Assembly (NCBI GenBank): GCA_963669175.1 | Contig: OY769902.1 | Coordinates: 3,520,001 to 3,584,000 of the forward strand | Direction of reading: 5' to 3' | Source: a bacterium | Lineage (GTDB): Bacteria > Electryoneota > Electryoneia > Electryoneales > Electryoneaceae | DNA: 64,000 nucleotides | Part shown: positions 1 to 64,000 of the stretch, piece by piece | Numbering within the stretch: position 1 is the stretch's first letter | Layout: each line of letters begins with the position of its first letter | The notes under the pieces: generated by a model | What the model was told of the DNA's origin: nothing | The model's input: only the letters and a program-made list of their open reading frames with translations | The model's database searches: none | Position numbers and translations under genes: made by a program

Positions 1-549
1 GATGGGCAGTTTTTCGATACGATGCTTCTGCAATATATCCCGCGCGTTTTCCAGGGTTGTGCCTTCCGGCGCGGTGACAACCTTCTTCGTCATTACCTTG
101 GAAATCTTCTGATCGAGATTGTCTTCGAACCGAACATCACGATGTGTCAGAATGCCTACCAGCACCCCGTCATCAACAATCGGAAAACCGGATACGCCGG
201 ATTCACGCATCATGCGGAGTGCATCACGCAAGCGTTGCGTCGATTCAAGCGTGACAGGGTTCTCAATGATTGCACTTTCCGAACGCTTTACCCGGTCAAC
301 CTCACGGGCCTGCGCATCGATAGTCAGGTTCTTGTGGATAATGCCAATAGCGCCTTCACGTGCTATGGCAATGGCCATCCTGGATTCGGTAACCGTATCC
401 ATCGCGGCACTGACCAATGGAATGTTCAGATTGATGTTTCGGGTCAGGCGTGCATGTGTGTCAACTTCACGTGGCAGCACTTCACTCCGCGCCGGCACGA
501 TCAGAACATCATCAAAGGTCAAAGCTTGCGGTTGAATCAACTTGTCCAT
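1..549 (-). CDS. guaB: IMP dehydrogenase, 5' part (runs off window start)
   Basis: Minus-strand translation from ATG at 549: [26 protein letters not shown]...[14 protein letters not shown]...IHKN...VKRSES followed by CBS domains. Not in the supplied ORF track because it has no stop in the window. Confidence 0.95.
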
Positions 550-552
550 CTT

Positions 553-3120
553 TTATGCCCAAGGTAAAATGACTGACATGAAATGATCGACGTTCTCCAT
601 CAGGGCGAACGCGCTTTCGTAAATCGAAACAAATGCGCCTACCAGCACCAGGCTGACAACAATAATCAACAACCAGGCGCTGATAACACGTATCCGGTAT
701 GCGATTCGGAACATGCTGGAAATGCGCAAAAGGTACCAGAATGAAAACAGGCCGAGCAGAATAGCGGAAACAACAGTGTACCATTCATATTCGAGCAGAC
801 GGTAGTGAACCAGCCCGAGCGGCAGCAACAACAGGAAATTTGTCGCGCCCCATACAACCAGGTTGATCGTCTGCTTCAGGCTGATGTACTGTCTGAATGG
901 AATTGCCAGAATCCGGATAACAATGGCCAGTAGCAGAATAAGCAGCAGATGAAGCAGAGCAATGCTACCTGTTGCCAGAACAGGATTCCAGGCCGCTTTC
1001 ACAAGCCAGTATTTGGCCTGCCAGAAAGGAAGCAGCAGGGTTGCGATATAGTCAAAGAGATAGTTATCACGCACATGATATAACCACGACGATAACAACA
1101 CCGCCTGGCTGACACTTACAACCACAGCCAATGTCATGGTTTGAGAAATCTGGAAATAGCGACGGTCGCGAATGTCAACAAAGAAACCGTAAGTGTGTGC
1201 AAATACACGGTCCAGGTGTTGACGGAACACATTATTCTGACGACGCAGCAGAAGCAGAATTGCTGTGACAGCCAGGGTTGTGATCGGGAAAATCAGGGGG
1301 AAAGGCCGAGCCTTCTCATCAATTGCCGGGACTTCAAGATGCTTCAGGTTGAGCTGGAAGGCTTTCTTGACACGATTTTTGGTTGCAATCCGTACATTGC
1401 GATCCAGCGCGACCAATCCGCGTTCAATAACTGAAGGATCGTCGGAAGCGCCACCGATCATCAGCGGCCAGGCGCCTTTCCGGTCCGCATAAGCATCAAT
1501 ACAGAAGCCGGAGACATCGAGAGTCGCCACTTCGTTGAACTGATGCATCAACGCATCACCAAGCCTGTCCTGCCCTTTGGTCTTGTTCTCGTTGGCGGTC
1601 TCTGGTGAGACGAAACCACCCAACCCACCGATTAACCAGGGATCCTTTCCATCTGGAATCGGCTGAATCTTTTCAAAGAGAGAATATGGGGGGCGATGCG
1701 TCATCCCGATCAAGCCATTGGGAATATCCGGCACTTCTGAGCACAACAGCCCCATCAACAGGGGCCTGTTATCATATTCAGAGACTTTTGTTATCAATCC
1801 GGATACATCTGATAAAACCTGCTGGTCGGCAGCTATACCATCCGCTACTCCCCAGGCTATAACACTGGGATGCAACCGTAGCAAACGGACCTGTTCAATA
1901 ATGGTATTGGTCAACCTGGTCTGAAGCTGCTCATCCACATACAGGGGAGTCGGTACATTCTTCAGTCCTGTATTGGTTATCAGCCAGATTCCTTTACGGT
2001 CGCAAAGTTCAGCGGTCGCAGGGTGTGCCGGTCCCAACATGCGAACCATGTTGAACCCGATTTCCTGGATTTCATTCAGATCCGCTTCAACTTCATCTAC
2101 AGTCAACGCCAGTCCACGCTCAGCGCTTTCCTGCAGCAAATCTACGCCCCAGATTTCCGTCAACTTCCCGTTGAACACCAATCCTTCCGGAGTCCATTGC
2201 ATCGTGCGAAAACCAAGGGGTTGCAGAACAGTCCAGGTATCAACGCCATCTGATATCGTCAACGTGAATTTGTAACGCATCGGACTGGAAGGCGCCCACA
2301 GTAATGGATTTTGTATCTTTCCTGTAATACTGGTTTCAGCGGCTTCCACCTGCCCAAGAGCGACCTGAACGGGATTTCCCGTCCAGTCCTTCGATTCATC
2401 CGGCGCTACCCAGGATGGTGTAATTGTCAGCGTTTTAACACTGGTAGAATCATCAATCATTGATCCCATGTTGCGGAAAAGAAGATGAAGCTCCCAATCC
2501 GCCTGGGAAAGATCCTCGTTCAAGTCGACTTTCCAGTCGATATTTTCCAATACTGCAGTCGGTCCCGCAACGAGAGCTACATCACCGAACAGACCTACAT
2601 AGGGCAAATCATCATAAAGTTTTGGTTTTAAGGGGATAGAAGCACGTGAGGATAAACGATCATCGACTTCAACTTCCAGACTGTTCTTGTCGCCAATCGC
2701 GAGCAAGCGCTGGGGCAGGTCCACAACCAATTGCGTCCAGTCCCCCTCCCAGACCTCAACCAGCCGTCCGTTGACCCGGATATTCAGCTTCTGCCTGACA
2801 CCCCAGAATACAAGGCGGAAGTGCTTTCCAGCCAGGCTATCCGGAATCTCAAAGCTGGTGCGAAGGGTAGCAGTTCCCTGGCCCGATGCCCAGCACCCCG
2901 GAACCGTTACCTTCTGTTCATCCCCCCACTCCGGCTCCATGGTCCATACACCGGAAAGAGGGATGTAGACGCGTTGTTCGTTGGGCGCATAGATCCCGCT
3001 CGATGGCACATACGGATGTTCCGCCATCCCGCCAAGGTATACCGCTTCTGTACCAGCACGGGTATGTCCCATACTCCAGGACAGGAGTAAGCCTAGTAAA
3101 ATCAGGATATAACTTCGCAT
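553..3120 (-). CDS. Glycoside hydrolase family 2-like protein with signal peptide and C-terminal multi-pass membrane domain
   Basis: LSGVW / VPGCW sugar-binding domain, LWAPSSPMRY, LGFR, GFNMVR, LCDRKGI and HPSVIAW GH2 motifs; about 6 hydrophobic segments at the C-terminus. Start moved to MRSYILILLG (3120) because the longer ORF overlaps the divergent gene. Confidence 0.8.
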   Translation of the reverse strand: MRSYILILLGLLLSWSMGHTRAGTEAVYLGGMAEHPYVPSSGIYAPNEQRVYIPLSGVWTMEPEWGDEQKVTVPGCWASGQGTATLRTSFEIPDSLAGKHFRLVFWGVRQKLNIRVNGRLVEVWEGDWTQLVVDLPQRLLAIGDKNSLEVEVDDRLSSRASIPLKPKLYDDLPYVGLFGDVALVAGPTAVLENIDWKVDLNEDLSQADWELHLLFRNMGSMIDDSTSVKTLTITPSWVAPDESKDWTGNPVQVALGQVEAAETSITGKIQNPLLWAPSSPMRYKFTLTISDGVDTWTVLQPLGFRTMQWTPEGLVFNGKLTEIWGVDLLQESAERGLALTVDEVEADLNEIQEIGFNMVRMLGPAHPATAELCDRKGIWLITNTGLKNVPTPLYVDEQLQTRLTNTIIEQVRLLRLHPSVIAWGVADGIAADQQVLSDVSGLITKVSEYDNRPLLMGLLCSEVPDIPNGLIGMTHRPPYSLFEKIQPIPDGKDPWLIGGLGGFVSPETANENKTKGQDRLGDALMHQFNEVATLDVSGFCIDAYADRKGAWPLMIGGASDDPSVIERGLVALDRNVRIATKNRVKKAFQLNLKHLEVPAIDEKARPFPLIFPITTLAVTAILLLLRRQNNVFRQHLDRVFAHTYGFFVDIRDRRYFQISQTMTLAVVVSVSQAVLLSSWLYHVRDNYLFDYIATLLLPFWQAKYWLVKAAWNPVLATGSIALLHLLLILLLAIVIRILAIPFRQYISLKQTINLVVWGATNFLLLLPLGLVHYRLLEYEWYTVVSAILLGLFSFWYLLRISSMFRIAYRIRVISAWLLIIVVSLVLVGAFVSIYESAFALMENVDHFMSVILPWA

Positions 3121-3270
3121 AGTCCCCATGAGGTTTAAGGTAAGCTTGAATATACTTTTTTTCGACAAGTGCCGCAACGCAAAGGCCGTCTCACTCTTGC
3201 CTCCTTTGCCTGAAAATCGTAGTTTTCTCACTGATTTGACTACAGTTTTTCCCGCATCGGAAGGGACGTT

Positions 3271-4929
3271 ATGGTCAAGCACATCACGCTGGTTCTCATC
3301 ACTGCATTTGTTGTCCTGTTCTTCGTGTCATTTGCTGTTGCGTCACCTGATTCTCCTGAAGCTATCCAACTCGGTTTGTGGACGCTTCTTCCTCCCTTGG
3401 TTGCCATATGCACCGCCTTGATTTTCCGTGAAGTGATTTCCGCACTGTTGCTGGGATTGCTTGTCGGCAGCATTCTGATGACACCAGTGCACCCTGTCGA
3501 TGCGATTGTCCGTATTCCGGCCGATTTCCTGATCAACAACCTCGCTGACAGTGACCACGCTTCCATCATCCTGTTCAGCCTTATGCTCGGTGGAATGGTC
3601 GGCATCCTGTCACGAAGCGGTGGCACGGCAGGGATTGTTGCAATCATGGAACGCTTTGCCAAAGGCAGGAAAGGCGCATCTTTCATGGCCTGGCTTCTTG
3701 GTGTGGCCATTTTTTTTGATGACTATGCCAATACCCTGATCGTTGGCCAGACTATGCGCCCTTATACGGACAAGATGAAAATATCACGAGCCAAGCTGGC
3801 CTATATCGTGGATTCTACAGCCGCGCCGGTCGCTTCGATAGCGCTGGTCAGCACATGGATCGGGTTCGAGCTGGGGTTATTGAAAGACGCTTCCGAAATG
3901 CTTGGTATGCAGACCGACGCGTTCATGCTGTTTTTACACGCCCTCCCTTATCACTTCTACAGTTTCTTTACCATCGTTTTTGTATTGGCGATTGCCCTGC
4001 GCGATCGTGATTTTGGTCCGATGCGCGCTTATGAGCAACAGGCGCTGAAAGACATTGATTCATCCAGGGTTGAAGGTATTGAGCCTGAACAACTGTCAGA
4101 ATCTCAGTTTGTAACCGATTCAGCCAGAGCCCGGGATGCCTGGATCGCAGTCGTGCCGATTGTGCTGGTCATACTGGCCACACTGGTTGGCCTCTATTAT
4201 TCCGGCCTTCAAACAGCTCCGGAAGGTTCTCCCCTGTTTGTTATTATCGGAGAAGCCAATTCATTCCAGGTTTTACTTGCCTCATCATTTGTGGGTGTGC
4301 TTGCCGGTGCGTTGATGGCGCTGATCATGGCGAAAAAATCGCTGACCGATGTCACTGAAGGCTTGTTCGAGGGCATGCGGTCCATGTTGCCAACCATGAT
4401 TATTCTCACGCTGGCCTGGTGCCTGGGGGATGTCTGCAACCGTATCGGAACAGCTGATGTCATCATCGGACTGGCATCGGAAAATATGCCGGTGCTCTTA
4501 TTACCAGCCACTGTCTTTCTCCTTGCAGCAATAATCGCTTTCGCCACTGGCACGTCGTGGGGAACAATGGCCATTCTGATTCCGATAGCCATTCCCCTGG
4601 CACACCATTTTGCTGTTGCTGAAGCGACTGACGGCATCCATGCGATGCACCTTGTCTACGGCACTATTGGCGCGGTTCTGGCCGGGGCGACATTTGGCGA
4701 CCATTGCAGCCCGATTTCTGACACTACGGTGATGTCTTCGCTGGCGTCGCAATGCAATCATATCGCCCATGTTCGTTCGCAAATCCCTTATGCGGCGATG
4801 AGTGGAGGTGTGGCGATCCTGGTGGGGTATCTCCCGGCCGGATTTGATATGCCGCCCTGGGTCGGGCTTATTCTGGGAATGGGAATCCTGTTCTTTCTGC
4901 CACGGTTCTTTAAACCGAATATTGAATAG
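3271..4929 (+). CDS. Na+/H+ antiporter NhaC-family (ion transporter superfamily) membrane protein
   Basis: IFFDDYAN, LAYIVDSTAAP, FATGTSWGT and GDHCSPISDTT motifs; multi-pass hydrophobic. Confidence 0.9.
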   Translation: MVKHITLVLITAFVVLFFVSFAVASPDSPEAIQLGLWTLLPPLVAICTALIFREVISALLLGLLVGSILMTPVHPVDAIVRIPADFLINNLADSDHASIILFSLMLGGMVGILSRSGGTAGIVAIMERFAKGRKGASFMAWLLGVAIFFDDYANTLIVGQTMRPYTDKMKISRAKLAYIVDSTAAPVASIALVSTWIGFELGLLKDASEMLGMQTDAFMLFLHALPYHFYSFFTIVFVLAIALRDRDFGPMRAYEQQALKDIDSSRVEGIEPEQLSESQFVTDSARARDAWIAVVPIVLVILATLVGLYYSGLQTAPEGSPLFVIIGEANSFQVLLASSFVGVLAGALMALIMAKKSLTDVTEGLFEGMRSMLPTMIILTLAWCLGDVCNRIGTADVIIGLASENMPVLLLPATVFLLAAIIAFATGTSWGTMAILIPIAIPLAHHFAVAEATDGIHAMHLVYGTIGAVLAGATFGDHCSPISDTTVMSSLASQCNHIAHVRSQIPYAAMSGGVAILVGYLPAGFDMPPWVGLILGMGILFFLPRFFKPNIE

Positions 4930-4949
4930 AAACAGATAAAATATTGCAG

Positions 4950-5240
4950 GAAAATGGGGACTGTTACTCTTTTTCACTTTCATGAATGTCAACTTTTGAC
5001 GATTATGCTTGATTTATACTCGCGATCATTTATTTCTAACAAATCTACTTCGAAAAAGGTAACTGTACCAACATTTTCCGTCCAGAATCATCCCCGACAG
5101 CCGGCAAAACATCCGATACAATTCCGATTAGGGCTATTCGAAGATATTCGGCAAAAAATCCGGTACAGTTACCTTTTCGGATAGTTTTGACAATGTATTT
5201 TATTACGGATAAGTTTGAAAAGGTAACAGTCCCATTTTTC
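4950..5240. repeat. Nested inverted-repeat module (GGGACTGTTAC / GGTACAGTTACC family), copy 1
   Basis: AAAATGGGGACTGTTAC (4951) ... AAAAAGGTAACTGTACC (5053) ... GGTACAGTTACCTTTT (5162) ... AAAAGGTAACAGTCCCATTTT (5218); related copies at 51196-51545 and 22372-22456. Confidence 0.8.
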
Positions 5241-5407
5241 GCCTTTCTTACCGCACCAGATTGATTTAGAGAGCATGTCGAATTGTGTATAGTCGTTCCC
5301 GAAAGTCTTTACTGTTTCAGGTTGGCAGCAGTAGCTTTCTGGCACTGAACATCCTTCTTGGGTAGGGTCGATTCTCCCCAATTGCACTCTTTCGAAAATT
5401 ATTATTA

Positions 5408-5615
5408 TTAGCAGGCTTTAGCCTGCTCCTCTTAGCCCCCGGCTTTAGCCGGGGGCTAAGAGGCCAACAAGGGTTTGAGCGCCCTTCAGGGTGCTTTCCT
5501 GATCCGTATTGATTCGATGAAAAAAAAGCACGCTAAAGCGCGCTCATAGCTTTTGTTATTTCCATCCACCCGGCTAAAGCCGGGTGCTAAGAGAAGCCTG
5601 CTGAAGCAGGCTAAT
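5408..5615. repeat. Six-palindrome REP/REPIN-like module (CTTTAG/CTGAAG-loop family), copy 1
   Basis: AGCAGGCTTTAGCCTGCT, CCCCCGGCTTTAGCCGGGGG, GAGCGCCCTTCAGGGTGCTT, AAGCACGCTAAAGCGCGCTC, CACCCGGCTAAAGCCGGGTG, AGCCTGCTGAAGCAGGCT; inverted copy at 38590-38795. Confidence 0.85.
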
Positions 5616-5730
5616 CGCTTTCGAATCAGCAATAACTTTCGAGTTCCTATGTTAAACGACAGGCGCATCAAGTCGTGTTGGAACTGCTATCTTAGCAGTA
5701 TTCCATTTTTCCAACACAAGGAGAAGCGCC

Positions 5731-6792
5731 ATGTCGAAGAACCAAGTTATTGCAGCGGACCGTTCATTGTCTATAGGTCTGGATGTTGATTCGCAGACTT
5801 CTTTCGCCGTTGTGCTCGACACCCAGACTGGTGAAGTGCTCTTTGAGAATCGGATCAAGCATGACTCAGCCGCCTGGGAACGCTTCTTTGCCCGTTTTCC
5901 CAACTGCCGCATGTGGGCGTGTTATGAAGCGGGCCTCACCGGCTTTGGCCTCTGTCGTTACCTGATCGGCCAAGGTGTTGACTGCCAGATCGCGCCGCCC
6001 AGCCAAGTTCCCAAAGGGGCGCAAGCGAAGCAGCAGAAGACCGATCATCTGGATGCCCTTACCTTGGCCCACATGTTCTGGACACCACCTCGTACCTGGG
6101 TACATGTCCCCACAGAACAGGAAGAGGCGGATCGTCAGTTGTCTCGCACCCGTGACCAGGTGATGAATGATCGCGTTCGGGTCAAAAACCGAATCAAGAG
6201 TCTGCTATTGTTTCACGGTTTACAGTCACCGTTTCCGCCGCAACGCTATTGGACAAAGGAATACCGGCGCTGGTTGCGAACGTGTGATTGTCTGGCCGCG
6301 ACACGGATAGCCATTGATGTTGCTCTCGATGAGCTGGAGGCCATTGAACAGCAACTCAAGGTGATCACCAAAGCGATCAAGGCGATGAATGCGTCCGCAA
6401 CGTATCGGGACCGTACCCAGCGCCTGCGCCAGGTGAAGGGAGTGGGCGAGTTGACCGTGAACGCCTTCGTGACCGAGATGTATCGTCCCGAACGCTTCGC
6501 ATCCGGTAAGCAAGTCGGCGCACATCTTGGCTTGACGCCGTGTGAATGGTCAAGCGCCAACACACGCCATATGGGACACATTACCCACTGGGGACCGTCC
6601 CATCTACGAAAACTATTGGTCGAAGCTGCGTGGCGTTGGGTGCAAAAAGATCCGTATGCAAAGAAGAAATACGATGCGATCCATGCCGGGAAAACACGGA
6701 AAGTGGCGATCGTCGCCATGGCACGAAAACTAGCCGTGATACTGTGGGCCATGCTGGTCAAAGAACAAGACTACAATCCTGCCTGCGTATAA
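5731..6792 (+). CDS. IS110-family DEDD recombinase/transposase
   Basis: GLDV, YEAG and KTDHLDA (RuvC-like D-E-D-D); C-terminal GVG...GLTPCEWSS...LRKLLVEAAW...AIVAMARKLA. Confidence 0.95.
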   Translation: MSKNQVIAADRSLSIGLDVDSQTSFAVVLDTQTGEVLFENRIKHDSAAWERFFARFPNCRMWACYEAGLTGFGLCRYLIGQGVDCQIAPPSQVPKGAQAKQQKTDHLDALTLAHMFWTPPRTWVHVPTEQEEADRQLSRTRDQVMNDRVRVKNRIKSLLLFHGLQSPFPPQRYWTKEYRRWLRTCDCLAATRIAIDVALDELEAIEQQLKVITKAIKAMNASATYRDRTQRLRQVKGVGELTVNAFVTEMYRPERFASGKQVGAHLGLTPCEWSSANTRHMGHITHWGPSHLRKLLVEAAWRWVQKDPYAKKKYDAIHAGKTRKVAIVAMARKLAVILWAMLVKEQDYNPACV

Positions 6793-6836
6793 CCCCAGCA
6801 CTGCTGGCAGGTAGGTAAAGCATAGATTGTGATTGA

Positions 6837-6977
6837 ATCGTCCGATGCCATTGGGAACACGCGACCCTGGTAGTTATTCTGTTGCTTGACAACGATTCGA
6901 GTTTAGGGCGCCGCTGTTCCGTGCGAACAAAAAACCTGTGCCACGAGCACGAATAGCAGAACGGCACATGGGACGAT
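6837..6977 (+). ncRNA. Predicted bridge/seek RNA of the IS110 element
   Basis: Closing stem ATCGTCCgATG/CATgGGACGAT encloses two internal loops; guides TAGTTATTCT (6871-6880) and TTCGAG (6896-6901) match the target flanks. Confidence 0.75.
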
Positions 6978-7026
6978 ACAAAGGCTCTTTACACCCTTGA
7001 CTGTTTACATAGCGGAATAACTATAT

Positions 7027-8490
7027 CTACAGGATATACCGCGACAGATCGTCATCCTCGACCAGGTCGGATAGTGTCTCCTGTACCATCGCCTTCGTGA
7101 CTTCAATCTTCTTGATCCGCTTATTTGGAATCTTGAACAGCCATTCATCCAGCAGTCTTGTCATTACGGTATGCAACCTGCGGGCGCCGATGTTCTCGGT
7201 ACGATCATTAACCGTGGCAGCGAAACGTGCGATTTCACGAATTGCGGCCTTATCGAAAGTCAGCTCAACATTTTCCGCAGAGATCAGCGCTGTATACTGC
7301 TTCACCAGTGAATTGCGAGGTTGAGTCAGGATCTTTACAAAATCCTTTTCGTCCAATGGGTCCAGTTCAACCCGAATGGGGAAACGTCCCTGCAATTCCG
7401 GGATCAGATCAGAAGGCCGCGCCACATGAAATGCTCCTGCCGCAACGAACAGGACATGATCAGAATTCACCGGACCGTATTTTGTGGTTACCCGTGTGCC
7501 TTCAACGACAGGAAGAATATCACGCTGAACCCCTTCCCGGCTCACATCAGGCCCGTTACCCGGCTCAACCGCTGCGATCTTATCTATTTCATCCAGAAAG
7601 ACGATACCGACCTGTTCTGCCCTGTCAATCGCTTCTGCAATAATGGCGTCCATATCCAGCAAGCGGTCAATCTCTTCACCGAGGAGCAGGCTACGGGCTT
7701 CGTCAATCGTGACTTTACGCTTCTTCCGTTTTTGCGGCATCATTCCGCCGAACAGCTCCTGCAGGTTGATTCCCATCTCTTCAATCCCGATAGGACCAAT
7801 CACCTGCATCATACCACCGGTTTTCTCCGGAACACGCAATTCGACAGTAAATTTTTCCAGCTTGCCGCTACGCAGACGTTCACGCATTTTTTCACGTGAA
7901 CGTGCATATCGTTCAGACGCTATCGCAGCCTTTTCTGCTTCTATGCCCTCATCAATCTCATCATCTTCTTCGTCATCATCATCATCACCGTTCTCTTCAA
8001 CCTGCTGCGCGATTCCACTGAGCAGGTCATTCAGGTTTTTCGGGCTGGAAGATTTTGATGATGAAGGTGGCGGCAGCAAGAGATCAAGCAGACGCTCCTC
8101 AACCTTCAATTCAGCAATTTCGCTGACTTCTTCGGTTCGTTCCGAACGCACCATCGCAACCGCAGCGTCAACCAGATCACGAATAATGCCTTCAACATCC
8201 TTTCCGACATAGCCGACTTCGGTAAACTTGCTGGCTTCAACCTTGACAAAAGGCGCTCCGGCCAGTTTCGCCAGGCGACGGGCAATTTCAGTCTTGCCAA
8301 CGCCAGTCGGCCCCATCATGAGGATGTTGTTGGGCAGGATTTCATCGCGAATCGGATCTTCTACCTGTTGACGGCGCCAACGATTCCGTAGAGCAATCGC
8401 AACCGCACGTTTCGCTTCATCCTGACCAATGATGTATTCATCCAGTTCTTTTACGATCTGGCGAGGTGTGTACTCAAAAAGGGATTTCAC
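7027..8490 (-). CDS. hslU: ATP-dependent protease ATPase subunit HslU
   Basis: TPRQIVKELDEYIIGQ, GPTGVGKT, KFTEVGYVG, DEIDKI, ELQGRFPIRVEL, C-terminal DLSRYIL. Confidence 0.97.
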   Translation of the reverse strand: MKSLFEYTPRQIVKELDEYIIGQDEAKRAVAIALRNRWRRQQVEDPIRDEILPNNILMMGPTGVGKTEIARRLAKLAGAPFVKVEASKFTEVGYVGKDVEGIIRDLVDAAVAMVRSERTEEVSEIAELKVEERLLDLLLPPPSSSKSSSPKNLNDLLSGIAQQVEENGDDDDDEEDDEIDEGIEAEKAAIASERYARSREKMRERLRSGKLEKFTVELRVPEKTGGMMQVIGPIGIEEMGINLQELFGGMMPQKRKKRKVTIDEARSLLLGEEIDRLLDMDAIIAEAIDRAEQVGIVFLDEIDKIAAVEPGNGPDVSREGVQRDILPVVEGTRVTTKYGPVNSDHVLFVAAGAFHVARPSDLIPELQGRFPIRVELDPLDEKDFVKILTQPRNSLVKQYTALISAENVELTFDKAAIREIARFAATVNDRTENIGARRLHTVMTRLLDEWLFKIPNKRIKKIEVTKAMVQETLSDLVEDDDLSRYIL

Positions 8491-9035
8491 AGCTCAATGA
8501 CCTTCAGGTTGGAATTTGTGTAAATGCAAATATCTGAGGTAATCCGTAGCGACTCGGTGACGATATCGACAGCGGTCAGATCTTTGGCGTGGTCTACCAG
8601 CGCACGAGCAGCCGCTGTAGCATAAGGCGCTCCGCTTCCGATTGCCAGCAAGCCATCATCCGGTTCAATAACGTCGCCATTACCGCTGATTAGGAACAAT
8701 TCCTTTTTGGTGACAGCGATCAGCAACGCTTCAAGCCTGCGCAGGGCACGATCGAGACGCCAGTCTTTCGCCAACTCCACAGCCGCCCTGCGTACATCTT
8801 TCGGATAAGCACGCAGTTTCTCTTCAAAGCGGTCAAATAAGGTTAAAGCATCTGCCACACCGCCCGCGAACCCTACCACAACATTGCCACCATTGAGTTC
8901 GCGCAGTTTATCCGCGCCACCCTTGATAATGGTATCATCAAATGTCACCTGGCCGTCCGCTCCAATGGCGCATTTGCCCTTGTAGCGCACTGCCAGAACA
9001 GTTGTACTACGAACTTTTCCTGGATATAGACTCAC
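8487..9035 (-). CDS. hslV: ATP-dependent protease peptidase subunit HslV
   Basis: STTVLAV (N-terminal Thr nucleophile), DGQVT, GFAG, AIGSG, ICIYTN. Confidence 0.97.
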   Translation of the reverse strand: MSLYPGKVRSTTVLAVRYKGKCAIGADGQVTFDDTIIKGGADKLRELNGGNVVVGFAGGVADALTLFDRFEEKLRAYPKDVRRAAVELAKDWRLDRALRRLEALLIAVTKKELFLISGNGDVIEPDDGLLAIGSGAPYATAAARALVDHAKDLTAVDIVTESLRITSDICIYTNSNLKVIEL

Positions 9036-9112
9036 GTTACCACCTGTCCCAGTTTACCCTTAAAGAAAACCAGGGAATGGCAAGCGCCTGTATCCCTGGT
9101 TCTTCGCTGCAT

Positions 9113-9164
9113 GAAAAAACACACGCCCGGCAAAGCCGCAACTTCTACGGTCTTGCACCGGGCG
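9113..9164 (-). terminator. Probable intrinsic terminator after rodA
   Basis: Hairpin CGCCCGG...CCGGGCG (9124-9164) with a T-run following on the minus strand. Confidence 0.45.
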
Positions 9165-9250
9165 CCCCTGGAAGCACTTACAATATATCCGAACTCAAAA
9201 AGCATAGTCAAGAACTCATGTTAAAAACTTCTCGCAGCAAGTCTCTGATT

Positions 9251-10456
9251 CTACCCTGTTCTTCGCCAGCGGCTCGCCATCCCGGTAACGAGTCCGATCA
9301 ACATGAACATGGTTAAAAGACTTGATCCACCATAACTTAGCAACGGCAAGGGCAGTCCGGTTACAGGCATTACTCCGGTTGTCATGCCTACATTGACAAT
9401 CACCTGGAAAGCCAGCACAGCCGCGACTCCGGCGATGACCAGTTTCGAGTGTGGCGAGGCAACCTTCTTCGTAAGGTATAATAGCCGGACAATCAAGAAC
9501 CAGAACAGGACCAATACGATAATCGCTCCTATAAAGCCAAACTCTTCTCCAAGAACTGAGAATATGAAGTCTGTGTGCTGTTCCGGTAAAAAGCCACGAT
9601 GTGTCTGGCTGCCTTCCATCAACCCCTTTCCCCAGAACTTGCCGGATCCGATGGCAACCTTGGATTGAATGATCTGGTATCCTGCTCCAAGGGGATCAGC
9701 TTCAGGATTGATAAACGTAACCAGCCGGTTTCTCTGATATGGTTTCAGTTGCAACCAGAGTTTTGGCGTCATCCAGCCAATCGCCCCCATCATGGCGCCC
9801 CATAATACAGCCACATTGATGCGGATACCGGCGAAATACCCCAGGGCCAACAGGATAGCGATCACGATTACGATGGCGTAAGGATTGATGGATGCGATCA
9901 TAACCGCAACCGGGGATACTACAAACAATACGGCCAGATGCGGAATCCCGGCGATATAGGCCATCACTCCGGTAATCACCGGTATTACCAGGGATGTTCC
10001 AAGGTCCGGCTCGATCAGGATCAAGCCAAAAGGCACTACTGCTATCAGCGCCATCCCGAAGAAATATCGAATCTTGCTCAGGTCAGTACGACGATCTGAA
10101 AGAAAACGGGCCAGCGCCAGGATTACGCCTATCTTCGCCAATTCCGAAGGCTGAATATGGAATGTCCCCATCCCCAGCCATCGTCCCGTCGGCCCGGTAC
10201 CGATCATAAGCACCAGACCCAGGAGCAGAAGCATGCCAATATATACGAGATAAGAAGTTGCCAGAATAAAACGGTCAGGTATTAACGCAAGGGAAATACC
10301 CAGAATCAACCCAACAACAATAAACACCATTTGCCGAACAAAAAATCCTCCACCGGCAGCGACAGACGCACTATACAGGACAACCATGCCGAACCCGACA
10401 ATCAGCAGGGTAAGCAGCGGCACAATCCACTCTATCTCATGACGTTCAACTTTCAT
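9251..10456 (-). CDS. rodA: Rod shape-determining SEDS protein RodA
   Basis: IQPSELAK, EPDLGT, GYQIIQSKVAIGSG, LPEQHTDFIF, LPLLSYGGSS; follows mrdA. Confidence 0.96.
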   Translation of the reverse strand: MKVERHEIEWIVPLLTLLIVGFGMVVLYSASVAAGGGFFVRQMVFIVVGLILGISLALIPDRFILATSYLVYIGMLLLLGLVLMIGTGPTGRWLGMGTFHIQPSELAKIGVILALARFLSDRRTDLSKIRYFFGMALIAVVPFGLILIEPDLGTSLVIPVITGVMAYIAGIPHLAVLFVVSPVAVMIASINPYAIVIVIAILLALGYFAGIRINVAVLWGAMMGAIGWMTPKLWLQLKPYQRNRLVTFINPEADPLGAGYQIIQSKVAIGSGKFWGKGLMEGSQTHRGFLPEQHTDFIFSVLGEEFGFIGAIIVLVLFWFLIVRLLYLTKKVASPHSKLVIAGVAAVLAFQVIVNVGMTTGVMPVTGLPLPLLSYGGSSLLTMFMLIGLVTGMASRWRRTG

Positions 10457-12327
10457 TCTTCCGGCTCCTCCTCGGCTGTTGCACCGGAAGCCGCATTCTG
10501 TGCTGCTTCTATCTCTGCGCGTCGCGCTGCTATTTCGGCCAGTACCTTCGCCCTGTATTTATGCCAGCCGGCTTCGTCATACCCAAGGTAAGCGCGAATA
10601 ATTTTATAGGCGATTGGCGCTGCCGCGGTCGATCCATGCTCGCCATGTTCAACAACAACGCTGACTGCAATTTGCGGGTCATCAAACGGGGCAAAAGCCA
10701 CAAATAAAGCGTGGTCCTTGCCATGCGGATTTTGCGCGGTTCCCGTCTTCCCGGCAACAGTCAAACGTGGATCATACAACCAATGCGCCGTTCCGCGTGC
10801 GCCTTCTGTTACCTGCAACATATCCTGTCGGACAATACTGATCACATTCGGATCAATATCAACTGTATGTTTTTCCCATTGATCCAGGAATTCTCGTGTC
10901 GAATCCGGGTTCTGCAGACCGCGTACCAGATGTGGTGTCACCCACCAGCCGCCATTTGCCAGTGAACTTGCATAAACGGCCGCCTGAAGAGGGGTTACCA
11001 GCACATCACCCTGCCCGATAGCAATGTTGAATAATTGGCCGTCGCTCCATTTGTTTTCCCCATAGCGACGATCAAAAAAGGCCCTGCTGGGAAGAAGTCC
11101 GGCGGATTCATGTTCCAGGTCAATGCCTGTCTTGATACCAAACGGGAATTTCCCTACCCACTCCGAGAACCTGTCGATACCAAGTTTCAGGCCGACGGTA
11201 TAGAAAAAGACGTCGCATGATTGTTCGATGGATTCCTTGTGTCCCACATGACCATGACCTGTCTTTTTCCAGCAACTGAACCAGCGCCCCAGGTACAGAC
11301 CGCCGTTGCAGGTCACATCGAAATCAGTATCAATGATACCGCTTCCCAACCCGGCGCTGAGTACCGCCATTTTAAAAATTGATCCCGGCGGATATGCCCC
11401 CTGTATGGCACGATGCAACAGTGGTTTTGCCGGATCTTCCTGCAGGGCGCGCCATTGTTCTGTCGTCAGAACATTGGCAAAGGTTTCCGGTGGGTAATCC
11501 GGCTTGGAAGCCATGACCAGCACTTCACCCGTCTTAGGCTCAATCGCAACAACACTTCCGGAACCATCGCCAAGTAATTCTTCAGCATATTCCTGCAGAA
11601 AAACATCAATGGTCAAGATAAGGTCTTTTCCTGGATTCGGTGGTTTCTGATCAATTCCGGAAAGGGGACCAATTACACGACCCATCACATCAACTTCGAG
11701 ATAGTTGAATCCTTTTTCGCCACAGAGCGCCTTATTCCAGGTACGCTCCAATCCTGCCAGGCCAACAATATCCCCAATTTCCTGGTCAGGAAATTTTGGC
11801 GCGTCGCGTTCTTTCAACTCACCGATATGACCAAGCGTATGCGAGGCAATACGGTGATGGTAGGCGCGTTTTGGTTCAATCTGGAAACTGATGCCGGGCA
11901 GATAGACCTTCCGTTCTTCCAAAGCGGCGTACAAGTTGAACGGCACATCTCGAATGATACGAACCGGTGTATACCGGTTATTGGGAATCTTCCGCAACCG
12001 TTCTTCAAACTGTTCATTGGTTAGTCCGCTCAAAGTCAAAAGCGTGTCACGGACCTCTGGATTCTGGTCAATTGCATAGGGAACCGCATACAAGGTATAA
12101 GAGGGGTAATTATCAACAATCAGCTCACCATTCCGGTCATACATCAAACCTCGAAGCGGTGTTAATTCAACAGCTTTAATCCGGTTTGTATCTGATTTTT
12201 TCAGGTAGGTTTCAGCCTGTACCACCTGCATTCTGAACAGGCGCACCCCTATCAGCCCGAACACAATGGTGACCAGGATATACAATGGAAGCAATCGTTC
12301 TGCAGAAAACCGGGGTTTTTCGTTCAC
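10453..12327 (-). CDS. mrdA: Penicillin-binding protein 2
   Basis: RGLMYDRNG, PPGSIFK (SxxK), SCD (SxN/D), KTGTAQ; lies in the mre operon. Confidence 0.95.
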   Translation of the reverse strand: MNEKPRFSAERLLPLYILVTIVFGLIGVRLFRMQVVQAETYLKKSDTNRIKAVELTPLRGLMYDRNGELIVDNYPSYTLYAVPYAIDQNPEVRDTLLTLSGLTNEQFEERLRKIPNNRYTPVRIIRDVPFNLYAALEERKVYLPGISFQIEPKRAYHHRIASHTLGHIGELKERDAPKFPDQEIGDIVGLAGLERTWNKALCGEKGFNYLEVDVMGRVIGPLSGIDQKPPNPGKDLILTIDVFLQEYAEELLGDGSGSVVAIEPKTGEVLVMASKPDYPPETFANVLTTEQWRALQEDPAKPLLHRAIQGAYPPGSIFKMAVLSAGLGSGIIDTDFDVTCNGGLYLGRWFSCWKKTGHGHVGHKESIEQSCDVFFYTVGLKLGIDRFSEWVGKFPFGIKTGIDLEHESAGLLPSRAFFDRRYGENKWSDGQLFNIAIGQGDVLVTPLQAAVYASSLANGGWWVTPHLVRGLQNPDSTREFLDQWEKHTVDIDPNVISIVRQDMLQVTEGARGTAHWLYDPRLTVAGKTGTAQNPHGKDHALFVAFAPFDDPQIAVSVVVEHGEHGSTAAAPIAYKIIRAYLGYDEAGWHKYRAKVLAEIAARRAEIEAAQNAASGATAEEEPEE

Positions 12328-12361
12328 TACCTGCTCCAGTACACCTTAACTGCCTGCTCGT

Positions 12362-12847
12362 TCATATGGTCACTCGGACCCTTCGTTCAAATAAGGGGGT
12401 CATGGCCCAGACCATGGCTATTCCCCACGTGTATAACGTAATAAGCAAAGCATGCTGAACCAGCATCACACCAATGGAAGCCATCGAATGAAGCGAATAG
12501 AAGTAGGCGAAGACAAAGGAATAGACAAGAATGCCTGCCAAACTGGTTATTGCCCAGCGATTAAATGGGATCGGGATATCGGAATAGAACATCTTACCAA
12601 CAACAAAGGCCGCTAAAACATAAGCCAGACTGGATAACCCGACAAACCCGGAACCTACCGCATCGATAATGAATCCGGCGAGAAAACCTGCTGTGACACC
12701 TTCCATCGGTCCCCGTCTTGCCGACCAATGAAGCAGAAATACCAGCGGTATATCAGGCCTGAACCAATAGATAGCCATATATGGAACAAGTGTCGCCTGA
12801 ACTATCAGCGATATTACCACGACTATTATATATGTTAAGGCCTTCAT
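12362..12847 (-). CDS. mreD: Rod shape-determining protein MreD
   Basis: Hydrophobic 161 aa protein with RPDIPLV; between mreC and mrdA. Confidence 0.88.
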   Translation of the reverse strand: MKALTYIIVVVISLIVQATLVPYMAIYWFRPDIPLVFLLHWSARRGPMEGVTAGFLAGFIIDAVGSGFVGLSSLAYVLAAFVVGKMFYSDIPIPFNRWAITSLAGILVYSFVFAYFYSLHSMASIGVMLVQHALLITLYTWGIAMVWAMTPLFERRVRVTI

Positions 12848-13662
12848 TCCGACACCTCAACAGTTGAATCTATATAGGTTGAATCAGGTGTCAGGACAAA
12901 AACCTCCTCCAACCTGGAAAACTGAACAAACGGTCTCACAGATACAGTAAGGAATATATCGCTGTGCTCACTGCCAACTTCTTCAACCACCCCAACGGGA
13001 ATACCTTCTGGGATCATACCGCCAAGGCCACTGGTTACAATCCTGTCCCCTACAACCACATCAAGGTTCTTCGGGACATCATCAAGCAGAAGATGGTCGG
13101 TGCCACGCCAGCGAATAATGCCGTCCACCCTGCTGCGTTCAACCCGTACACTCGTAGCGAATTGACGGTCCAGCGCAAGCTGCACGATGCTGTTATAGGG
13201 ATCTACTTCATGAATCACACCGGCCAATCCATTGACCGTTACAACCGCACGTCCCAGCTCAACACCATATTTGCTGCCTTTATTTAACAGTACACTGGAC
13301 AGGTTGAAACTCGGATCGCGTGCAACCACTTCACAAGCAAGGTAGTCAAAGCGCGGGTTCTCGCTGAAGTCAAGCATTTTCCGAAGTCGGATGTTTTCCA
13401 GCATGGCATCACGCCATTCAAATTCCTGCATCCGCAGTCCGATGACTTCCTGACGCAGGGTGGCGTTTTCTGACCACAGGGAAAGCGTACGTGGAACAAG
13501 CATCAATGGCGCGGCAGCAAACCTGAGGACGAACCTGATACCAACTCGAAAAGGTTCCGCAGCGGGATAACTGGACGAGTACATCATGGTCAACGACAGA
13601 AGCACTGCCGCGACCATAACTATCCACTCTCTCCGGGATGAAATCTTGACGAGGAGGTTCAT
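12844..13662 (-). CDS. mreC: Rod shape-determining protein MreC
   Basis: TM plus coiled coil (ENIRLRKML), NKGS, VTSGLGG..PEGIPVG. Confidence 0.93.
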   Translation of the reverse strand: MNLLVKISSRREWIVMVAAVLLSLTMMYSSSYPAAEPFRVGIRFVLRFAAAPLMLVPRTLSLWSENATLRQEVIGLRMQEFEWRDAMLENIRLRKMLDFSENPRFDYLACEVVARDPSFNLSSVLLNKGSKYGVELGRAVVTVNGLAGVIHEVDPYNSIVQLALDRQFATSVRVERSRVDGIIRWRGTDHLLLDDVPKNLDVVVGDRIVTSGLGGMIPEGIPVGVVEEVGSEHSDIFLTVSVRPFVQFSRLEEVFVLTPDSTYIDSTVEVSE

Positions 13663-13774
13663 AGGCGGCTTTGGGTTGAACTCGTGACGGTTTCGACCGC
13701 CCTGACTGAACGAAACGACAGGCCAACAGCCCCAGAATAAGGGGTGAGTGAAACGATTCCCTTGGATCGGTCCA

Positions 13775-14800
13775 CTAGTTCTTCAATAACACGGCCTCAT
13801 ATCGTTCGAAATGATCAAGCACCACACCCGTACCACGCACCACACAGGTCAGCGGATCTTCAGCCTGGCTGATGGGCAGGCTGGTCTCTTCACGCAAGCG
13901 TTGATCCAATCCCTTAATCAATGCGCCGCCACCAGTCAGGATAATCCCACGGTCGCGAATATCTGCTGCGAGCATTGGCGGGGTCTTCTCAAGGGACAAC
14001 TTCACCGCTTCAACAATCTGTGCAACCGGTTCCGCGATGGCTTCACGGATTTCCATGGAGTTGATCTCAATCGCTTTCGGGATACCGGCGACAAGGTCGC
14101 GTCCCTTGGCGATCATACTGACTTCCTGCTCGAGTGGAACTGCCGAACCGACCTTCTGCTTGATCTCTTCCGCCATGCGGTCACCGATCAACAGGTTATA
14201 GGTACGGCGCATGAACTGCATGATATTGTCGTCCATTTCATCGCCACCGACACGGATACTGGTGTCAGTTACGATACCGGACAGGGAAATAACCGCGATT
14301 TCTGTTGTTCCACCGCCAATATCGATCACCATGCTGCCGACAGCTTCATCTACAGGCAATCCCACCCCCATAGCAGCGGCCATCGGTTCAGCGATCAGGT
14401 ATACTTCACGGCAGCCGGCGTGTTCTGCAGCGTCACGAATAATACGCTTTTCCGATTTCGTAACACCGGAAGGAACGCAGACAATCGCACGTGGGCGGAC
14501 AAGACGATGTTTGGTGACACGCTTCAGAAGACTGCGGATCATGATTTCCGCGACTTCGTCATCGTCAATAACACCGTGCCGCATCGGACGGATTACTTCG
14601 ATGTTCTGGTGAGTTTTCCCCATCATATGCCGCGCATCACGTCCAATGGCCATAACCCTGCCGTCGTCCTTGCGAATCGCAACGACAGAAGGTTCACGCA
14701 CCACAATTCCACGGCCTTTCACATACACAAGGGTATTCGCAGTACCCAAGTCCATGGCGATATCACTCGCCAGGTATTTCCCGAAGGAGAAAAACGGCAT
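13775..14800 (-). CDS. mreB: Actin-like rod shape protein MreB
   Basis: DLGTANT, EPSVVA, EPMAAA, DIGGGTT, LTGGGAL. Confidence 0.97.
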   Translation of the reverse strand: MPFFSFGKYLASDIAMDLGTANTLVYVKGRGIVVREPSVVAIRKDDGRVMAIGRDARHMMGKTHQNIEVIRPMRHGVIDDDEVAEIMIRSLLKRVTKHRLVRPRAIVCVPSGVTKSEKRIIRDAAEHAGCREVYLIAEPMAAAMGVGLPVDEAVGSMVIDIGGGTTEIAVISLSGIVTDTSIRVGGDEMDDNIMQFMRRTYNLLIGDRMAEEIKQKVGSAVPLEQEVSMIAKGRDLVAGIPKAIEINSMEIREAIAEPVAQIVEAVKLSLEKTPPMLAADIRDRGIILTGGGALIKGLDQRLREETSLPISQAEDPLTCVVRGTGVVLDHFERYEAVLLKN

Positions 14801-14932
14801 CCCTTATTCTCCAAATCCTCAAGCAGATCAAGCCCTTACGGGCACGCAAACAGAGACAAACCAAGAAGCTATATGATAGCCTTCTTGGGGTGCGGGAGTC
14901 AATGTAGAGTCTCGCAAAACCCTTGTTTTTGC

Positions 14933-16492
14933 TCAGGCATGACGGAAGTGACGACGTCCGGTAAACACCATCGCCACATTGTTCTCATCCGCCGCGTCAA
15001 TGACTTCCTGGTCACGGATACTGCCACCCGGCTGAATCACAGCCGTAGCGCCCGCTTCCACCGCCTGCATCATGCCATCGGCGAACGGGAAGTATGCATC
15101 GGAAGCCAGCACGGTATTCGCCAGGCTCAAGCAAGCGTCTTCCGCTTTCAAACGTGCCAGCCGCACGGCATCCACACGACTCATTTGCCCTGCCCCAATA
15201 CCCATCGTCTTTCCAGCAGTAGCAAACAACACCGCATTGGACTTCACATACTTGCAAACCTTCCAGGCAAATCGTAACGAAATAAATTCTTCCTCTGTGG
15301 GCTGACGTTTGGTGACAACCGTCAACTCATCTATCTCCGGGAAACCGTAATCGCGTTCCTGAACCAGCAACCCACCTGCAACCCTGCGAACATCATAACC
15401 AGCCATCTTTGTCGCTTCCGGGCTGGCTTCCAGGATGCGGAGGTTCTTTTTCTTCATCAACAACGCCAATGCCTCTTCCGTGAACCCGGGCGCAACGACT
15501 ACTTCTGTAAATGCTTTGTTTATCTGTTTCGCGGTCTGAGCATCGCAAATACGATTCATGCCGACAATACCGCCGTAAGCGCTCATCGGATCACAGGCAC
15601 GCGCCCCCGCTTCCGCTTCCGCGATAGTCGCACCAATCGCTACACCGGAAGGAGTGGTGTGCTTCAGAATCGCCACACAAGGTTCTTCAAACTCGGACGG
15701 CAGCGCCAGCGCGATGTCCGCATCGATCATATTGTTGAATGACAGTTCCTTACCATGAAACTGCTTGCAGGCGCGAAGACCGTTACCCTCTTCCCCTTTC
15801 AAGCCGTAATAAGCTGCGGCCTGATGCGGGTTTTCACCGTAACGCATGTCCTGCTGACGGCTTAACACAAAATTCAGCCGCGCAGGCATGACCACTTCTT
15901 CCTTCTCCGCAGTCTTTGCGAACCAGTCCGAAATAGCACGGTCATAGCTGGCGGTCATTTCGAAAGCTGCGCCTGCCAGCTTGCGGCGAAGCCCGTCAGA
16001 CAATTCGCCATCAGCCTTCAATGCCGCCAATACTTCGTTATATTGTTCATGCGCGGTAACCACGCCGACATACGCCCAGTTCTTGGCAGCGGCACGAATC
16101 ATCCCTGGACCGCCGATATCAATCGCCTCAATCGCTTCCGCGTCAGAAACATTACCTGAAGTGCGTTTTTCAAACTGGTACAGGTTCACCACTACGAGGT
16201 CAATCGGCACCAAACCATGCGCCTCAACCGCTTTTTCATCTTCTTCCAGACCGCGACGGAACAGAATGCCACCATGAATAGCAGGATGCAGTGTCTTTAC
16301 CCGTCCACCCATGATTTCCGGGAAACCGGTTGCATCGGATACTTCACGGAAAGCGACACCGGCCTCGGCCAACGCTTTACCTGTCCCACCGGTTGAAAGA
16401 ATCTCAATTCCAAGTTCCTGCAAACCCTTTGCAAACTCAGCGACTCCGGTCTTATCCGTGACGCTTATCAATGCCCTTCTGACCTTGCTCAC
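14933..16492 (-). CDS. purH: Bifunctional AICAR transformylase/IMP cyclohydrolase
   Basis: RALISVTDKTG, GRVKTLHP, IDIGGP, RYGENPHQ, C-terminal RHFRH; GTG start at 16492 overlaps the purN stop. Confidence 0.96.
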   Translation of the reverse strand: MSKVRRALISVTDKTGVAEFAKGLQELGIEILSTGGTGKALAEAGVAFREVSDATGFPEIMGGRVKTLHPAIHGGILFRRGLEEDEKAVEAHGLVPIDLVVVNLYQFEKRTSGNVSDAEAIEAIDIGGPGMIRAAAKNWAYVGVVTAHEQYNEVLAALKADGELSDGLRRKLAGAAFEMTASYDRAISDWFAKTAEKEEVVMPARLNFVLSRQQDMRYGENPHQAAAYYGLKGEEGNGLRACKQFHGKELSFNNMIDADIALALPSEFEEPCVAILKHTTPSGVAIGATIAEAEAGARACDPMSAYGGIVGMNRICDAQTAKQINKAFTEVVVAPGFTEEALALLMKKKNLRILEASPEATKMAGYDVRRVAGGLLVQERDYGFPEIDELTVVTKRQPTEEEFISLRFAWKVCKYVKSNAVLFATAGKTMGIGAGQMSRVDAVRLARLKAEDACLSLANTVLASDAYFPFADGMMQAVEAGATAVIQPGGSIRDQEVIDAADENNVAMVFTGRRHFRHA

Positions 16493-17106
16493 GATGCATC
16501 CTTCCCTGTGTAAACGGTTTCTATCCAACGCTGAACTGCCTTGGGGTAACTCTCGTGTTCAACCTTTAAAACACGCTTCGCCAGCGACTCCGGAGTATCC
16601 TCCGGCTTCACTTTCACCCCGCTCGCCTGCAATAGAACATCACCTTCATCATATTCTTCATTCACGAAGTGAATGGTCACTCCGGTATACTCGTCTTCAG
16701 CATCAATCACGCTCTCATGAACATGGATGCCGTACATCCCTTTTCCGCCGTGTTTCGGTAACAGGGCCGGATGAATGTTCAACATGGCTTTCGGATACGC
16801 CCTGATCAGCGCCGGGGGTACTTTCTTCATATACCCGGCCAGAAGAATCAGATCAACTTGATGCTCACGAAATACACTGATCAGTTTCTCTGCGAATTCA
16901 CTTCCCTTGTCAAACTCATCACGCGTTATGGTAAAGCTTGGAATATTATATTCTTTGGCAACTTCATGAACACGAGCAAATGGATTGTTAGAGATGATCA
17001 CAGCGCCGGTTGCATTTAGCTGCTTATCACGACAGGCACGCAACACTGATTCCGCATTGCTGCCCCTGCCTGAGGCCATGATCCCCAACCGAACCTTCCC
17101 GCTCAT
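16489..17106 (-). CDS. purN: Phosphoribosylglycinamide formyltransferase
   Basis: ASGRGSN, LAGYM, NIHPALLP, GVTIHFVNEEYDEG; start set at MSGKVRLG. Confidence 0.95.
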   Translation of the reverse strand: MSGKVRLGIMASGRGSNAESVLRACRDKQLNATGAVIISNNPFARVHEVAKEYNIPSFTITRDEFDKGSEFAEKLISVFREHQVDLILLAGYMKKVPPALIRAYPKAMLNIHPALLPKHGGKGMYGIHVHESVIDAEDEYTGVTIHFVNEEYDEGDVLLQASGVKVKPEDTPESLAKRVLKVEHESYPKAVQRWIETVYTGKDAS

Positions 17107-18026
17107 ACCCTGTTCTCCACAACAACTTCCCGTTTTTGAACGTCCATCCGCACCCAACTCCCCAATGGTAGCGTCCACATCGGCCCCACATGTCCGTAAG
17201 GCGCCCCGGCAAGCATGGGTATATCACCTGCAAATTCGGCAATCAGCTTTACTACCGCTTCATGCTGGTCTTGAGGTTGCCCTTTTACATGCTGCACAAA
17301 CCTTCCCAGCAGAATACCACGAACCCCATCAAAAGCGCCTGACAAACGAAGTTGGGTCAACATGCGATCAATGCGATACAGGGGCTCGTCTATCTCTTCC
17401 AGAACGACTACAGCGTCCCTGAACAGGGGCGTATCCGTCGTTCCGCAGAGGGAAGCCATCATCGCCAGATTCCCTCCGACCAGTCTTCCTTCGGCAACAC
17501 CATGTTGAACCGGTATCAGCTCTTCACCCTCCGGAACAGGCAATGGCTTTGACCATGCTTGCCCGGTCAGCATCTCCAGCCAGCATTTTTTTGAGAATTC
17601 CGGAAGCTCTCCCCCCCATCCGCGAGCGACTTGTGGTCCTGAAAATGTTACCAGGCCAACTCGTTGCCACAACGCCCACTGCAATGCGCTAATATCGGAA
17701 AAACCGAGCAGGATTTTAGGGCTCGCGGAGATGCGTTCAAAGTCAAGATATTTCAGGATGCGCATGGTGCCGTAACCACCTCGAGAACAAGCAATTGCGT
17801 CAAATCGATCATCGGTAAACGCATTCATTAAATCACGCGCTCGATCCTCATCTGAACCGGCCAGGTAAGCGCTGCCTTCCAGTACATGCGGCATTGGTTC
17901 CAGCACAAATCCATGTGCCGCCAATGCGGCCATGCCACGTCCGAGTTCTGCCTTCTTGATAGGTCCGGCGGGTGAGATTACTGCGATACGGTCACCCGAT
18001 TTTAAAGCTGGTGGGATCAGGGCCAT
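17103..18026 (-). CDS. LD-carboxypeptidase (peptidase S66)
   Basis: RGGYG, GFSDIS, GGNL, LEEIDE, PYGH catalytic motifs. Confidence 0.92.
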   Translation of the reverse strand: MALIPPALKSGDRIAVISPAGPIKKAELGRGMAALAAHGFVLEPMPHVLEGSAYLAGSDEDRARDLMNAFTDDRFDAIACSRGGYGTMRILKYLDFERISASPKILLGFSDISALQWALWQRVGLVTFSGPQVARGWGGELPEFSKKCWLEMLTGQAWSKPLPVPEGEELIPVQHGVAEGRLVGGNLAMMASLCGTTDTPLFRDAVVVLEEIDEPLYRIDRMLTQLRLSGAFDGVRGILLGRFVQHVKGQPQDQHEAVVKLIAEFAGDIPMLAGAPYGHVGPMWTLPLGSWVRMDVQKREVVVENRV

Positions 18027-19288
18027 AATTCTGACACCCGGCGGTATTCTCCATAGCCCATCTCATCAACGAAAATGAAACGTCTGCGTAAATCGTAATA
18101 ATACCAGATCTCGTACGGTTTGTAATTAATCTCGAAGGGATGGCGTTCAATTTCCGAGGGGGGACCGAACCGGATGTATACTTCCCCCATATCCGTTTCC
18201 CAACCGGCACGGAAGGAACCGAACATCTCGTTGCAGTATTGAATCCGTCCGTAATACTCTTCCATCAATTCATTGGTCTTGGTATTCTCGGAAGGATCGC
18301 GCCTGTCCCAGAAATCACGGAACATGCGTTCCATCTGATCCGGGGTGCCATTCAGCATCTTCTTGATTTCTTTGTTACTGGCAATATATCGAAGCTGACG
18401 CACCGCATCTTTCATATCATTGATGCTGGCAGGCAGACTGATGCTTCTGAGTCTGAAGTGAGTACCCTTCAGCGCTCTTTGCCCATCCGCTTCTATCTGC
18501 AATTCTACAACGTAATATCCATATGGCAAATCCAAGACAGAAAAAGTGATATGGTCGCGGGTAATCGGAAGAACAGCCGGAATCACCTTACTGTCTTCCC
18601 TGACAACTTCGCCCCTGTCATCCATCACACGGTAGTAGACTTTAAGCTCTTCTGCTTCTTCGGGGTATACTTCGTAGAAAACCGGAACAGGATAATTGGG
18701 ATTCTGTACAACATGATTCACGTTGGGTGTGATCTCAAAAACATTGTCAGGCGCCAGTTTGACATGCTTGCACAAAACCAGGTCAGACAAGTGCATGCCG
18801 GCTACTTCATAAGATGGAACCTGGATAGTTATGGAAGCTTCGCTCTTCCGTTTGCTCTCCAGGTCCAGGAGTGTGGCAACAATGGTATAGGTGCCGGGGC
18901 TGACATTGATTTCGGTTTCACTTATGTCATAGAGGTCACGTGCGTTAGTTTCATCGTAAGAAGTTGTGACCACCTGCGAACGCCAGATCTTGTTAGTTAC
19001 CCTGGGACCGGATTCGGCTTCACCAAGGATAAGCGAAAAATCCACCTCATAGTTTGCTTCAAAGCCACGCGCTGAGCGAACAAACATCAGGTTATCATGC
19101 ACGATCTCCACATAGGCGATCATCTTGGTTTTACCGGGCTCTTCGGAGAGGAGAGTGATCGCTGAAAGGTGAAAATTGGGCGCTCCCGCCTGGGCAAGGT
19201 AATAGGCCTGCTGATCCTGTGCCTGCAACTTTCCAACAGCAGTCATCAGCAGGAATAGACACGCAATCACGAATCGCTTTTTCACCAT
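18017..19288 (-). CDS. GWxTD domain-containing exported protein
   Basis: Signal peptide; FWDRRDP...NELMEEYYGRI...GWETDMGEVYIRFGPP...YEIWYY. Confidence 0.88.
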   Translation of the reverse strand: MVKKRFVIACLFLLMTAVGKLQAQDQQAYYLAQAGAPNFHLSAITLLSEEPGKTKMIAYVEIVHDNLMFVRSARGFEANYEVDFSLILGEAESGPRVTNKIWRSQVVTTSYDETNARDLYDISETEINVSPGTYTIVATLLDLESKRKSEASITIQVPSYEVAGMHLSDLVLCKHVKLAPDNVFEITPNVNHVVQNPNYPVPVFYEVYPEEAEELKVYYRVMDDRGEVVREDSKVIPAVLPITRDHITFSVLDLPYGYYVVELQIEADGQRALKGTHFRLRSISLPASINDMKDAVRQLRYIASNKEIKKMLNGTPDQMERMFRDFWDRRDPSENTKTNELMEEYYGRIQYCNEMFGSFRAGWETDMGEVYIRFGPPSEIERHPFEINYKPYEIWYYYDLRRRFIFVDEMGYGEYRRVSELWP

Positions 19289-19311
19289 CAAGCACCACCT
19301 TTCAAGGGAGT

Positions 19312-20661
19312 TCAATCACCCTGAAGCGTAAATCGATAGGGTTCCGCCTCGGTTATAATACCCGTTACCATATCACCGGGTTTCCCCCTGGATAAGATAA
19401 TAGCGTCTCCATCGATATCCGGCGCATCCCAGACTGTTCGACCAGATAATTCTGTGCCTTCCACGCTCTCGATCAAAACTTCCGTCCTCTTTCCAATACG
19501 TGATTGATACCATTGTTCCGCAAGCTCTTCGGTCAGGGCAAGCACTTCCGCTTCACGCTCGAAAGCCTCATCTTCATCCGGCGCTTCCTGTGTGGTGGCA
19601 AATGTGTTTTCTTCCGGGCTATACCGGAAAACACCCAAACGCTCGAACCGGGCTTCCTCGAGCCGATTCAACAATGTATCAAACTCCTGCGGCCCTTCGC
19701 CCGGATGCCCGACGATGATACTGGTTCGTAGAGCGATATCCGGAATTGAGTCACGGAGTAGATCGATCCATCCACGCATCTTCGCCCAGGTCGTCCCGCG
19801 TCGCATCGCTTTCAGGACTGTATCATCCGCATGTTCAATCGGAAAATCGAGATAAGGGACCAATCCGGGTGTTCCTGCAAGCGCCTTGATAAATGGTTCG
19901 GTCATCAAGGGCGGATGAGTATAGAGAATCCTCAGCCAACGCTTTCCCTGAACCTTTTCCAGTTCATTGCCCAGTTCTCCCAGCAACCGCTCTATTGAAC
20001 TGGCCTGTTCAAGGTCTTTACCGTAACTATTGACCTCCTGCGCCACCAGGATCAGCTCTTTGACGCCGCTCGCTAATAGTTGTTTAGCCTCAGTTAATAC
20101 AAGCTGTTCAGGTTTACTCCGATAAGGTCCACGCATGGACGGGATTGCACAATAGGAACAACGACGGTTGCATCCTTCAGAAATTCGCAGGTAGGCATGA
20201 AAAGGTCCAAGTCCATGCCGATGTTTTGCGATCCCTGTTTCTACAAGTGGCGTAACCTGTCCACAATGAATCCCGGCAACCGTATTATCCTGATCGCTGG
20301 CAGCGGCGATACGGTTCAATAACATCTGCCACTCGTTGAACTGGTACCAGCCGTCCACTTCCGGGATTTCTGCTGCTAATTCATCACGATAATGAATGGG
20401 CAGACATCCGGTGACAAATATCTGGCGATCAGGCCTCTCCGCTTTCCAGCTAACAGCTTCCAGGATAGCGTCAATGGCCTCTGAACGGCTGTCCAGGATA
20501 AAAGCACAGGATGAGATAATCGCGATATCTGCCGACTCTGCCTCGTCTTGAACCTCGATCCTATTTGACGCTAACAGGCTGTGCAGGCCATCCAGATCCG
20601 CTTCAACCTTGGGACAACCAAGACGATGGATATAGACGGATTTGGATGATGAAGACTTCAC
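19312..20661 (-). CDS. rimO: Ribosomal protein S12 methylthiotransferase
   Basis: LGCPK, radical SAM CNRRCSYC, IIVGHPGE, DAPDIDG TRAM domain. Confidence 0.92.
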   Translation of the reverse strand: MKSSSSKSVYIHRLGCPKVEADLDGLHSLLASNRIEVQDEAESADIAIISSCAFILDSRSEAIDAILEAVSWKAERPDRQIFVTGCLPIHYRDELAAEIPEVDGWYQFNEWQMLLNRIAAASDQDNTVAGIHCGQVTPLVETGIAKHRHGLGPFHAYLRISEGCNRRCSYCAIPSMRGPYRSKPEQLVLTEAKQLLASGVKELILVAQEVNSYGKDLEQASSIERLLGELGNELEKVQGKRWLRILYTHPPLMTEPFIKALAGTPGLVPYLDFPIEHADDTVLKAMRRGTTWAKMRGWIDLLRDSIPDIALRTSIIVGHPGEGPQEFDTLLNRLEEARFERLGVFRYSPEENTFATTQEAPDEDEAFEREAEVLALTEELAEQWYQSRIGKRTEVLIESVEGTELSGRTVWDAPDIDGDAIILSRGKPGDMVTGIITEAEPYRFTLQGD

Positions 20662-20666
20662 TTCCT

Positions 20667-21626
20667 TTACTCCGTTTCTTCAACCTGTTCGCTATCGCCA
20701 TTCGGGCTGATTATGGCCTTGATGACAAGCTTGGGATCGTACGGCAGGAGATCATTCATACCTTCGCCGAGACCGATCCAGTGAACCGGAAGATTCAGTT
20801 CCCTGCTGATCGGAACGATGACACCGCCCTTGGCCGTTCCATCCAATTTGGTTACGACGAGCCCACTGACACCGCTGGTTTCCGAGAAACTGCGCGCCTG
20901 GCTGAGGCCGTTCTGCCCTGTTGTACCATCGATGACCAACAGAACTTCGTGCGGCGCATCGGGGATCAGCTTTTTCGCTACACGGTCAAGCTTCTCCAAC
21001 TCTTTCATCAGGTTGACCTTGGTGTGCAGACGGCCGGCGGTATCAACTAGTACACGATCAACCTTTTTCGCCAAAGCGGATTGAAGACCATCATACAGTA
21101 CCGCGCCCGGATCGGCGCCGGTTGCGCCCTTTACGATGCCCACATTGGCTCGTTCCGCCCAGATACTGACCTGTTCCACCGCAGCGCTACGAAATGTGTC
21201 TGCAGCAATAATCAGTACCTTCTCGCCGTTCTGCGCGAAATAGTTGGATAGTTTCCCGATGGTAGTCGTTTTACCGGAGCCGTTTACCCCAACGATAAAA
21301 CTGACGAAAGGTTTTGTATGTGTTACCGATGAAGTTTCTTCGTTTTCTTTGGCAGTGGTGACTTCTTCCATCACCGCTTCCAGTTCCTCGGACAGGATTG
21401 GCAAGACCTGGGTATCATCGATTTTCTCTTTTTTAGCGCGCTGACGGATGCGCTCTACAAGTTCCATCGAAAGGTCAACGCCCAGATCAGCCGTAATCAG
21501 GATTTCTTCCAGCTCTTCCAGCTTGTCTTCGTCAATCTGGCCACCGCTGAACACTTCTTTGATCTTTTCAACCATCGAAGTGCGTGTTTTCGAAAAACCC
21601 TCTTTAATCTTCTTGAAGAAGTTCAT
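20667..21626 (-). CDS. ftsY: Signal recognition particle receptor FtsY
   Basis: GVNGSGKTTT, DTFRSAA, DTAGRLH, TKLDGTAKGG. Confidence 0.97.
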   Translation of the reverse strand: MNFFKKIKEGFSKTRTSMVEKIKEVFSGGQIDEDKLEELEEILITADLGVDLSMELVERIRQRAKKEKIDDTQVLPILSEELEAVMEEVTTAKENEETSSVTHTKPFVSFIVGVNGSGKTTTIGKLSNYFAQNGEKVLIIAADTFRSAAVEQVSIWAERANVGIVKGATGADPGAVLYDGLQSALAKKVDRVLVDTAGRLHTKVNLMKELEKLDRVAKKLIPDAPHEVLLVIDGTTGQNGLSQARSFSETSGVSGLVVTKLDGTAKGGVIVPISRELNLPVHWIGLGEGMNDLLPYDPKLVIKAIISPNGDSEQVEETE

Positions 21627-21804
21627 GTGTTGCTCGTCTGTGGTTTGGTCAACTCAACAGTTTGTTGAAAAGGAATATGCTCTTGAATCTTTCAAATATT
21701 GTAAAAGAAGAAGCAGGTTCCTCCCATTGGATTTAATTACACATTGTGCGATCCCTTCGGGATCGAGATGCAGAGAGGGCAACTTTCTCCCCGGGGCTAA
21801 CGCC

Positions 21805-22200
21805 CTGTCTCTTGCTCACATCTTCGTGTTTCTGCCACCCCAGAGGGGGTGGTATATTTTAGCGTAGGGTTGACGCTGTCTGTTTAGCGTCTACCCTACG
21901 AAAAAGATCAAACCTTATCTCACCCCTGGAAGGGTTGCATAACGTATAATTTACACCCAATTGGTTTGTATAGAATATAAAATGCGTTATTTCCTGTATT
22001 TATTGAACGTACTAACATGAATCGCGTATTATGCAACCCTTCCAGGGTTGATTATTCGTTAGAATACCTGACATAGTGTACAGGCCAAACAGACGGCCTG
22101 TACACTATGCTAAAATAGGGAATCCCGCCGGGATTCTAAAAATGCTATGTCCACAACTCTTTTACTGATACAGCTTTCAGAAGATGTGGGTAAGAGACAG
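21805..22200. mobile_element. Non-autonomous MITE with IS50/Tn5-like 19-bp ends and a 10-bp target duplication
   Basis: Left end CTGTCTCTTGCTCACATCT (21805-21823), right end AGATGTGGGTAAGAGACAG (22182-22200), flanked by GGCTAACGCC at 21795-21804 and 22201-22210. Confidence 0.75.
21835..22137. repeat. Six-hairpin module (AAACAGAC-loop family) inside the MITE
   Basis: CCACCCCAGAGGGGGTGG; CGTAGGGTTGACGCTGTCTGTTTAGCGTCTACCCTACG; ACCCCTGGAAGGGTTGCATAA / TTATGCAACCCTTCCAGGGTT; CATAGTGTACAGGCCAAACAGACGGCCTGTACACTATG; GAATCCCGCCGGGATTC. Confidence 0.75.
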
Positions 22201-22260
22201 GGCTAACGCCACCGCGCTATTCAAATGGTCCACCTTCGGTGGACTTCTATTTGCAGATCA

Positions 22261-22320
22261 ATAAGATTGTTTCCTACACATAGCATTTTTATATAAGATT
22301 GTTTCCTACACATAGCATTT
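22261..22320. repeat. Short direct repeat (2 x 28 bp)
   Basis: ATAAGATTGTTTCCTACACATAGCATTT at 22261 and 22293. Confidence 0.85.
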
Positions 22321-22554
22321 CGAAAAAATTATAGCTGTGTTCCTGTTTATTCTATCATCGTAATATTGCGGAGAAAAGGGGACGGGATCCTTTTCCGCGC
22401 GTTGACACGGAACACTTTTGCTGATCCTTTGGAAAAGGAAACTGTCCCCTTTTCCGTGTAATACCTGCCACCTCTCTAGAAAAAGAGTACAACTGCCTTT
22501 TCCGATCCAAGTTTACAGTGGAAGGCTATCTCCCAAGGAAAGGCGGCAGTCCTC

Positions 22555-23424
22555 TTACTCCATCTCCTCCGCCGCGCTGCCCCATCCGAGCTTACGACGC
22601 AGAACCTGGAAGAAATTATGATTATCAAAGTTCACCAGGCAGGCCGCGAAATCAGCCCGCTTCACTTCCAGGGTTTCACCGCTGAACATGGTTCCGGCCA
22701 AACGACCATCCACATTGATAATCAATTCCGGTGACCCGGTGATGGCATGAATCCCGATTTTTTTCTTATCACTGATAAGAAGCGGCCGATTGGTAAAACT
22801 GTGCGGATTCAGCGGAACATACAGGATTCCGGCAAGCATCGGCTCGATAATCGGACCGCCTGCTGACAGGTTGTACGCGGTTGAACCGGTTGGTGTGGAA
22901 ATGATCAGGCCATCTGCGCGAAGACGATTCAGGAAGTCCCCATCTACACTCGCTTCCAGTTCGATCATCCGCGAGTAGCCGCCCTTGTTCACCACAACAT
23001 CGTTCAACGCATACCAGGTTCCCAGGTCCGGCCTGTCTGACACCTTAGCCTCAAGAACCATACGTTGCTCAATGGTAAATTCACCTTTCAGCAGGTCTTC
23101 AGTACGCTGTGTCAGATCATCCGCGCCAACAAGGGTTAGATATCCCAATCCGCCGACATTCACTCCGACAACAGGAATTTCACGTCCCTGCAGGATCCGT
23201 ACAGAGTTGAGCAGTGTTCCATCGCCGCCGAAACTGAGCAGAATTTCAGCTTTCTTCCCCACTTCTGATGGCGGGAAAAGCTTATATTCTCCGGAATCGA
23301 GGACTTCACGAAATTCACTGGACAGCAAAAACTCGATCTCTTTGTCGCGAAGCCAGCTTATATACTCCGGCAGCACAGACCGCAGTATTTCCTTGGTCGG
23401 ATTACCAACAAGTCCAAGAATCAT
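22555..23424 (-). CDS. nadK: NAD(+) kinase
   Basis: GGDGTLL, ALNDVV, DGLIISTPTGSTAYNLSAGGP. Confidence 0.96.
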   Translation of the reverse strand: MILGLVGNPTKEILRSVLPEYISWLRDKEIEFLLSSEFREVLDSGEYKLFPPSEVGKKAEILLSFGGDGTLLNSVRILQGREIPVVGVNVGGLGYLTLVGADDLTQRTEDLLKGEFTIEQRMVLEAKVSDRPDLGTWYALNDVVVNKGGYSRMIELEASVDGDFLNRLRADGLIISTPTGSTAYNLSAGGPIIEPMLAGILYVPLNPHSFTNRPLLISDKKKIGIHAITGSPELIINVDGRLAGTMFSGETLEVKRADFAACLVNFDNHNFFQVLRRKLGWGSAAEEME

Positions 23425-23439
23425 GATCCTGCTCCCGTG

Positions 23440-23673
23440 CTATCGGCCCAGCGATTCCGGGTCCAGATCCTGCGTATCCCCGGACTCTAGCAGACGTTGT
23501 ACTTTCACCTGGGCTTTATCGAGCTTGTCACGGCATCGCTTCAGCAACTTCTGCCCTTCTTCGAACAACTTGATACTGTCATCAAGATCCAGATCACCTT
23601 CATCAAGTTGCCCGGCAATCCATTCCAGCCGTGCCAGATCCTGCTCAAAACTGGATGTTTTCTCTTCACTCAT
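23440..23673 (-). CDS. xseB: Exodeoxyribonuclease VII small subunit
   Basis: SFEQDLARLE...LDDSIKLFEEGQKL; adjacent to xseA. Confidence 0.93.
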   Translation of the reverse strand: MSEEKTSSFEQDLARLEWIAGQLDEGDLDLDDSIKLFEEGQKLLKRCRDKLDKAQVKVQRLLESGDTQDLDPESLGR

Positions 23674-24877
23674 GAGGACTCCTGACGTCCTTTATTTCAG
23701 CGTCCGCGCTTCCCTTTGCCAACTGCAATGATACCATGTCACCAGGTGAGAGGCCGGTTACATCACGAAGGATATTCCCTTCTTTCCTCACGACTGCATA
23801 GCCACGCTTAACCACATTGAACGGCGATAAAGCTCGAAGCTGTTGATCAAGCGCTACCAGCTTATCCGTTCTGCGTTCCAACCGACCACGTAACGCTTTC
23901 CGGTTACGATTATCCAGATCATCCAGGCGTTGATCCCATTGCATCAACCGATCGGGCAGGCTGCGAATACCATAACCTCCGGCAGCGGCTTCGATACGGA
24001 GGCGTACTCCTTCCAGCCGCCCCGCCATGGATCGTCCCAGGCGACGTCCCTGGTATTCGATACGATCAAGTATTTCTCCCCGGTCGGGAGTGGCAAGTTC
24101 AGCAGCGCCGGTTGGGGTTGGCGCGCGAAGATCGGCAACAAGGTCGGATAACGTGGTATCCGTCTCGTGACCAATACCGGCAATGATGGGAATCGGGCAG
24201 GCAGCGATAGCTCGAACGGTACGCTCTTCGTTGAACGCCCACAGGTCTTCAATGGACCCTCCGCCTCTACCTACAATCAGCAGATCAGGCGGAGTATCCA
24301 TCTCGGACAGGACTTCCAACGCATTGGCGATCTCAGCCGAGGAAGTCTCGCCCTGTACACGCACCGGCACCAGTAACACATCGAGGTCAAAACCGCGACG
24401 TGAAAGCGTGACAAGAATATCACGCACCGCTGCGCCGGTGGGCGAGGTCACAACTCCGATACGTTTGGGAAAACGTGGGATAGGGCGTTTGCGCTCCGGA
24501 TCAAAAAGCCCTTCCGCAGCCAGACGCGCCTTCAGCTTTTCGAATTCCAGCGCGAGCGCACCTTGCCCGGCAGGTTGAATCACATCGATATCAACCTGGT
24601 AGCGTCCGCCCCGCTCATAGACCACCAGTCGCCCGAAGACAAGAACCTCCTGGCCGTCTTCGGGACGGAAATCAAGCCTGGTCACCTTTGAGCGCCACAT
24701 GACACCGGCGATCTGGGCGCCTGCATCTTTGAGTGTCAGATACAGGTGTCCGCTTCGATGAAACAGCACACCACTGAGTTCCCCGCGCAACCAGAACGGT
24801 TGAATCGAGGTCTCCAGGGTTTGCTTGATCTGCCTGGTCAGCAGGCTGACGGTAAAGATGTCTTTTGAGACAGTCAT
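23666..24877 (-). CDS. xseA: Exodeoxyribonuclease VII large subunit
   Basis: SGHLYLTLKD, VTSPTGAAVRD, RGGGSIEDLWAFNEE, GIGHETD, TPTGAAE. Confidence 0.96.
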   Translation of the reverse strand: MTVSKDIFTVSLLTRQIKQTLETSIQPFWLRGELSGVLFHRSGHLYLTLKDAGAQIAGVMWRSKVTRLDFRPEDGQEVLVFGRLVVYERGGRYQVDIDVIQPAGQGALALEFEKLKARLAAEGLFDPERKRPIPRFPKRIGVVTSPTGAAVRDILVTLSRRGFDLDVLLVPVRVQGETSSAEIANALEVLSEMDTPPDLLIVGRGGGSIEDLWAFNEERTVRAIAACPIPIIAGIGHETDTTLSDLVADLRAPTPTGAAELATPDRGEILDRIEYQGRRLGRSMAGRLEGVRLRIEAAAGGYGIRSLPDRLMQWDQRLDDLDNRNRKALRGRLERRTDKLVALDQQLRALSPFNVVKRGYAVVRKEGNILRDVTGLSPGDMVSLQLAKGSADAEIKDVRSPHE

Positions 24878-25083
24878 TTACGGAACAACCAGAACAGAAG
24901 ACTCAAGACGAGACTGATGAGAAGCGAAGAGACCAGCGGGATGTATATCCTCACCGGTCCCTTGCTGATTATCAAATCTCCAGGCAATCGCCCCAGGCCG
25001 AACCTGGAAGCGACAAGCAGGACAATGCCCAGGACTGCCAGGAACACCCCGATCACCAGCAGTAATCGGCCAAGGTCCTGCAT
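24874..25083 (-). CDS. Small membrane protein, DUF2905-like
   Basis: GRLPGDL...IYIPLVSSLLISLVLS signature. Confidence 0.82.
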   Translation of the reverse strand: MQDLGRLLLVIGVFLAVLGIVLLVASRFGLGRLPGDLIISKGPVRIYIPLVSSLLISLVLSLLFWLFRK

Positions 25084-25268
25084 CCCGCGCCTCTCGCCTA
25101 CTTCTTCTTCTTATGACGGTCCCTCTTCCGACGCTTTTTCCTCTTATGCGTCGCAATCTTGGCCCGTTTGCGCTTTCTTCCGCAAGGCACGGTTACCTCC
25201 TACTGTTGACACCAATCGACTGTATAAGATAATGTCGTTTCAGGGTTCAATCCAGACGTACGAACGTC

Positions 25269-25547
25269 TTAGGCATTGTTTACACGAGATTTCAATTTAT
25301 CAGAAGCGCGGAAAACCGGCACCTTCTTCTGGGGTACCTGGATTCTGTCACCGGTATGGGGATTGAGCGCTTCACGAGCTGCACGATCGACTACCTTAAA
25401 TGTGCCGAATCCGCGAATTTCAATGTGTCCCCCACTGACCAACTCGTCCGACATTGCTTCCAATAATCCGTCGAGTACTGCCGCTACTTCGATTCGCGTC
25501 AAGCCTGTACCTTCTGCCACACGATTGGCCAAGTCCGCCTTGGTCAT
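25269..25547 (-). CDS. HU/IHF-family DNA-binding protein
   Basis: MTKADL, IEIRGFGTF, NPHTG, PVFRAS. Confidence 0.93.
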   Translation of the reverse strand: MTKADLANRVAEGTGLTRIEVAAVLDGLLEAMSDELVSGGHIEIRGFGTFKVVDRAAREALNPHTGDRIQVPQKKVPVFRASDKLKSRVNNA

Positions 25548-26449
25548 GGTTTAACCTCCGGTCTAAAGCGGTATTCCAACAAAGCGCTCCGATCAAAACG
25601 ACTCATCAGAGAACCGCCCAACTCATCGATCACTCGATCTATCCAATCTAACTCATCGTAGGGTTCTTCGATCTCCGGCTCATCACCCAGTCCAGTCAGC
25701 TCGCCGGCAATCCGGATCGCTTCCCAGCGGTCACCCAGCACATCGACCAACCCTAACTCTTTTGCCTGACGTCCGGTAAAAACACGTCCATCGGCAACTT
25801 TTTTCACATCGTCCAGCTCCAGCCCGCGTTGATCGGCCACGGCCTGGATGAACTGTTCGTATGCGTCGTCTACGTATGACTGAAAATATGCACGATCCGC
25901 CGCGGTAAGATTCTCAAACGGCGATCCCGCATCTTTAAACTCACCACTGGTTACTGCTTCTGCATCAACACCCAGCTTGTCCATCAGTTCCTTGAACATG
26001 GTGATTTCAAGAATGACACCAATGGAACCGGTTGTAGTTCCCGGGTTCGCTACAATAGTATCCCCGGCAATAGCCGCATAATATCCACCACTTGCAGCAA
26101 CAGATCCCATGCTGATAATAACCGGTTTCTCCTGGCGCGCTCGCAGGATTGATTCATACAATTCCTGCGAGGCTGCAACACCACCACCCGGGCTGTCAAT
26201 ACGAATCACCAACGCCTTGATGTCAGATTTGCGTCGAAAATCATCAATATCTTCAACCCAGCTCCTGGCATCATAAATCGGTCCGATCACTTCAATCATC
26301 CCGATCCGGTCGCCGTGCATTGTCTCAAAGCGTCCGCCACTCTGGGCCATGCCAATCAGACCAAATGATCCTACCAGAAGCAGGATCAGGAGGACACCGA
26401 TCAACGCTGTGAGACCTAACAGATCTCTGTGATTTCCTTTTTGGGCCAT
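25544..26449 (-). CDS. sppA: Signal peptide peptidase SppA (short form, S49)
   Basis: IDSPGG, AASGGYY, TGSIGV, ADGRVFTGRQA. Confidence 0.92.
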   Translation of the reverse strand: MAQKGNHRDLLGLTALIGVLLILLLVGSFGLIGMAQSGGRFETMHGDRIGMIEVIGPIYDARSWVEDIDDFRRKSDIKALVIRIDSPGGGVAASQELYESILRARQEKPVIISMGSVAASGGYYAAIAGDTIVANPGTTTGSIGVILEITMFKELMDKLGVDAEAVTSGEFKDAGSPFENLTAADRAYFQSYVDDAYEQFIQAVADQRGLELDDVKKVADGRVFTGRQAKELGLVDVLGDRWEAIRIAGELTGLGDEPEIEEPYDELDWIDRVIDELGGSLMSRFDRSALLEYRFRPEVKP

Positions 26450-28749
26450 CACGCTCCTCCCGATGGATACACCACCAGGCGATCTCCAACCTTCAATTGA
26501 CGGACATCGCGAATGTTATTCCAACGCTTCAAATCGCTGACAGTCACCTGATACCTGGATGCAATATCCCAAAGCGTATCGCCACGCCTGACAGTGTGTA
26601 CAACCTTGTTCGATTGAGTCTCTGGCACTGCTACAAGATTTTTTCCTGGAATTACAAGAACATCGCCAGGATGAATCTTGGCATACTTGCTCAGATTGTT
26701 TGCCATTAGCAATTCTTCAGTCGTAATTCCATGCGCGTTGGCAATGCTCCAGGGCGAATCACCTGAACGTACGGTGTAATTACCGGGGCTCACAGCTTGC
26801 GAGGACACCTGCGTACTCGAACCGGAAGTCTCGAATCCGGGAATAGTAAGCTTATCTCCGGGGTAAATGCTTGCTCCACGAGGCAAATTGTTCGCTCTCA
26901 GGAGCTCATCCGTACTTATGCCATGCGCAGAAGCAATACTCCAGGGTGAATCACCACGTCGAACCGTATATGTTCCCGTGGTCGAACGCCGTGGATTACT
27001 ACTTCCAGCGGGCTGATATACTACGAGCTTTTGCCCGACACGGATTATACTATGTTTATTAAGCCCATTCCAACTCAATAACTTCGAGAGACCGACATGA
27101 TAACTCTCTGCGATTTCCGACAATGTCTCCCCACTACGGACCGTATGATAGCTCTTTTCACCCTCTTTCCGAGCAGGCTTTTCATCGTACTCCGCGTAGT
27201 CCCCAGCAGTATATGCTCCATCCGGTGAAACCGGCACCAGCAGCCATTGTCCGGCACGTATGCGGTTCGGATTCGACAGGCGATTTGCCGGCACATCCAT
27301 GATCGCTCGCATGGATGTACCATAACGATCCGCGATCACGGAAAGCGCTTCACCATTCCGAACCTGGTGACGAACCCACGAAACTTTTTTTGCCGGCGGC
27401 AATGCTGCGAGCTTCTCTTCGAAGCCTTCGAGGTTCGTTCCTTTGCGAACATAAACGACTGCCGAATCCAGCGTCGGAGGTGTACACCATCGGAACATGG
27501 ATGGATTCAGAGATTTCAGCTCTTCTTCTTCGTGAGCCAGAATCTCTGCCAACGCGGCAAGATCAACTGTTTCACGAACGATCACACTGTCACGCTCTAT
27601 CGGCTCAACCCACACGATTGGCTCAAACCCGTATTCCTGTGGATTTTTAGCGATTCTGCGAGCAGCAAGAAATGTCGGCACATACCCGCGAGTCTGACGT
27701 GGCAAGCGACGCATCTTCCAGAAATCACGCGTGCTGGAACGCCTGATTTCACGTTGTACACGGTTCTCGCCGCAGTTGTACCCGGCAAATGCAAGGTACC
27801 AGTCGCCAAAGTCAGTGTATAGTTTTCTCAGGTATCGGCAAGCCGCAGCCGTAGAACGTTCAATATCGCGGCGTTCGTCATACCACCAGTTTGATTCGAG
27901 CCCCATGATCTTTCCGGTGGAATAGATAAACTGCCAGGGACCAACCGCCTTGGCGTAACTGCGAGCGTTCAGGTTGAAACCTGATTCGATCATGGCCAGG
28001 TACACCAGGTCTTCCGGCATACGATTGGCCCTGAGAACTGGAAGCATCCTTGGGATCACGGTGCCAGCACGTTCAAGCCAGACCGTCATAGCCTTACGAC
28101 CACGTTCATTGGTTGTGAAATAATCGACCAGGTTCTGCACTTTCTCGTTCATCGTATCCGGAATTTCCGGCAACAACAACAACTCCACTTCATAACCAAT
28201 TGCAGTCGTATCCAGGTCAACCAGGGTACTGTCATCTGTCAGCACGACATCCATACTGTCCTGTGACAGGGTTTCCAGCACAGCCAGGGTATCAACGGCG
28301 AGATCGGTCGAGCCGGCCATTTCCAGCACATCCATGGCGCTCATGCCTGTCCCCGGCGGGCCACAGACATCGGAAATAATGGCAAACGAAGCAGTATAGC
28401 GTTCCGACCAGTTTGACAACGAATCAATCCAGGCCTTGCGATCCAGCGTCTCGAGACGGGCCAATACCGATGCGACAGCCTGTATCCCCATCAAGACACT
28501 GCGTTCAGCTTCAAGTAGCCTGCCCTCAACGAGAAGTGTGTCAGCACGTGACACCCAATAAGGCGCCAGGACCAGGATGGTCTCAGTATCAAGCTGTTGG
28601 AAAGCAGGTGCTTGAATGGAATCAGGAGGTGGTGTATAGGTTATGTCCGGTTTCGAGTAGGAATCGATATCATCTGCAAAAACCAACCCGGACAACAATC
28701 CTGCCAGCAGGATCATGGTCAATAATGCACCAAGCTTTCGAACATTCAT
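26449..28749 (-). CDS. MltD-like lytic murein transglycosylase with five LysM domains
   Basis: LAMIESGF, AVGPWQF, AGYNCGE SLT motifs; five H/YxVRxG(E/D) LysM repeats. Confidence 0.9.
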   Translation of the reverse strand: MNVRKLGALLTMILLAGLLSGLVFADDIDSYSKPDITYTPPPDSIQAPAFQQLDTETILVLAPYWVSRADTLLVEGRLLEAERSVLMGIQAVASVLARLETLDRKAWIDSLSNWSERYTASFAIISDVCGPPGTGMSAMDVLEMAGSTDLAVDTLAVLETLSQDSMDVVLTDDSTLVDLDTTAIGYEVELLLLPEIPDTMNEKVQNLVDYFTTNERGRKAMTVWLERAGTVIPRMLPVLRANRMPEDLVYLAMIESGFNLNARSYAKAVGPWQFIYSTGKIMGLESNWWYDERRDIERSTAAACRYLRKLYTDFGDWYLAFAGYNCGENRVQREIRRSSTRDFWKMRRLPRQTRGYVPTFLAARRIAKNPQEYGFEPIVWVEPIERDSVIVRETVDLAALAEILAHEEEELKSLNPSMFRWCTPPTLDSAVVYVRKGTNLEGFEEKLAALPPAKKVSWVRHQVRNGEALSVIADRYGTSMRAIMDVPANRLSNPNRIRAGQWLLVPVSPDGAYTAGDYAEYDEKPARKEGEKSYHTVRSGETLSEIAESYHVGLSKLLSWNGLNKHSIIRVGQKLVVYQPAGSSNPRRSTTGTYTVRRGDSPWSIASAHGISTDELLRANNLPRGASIYPGDKLTIPGFETSGSSTQVSSQAVSPGNYTVRSGDSPWSIANAHGITTEELLMANNLSKYAKIHPGDVLVIPGKNLVAVPETQSNKVVHTVRRGDTLWDIASRYQVTVSDLKRWNNIRDVRQLKVGDRLVVYPSGGA

Positions 28750-28947
28750 CGTATGGAATTTCCTCGCGCTAAACGCTATTGTAAAGAATGTGTACAACTT
28801 ACACTACCAACTTGTTCCAAACAAGCCCTTCCTTCGCATTGGGCCTTACTCCGCCCCGGAGTCCTTTTATACACAAGTGTTGCATATTTTAAACAAGAAG
28901 TCTATCCTCAAAACAGGATATGAGGTTCCAACCAAAGAGGCAACAAG

Positions 28948-29775
28948 ATGGACCTGAAAGTGCTTACATCGCAAGTGGCAGAGGTCGCTCGCGGTGCTGG
29001 AGATTACCTGTGCAATGAACGCGACGCTATCGCCTACGATGATATCGACATCAAGGGGCGAGGCGATTTTGTCAGCCACGCGGACCACAATTCTGAAGCC
29101 ATGATTCGTGAAGCGCTGGAAAACCTCCTCCCCGGGAGTGTAGTCATGGGTGAAGAAGACAGCCCCCACGCCACCAGCCAGAGCTGGCGCTGGATTGTTG
29201 ATCCTCTTGATGGGACTACCAATTACCTGCAAGGTTTACCGGTTTACGCTGTCTCCATCGCCCTGGAAGACCGTCATGATCTGTCGCCGGACCAGTCTTA
29301 TGGCCCCCTTCTCCTTGGCGTGACCTACCTGCCCAAGCTGGATGTCATGTACACCGCGTTCAAGGATGGCGGTGCGTTTAAGGACGGCAACCCCATCCGA
29401 ATCAGCCAGAAAACGGACATGAAACGTTTCTGCCTGGCAACCGGGTTCCCCTTCCATTCTCATCAATACCTTGACGATTACCTGAAGATTTTCCACGACA
29501 TCTTTCTCAAAATCGGTAACGTCCGTCGCGCCGGAGCCGCTTGTGCCGACCTCGCCTGGGTAGCGGAAGGGGTGTTTGACGGTTTCTGGGAAATGGGCCT
29601 GAAACCCTGGGACATGGCCGCAGGAATAGTGCTGATCCGTGAAGCGGGCGGAGTCGTTTCAGACTTCTGGGGAAGCAATCCCCTGCCCAACGGCTGGCTG
29701 ATCGGCGGGAATCGGGTAGCATATGATGAATTGAGAAGGGTTGTGAATATGGTCTATCCCAATTCTGTTTTCTAA
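28948..29775 (+). CDS. suhB: Inositol monophosphatase family protein (SuhB-like)
   Basis: GEE, WIVDPLDGTTNY, LKPWDMAAG. Confidence 0.88.
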   Translation: MDLKVLTSQVAEVARGAGDYLCNERDAIAYDDIDIKGRGDFVSHADHNSEAMIREALENLLPGSVVMGEEDSPHATSQSWRWIVDPLDGTTNYLQGLPVYAVSIALEDRHDLSPDQSYGPLLLGVTYLPKLDVMYTAFKDGGAFKDGNPIRISQKTDMKRFCLATGFPFHSHQYLDDYLKIFHDIFLKIGNVRRAGAACADLAWVAEGVFDGFWEMGLKPWDMAAGIVLIREAGGVVSDFWGSNPLPNGWLIGGNRVAYDELRRVVNMVYPNSVF

Positions 29776-29784
29776 CTTACTATC

Positions 29785-31263
29785 ATGCTGATTCAGAATT
29801 CAAACACCAAGCTACGCCGTGTGGTTGTCCTTGGCCTGGATGGTTACCCGCATTCGTTGCTACTGGAACGGATGCAGCGCAGGTCGGGCTCGATCTGGCA
29901 CAAGCTGCTCGCGGAAGGTTCCCTCTACCGGACACGTTCCTCACGGCCCGAGGTCTCGTCGGTGGCGTGGGCGTCGTATCTGACCGGAGCGCAACCGGGC
30001 GAACATGGCCTGTTCGGGTTCGTGGATCGCACGCTGTCCCCTTTCCGGCTCTACTTTCCCAACGGCGCGCATCTCAAGCTGCCCACGTTACCGGAACGGG
30101 TGCATGAGGCAGGTGGCGTGGTCGTGTCGATTAACGTGCCTACAACCTTTCCCCCGAAATCGTTGAACGGGCTGATTGTGGGCGGATTCCTCGGGCTGAC
30201 ACTGGCGAAAAACGTGCAACCTGTTAGCTGGCTGGAACGTCTACAGAAACACGGCTACATCATCGATACCGACCCGGCCCTGGCGCACAGTGACCTGGAA
30301 GCGTTTTACCGTGCGCTGGAGCAGGCGCTGGAGGCACGGATCAACGCGGCCTGGGACGCAGCGAACGCGTTTGACTGGAACCTGCTGCAACTGCATATCA
30401 TGGAGACCGACCGCCTGTTCCATTTCTTCTGGGGACGTGATGACTGGAGCGACCGTTTTCATGTCCTGCTGGATAAGGTGGATAACGCGGTGGAACGCTT
30501 TGCGACCCTCGCAGAACAACAAGGCGCGGAGCTGGTGATCCTGTCCGATCACGGTTTCACCCGGAACAAACGCATCTTCTTCATCAACGCCTTCCTTCGC
30601 GCACAGGGCTATCTCGGCTTCGAGGGCGCTCGTCCGGGAATGGAAACCCTGTCCCCCGCCACACGGGCTTATGCGCTGGTGCCGGGACGAGTGTTCATCA
30701 ACCTGCGCGGACGTGAGCCCAACGGTACCGTATCACCGGGCGCAGACTACGAACAGGAACGGGACCGTCTGATCGGGCTGTTACGCGGGGTGCGTGATCC
30801 GCTGGACCAGGCCCCGGTGTTCAGCAAGGTGGTGAGGCGTGAGGATATCTATTCCGGGCCGTATGTCGACCAGGCCGCCGATGTGCTGGCTTTCCCCAAC
30901 GACGGCTACGATATTAAAGCTGATTTCGGCGCTACGGAGCTATTCCAGACACCTGGAGTACTGGTTGGTACTCATACGTATGGGAATGCGTTTTGTTATG
31001 TAAGAAACGAGCACTTCCCGACAGCAAGCAGTCGGGCCACGCTGCCCGATCACACGTCTCAAATGATCCCCGACAGCAAACAGTCGGACCAAACTTCCAT
31101 ACAACCTGATCACACACCCGACAGCAAACAGTCAGGCCAAGCCGCATTGCTTTCAGAAGGATTCCCGACAGCAAGCAGTCGGGCCAAGCTGCATATATGG
31201 AAAAATGATGAAGCGAACATAGCAGATGTGGGTGTCCTTGTTCGAAGGTTTCTAAGGCTATAA
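29785..31263 (+). CDS. Alkaline phosphatase superfamily nucleotide pyrophosphatase/phosphodiesterase-like protein with repeat-derived C-terminal insert
   Basis: LGLDG, SSVAWAS, PGEHGLFGF, TDRLFH, LSDHGF, GTH motifs. Confidence 0.85.
   Translation: MLIQNSNTKLRRVVVLGLDGYPHSLLLERMQRRSGSIWHKLLAEGSLYRTRSSRPEVSSVAWASYLTGAQPGEHGLFGFVDRTLSPFRLYFPNGAHLKLPTLPERVHEAGGVVVSINVPTTFPPKSLNGLIVGGFLGLTLAKNVQPVSWLERLQKHGYIIDTDPALAHSDLEAFYRALEQALEARINAAWDAANAFDWNLLQLHIMETDRLFHFFWGRDDWSDRFHVLLDKVDNAVERFATLAEQQGAELVILSDHGFTRNKRIFFINAFLRAQGYLGFEGARPGMETLSPATRAYALVPGRVFINLRGREPNGTVSPGADYEQERDRLIGLLRGVRDPLDQAPVFSKVVRREDIYSGPYVDQAADVLAFPNDGYDIKADFGATELFQTPGVLVGTHTYGNAFCYVRNEHFPTASSRATLPDHTSQMIPDSKQSDQTSIQPDHTPDSKQSGQAALLSEGFPTASSRAKLHIWKNDEANIADVGVLVRRFLRL
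31015..31190. repeat. Four copies of palindrome CCCGACAGCAARCAGTCRGR inside the CDS
   Basis: Copies at 31017, 31069, 31117 and 31164; same motif intergenic at about 45989, 46230, 52544, 52782 and 53020. Confidence 0.85.
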
Positions 31264-31515
31264 TTCAAACATTCTTGAAAAGTTGAAACACAATCGTCCT
31301 GATACCACACTAACAGGTTTTTGCATATTATTCTTTCATCCTTATCATCCTTTCCATCCTGTATGTCCTGTAAATACAACATATTCCTCATCCTTGGCAT
31401 CCTCCCATCCAATCATCCTGTAAGCTGTTTTCAATACCGACAACTTTGGAACTTTTCAACTTTCAAACCTTGAAACCTCATGCTATCTTCCTGCAACAAC
31501 CAATCGGGACAGCAC

Positions 31516-32649
31516 ATGGACAGCATGTTAGCCACCTTGCAGAGCAAAGAATTCCTGGGAATCACGCTGGATCAATACAGCATTGCCTTCCTGGCGATCC
31601 TGGGCGGATTCCTGCTGCGCTGGATACTGGTCAGCCTGATCACCCATGCAGAGCGACGGGCGGAATCGACCACGACCACCTTTGACGAACTGATCCTGAA
31701 TGCGCTGGGGAAACCGGTCGGCTGGATATGTGTCCTCGCCGGGCTATGGGCAGCCTTTGTCTACCTGCCATTACCCAAGGAACCGGTGGATGTGGATAAA
31801 TTTGTTCGCGCCCTGTTACAGGCGGTGAGTGTAATTTTCGCCGTCTGGTTCCTGCTGCGGTTAACGGATGGCGTTACGACCTACCTGCGAGGCAAAGCGG
31901 CCGAATCCGAGAGCAAGCTGGATGATCAGTTGGTGCCGATTGCCCGGAATACGGCCAAGACGTTCTTCGTGGTCATCGGCGTGGTCGTTATCGCACAGGA
32001 TCTTGGCTATTCGGTTACCTCGCTACTGGCCGGACTTGGCCTTGGTGGTATGGCTATCGCGCTGGCGTCGAAGGACACGTTGTCCAACCTGTTCGGTTCG
32101 CTGGTGATCTTTATCGACCGTCCCTTCCATGTCGGTGACTGGATCGAAATGGGCAATCTTGAGGGGACAGTCGAAGAAGTCGGCCTGCGGGTTACACGCA
32201 TCCGTACGTTCGCCAACAGCCTGATTACCTTGCCCAACGCCCAGTTGACGACCAGCTCGATAAACAACTGGTCACGCATGAAGAAGCGCCGGATAAAGAT
32301 GACGGTTGGCCTCACATATGACACAACCCCGGAACAGATGAAGCAGGCGGTAGAAAAAATCCGTGAAATCATACGAGAAGATCCTGACATCCATAATGAC
32401 TTTTTCCTGGTAAATTTCCATGAGTTCGGCGCCTACAGCCTGGACATTTTCATCTATTGCTTCACCGTGACTACTGTTTGGGCGGAATACTTGCAGGCAA
32501 GGCAGGAATTGCTTTTGAAGATCATGCAGGCGGTCAACGAGATGGGTCTTGAATTCGCCTTCCCGACTCAGACACTGCACTTGGCCGGTGACAGCGAAAA
32601 GAAGCAACCCGGTGAACCGAACGCCATGCAACGTGAAACGCCGTTATAA
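31516..32649 (+). CDS. Small-conductance mechanosensitive channel (MscS family)
   Basis: LLAGLGLGGMAIALASKDTLSN, RPFHVGDWI, GLRVTRIRT, EFAFPTQT. Confidence 0.93.
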   Translation: MDSMLATLQSKEFLGITLDQYSIAFLAILGGFLLRWILVSLITHAERRAESTTTTFDELILNALGKPVGWICVLAGLWAAFVYLPLPKEPVDVDKFVRALLQAVSVIFAVWFLLRLTDGVTTYLRGKAAESESKLDDQLVPIARNTAKTFFVVIGVVVIAQDLGYSVTSLLAGLGLGGMAIALASKDTLSNLFGSLVIFIDRPFHVGDWIEMGNLEGTVEEVGLRVTRIRTFANSLITLPNAQLTTSSINNWSRMKKRRIKMTVGLTYDTTPEQMKQAVEKIREIIREDPDIHNDFFLVNFHEFGAYSLDIFIYCFTVTTVWAEYLQARQELLLKIMQAVNEMGLEFAFPTQTLHLAGDSEKKQPGEPNAMQRETPL

Positions 32650-32662
32650 ACCGGGATCGTCC

Positions 32663-33481
32663 ATGCAAGCATCATTCTGGGGGCTTTCACTGCTGGCTGT
32701 GATCAGCGCTTTGCTGGGATTCTTCTTTTTCCAGGGCAAGCTGATCTATCATCCGGGACGGACTGTCTACTCAACCCCGTGTGATGCCGGTCTGAAATAC
32801 GAAGCTATCACGTTAACCACTCGTGATGGCATCAAAATCCAATCCTGGTGGGTGCCAAGTTCCGGCGCTCACTACACCGTGTTATTCTGCCACGGTAATG
32901 CCGGAACCCTGGCCAGTCGAGTCGAAACGGCACGTATCTGGCATGAGCTGGGCTGTAACATCCTGCTTTTCGATTACCGTGGTTACGGCCAGAGCAAGGG
33001 CAAACCAAGTGAGAAAGGCACCTATCGCGATGCCGAAGCAGCCTGGGAATGGTTATGCCATACACAACAGATTCAGCCAGACCAAATCATTCTGCATGGT
33101 CGTTCGCTGGGCGGTCCCATTGCGGCGTATATGGCCAAATCACACAAATCCGCCGCGCTGATCGTGGAATCAACTTTTATCAACCTGAAAACCATAGCCG
33201 GAGAACTGTATCCGTTTCTCCCGGTTGGTTTACTGCTTCGTTATCGTTACCCGACACATGAATACCTCGTTCAGGTCACCTCACCTGTCCTGGTGATCCA
33301 CTCCAGTGAGGATGATTTCATCGGCTTCCATCATGGCAGAAAGCTGTTCACGGCGGCAAATTCTCCGAAGCAATTCCTGGAGATCCAAGGAAACCATGAT
33401 GCAGGATACCTGGATTCAGAGAAGGAGTATGTAGAAGGACTGCAATGTTTCTTAGACACTCTGCAACCTTCCGGACAATGA
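32663..33481 (+). CDS. Alpha/beta hydrolase (ABHD13/17-like)
   Basis: HGNAG, DYRGYG, GRSLGG nucleophile elbow, HSSEDD, GNH. Confidence 0.9.
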   Translation: MQASFWGLSLLAVISALLGFFFFQGKLIYHPGRTVYSTPCDAGLKYEAITLTTRDGIKIQSWWVPSSGAHYTVLFCHGNAGTLASRVETARIWHELGCNILLFDYRGYGQSKGKPSEKGTYRDAEAAWEWLCHTQQIQPDQIILHGRSLGGPIAAYMAKSHKSAALIVESTFINLKTIAGELYPFLPVGLLLRYRYPTHEYLVQVTSPVLVIHSSEDDFIGFHHGRKLFTAANSPKQFLEIQGNHDAGYLDSEKEYVEGLQCFLDTLQPSGQ

Positions 33482-33561
33482 TTGTGTTATAACCTAACTC
33501 TTTGCCAGGAATGCATACTTTCCTGATGCTTACCGCTGTAACTTGCTTACAAGCCTTTATC

Positions 33562-33663
33562 CAACTCCTTCGGAGTAGAAAATGTTGATTCTCTTAACCC
33601 TGGGTGCGCGCTAAACGGACAGCGCGTACCCAGGGCTCGCCTATCGTACTCCTGCGGAGTACC
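33562..33663. repeat. Half module of the AAACAGAC-loop family
   Basis: ACTCCTTCGGAGT; CCCTGGGTGCGCGCTAAACGGACAGCGCGTACCCAGGG; GTACTCCTGCGGAGTAC. Confidence 0.7.
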
Positions 33664-33830
33664 TGGACCGGATATTTCATGATCGAAACATGGATAATCA
33701 TTTTAACACAGTTCATATCAGCACAATACAACTGATTCATACAGCATTTTCAGGGTACAGTTTGCTCCGGTATCCCTTTGCGTGTCTATTCCCTGTTTCA
33801 CTGGCAAAATGAGGCCGAGTATCGGCAACC

Positions 33831-34078
33831 GCCCCGGCAGGGGCAACCTGTATTAGCCCCGGGCAGCCGCCGTCAGTTTGGCGGCTACCCGGGGAGATAA
33901 TGCGCACCATATATTTACTCCGGAAGGAGTAACCTAACAATTATCATAAGTATACAGTGACAACATTTAGGCAACTCGCTGCCGGGGTTGGCAAGGAGAG
34001 CGCATCCTTCTCCCACCGTGAGCGCCAAACAGACGGCGCTTGACGGTGGGCTAATTCAGGGAACCACTGCCGTGGTTC
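33831..34078. repeat. Six-hairpin module of the AAACAGAC-loop family
   Basis: GCCCCGGCAGGGGC; CCCCGGGCAGCCGCCGTCAGTTTGGCGGCTACCCGGGG; TACTCCGGAAGGAGTA; CAACTCGCTGCCGGGGTTG; CCCACCGTGAGCGCCAAACAGACGGCGCTTGACGGTGGG; GAACCACTGCCGTGGTTC. Confidence 0.75.
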
Positions 34079-34465
34079 TTGTACTGGCTATTCCATCAAA
34101 TACCATATTTGAAATTGCATTGGTGAAATATTCGGGCTAGCCCGAACAACAGGCACATCCCGAGCAACAAAAATATCCTGGACAACAGGCATTTTTTTTA
34201 CAATGCTGAACAAAATCGTTACCAGAATGACATGGATGTAAATCTTAACTGCCGCATTTGGCATCTACGACAGTATTCCCTCCGCCACACCTGTGGTTGT
34301 TCAAGCAACAATCCTGGCAGATTTCGTTCAGTTTTCACATCCAGCTCTTGAACTAACCTGTACACATTGATCAAGTTATCAGCTACTTACGGAAATTGGC
34401 ATGGCTCTGGCTTCTGACAGATGCAAGGGCGGGCAAGTGTAAACAGGATGTGAAAGGATACGACG

Positions 34466-35095
34466 ATGAAGCGCATACTGACGATAGCGACCATTTCCTT
34501 GATTCTCTTTTCAGCGATAGCAACAGCAGAACCGGAAACTCTGTTCGACAGCGAAAACATTACGATCGGCGGCTTCGGTGGCCCAACGGTCGGATACACC
34601 CAGTTTAACGGCGAAGAAGCGGTTTTAACCGGAATACGTGCCGCCATGATAGTAAATCACAAGTTTTATATCGGCATTGCCGGGTATGGCATCGTGACCC
34701 AACATGACGCGGGGAAAAAGGTCACACCAGCCGGACAACTGGAAGACACCCAGTACATTTTCGGCTACGGCGGCGGATTGCTCGGGTACACGTTTATGGA
34801 AGATGATCTGGTTCATGGCAGCGCGGAAGTGTTGATCGGCGGTGGTGGATTAACTCGCAGATTCACAAACGACTGGGATGACGACAGCTATGAAGATTAC
34901 GACTATCATTTCGCCGACGACCGTTTCTTCTGCATCCAGCCGATGGTAAACGCGGAGCTGAATGTTACCAAATGGATGCGTTGCAATGCAGGCCTTGGAT
35001 ATCGTTGGACAGAGGGCATCAATAAGTGGGATTTGTCAGATGATGATACCAGCGGGCTCGTAGCAGGAATCGGGGTGTCCTTCGGCTGGTTTTGA
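34466..35095 (+). CDS. Putative outer-membrane beta-barrel protein
   Basis: Signal peptide, Gly/aromatic-rich alternating strands, C-terminal FGWF. Confidence 0.7.
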   Translation: MKRILTIATISLILFSAIATAEPETLFDSENITIGGFGGPTVGYTQFNGEEAVLTGIRAAMIVNHKFYIGIAGYGIVTQHDAGKKVTPAGQLEDTQYIFGYGGGLLGYTFMEDDLVHGSAEVLIGGGGLTRRFTNDWDDDSYEDYDYHFADDRFFCIQPMVNAELNVTKWMRCNAGLGYRWTEGINKWDLSDDDTSGLVAGIGVSFGWF

Positions 35096-35190
35096 GGCCA
35101 CCAGGATAGTCTATTTCCCCAACCTGTTCGGCGCTGTTTCCAGATAAAAGCCGCATAGAGACATCCCCTGAGTTTCTTTGCCGGCTCAAC

Positions 35191-35226
35191 AAAAGCCCCG
35201 GTTACCTGATAGTAACCGGGGCTTCT
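35191..35226. terminator. Bidirectional intrinsic terminator
   Basis: AAAAGCCCCGGTTAC-CTGATA-GTAACCGGGGCTT between convergent genes. Confidence 0.8.
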
Positions 35227-35245
35227 TGTGTTCTCAAGTTGTGAA

Positions 35246-35776
35246 TCAGGAATGAGCTTCCTCTTCCACTTCAGCAGGCGCTTCTTCCATGGTTCCTGCC
35301 ATTTTTGCTGTTTCAGCAGTCATACCGAAAACAACAGCCTTCTGCGGAAGCAGGAAATAGCTCGGTTCCGGGCAGGCATCGCCATCGTTCTTGGGCTCAG
35401 CCTGATGCATGGTCCAGACGCCTTCAACGCGGACCTTTTTGCCATCCGAGTTCAGCGGGAAAGCAAAGGAATGATCCGGGCTCTTGACGTAGAATTTCTT
35501 CTCCGGATTTTCACACGCAAACGCAACCCAGCAGCCGGAACCTTTGCACAATGCAGTAACTTCACCTTCAACCACAACCACCTGGTCAACATAGGTAGCA
35601 GGTTCCATCATCAGCGCCTTGTAGTCCAAGACCTCAGCAATTGTAATTGCTTCGCCAATGACAAACTGTGCATCAGCCGGTACTTCTACCTCAGCCTGCT
35701 GTTCCTGCTGTGCTTTCTGGCATCCAAACATCATCAGTCCCAATGCCAGCACTCCCAACATCATGACCTTCTTCAT
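35246..35776 (-). CDS. Lipoprotein, DUF4920-like OB-fold
   Basis: Lipobox MMFGC; VEGEVTALCKGSGCW motif. Confidence 0.7.
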   Translation of the reverse strand: MKKVMMLGVLALGLMMFGCQKAQQEQQAEVEVPADAQFVIGEAITIAEVLDYKALMMEPATYVDQVVVVEGEVTALCKGSGCWVAFACENPEKKFYVKSPDHSFAFPLNSDGKKVRVEGVWTMHQAEPKNDGDACPEPSYFLLPQKAVVFGMTAETAKMAGTMEEAPAEVEEEAHS

Positions 35777-35976
35777 CGAATTCTCCCCTTTTTTCCTATC
35801 AACCAACCGTTCACGTTCTCTCAAAAACGCAGCACCGTTTTCCGGCGCTGCGTGGAAGGTAACGCTTCACTTTTTGCAAAAGCAATCATTATGGACTTGA
35901 AAGTAGAAAATTTAGCGAGCTTTCAAAATCCTTTCACATCAAGGCTTTGGTAAATTTTGTCTTTATCGCGTTCACG

Positions 35977-36999
35977 TCAATAACTGCTTGAATCGATCAC
36001 CACCTTCCCCTTGAAAATCCGGTAAATGTAGACTGAATAGCCAATCACCAGCGGCATCCCGATCAGTGCAATTACCAGCATCACCATGAGTGTCTTGTCC
36101 GAAGAACAGGAATTGTACACGGTCAGGCTGTACGCCAGGTCAACACTGGAAGGCACCAGCATCGGAAACAGGTTCACCGCAACAACACCGATTAACGCAG
36201 CAATGAACACACAGGACGACAGAAAAGCAAAGAAATACTTCTTTGCCCCCAGCAGAAACGGAATAAGCGCAAAGGATAGTATAAACAGAACCATTAAAGT
36301 AATCACGAACAGGTTAAAACTGGCAACCTGCCGGAACAGGTATGGCGCAATAAAAGCGTAATAAACCGTGACGAGCACGTACAGGATCAGTGAAGCCCCG
36401 TACAGACGAGCCGCGATTGCATGCATCCTGTTGCGAAGGTCGCCATCCGTCTTCAGTGTCATGTACAAGGCGCCGTGCATGGTGAACAGTACAAGACTCA
36501 ATACGCCAACAAGCAAAGAAGGTGGATTGAGCAGGCCGAAAAATTGCCCGGCATAACTTCCATCGGCCTCTATCGGAATCCCCTTCAGGATGTTTCCGAC
36601 AGCGACGCCGAACAATACCAGCGGCAGCAGGCTTCCGATCCCGAACCCCATATCCCAGGTTTTCTTCCAGCCTTCACCTTCCATTCCGCCACGGAATTTC
36701 ATGGAAACGGCTCGGAGAATCAGCCCCAGAAGCACCAGCATAAGCGCCAGGTAGAAACCGCTGAATACAGTCGCGTATACAACCGGAAATGCGGCAAACA
36801 ACGCGCCGCCGCCCGTGAGTAGCCAAACTTGGTTGCCATCCCATACCGGGCCAATGGCGTTCAGGTGTATCCGCTTCTCCTTATCCGTCTTTGCGGCAAA
36901 AAGATGCAGCACTCCAACCCCAAGGTCGAAACCATCCAGAATTGCGTAACCGATGATCAACACACCGATAAGCAGGTACCAAATCGTGTTCAGATCCAT
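35977..36999 (-). CDS. cydB: Cytochrome bd ubiquinol oxidase subunit II
   Basis: LDGFDLGVG, GPVWDGNQVWL, GGALFAAFP. Confidence 0.96.
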   Translation of the reverse strand: MDLNTIWYLLIGVLIIGYAILDGFDLGVGVLHLFAAKTDKEKRIHLNAIGPVWDGNQVWLLTGGGALFAAFPVVYATVFSGFYLALMLVLLGLILRAVSMKFRGGMEGEGWKKTWDMGFGIGSLLPLVLFGVAVGNILKGIPIEADGSYAGQFFGLLNPPSLLVGVLSLVLFTMHGALYMTLKTDGDLRNRMHAIAARLYGASLILYVLVTVYYAFIAPYLFRQVASFNLFVITLMVLFILSFALIPFLLGAKKYFFAFLSSCVFIAALIGVVAVNLFPMLVPSSVDLAYSLTVYNSCSSDKTLMVMLVIALIGMPLVIGYSVYIYRIFKGKVVIDSSSY

Positions 37000-38345
37000 C
37001 AGGCTGCCACCTCCTTCCGGCCCTTCAATTCAGGCACACCATGATCAACCTTGCGTTTCAGCAGGAAGATCCAGATTGCCCCGAGCAACGAATAGATAAG
37101 GGATAAAATGACAAGAGAAATCAGGATATCACTGGCCGCGACATTGGTGGAATGAGCATCGGAAGTACGCAGTATCTTCCAGACTACCCAGGGCTGACGT
37201 CCCACTTCCGCAGCAATCCAGCCGAACTGACTCGCCGACAGAGCGGCAGGCAGGGTCAATACACCTATCCATAAATACCACTTCATATCATACAGCTTCT
37301 TCCTGTAGTTCAGGAACAGGGCAACTCCGGCATACAGGATAAAGAACAGGCCAAGTCCGACCATATTATGATACGAGACAAAGGGCAACCACAGCGGCGC
37401 GATATCCTCTTTCGGGAAAGCGTCAACCCCCTTGATTTCCGTATCCGGTGATCCGCCCACCAGGATACTTAACAGGCTGGGGACACCTATCGGAGCTACA
37501 ACATGTGGTTCCGGTTCCGAAACGGGGAATCCGAAAATCAGCATCGGCACATTGGTCGAAGTCTTGTAGACACCTTCAATCACTGCCAGTTTTTCCGGTT
37601 GGGTGTGTGCTACCTGTGTAGCATGACGGCTCCCCAGGGGTTCCGCCTGAAGGATACTGGAGATAAACGCCACGATCAGGCCAATCTTCATGGCTTTCTT
37701 CATCAACTCGGTATCACGGCCCTTGATAATCATATAGGCTGACGCCGCAACAACAAAAAACGCTCCTGTGATGATGGAAGCATTTACCGTATGCAGGTAA
37801 CGAATCATGGTGGAAGGATTAAACACAGCCGCCCAGAAATCCGTCAATTCAGCGCGGCCCAAGGTTTCGTTGATGGTATACCCGGCCGGAGTCTGTTGCC
37901 AGGAGTTGGCTACAATGATCCAGAATGCGGATAGTGTAGCGCCGAATGCGACCATCAAGGCGCTGAACCAGTGTGCGCCTTTGGAAATGCGTCCACGCGC
38001 AAACAGGTAGACACCAACGAAGAACGATTCAAGGAAAAAGGCGAAAACACCTTCAGCGGCCAATGGGGCGCCGAAAATGTCGCCAACATACTTGGAATAC
38101 TCAGCCCAGTTGGTACCGAACTGGAACTCCATCACGATTCCTGTTGCCACACCAACCGCAAACGTGACCGCAAACAGATCGCCGAAAAACTTACCTATAC
38201 GAGCGTACTGTTTATCGCCCTTCTTCCACCCTATCCACTCGAAGATTACGAGTATCCAGGCCAAACCAATCGTTATCGGTGGAAAAAGAAAATGGAACCC
38301 TACGGTCACCGCGAACTGGATCCTTGCCAGCAGCAGCGCATCCAT
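36999..38345 (-). CDS. cydA: Cytochrome bd ubiquinol oxidase subunit I
   Basis: FHFLFPP, EFQFGTNW, ANSWQQTP, QPEKLA, EVGRQPW. Confidence 0.96.
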   Translation of the reverse strand: MDALLLARIQFAVTVGFHFLFPPITIGLAWILVIFEWIGWKKGDKQYARIGKFFGDLFAVTFAVGVATGIVMEFQFGTNWAEYSKYVGDIFGAPLAAEGVFAFFLESFFVGVYLFARGRISKGAHWFSALMVAFGATLSAFWIIVANSWQQTPAGYTINETLGRAELTDFWAAVFNPSTMIRYLHTVNASIITGAFFVVAASAYMIIKGRDTELMKKAMKIGLIVAFISSILQAEPLGSRHATQVAHTQPEKLAVIEGVYKTSTNVPMLIFGFPVSEPEPHVVAPIGVPSLLSILVGGSPDTEIKGVDAFPKEDIAPLWLPFVSYHNMVGLGLFFILYAGVALFLNYRKKLYDMKWYLWIGVLTLPAALSASQFGWIAAEVGRQPWVVWKILRTSDAHSTNVAASDILISLVILSLIYSLLGAIWIFLLKRKVDHGVPELKGRKEVAA

Positions 38346-38589
38346 GCAGACCCTCCTCCCAAAAGCAGTGTATCTAATGAATAATCTTTATCGTGTAGCA
38401 AATTCTTATATCCCTGCCATTTTTTCAAGGGGTGTTTACAAAATCGTGTAAAAACCGGAGTAACGGGTAGAACATTATGCAGAAAACCGTTGATCTCTCG
38501 AAATACTATTCGATTAACGTCAAGTTAGGCTCACACTTATCGTGCTAACTATAATGGTTCCCGAAAGTATTTGCTGATTCAAAAATTAT

Positions 38590-38795
38590 CAGCCTGCTTC
38601 AGCAGGCTCTTCTTAGCACCCGGCTTCAGCCGGGGTGTAAAAGTGATGATAATCATTCTGAGCGCGCTTTAGCGTGCTTGCCTGTTACAATTCCTGGGTC
38701 CGGAAAGCACCCTGAAGGGCGCTCACCATTTCTTTATAACCATGAACACCCCGGCTGAAGCCGGGTGCTAAAAAGAGCAGGCTAAAGCCTGCTAA
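38590..38795. repeat. Six-palindrome REP/REPIN-like module, copy 2 (inverted relative to 5408-5615)
   Basis: Same six palindromes in reverse order with different spacers; flank homology extends to 38550. Confidence 0.85.
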
Positions 38796-38958
38796 AACTA
38801 CCAGATAGCAGATTGTAAACAATTACAGTCCAGTAAAGCCTCCATTTAGGAGGAGTATCACTATGACAAGTATTCGAACAACAGAAATCCTACAACCAGT
38901 TTGAAACAGCATGAATTTTCGAGAAACCCTATAATCTTCTGGATTCTATGGTGTGAGC

Positions 38959-38999
38959 AAAAAAAGCCCACCATTGCACCAGAAAGCAATGGTGGGCTT
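38959..38999 (-). terminator. Intrinsic terminator after the serine hydrolase gene
   Basis: AAGCCCACCATTGC...GCAATGGTGGGCTT with an A-run (T-run on minus strand). Confidence 0.8.
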
Positions 39000-39015
39000 A
39001 GATTGCCAGCTTTCC

Positions 39016-40242
39016 TTAAAGATCGTACAGAATCTTCACAGCCTCTTCAACAAACTGATCGGCGCTATTCCCCGTTGCTGACTCGCTATTGAACGGGACA
39101 TCCGTATTCACAAAAATGATAATCCTGTAATCACCTGTGGAAAAAACACCCGTCTGATAACCAGGAAGACTACCGTTATGGCCAACGACTTCCTGCACTG
39201 GATTGTCCTGGGGATACAGAATTTTGAACATCCCAAGTCCATACTCCGCATTCAGGGCGCCAACCGGAACAAACTCATCCATTACAATGTCAAATGTTTC
39301 CTGGCTGATCAATGTCGGGCTCAGGAACGCATCAATCCAGGTGGCCATATCGTGACGGTCTGAAATCATGTTGCCCGCTGTCCACGCCCAGGAAACATTC
39401 TGAGTAGTAAGATCATACCATCCAATCTCTTCACCAAAATAAGAATACCCGTACCAGAATGGCGTTGGCATCTCATCATCCTCAGGCGCCGGCATCTGAG
39501 TGTTGTCCATTCCCAGAGGCGTCAGGATGTATTGTTGGATGGCTTCATATGCCGCCATGCCTGTTATCTCTTCGATAATCAGGCCAAGGATAACATAATT
39601 TGTGTTGCAGTAGTAAAAACTCTCATCAGGACCATTCAGTGTTCCACCGGCATTTACTACTGCCTGTAGCAGGAAAGAAGGTTCATATTGTGGAAATGGT
39701 AATACCTCCAGGTCAGGAAGCTGAGTATAACAAATCAAACCTGATCGCATATCCAGCAGGTTTCGTATGGTGATGATATCGCTGTTGGGAATGTCAACTT
39801 CGTAATCAGGCAGGTAATCATCAATCACACCATCCAGGGAGACATCACCATTATCCATCAGGATATACATCATCTCCGCGGTAAATGTCTTGGTCATGCT
39901 GCCAATTCGAGTGTGAATATTCGTATTGTCCAGCGCCGTCCCCTGCCATCCGTCGGTCATAACGGATGAAAGATCATCAGCTTCCATGATTCCGGTGATC
40001 CCACACCATGAATCACCAGTATTATCAACAACATAAAGCAAAGCGCCTGGCACCACAATACTGGCAACATTCTCTTCCAGCATGGTCTGCAAATCAGCGC
40101 CAAACTTCTCGCTCAATGATTGCCCACTGACAGGATTACCATCATCATCGTCGTCATCACTGCACCCGATTACCAACAATGACAATGAGAATAACAGAAC
40201 CAGAATCCAAGAAAACGATGCACGAACCTTTCTACTGAACAT
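39016..40242 (-). CDS. Serine hydrolase lipoprotein (beta-lactamase/D-Ala-D-Ala peptidase family)
   Basis: Lipobox VIGC; RIGSMTK (SxxK), YCN (YxN), GHNG. Confidence 0.88.
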   Translation of the reverse strand: MFSRKVRASFSWILVLLFSLSLLVIGCSDDDDDDGNPVSGQSLSEKFGADLQTMLEENVASIVVPGALLYVVDNTGDSWCGITGIMEADDLSSVMTDGWQGTALDNTNIHTRIGSMTKTFTAEMMYILMDNGDVSLDGVIDDYLPDYEVDIPNSDIITIRNLLDMRSGLICYTQLPDLEVLPFPQYEPSFLLQAVVNAGGTLNGPDESFYYCNTNYVILGLIIEEITGMAAYEAIQQYILTPLGMDNTQMPAPEDDEMPTPFWYGYSYFGEEIGWYDLTTQNVSWAWTAGNMISDRHDMATWIDAFLSPTLISQETFDIVMDEFVPVGALNAEYGLGMFKILYPQDNPVQEVVGHNGSLPGYQTGVFSTGDYRIIIFVNTDVPFNSESATGNSADQFVEEAVKILYDL

Positions 40243-40447
40243 GTTTCCCCTCCCAAAATTCAGCGATTATTGTTACTCGGCAAAGCTATGCCAAGTTGTT
40301 TTCTGGAATTACGCCAAACATTATACAACATTTTGAAACAACTTCAAACATATATAGTTTCAAAATGTTGCAAAAGGCAGGAATCCAAGGTAGATATCAA
40401 ATCCAATAGCCAAGTAGCCCGGATCGCCCCCGGTCCGGGTAAACAAG

Positions 40448-40972
40448 CTACAGATTATAAAACTGGAGGTCTTTCCCGCTTAACGCCTTGGAAATCCAGA
40501 CAATTTGTCCGGTATGGTAAGAAAAATGTTCAACGACGTGGAAAATAGCAGAATAAGCTGTGGCGGACATTCCCTGAATGATGCGTGGTTGCATCAATAA
40601 TTCAGGATCATTCCACTTGGATATAATCTCGCACGCTTCATCGACTGTGCTTTTCAGAGCAAGAAATAAGACTTCCGGTAACGCGCCTTCCGTGGCGGCA
40701 AACTCACTGTCACGTTTCCGTATATCCTCCTGTCCGTCAAGGCCATGCAGTACCCATTGACGCACATTACCTTCCATGTGTAGCAGCAGGTTTCCGACGC
40801 TGTTGGTCGGTTCGTTGGGACGTTTCCACAGGGTTTCCGTATCAAACGCCTTCAACGCTTCTTCGATCCAGGGGAGATAGAATCCCTGCAAACGGTAGAT
40901 TGCTTCGGTGCTTAATGCGTGGGAAAAATCAGGAATGGGATCGGGACGGTTGTGCGGCTCGCGGGATTTCAT
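40448..40972 (-). CDS. DinB/DUF1572-like protein
   Basis: NSVGNLLLHMEGN, RDSEF, HFSYHTGQI. Confidence 0.85.
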   Translation of the reverse strand: MKSREPHNRPDPIPDFSHALSTEAIYRLQGFYLPWIEEALKAFDTETLWKRPNEPTNSVGNLLLHMEGNVRQWVLHGLDGQEDIRKRDSEFAATEGALPEVLFLALKSTVDEACEIISKWNDPELLMQPRIIQGMSATAYSAIFHVVEHFSYHTGQIVWISKALSGKDLQFYNL

Positions 40973-42048
40973 TCCTGCGTTTCCGCTTCAGCAACGGCAG
41001 CTTTCTCTTCTTCAAGAATCTTTGCCAGCACACTTTCATCGCCTTCATGAAGCGCTTTAAGCAATTCGGGCGATATGGATCCATTCACACGACTTGCACC
41101 TTCGTATTCGCCTTCATATTTCAACAGCGATTCCTTGAGTGAAGCCAGCGCGACCTCAACCATATCTTCATCGGGTTCACGTGTCGTGATAAGCTGCAGC
41201 CAGAATCCCGGCTTGACTGCCGGTTGCCATAAGGGCTCTTCAGCGTGTTTTTCCGCCAATCGCAGAACTTCATACGAAAGCCCGGCGATAATCGGGATGA
41301 ACGGCAAATGGAACAACACACGAAGCAACGCCGCTTTGCCCGTCCCTTCTCCAAAGCTGAATCCCGCCGCAAAGAAAAGGCTGTCCACAATCATAAACCC
41401 GATCATGGTCAATACAGCAGCAAGAATCAGGAAACTGGTGCCGCAACGAGGATGCTGACGACTCTGAGCGCAAGCGTTAGTCGTGTTCAGGGCCAGCTTC
41501 TTTTCGAAGGTAAAAATGCTTTTATGCTCAGCGCCGTGATACTGGAAAACCCGTTTGATATCCGGTATCAGCGTAATCGCGGCCATATAGCCCAGCAGCA
41601 GCAGAATACGCAAGCCTCCGGCAATCAGGTGAAAGACGACCTGATTGTCGTTTTTCTCGATAAGTTGCGCTACAAGATATGGTGTCGCCATGAACAGGCC
41701 GATGCCGATGGCAAACGCCACGACGAACATCAGACCTTCCAGCATCCTGTCCCAAATGGTCAGCGGCTTGGCATCCTCTTCCTCCCCGGCGATTTCACCG
41801 GACCAGGTAAGTGAATCAATACCAAGCTTGAGCGCTTCAAACAGGCCAATTGCGCCCCGTAAGACAGGCAACCCGGCGAGCTTATTGCGCCGGGTTATGG
41901 AAACAAAAGGATACGCTTTAACGCGTACGTTCCCCTCCGGATCGCGAACCGCCGTCGCAACCCGCCAGGGACTACGCATCATCACACCTTCAAGAACCGC
42001 TTGCCCTCCAACCGAAAGGTGCGGTTTCTTTTTTGCCTTGGTTGACAC
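40969..42048 (-). CDS. DUF1385 family membrane protein
   Basis: GGQAVLEGVMM, FQYHGAEHK, HPRCGTSF, LQLITTREP. Confidence 0.9.
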   Translation of the reverse strand: MSTKAKKKPHLSVGGQAVLEGVMMRSPWRVATAVRDPEGNVRVKAYPFVSITRRNKLAGLPVLRGAIGLFEALKLGIDSLTWSGEIAGEEEDAKPLTIWDRMLEGLMFVVAFAIGIGLFMATPYLVAQLIEKNDNQVVFHLIAGGLRILLLLGYMAAITLIPDIKRVFQYHGAEHKSIFTFEKKLALNTTNACAQSRQHPRCGTSFLILAAVLTMIGFMIVDSLFFAAGFSFGEGTGKAALLRVLFHLPFIPIIAGLSYEVLRLAEKHAEEPLWQPAVKPGFWLQLITTREPDEDMVEVALASLKESLLKYEGEYEGASRVNGSISPELLKALHEGDESVLAKILEEEKAAVAEAETQE

Positions 42049-42052
42049 CAGA

Positions 42053-42265
42053 TCAGGACTTCGGCTTCATGCCGTACTTCTTGTAGAACTTGTCTACGCG
42101 GCCGGCTGTGTCGACCAGCTTCTGCTTGCCCGTGAAGAACGGGTGACAGGCGGAGCAAATTTCTACCTTGATCGTGTCCTTCTGGGTACTGCGTGTGTTC
42201 CAGGTTGAACCACAAGCGCATTCCACTTCTACGTAATGGTATGCGGGATGGATACCTTCTTTCAT
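42053..42265 (-). CDS. rpmE: 50S ribosomal protein L31 (Zn-binding type)
   Basis: [27 protein letters not shown]. Confidence 0.97.
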
Positions 42266-42627
42266 CTCTCTATCCTCTCACCTACTGTTTGTAAAGCCAT
42301 GTAAGGTAACGGGCTAGACCGTGCAGTGCAAGATCAAATCCGAATAAAGGAGCCGCTCGAAACCCCGGAAAAAACATCAGGTAGGGGTAAATTCTACCCC
42401 TTCCTTTCAACTGCGCCCAATGTAATCCCGTTCCAACCGTACAGCCCAACTTATCCCGAGCCACTGGAGCCATCGTGAAAGCATGCGGTAAAATGGGCAG
42501 CCAGCAATCGCATATAGCTTGGTAGAAACAAGATACATCCATTTATTTTCAAACGCACGATCTCACTATAGTTGAACAAGCAGCTTGAGTTTCAAGGAGA
42601 CAACTCTGAAAAATTCTCGCTTCATTC

Positions 42628-42643
42628 CGGCACAGGATATGCT
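42628..42643 (+). promoter_or_regulatory. Candidate sigma54 -24/-12 promoter
   Basis: CGGCACAGGATATGCT (GG-N10-GC) 57 bp upstream of the ATG at 42700. Confidence 0.35.
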
Positions 42644-42699
42644 TCCTGAAAAAAGAATAGTTTCCTGAAATTGGTTTTGTTTTACACGCGAGTAAGTGG

Positions 42700-44715
42700 A
42701 TGCCACGCATTCTGTTTCATTTTCAACGTCCTTCACAATTGCCTGTTCTTACACCTGTTCTGGATGTTCTCCGTGACATTGACGGTGTGGAACTGGCGAT
42801 CACAATAACTCCGATTAACAGGCGTCACCTGGATGGTTTTGATGGCCAGAACCGTCTCCAGGCGGAAAAAATCGGGTTGCCTATCCTGGATGATTTCACG
42901 GCATGGAATCCGGATGCTGTCATTATGGCGGAAAATTACGCTCATCGGTTTGAGGGCAACGGCAAACTGGCGCTGGTTCCGGAACGTATCAGTAGCAAGG
43001 GACTCAGCTTTACGGAACATCAGGCAGCAGAACGTGATAACCTGCTGGACCTGATCTGTGCTCCAGGACCAATTCACAAGCAGAAAACTGAACAGTCAGG
43101 AAAAGTTTTCACATCAGTTATAGGAACGGGATTTCCCAAGCTGGACGCCGTCTTCAAGGAAGGTTTTGCGGTACAGGCGAAACTGAAACAATACGCCCGT
43201 ATATCCCCAAAGAAAAAAGCAATCCTGTATGCCCCGACAGAAGTAATGCCGCTGTCATCCGTCCCGATTCTCTGGACTCGCATCCGTCAGCTTGCAAACG
43301 ACCAGACGCACCTGTTTGTCAAGCTTCACCCTCGTTCCCCCTATTCCTGGACAGAGGACTTTCGTTTGCTTGCGGGAAATGACCCCAATATCACGCTGGT
43401 GCGTGAGGATGATCTTGCTTCATTCCTTGCGTTGGCCGATGTCGTCATCTCGGATACTTCATCCGCATACCTGGAAGCAATACTTCTCGATAAGCCTGTC
43501 GTTCTGTTTGAAAATCCCAACCAGAGAGAATATCCATTATACCAGTCAAATGACCTGGAATACATGTTTCAGAAGGCTGCATTTGTGACCAGCTCATTTG
43601 AAGAATTGAACACTGCGGTACAGGTTTACCTCGCTGATCCGGAACAGCATCAGGAAGAACGTGCTGAGGCGCGATTACAACTTCATGTAGATCTGGACGG
43701 CAACTCGGCACAACGTGTGGCTGATGCAATCCTTGGACTGCTTGATGGCATACAGGACTCCATTGTATCCGGCAAACACGATCAGGCAGATACCGCGATA
43801 ATCCTTCCCGTTGATCATTTCGATCCGGAGAATGCTGAACGTACGCTGGGAACACTGAAACTCGCAGGCGCAGCTTTCAACCTGTTCGTGCTGCCACTGA
43901 ACGGTCATACGCATGAATGGTTGGACCGGCTTGCATCCTATCACCCGGTTTTGCTGAATACACCGATTGATATGGAAGCCCTGCAATCCTACCAATACAC
44001 CTGTGTATTACAGCAGAGTGTTCTTGGGTTCAACGGTTGGCTGACACGTCTGCAAAACCATCTACGTATGGAGAAGCAGTTGCAGGCGGTCGTGCCTCAG
44101 CTTGCTTTCGGGATACCATCACAAAATCCCACCTTCAGGCTTGGCACAGAAATTTCTCCCGGCCCGCAAACAGAACAGCTCGATCATCAACTGAAGGTCA
44201 GAATACCAAACGAGCGAGTGCCGCTCTCCGTGGCCCCGGCTTTATCCTGTATCCTGATCAGAAACATCCCTCAAAACATGCAAATAGTAGTAAGCAGCAT
44301 CCTGGAAAAAGGAAAACAACTGCCACTGCAACATGTTGCGCTGGCAATGGATACGCTGATAGAAGAAGCGTCGGAAAATGCGGTGTACGAAGCTGAATGG
44401 GCTTATCCGTTATCGCCGGAACAGAAACAACTCGCTGAAGAACGGGTTATAGCGCTGGCAGACTGGATACAGATGCCGTTACGTGAACAGCTTCCTCCGG
44501 ACGCCCCGGTTTTCAACCGAAAAGGCTCTAATGGGAAAACGGCACAACCAGCCACTGACAATGGACATGTACGTCTGGCAAGACATTATATAAACAGGAA
44601 CAAGCGACATGAGGCCGAGAAACAGGTTCGTTTCGGCCTTGAAAAAGACCCGGATCATCCCGAATTGATCGCTTTGGCACGTGAACTTGGGATTCTTACG
44701 GGTCGGGAGCAGTAA
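42700..44715 (+). CDS. CDP-glycerol glycerophosphotransferase (TagB/TagF)-like protein with extra C-terminal domains
   Basis: TGFPKLD, ILYAPT, VKLHP, ADVVISDTSS, DGNSAQRV; C-terminal region possibly degenerate GT2 plus TPR. Confidence 0.75.
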   Translation: MPRILFHFQRPSQLPVLTPVLDVLRDIDGVELAITITPINRRHLDGFDGQNRLQAEKIGLPILDDFTAWNPDAVIMAENYAHRFEGNGKLALVPERISSKGLSFTEHQAAERDNLLDLICAPGPIHKQKTEQSGKVFTSVIGTGFPKLDAVFKEGFAVQAKLKQYARISPKKKAILYAPTEVMPLSSVPILWTRIRQLANDQTHLFVKLHPRSPYSWTEDFRLLAGNDPNITLVREDDLASFLALADVVISDTSSAYLEAILLDKPVVLFENPNQREYPLYQSNDLEYMFQKAAFVTSSFEELNTAVQVYLADPEQHQEERAEARLQLHVDLDGNSAQRVADAILGLLDGIQDSIVSGKHDQADTAIILPVDHFDPENAERTLGTLKLAGAAFNLFVLPLNGHTHEWLDRLASYHPVLLNTPIDMEALQSYQYTCVLQQSVLGFNGWLTRLQNHLRMEKQLQAVVPQLAFGIPSQNPTFRLGTEISPGPQTEQLDHQLKVRIPNERVPLSVAPALSCILIRNIPQNMQIVVSSILEKGKQLPLQHVALAMDTLIEEASENAVYEAEWAYPLSPEQKQLAEERVIALADWIQMPLREQLPPDAPVFNRKGSNGKTAQPATDNGHVRLARHYINRNKRHEAEKQVRFGLEKDPDHPELIALARELGILTGREQ

Positions 44716-44716
44716 C

Positions 44717-45823
44717 ATGAAGATCGTATACTACGCCAAGCGGAACTTGCATGTTCCCCATCTGTTACCGGTGAGTAACTGGATTCGTGATAACCATCCG
44801 GAAGTCGAACAGGTCTTCGCTTCCCCGCCCTACATCCCCTCCATGGAGGATATGCCGGGTGTGGGATTGAACGAAACATTGATTACGGACCTGAAACACC
44901 GTGGCTACGACTGGATTGGCCCGAGCAAGATCGGGAATTGGCGCCCGGACGTAACCGTCATGGCTGATGCTGACTTCGGTGGCATTGACTGGCAGGGTTG
45001 TATCGCGAACGTCAACCACGGCCTGATTTCAAAGGGGACTTTCTACACCAATCGTCAGACTGTACAACGTGAAAATGGCGCTGACCTGATCCTGGTTCCG
45101 GGTTCGCATCACGCGAAAGTATTGCAGAAAATGTTGCACAAACCCGTACTGGCGACAGGATTTGTCAAGTTTGATCCGGTCGGACGCGGTGAACTGACCC
45201 AGCAATCCGCACGCGAAAAGTATGGCATTGGCGCGAAGGATCGTGTTGTCACCTTTGCCCCGACGTACAACATTGAGTTGAGCGCTGTCCCGGTAATCAC
45301 GGATGGCCTGCGCACGTTCGCCAACCAGGGCCTGAAAGTGCTGGTCAAGTTGCACGGTATGTCGCCGGAATCATGGAAACAGATGTACCGTCTGCTGGCA
45401 TTGCTGGAAGAAAATATCATCTATGTTGATGACATGGACCTGACGCCTTCGATCATGGCGGCGGATGTGGTTATTTCGGATGTTTCCTCTGCATTCATGG
45501 AAGCAATGGCGTTGAACCGTCCGGTAATCCTGGTAAACAATCCCCTGCAGAAGAGATTCCCGGCTTACGATCCCAACGATATCGAATATGCCTGGCGTGA
45601 TGTGGGCGTTCAGGTGGGCACACGTCACGAGATCATCAAATCCGTACATCATGCGCTGGATCATCCGGAAGACAAGGAGGATCGTCGCAAATTCTACGGT
45701 CCCAAGCTGGTAGGTCCAATTGACGGACGTGCCGCAGAACGTGCGTCTACAGCGATCATGCAACTCGCTGCACAATACACACAACGGCATTCGCAGGTTT
45801 CGGCAGGATGGAACCCGAGTTGA
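44717..45823 (+). CDS. CDP-glycerol glycerophosphotransferase (TagB/TagF)-like protein
   Basis: NHGLISKG, TGFVKFD, FAPTYN, VKLHG, ADVVISDVSS, DGRAAER. Confidence 0.8.
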   Translation: MKIVYYAKRNLHVPHLLPVSNWIRDNHPEVEQVFASPPYIPSMEDMPGVGLNETLITDLKHRGYDWIGPSKIGNWRPDVTVMADADFGGIDWQGCIANVNHGLISKGTFYTNRQTVQRENGADLILVPGSHHAKVLQKMLHKPVLATGFVKFDPVGRGELTQQSAREKYGIGAKDRVVTFAPTYNIELSAVPVITDGLRTFANQGLKVLVKLHGMSPESWKQMYRLLALLEENIIYVDDMDLTPSIMAADVVISDVSSAFMEAMALNRPVILVNNPLQKRFPAYDPNDIEYAWRDVGVQVGTRHEIIKSVHHALDHPEDKEDRRKFYGPKLVGPIDGRAAERASTAIMQLAAQYTQRHSQVSAGWNPS

Positions 45824-45876
45824 TTCTTGCTTTGGTCTCAAACAGGCAAGATTGACGAATCAAAAAGAATGTTTCA

Positions 45877-45915
45877 CGCAAAGGCGCAAAGGCGCAAAGG
45901 CGCAAAGGCGCAAAG
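45877..45915. repeat. Octamer tandem repeat (CGCAAAGG)x4.9
   Basis: Directly visible in the sequence. Confidence 0.9.
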
Positions 45916-45988
45916 AAAGACAAAGAAGAAAGAAAGAAAGAAAATATAAGGAAGAATTATGGGTAAGATAAGTAGGTAGATTTATTAA

Positions 45989-46255
45989 CCCGACAGCAAG
46001 CAGTACGCCTCGGTTCACAAGTCGGGCCAAACGTGTTTTGCCTATTGGCCCCGCCGGCTTGAAGCACGTTGTAGCGAAGCGAAGGCGGCTGCCCGGCGGT
46101 GGTCTATTTTTCTGAAGAATTACTCCATCGGTAGTCAAAAGTGAAAAAAGTGAAAAAGGAAACAGATTGTCACGATTCCCAGCTATGCGTATACCAATTG
46201 ACACACAGATTACTGGGAATTCGCAGAATCCCGACAGCAAGCAGTCGGGCCAAGC
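45989..46255. repeat. Diverged single copy of the 238-bp composite unit
   Basis: Shares TTGGCCCCGCCGGCTTGAAGCAC...CCGGCGGTGGTCTAT, GGAAACAGATTGTCACGATT and TTCGCAGAATCCCGACAGCAAGCAGTCGGGCCAAG with 52342-53045. Confidence 0.85.
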
Positions 46256-46292
46256 CACCTCAAACCACGCACAAATTCTTTTAAGGAACCTA

Positions 46293-46410
46293 CTTTTTTA
46301 CCTTCTTTACTTTCTTTACCTTTTTCACTTCTCTTTACTTTCTTTACCTTTTTCACTTCTCTTTACTTTCTTTACCTTTTTCACTTCTTTCACTGTCTAC
46401 TTTTTTCACT
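46293..46410. repeat. Pyrimidine-rich ~9-bp tandem repeat (CTTTCTTTA/CTTTTTCAC)
   Basis: Directly visible; complementary purine version at 52230-52312. Confidence 0.8.
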
Positions 46411-46416
46411 TCAATA

Positions 46417-46971
46417 TCATATCACCTTGAACAGATCATCCGCAGCTTTCCGTTCCCGCGGTTTATCATTCATCCCTTTGTAATACTCAGGCAGAAAGCT
46501 CTCGTCCGAACCCGGTTTCCCTACAGCGATCATGACATAAGGTTCATCCACATCTTCCAGCGCGAACAGGGTACGAACTTTCTCCGGACTGAATCCTGCC
46601 ATGGGACGTGCGCTCAATCCAAGCTCCGTTGCTGCGAGCATGATATTCATCGTACTCATCCCAAGGTCGAATGTAAAATACTCCCTGCCATCATCCTGGA
46701 TACAGTCCGCGTTATGCCGTGAGTATCCGATGATGAGCAACGGCGCTCGTGTCGCCCAGGTCGTATTCCCCCCGACCAGGCACTCACGCCCTTTCTTCAA
46801 TCCTTCATCACTGTTCAGGAACAAGTATCGCCAGGGCTGATGGTTCCGGCATGACGGTGTCAACCGTGCCGCCTCGACCAGGACATCAATCACATCAACC
46901 GTCAACGGGTCTTTTTCTATCGAACGCCCTGCAACCCTTTTCTGAAGAAGTTGAATCACCTCACTATTCAT
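46417..46971 (-). CDS. Nitroreductase family protein
   Basis: KRVAGRS, ARLTPSCRNHQPWRY, FDLG, LAATELGL; start at MNSEVIQ. Confidence 0.88.
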   Translation of the reverse strand: MNSEVIQLLQKRVAGRSIEKDPLTVDVIDVLVEAARLTPSCRNHQPWRYLFLNSDEGLKKGRECLVGGNTTWATRAPLLIIGYSRHNADCIQDDGREYFTFDLGMSTMNIMLAATELGLSARPMAGFSPEKVRTLFALEDVDEPYVMIAVGKPGSDESFLPEYYKGMNDKPRERKAADDLFKVI

Positions 46972-47194
46972 GCTCCCCCCCTTTGGAAGGTTATTGATGT
47001 TTGAATACTCCTCCAATATATAATGCGCAATCATCATGTCCATACCCGCTTGTAAATCATTTCCTTTTCCTGAGCAAAATACCGGAATCGCTCCGCTTAT
47101 CATTTCACATGTTAGCGCAACCCTTGGAAAAATACTCTATTATTAACAAATAGTTAGGTTCCCCTATCCATAAGTCTACTGGAGACCGGAGGTT

Positions 47195-47212
47195 GCGTGA
47201 AGGAATGCACGA
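47195..47212. promoter_or_regulatory. Candidate Rex operator upstream of nfnA
   Basis: GCGTGAA-GGAA-TGCACGA resembles the Rex palindrome (T/C)GTGAA-N4-TTCAC(A/G). Confidence 0.4.
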
Positions 47213-47293
47213 GTGTAGTTTTCATGCCGGGCTGCGCAACTTGGAAATTGTGCGGCGTTTTTTCATAAACGGCAACCATACGGCGAGGGTGTG

Positions 47294-48160
47294 ATGTACG
47301 AAATCGTCCGTTTTGACCGGCCAGCGGATAAGGTCCTAGATTTGGATGTTATGGCGCCGGTGATCGCAAAGAAGCGTAAAGCCGGGCAATTCGTTTTGAT
47401 CCGGTTGAACGAGAAGGGGGAACGTATCCCTCTGACCATCGCAGATTCAGATCCGGAAAAAGGTACCATTCGTCTCATCGTCCAGGAAGTAGGCAAAACC
47501 ACCTATAATCTCGGGCAGATGAAGGTGGGCGATTGCCTGGCCGATGTTGCCGGTCCTCTTGGACAACCGACTCATATTGACAAGTTTGGTACGGTTGTCT
47601 GCATCGGCGGCGGTATCGGGATCGCCCCGGTACATCCCATTGCGAAAACCTTGAAGGAAGCGGGAAACCGTATTATCACCATTATCGGGGCACGTTCCAA
47701 AGACCTGATCATCCTCGAAAAAGAGATGAAAGCTATCTCGGACCGTGTGATCATCGCGACAGATGACGGCACCCGTGGTGTTCACGGTTTCGTGACCGAC
47801 GCCCTCCAGGGGCTGATCAACGATGGTGTCACCATCGACCTCGTCGTGGCCATTGGTCCGGTTCCGATGATGAAGTTCACCTCGCTGTTGACCAAAAAGT
47901 ACAACCTCCCCACCGTCGTCAGCCTGAACAGTGTCATGGTGGACGGTACCGGAATGTGCGGCGGCTGCCGTGTTTCCATTGGGGACAAGTCGGCTTTTGT
48001 GTGTGTTGATGGTCCTGAATTCGACGGCCACCAGGTCAACTATGACGAACTGATCATGCGTCAGAGCGCATACATCGACATGGAGAAGGAAGCCTTGGAT
48101 CATTATCACAAGTGCCGTCTCGATGTTGAAGCGGAGCGCCTGAAGAAGGAGGCGGAATAA
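47294..48160 (+). CDS. nfnA: NADH-dependent reduced ferredoxin:NADP oxidoreductase small subunit (NfnA/SudB-like)
   Basis: GERIPLTIAD, GPLG, GGGIG, MVDGTGMCGGCRV, CVDGPEF. Confidence 0.9.
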   Translation: MYEIVRFDRPADKVLDLDVMAPVIAKKRKAGQFVLIRLNEKGERIPLTIADSDPEKGTIRLIVQEVGKTTYNLGQMKVGDCLADVAGPLGQPTHIDKFGTVVCIGGGIGIAPVHPIAKTLKEAGNRIITIIGARSKDLIILEKEMKAISDRVIIATDDGTRGVHGFVTDALQGLINDGVTIDLVVAIGPVPMMKFTSLLTKKYNLPTVVSLNSVMVDGTGMCGGCRVSIGDKSAFVCVDGPEFDGHQVNYDELIMRQSAYIDMEKEALDHYHKCRLDVEAERLKKEAE

Positions 48161-49611
48161 TGGCAGACCTGCAACAGCTCGCCGAGAAATACGAGAACCT
48201 GTCCAAGAAAGAACGCCAGGCGATCCCGCGCCACGATATGCCGGAACAGGAACCGCTGGTCCGTGCGAAGAACTTCAAGGAAGTGCCTTTCGGCTACAGC
48301 ATCGAAACCGCCATGGAAGAAGCCGCGCGCTGCATCGAGTGTAAGAAGCCGAAATGTATCGACGGCTGCCCGGTGGGAATCAACATCCCCGGCTTCATCC
48401 GAGAAATTCGTCGCAACAACCTCCAGGGCGCGATCCGTGTCATGAAGGATCAGAACGCTCTGCCCGCTATCTGCGGCCGTGTCTGCCCGCAGGAAGAACA
48501 GTGCGAATCCAAGTGCATCCTGGGTGTCAAGGGCGAATCTGTCGCCATTGGCCGCCTGGAACGCTTTATCGCGGACTGGGAACGTGACTCCGGCAACATC
48601 GAGATCCCGGAAATCGCACCGCCGACCGGACGCAAGATCGCGGTCGTAGGCTGCGGCCCCGCCGGATTGACCGTTGCCGGTGACCTGGCCAAACTCGGCC
48701 ACGATGTCACTATCTTCGAAGCCCTGCATAAGCCGGGTGGTGTGTTGATTTACGGTATCCCGGAATTCCGTCTCCCGAAAGCCATCGTGGAAGCGGAAGT
48801 CAACTATGTTGAAAAGCTGGGCGTGAAGATTGTCTATAACGCCGTCATCGGCAAGTACCTCACCATCGAGGAACTGTTTGAAGAAGAAGGTTTCCACGCC
48901 GTGTTCATCGGTGTTGGCGCCGGTCTTCCCTACTTCATGAACATCCCGGGCGAGAACCTGATCGGCGTGTACAGCGCCAACGAGTACCTCACCCGTTCGA
49001 ACCTGATGAAGGCCTACGATTTCCCGAACTACGACACCCCGGTGATCCGCAGCAAGAACGTCGCGGTGGTCGGCGGCGGAAACGTAGCCATGGACTCAGC
49101 CCGTACCGCCCTGCGTCTCGGCGCGGACAATGTCTACCTGGTCTACCGTCGCAGTCAGACAGAAATGCCGGCCCGTAACGAAGAGATCCACCACGCGGAA
49201 CAGGAAGGCATTCAGTTCAACCTGCTGACCAATCCGATCGAGATCTACGGTAACGAGAAAGGCCGTGTCACGGGCATGAAGTGCATCCGTATGGAACTGG
49301 GTGAGCCCGATGCCAGCGGACGCCGCCGTCCGGTCCCCATCGAAGGTTCCGAGTTCACGCTGGACGTGGATACGGTCGTGATGTCCATCGGTAACGGCGC
49401 AAACCCGCTGCTGACCCGTGCCACCCCCGAACTTGAGACCAACAAGTGGGGCAATATCGTGGCCGACGATGACACCGCCGCGACCTCCATGCCGGGCGTC
49501 TACGCCGGTGGGGATATCGTGATCGGCGCCGCAACCGTCATCCTCGCCATGGGCGCCGGTAAAACCGCCTCCGCCGCCATGCACGAGTATGTGATGGGGT
49601 TGGATGTGTAG
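48160..49611 (+). CDS. nfnB: NfnB large subunit (GltD/SudA-like flavo-iron-sulfur protein)
   Basis: RCIECKKPKCIDGCP, CGRVCPQEEQCE, GPAGL, GGGNVAMD, GGDIVIGAATV; translationally coupled to nfnA. Confidence 0.9.
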   Translation: MADLQQLAEKYENLSKKERQAIPRHDMPEQEPLVRAKNFKEVPFGYSIETAMEEAARCIECKKPKCIDGCPVGINIPGFIREIRRNNLQGAIRVMKDQNALPAICGRVCPQEEQCESKCILGVKGESVAIGRLERFIADWERDSGNIEIPEIAPPTGRKIAVVGCGPAGLTVAGDLAKLGHDVTIFEALHKPGGVLIYGIPEFRLPKAIVEAEVNYVEKLGVKIVYNAVIGKYLTIEELFEEEGFHAVFIGVGAGLPYFMNIPGENLIGVYSANEYLTRSNLMKAYDFPNYDTPVIRSKNVAVVGGGNVAMDSARTALRLGADNVYLVYRRSQTEMPARNEEIHHAEQEGIQFNLLTNPIEIYGNEKGRVTGMKCIRMELGEPDASGRRRPVPIEGSEFTLDVDTVVMSIGNGANPLLTRATPELETNKWGNIVADDDTAATSMPGVYAGGDIVIGAATVILAMGAGKTASAAMHEYVMGLDV

Positions 49612-49659
49612 GTAGTTTGAAAGTTGGAAAGTTTTCAAGTTGTAAAGTTATTAATAGAT

Positions 49660-49699
49660 AAAACCGGGATTGACCGATTGGTTAATCCCGGTTTTCTTT
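49660..49699. terminator. Bidirectional intrinsic terminator
   Basis: AAAACCGGGATTGACC-GATT-GGTTAATCCCGGTTTT between convergent genes. Confidence 0.8.
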
Positions 49700-49735
49700 G
49701 TGTCACTTCTTCTATATTAGGAACAATCCATGTAA

Positions 49736-50206
49736 TTACATACCTATATTTAGCCAAATTTTTATCCATGGTCCAAAAACAATCCCCAAAATAAATACGA
49801 AAATTCCTGCGACCAAGTTGATTCCCAAAGCAATCCAACGTTCTTTTGGCTTGTTTTTTCCTAGTGCTTCATCAAGTTGTTTAATGATTGCTTGTGCCTT
49901 TAGCTCTTCGACTTTTGCAAGCTGTTCATATTTTTCATAATCCTCGCGAAGTTTATTAACTGCATTTACTTTATTACTAAGATCATTTTGAAGATCATTA
50001 AGTACTTTAGACGCCTCTGTTAGTGATTCGGCTACATGCTTAACTTTCATCCCTATATCTGTCCTAGAACTCTGGATATCCTTGAGAATATCATACAATT
50101 CAGGACCAGGGATAATAGATAGTGTTAAACTTCTAAGAAATAATCTGACAACTTTGTCTGGATCAATTCGACTAATGACTGAAGATCGTTTCTCTTTTTT
50201 TCCCAC
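49736..50206 (-). CDS. Hypothetical coiled-coil protein with C-terminal TM helix (AT-rich)
   Basis: 156-aa ORF with upstream AGGGAG RBS; heptad-rich middle; hydrophobic C-terminus. Confidence 0.65.
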   Translation of the reverse strand: MGKKEKRSSVISRIDPDKVVRLFLRSLTLSIIPGPELYDILKDIQSSRTDIGMKVKHVAESLTEASKVLNDLQNDLSNKVNAVNKLREDYEKYEQLAKVEELKAQAIIKQLDEALGKNKPKERWIALGINLVAGIFVFILGIVFGPWIKIWLNIGM

Positions 50207-50486
50207 TTTTATCTCCCTTAAGTATTTGTTGTAAATGTAAATACGTCACATATTTTAAAACTACATACTATTTCATGCTAGCTCCCCCCTAATCTTATAG
50301 TCATTTTCAAATAATGGGAACTATATACGAATTTACAAATCCTTTGATAGAATATCAAGAAATCAACATGATATTTTAGGGATGATAGGATGAGCTTGTA
50401 TCCAATATTCTATCTAAATTCTTCTCTAAAGAGAAACTACCGAACCGGGGACTACATGAGTTCAACACTCGATACAAAATCTTTTA

Positions 50487-51074
50487 TCACAACTTGAGAT
50501 AATACCGTCCTGTCAACCAGCCGTGTGGGTCGGTTATGTATTCGGTAGATGAATAGGACGAATCGAAGAACGTATCCAGGCTGGCTTCCACCCCGAGGCT
50601 GAAACGGTCGATGAAGAAAAACTCGCAGCCGATCAGGGGCCCGAGGGTGAGACGTACATCGTCACCTTGATGGAGCACGTTATCAAAAATCATACGTGCG
50701 CCGAGGTAAGGGATTTTGGTTTTGAACGGATGGACACGTCCGGTGATGCCTATGCTGATCGCGGTATAATCTTTCCGCTCCTCGCCATACGTATACAAAG
50801 AAATGTCAGGTTCCATGATAGACGACCTGCTCAGCCACAACGGCACACGTACCCTGATATCCCCTCTATCCGTTCTTCTTGGGCCAGTAGAAGCACCGTA
50901 ATAACCGTCATAGGGATCAGGATAGTCGATCATATATTCCGTATACGGCTTGAGTTCCATTGTTCGCACGGTCCATGTGATTCCGATACCTGCCTTTGTG
51001 ATTTCTGCACGTCCAATGGCTGGTAAGAGCATCATGGCTACGATCAGCAGCAGCAACATCTTACGTATACTCAT
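50487..51074 (-). CDS. Putative outer-membrane beta-barrel protein
   Basis: Signal peptide MSIRKMLLL...AIGRA; PYLGA, GCEFFF, FSLGVEAS strands. Confidence 0.65.
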   Translation of the reverse strand: MSIRKMLLLLIVAMMLLPAIGRAEITKAGIGITWTVRTMELKPYTEYMIDYPDPYDGYYGASTGPRRTDRGDIRVRVPLWLSRSSIMEPDISLYTYGEERKDYTAISIGITGRVHPFKTKIPYLGARMIFDNVLHQGDDVRLTLGPLIGCEFFFIDRFSLGVEASLDTFFDSSYSSTEYITDPHGWLTGRYYLKL

Positions 51075-51195
51075 CGTGGCTACTCCTTCGATTTGGTGAT
51101 AGTAATGCACAAAATTCAAAACATATTTCCTGATGTTATTATAATATGATCAATGCCATTCCTTTGCAATAGTAGCAAGAAAAAGTCTGGATCGT

Positions 51196-51545
51196 GAAAA
51201 TGGGACTGTTACCTTTTTGAAACATTCCTAATTCAACCACTCTAACAGAGTTTTCCAAAAAGGTAACTGTACCAATTTTCACAGCGTCGATACAAAAAAA
51301 CGGGACAGCCCTCTAAAGGACCATCCCTGTTTATCGCAGCTCATCACTCGGGAAAATCGGTACAGCTACCTTTTTCATCCACTTCCTTTTGAGCGTAGAG
51401 AATCTCTCTGAAAAAGTGTAGCAGTCCCATTTTCCACAGATTGAAGCTCATCACTCGGGAAAATCGGTACAGCTACCTTTTTCATCCACTTCATTTCGAG
51501 CGCAAAAGAATCTCACTGAAAAAAGTGTAGCAGTCCCATTTTCCC
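51196..51545. repeat. Nested inverted-repeat module (GGGACTGTTAC family), copy 2, with ~107-bp tandem duplication of its right half
   Basis: GAAAATGGGACTGTTACC; AAAAAGGTAACTGTACC; twice AGCTCATCACTCGGGAAAATCGGTACAGCTACC...GTAGCAGTCCCATTTTCC (51338, 51445). Confidence 0.82.
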
Positions 51546-51555
51546 GTTTCGATCT

Positions 51556-52083
51556 CTACAAATCTTCTTCCAGGTTCGCGGGTTCGTAATATTCCATCGG
51601 GTGTTTGCAGCACGGGCATTTTGCTGGCGGCTCGGTGCCTTCGTGGACGAAACCGCAGACACTGCATTTCCACTGGATCGGCTTTTCACGCTTGTAGACG
51701 GTGCCCTCTTCGACACGCTTTAACAGCTTGGCGTAACGGTCACGGTGATGCTCTTCGACCTTTGCGACCATGGTGAACAGGACCTGAGCCTCGGTCTGGC
51801 CCTCTTCAGCGGCATCCTTGGCGAAGTTCGGGTACATCTCGGTCGCTTCGTAGTTCTCGCCGTTCATCGCGTCACGCAGATTCGAGGCGGTGTCATTCAA
51901 TCTGCCCAACAGGTTAAAATGGTCCTTGGCGTGGCGTTTCTCGTTATCCGCCGTCTCTTCAAACAGTTTGGCGATGTAGTGATACTTTTCCTTGCGTGCG
52001 ACTCCGGCGTAAAACGTGTACATGTTCCGGGCCATGGATTCCCCGGCAAACGCTTCCTGCAGGTTCTTCTCAGTCTTGCTCAT
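51556..52083 (-). CDS. rbr: Rubrerythrin
   Basis: AFAGESMARNMY, EKRHAK, EEHH di-iron motifs; C-terminal CSVCG...CPCC rubredoxin domain. Confidence 0.93.
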   Translation of the reverse strand: MSKTEKNLQEAFAGESMARNMYTFYAGVARKEKYHYIAKLFEETADNEKRHAKDHFNLLGRLNDTASNLRDAMNGENYEATEMYPNFAKDAAEEGQTEAQVLFTMVAKVEEHHRDRYAKLLKRVEEGTVYKREKPIQWKCSVCGFVHEGTEPPAKCPCCKHPMEYYEPANLEEDL

Positions 52084-52341
52084 GCTTTCGTCTCTCCCAG
52101 TGGCATGGTTGGTATGTGTGTGAAGTTTTCTCAAGCTCCCGTTGCAGTATGGTAGGAAAGCGAACCCCTCTACGCAAGTTCAGCTATGCAATCAGAGACA
52201 CTCGCAAGGGATTCACAGGATGACATATGAAGTGAAAAAAGTAGGCAGTGAAAAAAGTGATGGAAGTAAAAAAAGTAAAAAAAGTAAAGAAGGTAAAAAA
52301 GGTAAAGAAGAAAACAGATTGTCACGAATATTAGCTACTAC

Positions 52342-53045
52342 CATTGGCCCCGCCGGCTTGAAGCACACCGTAGCTTGCGAAGGTGGCTGCCCGGCGGTGG
52401 TCTATTCTAATAAAGAGTTATTCCTTCGGTAGTCTGAAGTGAAAAAAGTAAGCAGTGAAAAAAAGTGAAAAAGGAAACAGATTGTCACGATTATTAGCTA
52501 CGCATGCACCAATTGACATACAGGTTCCGAGCATTCGCAGAATCCCGACAGCAAGCAGTCGGGCCAAACGAGTATTGTCATTGGCCCCGCCGGCTTGAAG
52601 CACGACGCAGCGAAGCGAAGACGGCTGTCCGGCGGTGGTCTATTCTAATAAAGAGTTATTCCTTCGGTAGTCTGAAGTGAAAAAAGTAAGCAGTGAAAAA
52701 AAGTGAAAAAGGAAACAGATTGTCACGATTATTAGCTATGCATACATCAATTGACATACAGGTTCCGAGCATTCGCAGAATCCCGACAGCAAGCAGTCGG
52801 GCCAAACGAGTATTGTCATTGGCCCCGCCGGCTTGAAGCACGACGCAGCGAAGCGAAGACGGCTGTCCGGCGGTGGTCTATTCTAACTAAGAGGCACTCC
52901 TTCGGTAGTCTGAAGTGAAAAAAGTAAGCAGTGAAAAAAAGTGAAAAAGGAAACAGATTGTCACGATTATTAGCTATGCATACATCAATTGACATACAGG
53001 TTCCGAGCATTCGCAGAATCCCGACAGCAAGCAGTCGGGCCAAGC
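52342..53045. repeat. Tandem array of three ~238-bp composite units
   Basis: CATTGGCCCCGCCGG starts at 52342, 52579 and 52817 (periods 237 and 238). Confidence 0.93.
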
Positions 53046-53330
53046 TTGGTAGCCTGGACCGCCCCCATATGGCTCCACGTGCCCCTATTCCCCTTCATTG
53101 ACGGTTGCTACAAAAGTTAGGGTGGTCTACCTTTGAGCCAAAATAATCCTGCTGATGCTGGTGTTGAGCGATTTCGTAGCGTCAGACACAAAAGAGCTAA
53201 GAAAATCGACACACTGCTCGTGATTACAGAGTTCGAGTAGCATCATTACTGAGTCGCACGCATCAGACCTGTAACAGGCAGCATTTGTAGACCTGTTTAT
53301 CATGAAGAAGTACATGGTTTAGCAGTGAGA

Positions 53331-53732
53331 CCTCGAGATCCCCGTTCAAGCCGGGGATGACATGGTGTGTGTCGGGGATGACATGATTTGTGAACCAGTG
53401 CTGCCAATAAAACCTCGAGATCCCCGTTCAAGCCGGGGATGACATGGTTGTGTGTCGGGGATGACATGATTTGTGAACCAGTGCTGCCAATAAAACCTCG
53501 AGATCCCCGATCAAGTCGGGGATGACATGGTTGTGTATCGGGGATGACATGATTTGTGAACCAGTGCTGCCAATAAAACCTCGAGATCCCCGTTCAAGCC
53601 GGGGATGACATGGTGTGTGTCGGGGATGACATGATTAGTGAACCAGTGCTGCCAATAAAACCTCGAGATCCCCGATCAAGTCGGGGATGACATGGTTGTG
53701 TATCGGGGATGACATGGTGTCGGGCTGACATG
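53331..53732. repeat. Tandem array of 82/83-bp units with GAGATCCCCG-W-TCAAG-Y-CGGGGATGAC palindrome
   Basis: CCTCGAGATCCCCG starts at 53331, 53413, 53496, 53579 and 53661. Confidence 0.93.
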
Positions 53733-53885
53733 ACAAGGAATCAGCATCAGGTTCAAGGATCGGTATTATGGTATGAGATCGTGGGCAACTTTGACGATAA
53801 TCTTTACAACTTAGTACCTGTTTAACTTTGTAACTTTTGAACTTTCAAGACTTTCAAACTTCCATAGCGAGTTGGGGGCTTACCC

Positions 53886-55064
53886 ATGAAAATCGGAGTA
53901 CCGAAGGAGACTTTCCCGGGTGAAAGCCGGGTCGCTCTTGTGCCGGATATCGCGGGGCAGTTGGCCAAACGTGGTCACGAGATCTTCGTGGAGAAAGGCG
54001 CGGGAGTACCGGCGGGATTCCCGGATGATTTGTATACCGCGAAGAAGGCAACGCTTCTGGACAATCGCGCGGACGTCTTCAAGCAGGCGGACATGATTTT
54101 GCAGGTACGGATGCTCGGCGCGAATCCTGAGGCAGGTAAAGCTGATCTTCCGTTGATGCGCAAGGATCAGATCCTGATCGGCACCGCTGAACCGTTGAGC
54201 GATCCTGTCCCGGCAAAGAAGTTGGCCGAAGCGGGCGTGACATCGTTCGCACTGGAGCTGGTGCCACGCATTACCCGTGCGCAGAGCATGGACATTCTGT
54301 CCTCCATGGCGACAGTAGCCGGGTACAAGGCTGTGCTGTGGGCCGCTGAGAAGCTGCCGAAGTTCTTCCCCATGTTCATGACCGCCGCCGGGACTATCTC
54401 CCCTGCCAAGGTATTTATCCTGGGCGCGGGTGTGGCCGGATTGCAGGCGATTGCCTCGGCGAAACGTCTGGGCGCGGTAGTGCATGCTTATGATGTCCGC
54501 CCGGTAGTAAAAGAACAGGTGGAATCGCTGGGCGGCAAGTTCGTAGAGCTGGAACTGGAAACCGGCGACGCCCAGGACAAGGGCGGCTACGCGAAAGAAA
54601 TGGGCGAAGAATTCTTACGCAAACAGCGTGAAATGATGCTGCGTGTGGTGGCGGAAAACGATGTGGTCATCACCACGGCCGCCATCCCCGGACGCAAAGC
54701 CCCGATCCTGGTCACCGAGGAGATGGTCAAAGGGATGAGGCCAGGTAGTGTGGTCGTGGATCTGGCAGCGGAGCGTGGCGGCAACTGCGAGCTGACGAAG
54801 GCGGGTGAAGATGTGGACTATAACGGCGTCACCATCATGGGCCCGTTGAATGTCGCGGCGACCATCCCCTTCCATGCCAGCCAGATGTACGCCAAGAACA
54901 TCTCGACCTTCCTGTTGAACATGTTCACCAAGGAAGGCGAGCTGAACCTGAACATGGAAGATGAGATCATAGCGGAGACCATGATGACCCGTGGCGGTGA
55001 AGTGGTCAACGCACGTATCAAAGAAATGATGAGCGCGGGCAGCCCCGCCGGAAAGGAGGCATAA
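53886..55064 (+). CDS. pntAA: NAD(P) transhydrogenase subunit alpha, part 1 (dI)
   Basis: MKIGVPKE, RITRAQSMD, GAGVAGLQA, GGYAKE, DLAAERGGNC. Confidence 0.95.
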   Translation: MKIGVPKETFPGESRVALVPDIAGQLAKRGHEIFVEKGAGVPAGFPDDLYTAKKATLLDNRADVFKQADMILQVRMLGANPEAGKADLPLMRKDQILIGTAEPLSDPVPAKKLAEAGVTSFALELVPRITRAQSMDILSSMATVAGYKAVLWAAEKLPKFFPMFMTAAGTISPAKVFILGAGVAGLQAIASAKRLGAVVHAYDVRPVVKEQVESLGGKFVELELETGDAQDKGGYAKEMGEEFLRKQREMMLRVVAENDVVITTAAIPGRKAPILVTEEMVKGMRPGSVVVDLAAERGGNCELTKAGEDVDYNGVTIMGPLNVAATIPFHASQMYAKNISTFLLNMFTKEGELNLNMEDEIIAETMMTRGGEVVNARIKEMMSAGSPAGKEA

Positions 55065-55345
55065 TGGACGGCCTGGTTATGCTGCTGACAGTCTTCGTAC
55101 TGGCGATTTTCATCGGGTTCGAAGTGATTACCAAGGTACCGCCGACACTGCATACGCCGTTGATGTCGGGCTCAAACGCCATTTCCGGCATCACTGTCAT
55201 TGGCGCTGTCTTGCTGGCCGGTGAAATCGGTAACCCGATACTCGCAAAGTATGTTGCCACGGCGGCTGTGATTTTCGCCACAATTAACGTGGTTGGCGGA
55301 TTCCTGGTAACTCATCGCATGCTGAAAATGTTCAAGAAGAAATGA
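55064..55345 (+). CDS. pntAB: NAD(P) transhydrogenase subunit alpha, part 2
   Basis: LHTPLMSGSNAISG, NVVGGFLVTHRML. Confidence 0.95.
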   Translation: MDGLVMLLTVFVLAIFIGFEVITKVPPTLHTPLMSGSNAISGITVIGAVLLAGEIGNPILAKYVATAAVIFATINVVGGFLVTHRMLKMFKKK

Positions 55346-55352
55346 GGATATC

Positions 55353-56909
55353 ATGCTGAGTCAGAACGCAGTAAACATTGCATACGTGGTTGCGGCAATC
55401 CTCTTCATTCTTGGCTTGAAGGGCATGGCGCACCCGCGCACAGCGGTGCGTGGTAACGCCCAGGGCGCACTGGGAATGCTGATCGCTATTGTAGCAACCC
55501 TCCTCGTTGGAGGTTTGGAGTTTCATTACATCATCATCGGTGTGGCAATCGGTTCGTTGATCGGTGTCCTGGCGGCGTTGCGGGTCAAAATGACCTCTAT
55601 GCCGGAGATGGTCGGGCTGTTCAACGGGTTCGGCGGTGTGGCTTCGGTATTGGTCGCCGGTGCAGCTCTGATCGCGGCGTTATCCGAAATTCACGGTTCC
55701 CACACGACGGACCTGCAAACCATGATCGCGACAGTCGCCACAGCCATTATCGGCTCGGTGACGTTCTTCGGTAGTTATGTCGCATTTGGCAAACTGGCCG
55801 AATTTCTCGCGGTCAAATGGAAGTTGTACCCCTGGCAGAAGGCGGTCAAATATGGCTTTTCCCTGCTGACCATGGGCGGTTCGGTTTACCTCGGGTACCT
55901 GTACGACTTCACCCGCTGGGAATCCATCGTTATCGCGGCTTCCGGTGTGATCATCGGTGTGCTGCTGCTTCGCAAGAAAGCGCTGTTCCCGGGCATGCAG
56001 ATAGTGAAAGCATTATCCGGGATTCTCGCGATTGCGCTTGGTGTGATGATGGTAATGCAGCCGGACAACATGGCCCTGTTCTGGGCGCTGGTCGGTGTAG
56101 CTGGTGTTCTGGGCGTGTTGCTGACTTTCTCCATTGGTGGCGCGGATATGCCGGTGGTAATCGCGCTGTTGAACTCCTATTCCGGTATCGCCGCAGCGGC
56201 AACCGGTTTCGTGATCAACAACAACGTGCTGATCATTTCCGGTTCCCTGGTAGGCGCTTCGGGAATCATCCTGACCAACATCATGTGCAAAGCGATGAAC
56301 CGCAGCCTGCCAAATGTGCTGTTCGGTGCGATGGGCGCTACTGAAACCGAAGACAACGCGGACGAGGTATATAAGAATGTGAAGGCAACCTCCGCTGATG
56401 AAATCGCGATGATGCTGGAAACGGCCGGTCGTGTTTCCATCATTCCGGGCTACGGTATGGCGGTATCGCAGGCTCAACACACGGTGCGTGACCTGGCGAA
56501 CCTGTTGAAGTCGAAGTACGATGCAGAAGTTGAGTACGCGATTCATCCGGTAGCGGGACGTATGCCCGGTCATATGAACGTGCTGTTGGCCGAAGCGAAT
56601 GTACCGTATGATGAGCTGAAGGAGATGGAAGAAGCCAACGGTACCATGGAAACGGTGGATGTAGCGATTGTGGTTGGCGCCAACGACGTGGTCAATCCAG
56701 TCGCCCGCACCGATCCCAAGAGCCCGATTGCGGGAATGCCGATTATCGACGTGGATAAAGCGCGAACGGTAATTGTGATCAAGCGTTCGCTCAGCCCCGG
56801 TTTCGCCGGGATTCCGAACCCGCTGTTCGCCAATGATAACACCCTGATGTTCTTCAACGACGGCAAGAAAGCCTTCCTTGAAATCATTGAAGCGGTGAAG
56901 GAAAGCTGA
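55353..56909 (+). CDS. pntB: NAD(P) transhydrogenase subunit beta (elongated)
   Basis: MPEMVGLFNGFGG, IGGADMPVVI, HPVAGRMPGHMNVLLAEA, GANDVVNP. Confidence 0.95.
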   Translation: MLSQNAVNIAYVVAAILFILGLKGMAHPRTAVRGNAQGALGMLIAIVATLLVGGLEFHYIIIGVAIGSLIGVLAALRVKMTSMPEMVGLFNGFGGVASVLVAGAALIAALSEIHGSHTTDLQTMIATVATAIIGSVTFFGSYVAFGKLAEFLAVKWKLYPWQKAVKYGFSLLTMGGSVYLGYLYDFTRWESIVIAASGVIIGVLLLRKKALFPGMQIVKALSGILAIALGVMMVMQPDNMALFWALVGVAGVLGVLLTFSIGGADMPVVIALLNSYSGIAAAATGFVINNNVLIISGSLVGASGIILTNIMCKAMNRSLPNVLFGAMGATETEDNADEVYKNVKATSADEIAMMLETAGRVSIIPGYGMAVSQAQHTVRDLANLLKSKYDAEVEYAIHPVAGRMPGHMNVLLAEANVPYDELKEMEEANGTMETVDVAIVVGANDVVNPVARTDPKSPIAGMPIIDVDKARTVIVIKRSLSPGFAGIPNPLFANDNTLMFFNDGKKAFLEIIEAVKES

Positions 56910-56929
56910 GAAGACAAACTGGTAATTTC

Positions 56930-56958
56930 AGGGGCTGAAATCAGCCCCTTTTCTTTTC
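56930..56958 (+). terminator. Intrinsic terminator after pntB
   Basis: AGGGGCTGA-AA-TCAGCCCCT followed by a T-run. Confidence 0.8.
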
Positions 56959-57105
56959 ATTCATTAAAAGGCTAAACTACACCCTGATCTCTACTTTCCG
57001 GAGGCTGATTCTCGTTGAACTTTAATAATAGCCTCCGTATTTTGTTGCTCTTCGTGGGGAAGGAGTTAGAGGCCTTTGTTAGCTCAAGGAACATCTATAC
57101 TAACC

Positions 57106-57501
57106 ATGAGTGGAACTCAAACGACGGGTAAAACCACAAATCCCTGCGGGGGGGATTGCCGCGAACGAGTCACGGATCCGAACGAACCGACAAACATCGG
57201 CCGGATTCAGATGATTCTGGCGGAAAAACGGACTTCTTTGGCAGTACTGCGAACAGGATTTGCCTTGATGTCGGTACCGATGTCGCTGGCTGCATTCCTG
57301 ATTGCCACGTCCAAATATTACGACATTCTGACCAACCTCCATTTAGCCATTCCTTTGTTCATGCTGAACACGGTGCTGGTGATATTGGGGGTAGCCTTGA
57401 TTCAGAGGGCATGGAAGCGCATTTTGCGTGAAGACAGAATGATCGCGGACATCAAACGAAGTTGTCCGCATTTGTCGAAGTATATTATTGATAATCCATA
57501 A
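57106..57501 (+). CDS. Small membrane protein, DUF202/YidH-like
   Basis: LAEKRTSLAVLRTG motif plus two TM helices. Confidence 0.7.
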   Translation: MSGTQTTGKTTNPCGGDCRERVTDPNEPTNIGRIQMILAEKRTSLAVLRTGFALMSVPMSLAAFLIATSKYYDILTNLHLAIPLFMLNTVLVILGVALIQRAWKRILREDRMIADIKRSCPHLSKYIIDNP

Positions 57502-57506
57502 CGGTA

Positions 57507-58115
57507 TTGGATGGCGCGATGCGATGGGGAGCGCATAGCAAAGTTCTGTTTTTCTGTATCCTGGTCCTGTCAGGAGTACTCTTCCTCTCTCTCTCCCATT
57601 CGCAAGCGCAACCGATTATTCAAAATATCGAGGCATACTGGACTGAAGGGCTTGCCATTGTTCACCCTGTAGTGCAGCGTCCCCTCAGTTCTGAGGGCAG
57701 GGCAACTCTGAACGCCGGTAATCCTGTCGGTATCAGGGTTCAATTGAAGATTGACGGACAGAACAAGTCCGATAAGCTGGTAATGCATTTCAGGCTTGAA
57801 TACAATGTCTGGGAGAACCGGTTCAGATTGCATACCCCACAGGGCGCTGTTGCCATGACCAATGCAGAAGCCCTGTTTCGATTCTTCAGGGATGATTTCA
57901 CCCTGTTGTTAGAACCGAAAAATTTACCGGGTGAAGGTCCATGGCGGATTACAGTTCGACTGGGGGAAGACCTGCATCCCCGTCTTGGTGAAGATGATAC
58001 CATTGAACGAGAACTGAACTGGCTGGCCGCCTGGTTGTATCGTCGCGGCAGGACAAATATCCTATACAGCGACTGGTCTGAGACAGCAACACTCCCCGGC
58101 CAGGAAAAGCCATGA
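57507..58115 (+). CDS. Exported protein, possibly DUF4390-like
   Basis: Signal peptide, LEYNVWENRF; overlaps the start of an NtrY-like kinase; start may be ATG 57519. Confidence 0.55.
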   Translation: MDGAMRWGAHSKVLFFCILVLSGVLFLSLSHSQAQPIIQNIEAYWTEGLAIVHPVVQRPLSSEGRATLNAGNPVGIRVQLKIDGQNKSDKLVMHFRLEYNVWENRFRLHTPQGAVAMTNAEALFRFFRDDFTLLLEPKNLPGEGPWRITVRLGEDLHPRLGEDDTIERELNWLAAWLYRRGRTNILYSDWSETATLPGQEKP

Positions 58116-59581
58116 AACTTCGCTGGCGTATTCTCCTGGCGCTGACTTTCGCAGCGCTCCTCCCCCTCATTCCCATGTGGCTGTCCATCTCTTCCACGTT
58201 GAAAACCGGGATTCGCGCCCTGACTCCCGAAACAACCATGGAAGCCCTGGACGGCGGTATTCGCATTGCCCGCATCCAATACCAGACGCTTGTTCAGCAA
58301 CAATTTGCCACACTCAGGCAACTGGTTCATTTTTTTGATCCGAAGCATCCCTATGAGTTCATGCCCCCGACAGTTACGCAGGACAAATCTCTGACCCTGT
58401 ACCTTTCGGACGGTAGTCGTTGGAAAGTCCTCAAGGGCGGCAGTTGGGTTGAAACACTGGGACCACCGGAAAGCGCAAGTGATTCTTTCTCCGAGCTGCC
58501 GGAAATTATCCGTGCTGAAGTCACCAAGGATTCCTGGACTCTGGTGATGGTGAAAAAGCTTGACGAACAGTTCCGAACCGATGCAGAGCAGTTACGCCAT
58601 GCCATGGCGGACTGGACACGAATCGCACCAGAACGTGAACCGCTCATCAACAGCCTGGTATATACCTTCATATTAACTTACCTGCTTTTCCTGGCACTTT
58701 CGTTTATCATCGGTTTCCTGATGTCACGGCATGCTACAAAACGAATTGAGCAACTTACCGATACTGCGGTCGAAGTCGCTGAGGGGCATGAGAATATTCG
58801 TTCCGAAGTGCATGGAACTGATGAGATTGGACAGTTGGCAGCAAGTTTCAACCAGATGCTTGATCGTCTTGACGAAAGCCGGAAGACGGCTGCTGACATG
58901 GAGAAAAAAGCAGCATGGCGCGGTCTGGCACGCATTCTGGCGCATGAAATCAAGAATCCACTTACCCCAATTCAATTATCCGTGCAGCAACTGGCAGATT
59001 CCTATCATGGTGATGATGAGCAGTATGCCAGCACATTGGCTACAACACGTGAAATCGTTGACGAAGAAGTGGAAAGCCTGCGCAAGCTGGTACGTGAATT
59101 CAGCAGCTTTGCCCGTGCACCAAAAATCGATCCGACAGAGGAAGATCCGGCTGAACTTGTTTCAGACCTGCAATCTCTTTACGGTACTGCGTTGAAAACC
59201 AGCGCAACCGTTGCAGCATCTCCCCCATGCAAGTTTGATCGAGAGAAAATCAAGCGCGCGCTGATCAACCTGATTGATAATGGAATGGCCGCAGCAGGTT
59301 CAAACCCACAACTGGAATTGCGGGTGAAGGAAGAAAGGGAATTCCTTGTTTTTGAGGTTGAGGACAATGGTCCCGGCGTTCCTGACGATAAATGCGATAA
59401 AATTTTCGAACCTGATTTCACTACAAAACGGACAGGGATGGGCATCGGACTTCCCGTGGTTCGCACTACTGCCAGTCAGCACGGGGGAACCGTGACCTGC
59501 CACAAAGGCGAAATTTTGGGTGGTGCATTATTTCGCTTGATGATCAAGCGCGTTTCCGAGATACCTGCCGACGAAGAATAA
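58112..59581 (+). CDS. Membrane sensor histidine kinase (NtrY-like, HAMP-HisKA-HATPase)
   Basis: DEIGQLAASFNQM, AHEIKNPLTPIQL, NLIDNG, DNGPG, GMGIGL. Confidence 0.92.
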   Translation: MKLRWRILLALTFAALLPLIPMWLSISSTLKTGIRALTPETTMEALDGGIRIARIQYQTLVQQQFATLRQLVHFFDPKHPYEFMPPTVTQDKSLTLYLSDGSRWKVLKGGSWVETLGPPESASDSFSELPEIIRAEVTKDSWTLVMVKKLDEQFRTDAEQLRHAMADWTRIAPEREPLINSLVYTFILTYLLFLALSFIIGFLMSRHATKRIEQLTDTAVEVAEGHENIRSEVHGTDEIGQLAASFNQMLDRLDESRKTAADMEKKAAWRGLARILAHEIKNPLTPIQLSVQQLADSYHGDDEQYASTLATTREIVDEEVESLRKLVREFSSFARAPKIDPTEEDPAELVSDLQSLYGTALKTSATVAASPPCKFDREKIKRALINLIDNGMAAAGSNPQLELRVKEEREFLVFEVEDNGPGVPDDKCDKIFEPDFTTKRTGMGIGLPVVRTTASQHGGTVTCHKGEILGGALFRLMIKRVSEIPADEE

Positions 59582-59801
59582 CTGGCGTCCAGTTTGCTTT
59601 TATGCGTGACACTACAGAAACTTTTAGCCGGAGCCGACTGGTTTTCAATTAGTTAGTACCTTTCATGTTCAAACTGGCACTGTTGCGTGTGCCATTTTGC
59701 ATTTTTTTTGTGTGTCATTTTGCTACGAATATGTCCTTCCCATATGAAAGCTGGTTGGCAACGCATACTCTTTTCAACACATACATTTTAAGGAGGCATA
59801 C

Positions 59802-62800
59802 ATGCAACGGGTGGGCCACATTCTGTTGTCAGTATTTGTATTCGCCCTGTTATCAGGAACAGGGTTCGCAAAAGGGGCGCTGGGCTATTACCAGTTCCCG
59901 GACATTCATGATGATCTGGTTGTATTTTCCGCTGAAGGCGACCTTTGGCAGAAGGATCTGACCGATGACGCCCCGGCGATTCGGCTGACACGTCATGATG
60001 GCGAAGAGAAATTCGCACGGATCAGCCCGGACGGAAACTGGATTGCCTTTACCGGCGAATATGACGGAAACCAGGACGTTTACCTGATCCCTGTTTACGG
60101 CGGCGCTCCGAAACGGCTGACCTTCCACCCCTTCGCAGATGAAGTGATCGGCTGGACCAAAGACAGCAAGCAGATCATTTTCCGTAGCGAGCGATTCCAG
60201 GCGATTGACCACATCAAGCTGTATACCGTACCGGTTGAAGGTGGCTATCCTACGGATATCGGCCTGGACAAAGCGTCACGCATCAGCTACAATCCTGCCG
60301 GCAACGATTTCGCTTATACGCGCATGATGCGCGAAGACCGTCCCAACAAGCGTTACAAGGGTGGCTGGGCGATGGATGTCTGGTATGGCGATTTGAACAC
60401 AATGCAGTTCAAGAAGCTGACTGATTTCGTCGGCACGGACAACTTCCCCATGTGGATCGGTGACCGTGTTTATTACCTGTCCGATCAAGCCGGTCGTGCC
60501 AACATCTTCAGCATGAAACCCGATGGCAGCGACCTGAAACAGCATACTTTCGAAGAGAAATGGGACATCCGTTATCCTGCAACCGACGGCAAGACCATTG
60601 TCTACCAGAAAGGCGCGGACATCTGGGCTTACGATGTTGCCGGTGGCAAGGAAAGTAAACTTAATATCGAACTTCCTTCCGACCAGTTTTTCTCACGTGA
60701 CCGTCGTATCGATGATCCGGAAGAGTATATCAGCGGCTTTAGTGTTCCTGACAATGGCAAGCGCATCTCCATCGCAGCTCGTGGTGAAGTCTTCACATTC
60801 CCGGTTGAGAAAAAGGGATACATCCGTCGCCTTACCAACAGCCCCGGTGCACGGGACAAGTACACCGCCTTCTCCCCCGATGGTAAGCAGGTTGCTATCA
60901 TGAGCGATGCTTCCGGTGAGATGGAAATCTGGCTGGTTCCTTCCGATGGAAGCGAAGCGCCGAAGCAGCTCACCAAAGGCGGCGACATGTGGCGCGCTTA
61001 TATGACCTGGTCGCCTGATGGAAAATGGCTCATGTTCACGGATAAAGCTTATGGCTTCTGGATTGCCAACGCCGAATCCGGAAAACTGACCCGCATCAAT
61101 GAAAAGACTGCGTGGGATGCCTACGGGGGCTGCTGGTCTCCTGATAGCAAATGGGTAGCCTGGATCGGTCAGGAAGAGAATGAACAGGATACGGATGTTT
61201 TCCTTTATAACATTGACACAAAGGAACGCTTTGAGTTCGACCGTCCCATGACATTGGAAACCGACGTGGACTGGGATCCGGATGGCAAGTATCTCTATTT
61301 CGTATCCGAGAACTACTACAATCCTTATCTCAGCGCACTCAACGAAACCTTTATCTACGACAAAACCTCCAAAGTTTATATCGCCCTGTTGAACAACGAG
61401 GTCGAGAATCCATTTGATCCTGTCCTGATCGAAGCTTATGAGGCAGAAGAAGAAAAGGACGAGGAGGCAGAGGAAGAAAAGGATGATGATGATGATGAAG
61501 AGGAAGATGAGTCCATCACAGTTGATCTGGATGGTTTGAGTAACCGCATCTATCCTGTTCCAATCGACGCGGCAAACATTGGTAGCTTGCTGGCGGTATC
61601 CGGCAAGCTCTATTACTCCACCCATGTTTCGGATGGCATGATGCCGGAAAGTTGGGATGGCAAGCATGCACTGCATGTGTTTGATGTTGAAGACCAGGAA
61701 TCCAAGGAAGTAACCTCAGATTATTATGGGGTAACCTTCAGCCCGGGTAAAGAAAAACTCCTGTTCCGGACCGGTGGCAGTAATTTCGTTGTTACCGATG
61801 CCGGCGTAGACAAGATACCCGACGAAGATGGTCATGTCAGCCTGGGTGGTTGGTCCTTTGAGATCGATCCACGCGATGAATGGCGTCAGATCCTGCGTGA
61901 AATCTGGCGCTGGCAGCGCGATTTCTTCTACGATCCAAACATGCACGGTGTTGACTGGGATGCTGTCTGGAAACTTTACAGTCCACTGATTGACCGCATG
62001 TCCAGCCGTGATGAACTGAACGATGTTATCAGCGAATTGATCGGCGAACTGGCAACCGGCCACGCTTATGTTTACGGTGGTGACCGTTTGCGGAGTAAAC
62101 ATTACAGCGTCGGCCAATTCGGCGCCGATATGGAAGCTACCGGCAAAGGCCCGATGCAAATCACGCATATCCTCTACGGGGATGGCTGGGGCGATGAGCC
62201 GGATTCACCCCTGAAAGGCAAAGTCAAAGAAGGTGAATATATCGTTGCGGTCGATGGAACAGCCCTCACCCCTGCGACCAACATCTTCGAACTCTTGCAG
62301 GACAAGGCAGGTAAAGAGGTTCTGCTTACTGTAAACGATAAACCTTCCGACAAAGACGCTCGCGAGGTTCTGGTCAAAACACTTGGCAGCGAGCACCGGC
62401 TGCGTTACCTGGATTGGGTACGTGTGCGTCGTGAATATGTCGACAAGAAATCCGGCGGTAAAATCGGTTACGTCCACATGCCGGACATGGGCAGCATGGG
62501 CTTGTCCATGTGGGGCCGCATGTACTATCCCCAGATTGAGAAGAAAGCGCTGTTGATTGATGTTCGCTACAACCACGGCGGTTTTATTGCGACTATGGCC
62601 CTGAACCAGCTTCAGCATAAGGTCTGGGCGGTTGGTAAGGGACGCGATGGTGAAATCGGACGTACTCCTGGCGATGCTTTTTATGGCCCCAAAGCGGCGC
62701 TTTGCTGCCATGAAACCTGGTCCGATGGCGAGACCTTCAGCGAAGGCTTCAAGCGATTGGGCCTGGGCAAACTCATCGGCACCCGCACCTGGGGCGGCTG

Positions 62801-63089
62801 GGTCGGCATTCGTGGCGGACGTGGCACAGTAGACCATGGTGGTAACACACAACCCGAATTCTCCGGGTGGGGCGCATTTGACGGGAAATGGCTGATTGAA
62901 GGTCCAGGTGTCTCCCCCGACCTCGAAGTCGAAGCCATGCCGGCAGATATGATCCGTGGCGAGGACAAGCAGCTTGACGCCGGGATCGACTACCTGCTGA
63001 ACGAGCTGAAAGACAAGAACAAGTGGCCGGATTTCCATCCACTTCCGAAATACCCGGTCAAGAGCTTGCAGATCAACCATTTGAAGTAA
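59802..63089 (+). CDS. Tricorn-like S41 protease (exported)
   Basis: SPDG beta-propeller repeats, HGVDW, IGYVHMPDM, DVRYNHGG, SDGE, GTRTWGG. Confidence 0.93.
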   Translation: MQRVGHILLSVFVFALLSGTGFAKGALGYYQFPDIHDDLVVFSAEGDLWQKDLTDDAPAIRLTRHDGEEKFARISPDGNWIAFTGEYDGNQDVYLIPVYGGAPKRLTFHPFADEVIGWTKDSKQIIFRSERFQAIDHIKLYTVPVEGGYPTDIGLDKASRISYNPAGNDFAYTRMMREDRPNKRYKGGWAMDVWYGDLNTMQFKKLTDFVGTDNFPMWIGDRVYYLSDQAGRANIFSMKPDGSDLKQHTFEEKWDIRYPATDGKTIVYQKGADIWAYDVAGGKESKLNIELPSDQFFSRDRRIDDPEEYISGFSVPDNGKRISIAARGEVFTFPVEKKGYIRRLTNSPGARDKYTAFSPDGKQVAIMSDASGEMEIWLVPSDGSEAPKQLTKGGDMWRAYMTWSPDGKWLMFTDKAYGFWIANAESGKLTRINEKTAWDAYGGCWSPDSKWVAWIGQEENEQDTDVFLYNIDTKERFEFDRPMTLETDVDWDPDGKYLYFVSENYYNPYLSALNETFIYDKTSKVYIALLNNEVENPFDPVLIEAYEAEEEKDEEAEEEKDDDDDEEEDESITVDLDGLSNRIYPVPIDAANIGSLLAVSGKLYYSTHVSDGMMPESWDGKHALHVFDVEDQESKEVTSDYYGVTFSPGKEKLLFRTGGSNFVVTDAGVDKIPDEDGHVSLGGWSFEIDPRDEWRQILREIWRWQRDFFYDPNMHGVDWDAVWKLYSPLIDRMSSRDELNDVISELIGELATGHAYVYGGDRLRSKHYSVGQFGADMEATGKGPMQITHILYGDGWGDEPDSPLKGKVKEGEYIVAVDGTALTPATNIFELLQDKAGKEVLLTVNDKPSDKDAREVLVKTLGSEHRLRYLDWVRVRREYVDKKSGGKIGYVHMPDMGSMGLSMWGRMYYPQIEKKALLIDVRYNHGGFIATMALNQLQHKVWAVGKGRDGEIGRTPGDAFYGPKAALCCHETWSDGETFSEGFKRLGLGKLIGTRTWGGWVGIRGGRGTVDHGGNTQPEFSGWGAFDGKWLIEGPGVSPDLEVEAMPADMIRGEDKQLDAGIDYLLNELKDKNKWPDFHPLPKYPVKSLQINHLK

Positions 63090-63266
63090 TACAGTTGCGT
63101 TGTACGATTTATTATATCCCGCTGGTGAATGTCTGTTACATTTGCCAGCGGTTTTTACTGACTGGGATGATTATTCAAATATTAGTTCAGCCATGCATTT
63201 CAAAACATTGAATCGGCCAAGTCCAGCATGTTATCTTGAATTTTCGATTACAGATCAGAGGTGCAA

Positions 63267-64000
63267 ATGCAGGAAACACAGAAACCGCCAATTCCCGAAA
63301 ATGTTGCAACAGAAGAAACTGCGGGGCAACATTCCAATGCGTTCGGCAGACGATTCCTTCTGGTGCTGGTAATCCTGCTCCTGATCAGTTTCCTGTATGT
63401 TGTCCGTGCTTTCATCATCCCGGTCTTGACGGCTGGTGTATTTGCAGGTCTGTTCTACCCGCTTTACCGATGGTTCCTGAAGCTGTTCAAGCAGAAAAAA
63501 AGCCTTGCCTCCATTATTACATGCCTGGTTTTATTACTCGGCCTGATCATCCCGCTTGTCTTTATCGGGAAGATGGTTGCAGACGAAGCCATTACCCTGT
63601 ATAACACGGCTGAAACAAAGATTGAGATGATTGTTCAGCAGGGCGAACAAGGACCATTGGGATGGGTAAAGGAACACTGGCCCAAGGACTTGATCAAGCT
63701 GGAAGATGTCGAATGGCAGCAGTATATCGGTAAAGCTGCCTCAACAGCAGGACAGGTTATTGCAACCGTATTGAACAGCACCTGGCAGAATGCGCTTGGC
63801 TTTATCATTCAACTCGCAATTATTGTGTTCACCATGTACTATTTCTTCATGGATGGCGGCACATTGTTGAAACGCCTGAAATACCTCTCTCCACTTGAAG
63901 ACCGCCAGGAAGATATGCTGTACAAGCGGTTCGCTTCAGTATCAAAAGCCACGATCAAAGGATCACTTCTGATAGGCGTTATCCAGGGGGGACTAGGCGG
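63267..64000 (+). CDS. AI-2E family transporter, 5' part (runs off window end)
   Basis: MQETQKPP...FLLVLVILLL...LFYPLYRWF...MYYFFMDG...KATIKGSLLIGVIQG; GAGGTG RBS. Confidence 0.85.
   Translation, partial: MQETQKPPIPENVATEETAGQHSNAFGRRFLLVLVILLLISFLYVVRAFIIPVLTAGVFAGLFYPLYRWFLKLFKQKKSLASIITCLVLLLGLIIPLVFIGKMVADEAITLYNTAETKIEMIVQQGEQGPLGWVKEHWPKDLIKLEDVEWQQYIGKAASTAGQVIATVLNSTWQNALGFIIQLAIIVFTMYYFFMDGGTLLKRLKYLSPLEDRQEDMLYKRFASVSKATIKGSLLIGVIQGGLG

Follow-up and report, generated by a model that had tools for sequence, protein, structure and literature searches.

Bridge recombinases are under development as genome-editing tools, and to our knowledge almost all mechanistic work on them rests on IS621 and its near relatives. 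An insertion sequence of another layout, present in a 64,000-nt stretch of an Electryoneaceae genome (hereafter the window), raises the question of whether the RNA that may be encoded in its 3' non-coding region (NCR) reads the element's own ends as well as the target DNA, and whether the bases beside its guides are placed to pair with the opposite substrate once a strand has been exchanged. An initial annotation of the letters had proposed that an IS1111-type element encodes a bridge RNA with two loops, and that loop 2 contains donor guides and handshake-like dinucleotides. The analysis below supports the first part of this proposal and divides the second. We consider 6921-6967 to be the probable donor-binding part of a bridge or seek RNA in the 3' NCR of an IS1111-type insertion sequence with core AG, and put the probability of this reading, which is drawn from sequence comparison, at about 0.8.

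The boundaries of the element were set by comparing occupied with empty sites. A search of the 5.45-Mb genome returned 12 copies of 5600-7060 at 99-100% identity, and among the sequencing-run contigs a collapsed repeat contig covers 5641-7013 at a depth about 11.5 times that of single-copy sequence. Within one repeat family, empty paralogous sites read ...AAATCG-AG-AACAGCTATA (in a longer read, ...GGAATAAAATCG-AG-AACAGCTATA) and occupied sites read ...AAATCG-AG-[TTCC...ATAGC]-AG-AACAGC, the element's termini being TTCCTATG...TTTACATAGC. One core is present at empty sites and two are present at occupied ones, the crossover core being the 2-nt AG, and no target duplication longer than this core was found between the empty and occupied paralogous sites compared. 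As 12 junctions could be set against empty repeats, the body is placed at 5644-7013 (+ strand, 1370 bp) with an AG core position on both sides, which bears out the boundaries implied by the initial annotation. In the window copy the left target flank (LT) is TTTCG at 5637-5641 (+), as read from the junctions of the 12 copies and the empty sites, and is followed by the left core AG at 5642-5643 (+), which matches the guides, is derived from the element and is AG in 12/12 copies. The right core at 7014-7015 (+) is GG, a target-derived variant of a position that is AG in 8/12 copies, and the right target flank (RT) AATAACTA at 7016-7023 (+), read from the sequence and the 12 junctions, begins with AA at 7016-7017.

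Junctions compared with empty paralogs place ten of the 12 copies in two repeat families. These landing sites are repeated extragenic palindrome-like elements, found at 5390-5640 of the window and in many other places of the genome (for example G000 3078111, 848493, and 236651). In type 1, GC-rich hairpins precede tandem units of the AATCAGCAA type and the repeat ends in ..TTTCG-GG-AAC, while type 2 ends in ..GACGGAATAAAATCG-AG-AACAG; the type-1 repeat at 5404-5468 matches the Rfam family psRNA14 below threshold (36.3 bits against a cut-off of 60). Two copies lie outside both families: c7 (G000 5242032-5243418), where the guides described below fit on the left and partially on the right, and c12 (4336267-4337650), where they fit the right flank only. 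From their sequences, both look like natural half-matched insertions. The window copy lies just downstream of two minus-strand ORFs of 487 and 182 aa within 7027-9035, which, going by their translations, we take to resemble HslU and HslV.

The element is an IS110-family insertion sequence with an IS1111-type layout. Its transposase/recombinase gene (5731-6792, +, 353 aa) encodes the DEDD/RuvC-like N-terminal domain (PF01548; E 5e-18, 65.7 bits) and the IS116/IS110/IS902 C-terminal domain (PF02371; E 8e-20, 71.5 bits) of that family, both above the cut-offs, and insertion is site-specific at a short core common to the target and both junctions. The features of the IS1111 group are likewise present: the NCR downstream of the recombinase gene is long, with 221 nt from the stop codon to the right end (6793-7013) and 87 nt from the left end to the ATG (5644-5730), and there are subterminal inverted repeats within the 7-17 bp range of the group. 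The left repeat, CTATGT(T)AAAC at 5647-5657 (+), is complementary to 7003-7012 at 10/11 positions with one bulge, the right repeat plus terminus reading GTTTACATAGC at 7003-7013 (+); this pair was read by eye, its indel having kept it out of the 25 ungapped pairs listed. The corresponding repeat of one relative, L098, is 13 nt long. The IS1111 C-terminal motif GL-P----S/T-G appears as GLTPCEWSSA in the window protein and as ..SSG in the family consensus. The closest named plasmid relatives of the recombinase are ISEc45 (31% identity), IS5708 (29%), and IS5075/IS4321 (25%, over residues 100-349).

A consensus promoter scan found no sigma-70-like promoter in the linear element. Joining of the ends would create one at the circle junction, with a predicted -35 box TTGACT at 6997-7002 (+) and a predicted -10 box TATGTT at 5648-5653 (+) that would be separated by a 17-nt spacer made up of 11 nt of right end, 2 nt of core, and 4 nt of left end. 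When the ends of related elements were joined in silico, a junction-spanning promoter scoring at least 9/12 was found in 18 of 20. The contigs of four sequencing runs, two of which covered small shares of the stretch only, contained no circle joints, a contig-level result that speaks neither for nor against circles or expression.

For the comparative analysis, a profile of 49 homologous proteins yielded 80 metagenome loci (numbered L below), and 2 further relatives came from genome collections; a single-protein search of genome contigs gave 3 loci and an order-level genome search one relative, G013. The 3' NCR aligns with that of the window in 18 loci, whose recombinases are 44-56% identical to that of the window element. 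A covariance model of the donor part (R1) also matches L062, L063-65, and L066, and marginally L098, and within its own genome it gives exactly one match per copy (12/12). The relatives used for covariation between donor guide and right end have transposases that are 28-56% identical.

We infer that an RNA of about 120-145 nt is expressed and processed from approximately 6837-6977 of the + strand. No Rfam family was placed on 6800-7010 when 5300-7300 was scanned with E values up to 10, the listed hits being in the upstream repeats or noise. In the structure proposed here, a closing helix, P0, joins a 5' strand at 6837-6849 (+; ATCGTCC at 6837-6843, TGCC at 6846-6849) to a 3' strand at 6963-6977 (+; GGCA at 6963-6966, GGACGAT at 6971-6977). 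Its inner part, 6846-6849/6963-6966, is paired in 52/52 cells (100%) of 13 relatives, these being 13 of the 16 aligned, as the L049/L051/L053 clade, in which P0 is out of register, was omitted from the alignment. Three of its four pairs have changed on both sides (pair types CG/GC/UA, GC/AU/CG/GU, and UA/GC/CG), and its outer extension occurs in the minimum free energy (MFE) fold of the window and as inverted repeat I6. The 5' strand of the target-loop stem P1 (6861-6868, +) carries a conserved GACCnCG motif and pairs with 6905-6911 in the fold; RNAalifold recovered P1 in part. Hairpin H1 in the target loop (6880-6894, +) is closed by U.G and has the loop CUUGA, its closing pairs 42-68 and 43-67 being retained in 96% of cells. 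Hairpin H2 in the donor loop (6937-6951, +) is formed by U.G, G-C, U-A, G-C, and C-G around the loop CACGA; 96% of its cells are paired and two of four pairs show compensatory change (pair 118-140 is CG in 7 and UA in 5), so that the inner hairpin of the initial annotation is conserved as well as correctly located. Overall, P0, H1, and H2 are 97.7% paired with six pairs altered on both sides, the conserved structure of a bridge RNA, and their covariation score of 0.528 compares with 0.151 in shuffles, none of 500 scoring as high. These values come from a re-registered alignment (A5), since RNAalifold on the first MAFFT alignment (A2), in which the hairpin regions were misaligned, recovered H2 alone. 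Folded as a single sequence, the window RNA gains modestly over shuffles (z -1.74, with 6/200 folding as well), and its MFE fold contains extended P0, P1, and H1, and lacks H2.

One part of the earlier structure had to be replaced. The outer stem GTGC/GCAC that had been drawn around loop 2 (6921-6924/6964-6967) has standard pairs in 34.6% of cells, or 50% in a register shifted by one, in the 13 relatives, and 6963-6966 pairs with 6846-6849 instead. With its 3' strand thus paired to the RNA's 5' end, loop 2 is not a closed internal loop, and the donor guides are placed in a multiloop; in our model this multiloop would be bounded by P0, the target stem-loop, and H2. H1 and H2 both begin with a conserved U.G followed by G-C, and as the invariant U.G closing pairs fit the + strand only, the RNA is assigned to that strand. 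The same pair counts against the proposal that 6938-6950 and its A/T-rich flank form a minus-strand terminator of the hslVU-like operon instead of belonging to an RNA guide. A consensus scan does place a terminator-like minus-strand site at 6950-6938, followed by a T run, but it returned 2 sites against a shuffle mean of 1.2, the hairpin is present in 12/12 copies whatever gene adjoins, and on the minus strand the invariant U.G would become a mismatched C-A; we regard a terminator as very improbable.

Within the target loop, the right target guide (RTG) UAGUUAUUC at 6871-6879 (+) is complementary to GAATAACTA at 7015-7023 in 9/9 positions, and the left target guide (LTG), AUUCG plus core AG, lies at 6895-6901 (+), with TTCGAGTT at 6896-6903 identical to the left junction at 5638-5645. 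Both guides follow their flanks across relatives, as in a bridge RNA. The RTG fits its own flank at 7/8 or better in 9/15 relatives, compared with 10/210 cross pairings, and in an alignment-anchored comparison over the five bases before the core the LTG agrees with its own LT at a mean of 3.43/5, compared with 1.30/5 for cross pairings, with 0/100000 permutations as high. This anchored test replaced one in which the LTG was located by scanning the NCR with the flank, which mislocated several guides and gave 4.8/7 for own and 4.7/7 for cross pairings.

The sequence matches quoted by the initial annotation, namely ATAGCAGAA at 6953-6961 against the right junction ATAGCGGAA at 7009-7017 (8/9), AACC at 6933-6936, the inner hairpin at 6937-6951, and the left-junction guide, are all found in the sequence where it had put them. 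As a control for chance, the 204-nt NCR was shuffled 5000 times with its dinucleotides preserved. A match to the right junction of at least 8/9 arose in 112/5000 shuffles, an 8/8 match to the left junction in 8/5000, and the 9/9 reverse complement of the right flank in 2/5000, while all three occurred together in 0/5000.

We then consider whether the second loop reads the element's own ends. The left donor guide, AAUAGC plus core AG at 6952-6959 (+), reads as the right end ATAGC (7009-7013) plus core, and as it has the same sense as these it would pair with the bottom strand. Guide and right end are both highly conserved, and where they are altered they are altered jointly: both read ATAGT in L053 and ATATC in L098, and the core is TG in the guide and junctions of L052/L056/L059. 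The expectation that loop-2 segments should covary with the terminal bases of related elements is therefore borne out for the 3' donor guide in three independent variants.

The opposing view is that loop 1 is the sole guide, that the protein reads the ends through the subterminal repeats, and that loop 2 serves as a scaffold or in processing, its AATAGCAG resembling the right end incidentally. In the published text on ISEc11, an 82-nt seekRNA with target matches only is sufficient for transposition (PMC11187229), so that a donor loop is not proven necessary in IS1111-type elements, and its authors stress that end recognition in IS1111 may differ (PMC11187229). The window element does have subterminal repeats, and AATAGCAG is near-invariant, as is the end, which leaves most of the match without covariation. 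Against this, the guide tracks the end where the end varies (C to T in L053, G to T in L098, and core A to T in L052/L056/L059), the similarity between guide and end is limited to 7-10 nt, and the base that follows the core varies with the flank, as would be unexpected of a scaffold. We judge the protein-only reading improbable and favour a donor guide in loop 2. A donor guide that tracks the element's end bears on the choice between RNA- and protein-based end recognition in IS1111-type elements.

The right donor guide (RDG), AAAACC at 6931-6936 (+), is weak in the window element, where AAC forms three Watson-Crick pairs with the G-T-T of the core and left end. Over the family, Watson-Crick pairs at positions x6 to x1 number 7, 11, 16, 13, 13, and 8 of 16; those opposite the core G and the first two left-end bases are found in 13, 13, and 16 of 16 rows, and x5 covaries in part with the third left-end base (G-C 6, A-T 5, A.C 5). 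Position 6936, which lies opposite the first core base, is the sole polymorphic site of the 221-nt 3' NCR, with C in 3/12 copies and T in 9/12; it is T in the collapsed contig, and relatives have either C or T there. The guide of most copies, AACU, pairs with AGTT. The pairing of AACC with GGTT, presented earlier as a designed match, dissolves on comparison of the copies, as it combines two copy-specific variants (C at 6936 in 3/12, GG in 4/12) that coincide in the window copy only. CGAAC at 6924-6928 was also considered as the 5' donor guide and was rejected, since CGAA is conserved regardless of the left-end sequence.

A separate observation concerns L125 (IS5075, from a plasmid record), whose NCR contains a 9-mer complementary to the right flank (2050-2058) and an 8-mer identical to the right junction (2146-2153) that extends 3 nt past ATAGA. 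The right-side matches are clear and the left-side guide is unplaced. Judged from these matches, a junction-spanning donor guide may be general in the IS1111 group.

As described in the text of two studies, each 3'-strand guide of IS621 is followed, 3' of the part that pairs with the core, by two nucleotides termed handshake guides, which pair with positions 6-7 of the opposite DNA once the top strand has been exchanged (PMC11208158, PMC13626964). The bases at the equivalent positions here, immediately after the core-pairing bases of the 3' guides, are UU at 6902-6903 (+) in the target loop, identical to the first two element bases at 5644-5645, and AA at 6960-6961 (+) in the donor loop, identical to the first two right-flank bases at 7016-7017. 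The family was scored with one row per clade, near-identical rows being merged; L062, L058, and L057 were dropped as the needed flank or NCR is missing, and L098, with 2 nt of left flank on its contig, was omitted from the target-loop test. The first base of the donor-loop pair equals the first flank base in 15/17 rows (states A, C, and G) and the element's own base in 0/17, against a permutation mean of 6.35 and with 0/100000 permutations as high. The first base of the target-loop pair equals the element's first base in 16/17 rows (states T and A; p ~0.0006) and the flank's first base in 2/16. The mismatching rows are L033, L051, and L054. Since the rows are related and the independent events few, these permutation figures overstate the support: on the recombinase tree the donor-loop state changes at least five times and the target-loop A state arises once or twice, the placement of L033 being unreliable on account of an implausibly long branch, probably due to ORF extraction. 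Across the family, the first base thus fits the non-cognate substrate and not its own, and to this extent each 3' guide reads as a junction formed by insertion.

The second base behaves differently, with 5/17 matches in each loop, equal to the permutation mean and without a family-wide signal, and the cross-match claimed by the initial annotation accordingly holds for the first base and not for the second. It is nearly an even question whether the guides are real and the handshake dinucleotides partly chance, with the first post-core base selected and the second (U6903, A6961) luck. Beyond the chance-level counts, most relatives have TA at the place of the element's initial TT, and for IS110 orthologues the text of one study reports covariation at position 7, adjoining the core, and not at position 6 (PMC11208158). 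On the other side, both positions match in both loops of the window element (4/4), with 0 pairs to its own substrate, and L062, L066, and L098 likewise agree at both positions of the target loop. By analogy with IS621, the bases would act as handshake guides, forming 0 bp before exchange and 4 after, and the window element would then carry them in the maximal configuration.

The mismatch at the right core allows a different question to be put to the same sequences. G7014, which had been taken for an A/G defect of the donor core that might affect excision, is the target's own base: empty paralogs of that repeat type read GG in 10/14 (..TTTCG-GG-AAC..), and the left core is AG in every copy. The copies with GG at the right core, c1 (the window copy), c2, c3, and c7, are in or like the GG repeat type, and the eight AG copies are mostly in the AG repeat type, where 23/26 empty members read AG. 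Eight elements have differing cores at their two junctions (c1, c2, c3, c7, L048, L050, L054, and L060), and in 8/8 the left junction holds the AG that matches the guides and the right junction the variant, GG or AA, with none reversed. L055 is an exception of a different kind, in which the guides read TG and both junctions AG. The 8/8 left-AG pattern fits inheritance of the first-exchanged strand's sequence only, whereas inheritance of the second strand would give the opposite, variant-left pattern. According to its text, one study finds that the first strand of IS621 is cut 3' of the core, which moves with the left arm (PMC13626964), and a 2026 preprint argues, in the part consulted, that IS621 behaves in a single-strand, copy-and-paste manner. 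IS1111 seekRNAs have their guides in reverse order, as the text of their description states (PMC11187229), and with the order reversed relative to IS621 the handshake-like bases would serve the bottom strand relative to the transposase gene. These patterns could be accommodated if the IS1111-type guide geometry mirrored that of IS621 relative to the recombinase gene and the bottom strand were exchanged first, leaving the core scar as a record, a suggestion that we make tentatively and think somewhat unlikely. If true, it would mean single-strand or replication-resolved integration in nature, with the core inherited faithfully via the left junction, and core scars would show, from sequence alone, which strand's information is retained through integration.

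In the mechanism that we propose, P0 would close the RNA by joining its two ends and would enclose the target stem-loop (P1, the RTG at 6871-6879, H1, and the LTG and core at 6895-6901) together with the donor guides flanking H2. The 5' donor guide AAC(U/C) at 6933-6936 would be complementary to the core and left end, and the 3' donor guide AAUAGC-AG at 6952-6959 would carry the sense of the right end and core. The recombinase, in complex with the RNA, would carry the excised circle (right end-AG-left end) to a target within a repeat, ..TCG-AG-AAYARCTA, strands would be exchanged at AG, and UU at 6902-6903 and AA at 6960-6961 would pair with the other substrate once the strand had been exchanged. 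The genome offers a natural IS1111-type system for such questions, with 12 copies and many empty and occupied targets side by side. A search of literature text found no paper treating handshake guides in IS1111-type elements, 'IS1111' and 'handshake' appearing together in it via reference lists or in separate paragraphs only.

Among known systems, the seekRNAs of ISEc11, ISPa11, ISKpn4, and ISPst6 are, as their published text describes them, like the RNA proposed here in that they come from an NCR downstream of tnp in elements with subterminal inverted repeats, have the top-strand match 5' of the bottom-strand match, and recognise a short specific target (PMC11187229). In that text, Siddiquee et al. 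2024 describe target matches only, without a donor segment or handshake bases (PMC11187229), whereas the second RNA part here covaries with the right end; the transposase is also distant from those of the plasmid-borne IS1111 members. For 93% of IS1111 elements, the text of Durrant et al. (2024) predicts a bridge RNA located in the right end (Fig. 6d, Extended Data Fig. 10c), and it places donor-binding nucleotides in a multiloop in many IS1111 members (PMC11208160); as our comparison was made with text and legends, the clade may already be listed in the supplementary tables or figures of that study. ISPpu9 of Pseudomonas putida, as described in the text of its report, likewise inserts at AG in REP-like repeats and forms circles joined at AG (PMC12288879), yet it is classed with the IS110 group, is without inverted repeats, and encodes its bridge RNA upstream of tnp (PMC12288879), so that an AG core alone does not mark the IS1111 layout.

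The closest mechanistic parallel is the IS621 bridge RNA, with handshake guides at 81-82 and 166-167. As set out in the text of its three descriptions, it shares with the RNA proposed here two loops whose guides, one per strand, extend into a 2-nt core; a pair of nucleotides that follows the 3'-strand guide on its 3' side and can pair with the opposite substrate once a strand has been exchanged; covariation mainly next to the core; and a promoter at the circle junction (PMC11208160, PMC11208158, PMC13626964). Unlike that of IS621, which is encoded 5' of the recombinase gene, the RNA here lies 3' of it; its guides come in reverse order, so that the 3' guides and the handshake-like bases have the sense of the top strand and would bind the bottom one; the core is AG, or CT as read from the opposite strand; and the donor guides sit in a multiloop closed by the ends of the RNA and not in a simple internal loop. 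Taken together, these comparisons identify the element as a fresh natural example of a known bridge RNA system.

Follow-up and report, generated by a model that had tools for sequence, protein, structure and literature searches.

The IS1111 group of insertion sequences (ISs) offers the closest described counterparts of the locus considered here. For ISEc11, ISPa11 and ISKpn4, a seekRNA or bridge RNA is described as being encoded 3' of the transposase gene (Siddiquee 2024, PMC11187229; Durrant 2024, PMC11208160), and the inverted repeats of the group are given as usually 11-13 bp, with terminal extensions of 7 and 3 (PMC11187229). [quoted passage not shown] With respect to repeated targets, IS1111 of Coxiella burnetii is described to insert into the GTAG REP that is located within QMITE2, a MITE (PMC5896051).

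The DNA analyzed here, a stretch of 64,000 nucleotides referred to as the window, lies in a bacterial genome of one contig (5.447 Mb, 50% G+C). Two copies of a repeat, R2, are located within the window, one interrupted by an IS and the other carrying at its end the site under study (38550..38580, minus strand), hereafter the flagged site. We consider, with a probability of about 0.8, that the flagged site is the intact end of the second R2 copy, that it is empty for its poor guide match, and that the IS is RNA-guided. The element family, the copy number, the flanks, the loop sequence, the flank covariation and the occupancy gradient are established. In the mechanism proposed around them, the sister copy of the repeat (5288-5643/7016-7025) would have been interrupted 10 bp from its end by the IS1111-type IS, the targets would be chosen by an RNA from the 223-nt 3' non-coding end of the IS, and recombination would take place at a 2-nt core. 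Owing to a shared terminal motif the IS would land mostly in repeat ends, 7/12 in a second repeat, R1, and the sites would be filled in order of guide match, leaving a 10/15 site with mismatches at positions 4 and 6, such as the flagged one, unusable.

Based on a DEDD transposase, a long 3' non-coding end and subterminal inverted repeats, the insert at 5644-7015 is classified into the IS1111 group of the IS110 family. The body of the IS (5644..7013, plus strand) is 1370 bp in length, or 1372 bp with one core. The transposase gene of DEDD type (5731..6792, plus strand; 353 aa) gave Pfam matches to PF01548 (DEDD_Tnp_IS110; 5e-18, 65.7 bits with a cut-off of 29) and PF02371 (Transposase_20; 8e-20, 71.5 bits with a cut-off of 21.3), for a RuvC-like N-terminal DEDD domain and a C-terminal Tnp domain, respectively, and its translation shows the motifs GLDVD, YEAG, KTDHLDA and GLTP..WSS, which we take to be the catalytic-residue motifs. 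Among PDB entries it matched the IS621 and ISCro4 transposases (E about 3e-9) in the C-terminal part only, and it is thus only distantly similar to the solved relatives. The non-coding DNA amounts to 223 nt (6793-7015) 3' of the gene versus 87 nt (5644-5730) on the 5' side. The left subterminal inverted repeat CTATGTTAAAC (5647..5657, plus strand) pairs, with one extra base, with the right repeat GTTTACATAG (7003..7012, plus strand); these repeats of 10-11 bp leave 3 nt beyond them at either end of the IS, unlike the extensions of 7 and 3 in the described group. No long target duplication was identified, and a 2-nt core is present on both sides of the IS. The element resembles ISEc11, ISPa11 and ISKpn4 in its DEDD transposase, long 3' non-coding end, subterminal inverted repeats and site-specific target.

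A total of 12 copies of the IS were identified in the genome, all 1372 bp in length and 99.2-100% identical, with 15 variable positions and with invariant putative guide regions. In the public run X1, the depth of the IS contig was 287 versus 25-28 for the flanks, which fits about 10-12 copies. Another two transposase genes of the IS110 family, distantly related to this one (26% identity), are located at G000:C1:1259236-1260207 and 344375-345346. In addition, a wetland metatranscriptome (X4) yielded two contigs of low depth that matched the transposase gene (window 5914-6254) at 95-99%, hinting weakly at transcription of a close relative somewhere.

In the 3' non-coding end, the target-binding stem-loop of a bridge/seek-type RNA is predicted at 6861..6911 (plus strand), in which closing stems lead through an internal loop of 7+7 nt to an inner hairpin. 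The right-target guide UAGUUAUUCU (6871..6880, plus strand) is complementary to AG plus AATAACTA, and the left-target guide AUUCGAG (6895..6901, plus strand) is of the same sense as the left target and core (ATTCG plus AG). In the folds, the two guide stretches oppose each other across one internal loop with stems on both sides, and the loop specifies the target ATTCG-AG-AATAACTA. An internal RNA loop, of which two sides match the target halves on opposite strands, is also the arrangement in ISEc11, ISPa11 and ISKpn4. The pairing logic is the same as that of IS621, including the flanking 2-nt core (AG here corresponds to CT on the other strand), but differs from IS621, of which the RNA is located 5' of the gene, in that the RNA lies 3' of the gene and the longer guide stands on the 5' side of the loop, pairing with the target half that is downstream in the orientation of the transposase. 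The fold energies were no better than those of shuffled sequences (z -0.07 to -0.78 for the RNA of the window), and hence the fold alone proves nothing.

The comparison with relatives is more informative. A search of metagenome contigs for related loci by two-protein alignment gave none, and a search of genome contigs with the single transposase protein gave 3 distant loci. Four relatives within the same phylum, with transposases 38-49% identical, carry the same IS ends (TTCCTAT.. and ..ATAGCAG) and also keep the AG core and the sequence ACCCYG ahead of the loop. Taking the bases after the conserved ACCCYG as the guide stretch in these 5 lineages, the right guide matched its own core and right flank at 9, 8, 7, 9 and 8 of 9 positions (the IS of the window, L005, L001, L019 and L018, respectively), a score that is not fully blind as the guide stretches were found via complementarity to the flanks. 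Non-cognate pairs of guide and flank matched at 3-6 of 9, and the cognate pair gave the maximum in 5/5 lineages. Covariation of the left guide was weak (7, 5, 7, 4 and 5 on the diagonal versus up to 7 off the diagonal). The closing stem differs in a compensatory manner among the 5 lineages. RNAalifold on a MAFFT alignment of the 5 target loops detected compensatory changes in 3/13 pairs, with the variable loops misaligned, and single folds and anchored comparisons were used in place of this consensus. A second loop contains a candidate donor guide, AAUAGCAG (6952..6959, plus strand), which is identical to the right IS end plus core, and this identity is conserved in the 5 lineages; a partner donor guide for the left IS end was not found by eye in the same lineages. 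From these comparisons we infer that the 3' RNA is made and guides the recombinase. The insert had been described in the first-pass annotation as an RNA-guided IS110-type element, and the domains, the ends and the covarying loop all agree with this description, narrowing it to the IS1111 group.

Alternatively, the repeat end could be read by the transposase protein itself (through, for example, CTAT or TCG), as in classical transposases, and not by the RNA. The sequence CTAT at right-target positions 6-9 in 12/12 occupied sites, together with the fact that the loop offers no Watson-Crick partner for position 9, is what such reading by protein would lead one to expect. We regard it as very unlikely, however, for relatives with transposases 48% identical are inserted in unrelated flanks that fit their own loops (5/5 cognate pairs), and guidance by RNA is described as established for the family (PMC11208160, PMC11187229).

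The 12 copies of the IS are distributed unevenly with respect to the repeats. The left flank is of a repeat family in 10/12 copies: in 7/12 it is the end of R1, which is free of palindromes, and in 3/12 it is the flank of a six-palindrome module, GAATCAGCAATA(A/G)CTTTCG. The remaining 2/12 are located in unique DNA. The left flanks end with (T/A)TCG-AG in 10/12 copies, and the right flank is AAYARCTAT in 11/12 copies and AATTTCTAT once, with unrelated sequence beyond. Since a flank of the AAYARCTAT type followed by unrelated sequence is found at every copy, the IS is placed 10 bp inside the repeat end. Weaker occupied sites are ATCAG-AG-AATAACTA and CTTCG-GG-AATTTCTA, at 11/15. BLAST similarity among the copies runs beyond the IS ends, by 5 bp on the left and about 10 bp on the right, as would be expected if the ends had been set wrongly, the shared flanks belonged to the IS and the apparent target likeness were IS sequence. 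This explanation is the least credible of those considered, because the joined motif is present without interruption at dozens of IS-free repeat ends and because copies of an IS at least 99% identical are followed by different right flanks (AATAAC, AACAAC, AACAGC and AATTTC).

The proposal in the first-pass annotation that the RNA is programmed against a multicopy repeat flank is therefore retained in part. Ends of multicopy repeats are indeed targeted (10/12 copies), but it is not the palindrome module itself that is aimed at, as 3/12 copies are found there and 7/12 in R1. Moreover, the usual flank of the module, TTTCG-GG-AACnnnTA, is a poor guide match, and only three rare variant flanks were entered; the guide is thus not programmed against the typical module flank. 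The target is better described, from the flanks, as a motif that several repeat families have in common at their ends. In aiming at multicopy non-autonomous repeats, with occupied and empty copies side by side, the IS resembles the IS1111 of Coxiella, but the target there is the palindrome itself, while here it is a terminal motif located 10 bp from the repeat end, outside the palindromes, and common to repeat families with and without palindromes. IS4321 and IS5075 of the IS1111 family are reportedly aimed at the terminal inverted repeats of transposons. The element described here similarly targets other mobile elements at their inverted-repeat ends, but these are the ends of chromosomal repeats of about 300-380 bp and not of large autonomous plasmid transposons.

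The second, uninterrupted copy of R2 (38550..38933) is composed of a six-palindrome REPIN-like core (about 38581-38800) between inverted terminal motifs (38550-38565, minus strand; 38918-38933, plus strand). Its other terminus, TTTCG-AG-AAACCCTA (38918..38933, plus strand), is also empty, with a guide match of 11/15. The larger part of the first copy (5288..5643), with palindrome arms at 5407-5453/5569-5615 and 5469-5497/5525-5553, is interrupted by the IS at 10 bp short of the repeat end, and the final 10 bp, the right target AATAACTATA, is displaced by the IS to 7016..7025 (plus strand). The far terminus of this copy, TTTCG-GG-AACGACTA (5288..5303, minus strand), is empty with a guide match of 11/15. 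The ends of R2 at 5300-5318 and 5623-5641 are 79% complementary, and the inverted terminal motifs are of the form ...TTTCG-GG-AACnnCTATA; the terminal motif was detected in 24/53 module ends on side A and 18/47 on side B. The IS and the interrupted repeat adjoin the stop codon of a 487-aa open reading frame (window 7027-8490, minus strand), which ends one base past the last base of the repeat and presumably codes for the protease ATPase HslU.

The reverse complement of 38550-38580, GAATCAGCAAATACTTTCGGGAACCATTATA, aligned without gaps to the rebuilt pre-insertion site (5623-5643 plus 7016-7025) with 25/31 identical positions, as had been noted earlier, the mismatches being at alignment positions 11, 12, 20, 24, 25 and 27. 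The equivalent placement of both sites beside the six-palindrome module was likewise reproduced, the stretch GAATCAGCA beginning 10 nt past the outer palindrome GCCTGCTGAAGCAGGC in both copies. The empty terminal stretch reads ...GAATCAGCAAATAC-TTTCG-GG-AACCATTA-TA and matches the guide at 10/15 positions (left target 4/5, core 1/2, right target 5/8). When 2 mismatches are allowed, the window contains TTCGRGAAYNNYTATA 8 times versus 1.9 expected, and 0/100 shuffles attained 8 occurrences; genome-wide the terminal motif is present on 24/53 module ends on the side of the flagged site. Given this excess and this frequency, the likeness between the flagged and the rebuilt sites is read as homology within a repeat family, chance being excluded.

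[quoted passage not shown] The count is correct, but two of the four carry little information. The mismatch at position 3 (C for T) is common to 8/12 occupied sites and is hence non-discriminating, and that in the core probably arose artificially, from the use of AG of the left junction instead of GG of the right junction (7014-7015) when the site was rebuilt. With GG as the pre-insertion core, the likeness to the flagged site would increase to 26/31. The discriminating mismatches of the flagged site are those at right-target positions 4 and 6, and with these and a match of 10/15 the site is not a usable target, as judged from the comparison.

The junction cores were compared across all copies. 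The left-junction core (5642..5643 in the window, plus strand) is AG in 12/12 copies and is probably derived from the donor. At the right junction, 8 copies have AG as the core and 4 have GG, including that of the window (7014..7015, plus strand), where it is probably the core of the target itself. The GG copies are exactly the 4 with a left flank ending TTCG, and they are found on both IS haplotypes, indicating that the right-junction G was not inherited with the IS. Among the empty module flanks the core is GG in 15/22 and AG in 1. On the grounds of the two haplotypes and of these empty flanks, the pre-insertion site of the copy in the window was probably ...CTTTCG-GG-AATAACTATA, and the core AG given to it in the first-pass annotation is replaced by GG as the likelier one. 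These junctions suggest that the left junction retains the core of the donor and the right junction that of the target. In the frame of the RNA the core would read CT or CC, and both junctions could be accounted for, on the four events, by top-strand exchange 3' of the core, the position at which IS621 cuts. In a genome of the same genus (G001), with flanks about 72% identical, mostly IS ends at contig ends were found, the interior of the IS being absent. Right ends of a very similar IS are located there at L024, L025, L027 and L030, three at contig ends and that of L025 embedded in unrelated sequence; they are followed by AG and AATTACTATA, AATTGCTATA or AATTACTAAA, which differ at position 4 from the targets here.

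The relationship between guide match and occupancy was examined by scoring every genomic 15-mer against ATTCG-AG-AATAACTA, with the IS copies and junctions masked and the occupied sites rebuilt with the right-junction core. A perfect guide target is absent from the genome. The single site of score 14 is occupied (1/1; empty, 0), followed by 4/13 at score 13 (empty, 9), 5/132 at score 12 (empty, 127), 2/1099 at score 11 (empty, 1097) and 0/7286 at score 10, the class of the flagged site, in which all 7286 sites are empty. The empty counts at scores 13 and 12 are near those from chance arithmetic (about 10 and 125, respectively). The same gradient was observed within R1, for which 87 ends were parsed from 99 anchors and 12 were left unparsed: the ratio of occupied to empty ends was 1/0 at score 14, 2/2 at 13, 3/11 at 12, 1/40 at 11 and 0/27 at 10 or below (one-sided Mann-Whitney p=1e-4 for the scores of occupied versus empty ends). 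For the module flanks, anchors of palindrome pairs were employed, because 10-mer anchors with 2 substitutions gave thousands of chance anchors. The 3 occupied module flanks scored 13, 12 and 12, the third scored separately as a tandem array lengthens this flank and the script missed it, and the 22 empty flanks scored 11 or below. The occupied flanks are thus the top 3 of 25 guide matches, with a chance of 1 in 2300. The expectation raised earlier, that occupied sites match the guide better than empty ones, therefore holds genome-wide, in R1 and in the module flanks, and no well-matching module flank is empty.

The gradient also bears on an alternative explanation, namely that the flagged site is empty by chance or for lack of time, the IS having filled only a small number of the many repeat ends equivalent to it. 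As many as 80/87 parsed R1 ends are empty, and after excision of the IS from the genome sequence the motif TCG-RG-AAYARCTAT was found at 14 sites, of which 9 are occupied and 5 empty. Sites of this motif with AATAAC or AACAAC are occupied in 6/6 cases and those with AACAGC in 3/8. With five sites of good motif empty, emptiness alone proves little for any single site. For the flagged site, however, the explanation is unlikely, as the occupancy falls from 1/1 at score 14 to 0/7286 at score 10 and the occupied module flanks are the 3 best of 25, at a chance of 1 in 2300. The former statement that this copy escaped through guide mismatches is accordingly correct in that the site, at 10/15, belongs to the class with 0/7286 occupied, but overstated, since it was never a good target and 5/14 of the best-motif sites are empty too. 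A different history, in which the site was formerly occupied and the IS was then precisely excised, draws on the description of IS110-family elements as leaving in the form of circles and restoring the target (Hiraizumi 2024, PMC11208158). The first insertion, however, would then have required a 10/15 site, a class without any occupied member, and this history is highly improbable. Under the preferred reading, emptiness for poor guide match, the target quality would fall in the order ATTCG-AG-AATAACTA > TTTCG-GG-AATAACTA > AATCG-AG-AACAACTA > AATCG-AG-AACAGCTA > AATCG-AG-AACAGCAA > TTTCG-GG-AACCATTA, the last being the flagged site. In the right target, the IS tolerates C.A at position 3 and G.U at position 5, and mismatches at positions 2, 6 and 7 were not seen in occupied sites.

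Among sites with a score of at least 12, those in repeats are occupied far more often (9 occupied, 25 empty) than those in unique DNA (1 occupied, 111 empty; Fisher p=7e-6). As many as 90/111 of the unique empty matches lie inside open frames of at least 150 aa, and the difference from the remaining 21 is reduced to p=0.07. The excess in repeats is thus largely explained by the location of unique matches inside genes, for which selection against insertions into genes is a sufficient explanation. A further recognition signal within the repeats was considered and is not needed, given p=0.07 versus the unique sites outside long open frames. The insertion pattern supports a safe haven formed by selection over a further recognition signal.

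An RNA-guided IS in repeat ends, next to a poorly matching empty paralogue, represents known behaviour of the family, and alone the finding matters little; it is useful as a worked natural example. A single genome provides about 150 near-targets that are paralogous and along which occupancy forms a clean gradient, giving position-specific hints on mismatch tolerance, and the four junction pairs with unequal cores bear on the resolution of core mismatches. Tentatively, and at somewhat less than even odds, the genome can be read as a natural record of mismatch tolerance and strand exchange for an IS1111-type bridge recombinase. As parts of this record, filling of 6/6 sites with at most 1 right-target mismatch versus 3/8 with a C.A mismatch together with a G.U wobble may reflect the tolerance, and 4/4 insertions into targets of probable GG core, with AG at the transposase-proximal and GG at the RNA-proximal junction, may reflect the exchange. 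If true, core mismatches would be resolved in one fixed direction in vivo.

The circle junction of the IS would read ...CATAGC-AG-TTCCTATG..., bringing TTGACT (6997..7002, plus strand) and TATGTT (5648-5653) into the arrangement of a -35 and a -10 element. The predicted promoter TTGACT-N17-TATGTT would form across this junction, and its halves TTGAC and TAT(G/A)(T/A)T are conserved in the relatives. Neither a circle junction nor an empty allele was seen among the contigs of 4 public runs, a kind of data unable to display them. The end of R1 gives (T/A)TGACG exactly 17 nt upstream of TATGTT of the IS in the copy L009 at G000:C1:2895447 and in the other R1-borne copies, and a hybrid -35/-10 pair could thus be present at IS copies integrated in R1.

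As to the repeats themselves, R1 is 308-309 bp in length, with imperfect terminal inverted repeats (25-27/45 alike) and without palindromes, was detected with 99 anchors, and ends ...CCCGGCAATCT...GACGGAATAAAATCG. Both R1 and the outer frame of R2 show traits of MITEs, that is, terminal inverted repeats, small size and many copies. At R1 no target-site duplication was detected beyond a possible TA, and an autonomous partner was not found among termini paired 0.6-6 kb apart in the genome; the paired ends 144247/147120, considered as such a partner, enclose an ordinary gene of 604 aa. The motif TCGAGAAYARCTATA was identified in the genome at 5 exact sites and 41 sites with one mismatch, versus about 0.04 and 1.7 expected by chance at equal base frequencies. 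A motif of the form ...TCG-RG-AAC..CTATA terminates several repeat families, with and without palindromes.

The module core relates the target repeat, and not the IS, to REP, REPIN and BIME clusters, which RAYT (Y1) transposases mobilise, in its short GC-rich hairpins in inverted sets. PF01797 (Y1_Tnp) gave 10 matches in the genome. Two RAYT-like Y1 genes, at G000:C1:1503099-1503437 and 5361261-5361596 (open frames of 151 and 164 aa), are both bordered by the palindromes GCAGGC.. and CCCGGC.., the same as in the six-palindrome modules, and from these shared palindromes the module core is judged to be of REP/REPIN type. The target motif of the IS is absent from the RAYT-flanking palindrome copies, and Rfam assigned no family to the repeats and the 3' end of the IS, with sub-threshold matches in palindromes only. 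Long variants of the module are present at G000:C1:4482585-4483365, 1663129-1663905 and 847296-848547, each with a nested element of about 430 bp placed in the loop of the CCCGGCTGAAGCCGGG hairpin, with an apparent 10-bp duplication of the hairpin. The ends of the nested element, CTGTCTCTT.CCCACATC, presumably resemble those of the IS4/Tn5 type. Between the module and the terminal motif, tandem arrays of a unit of about 19 bp (..TCGAATCAGCAATAG..) are located at G000:C1:4232931-4233120, 3016960-3017200 and about 4207959; the copy number of the unit varies, and each unit opens with TTCGA, similar to the left half of the IS target.
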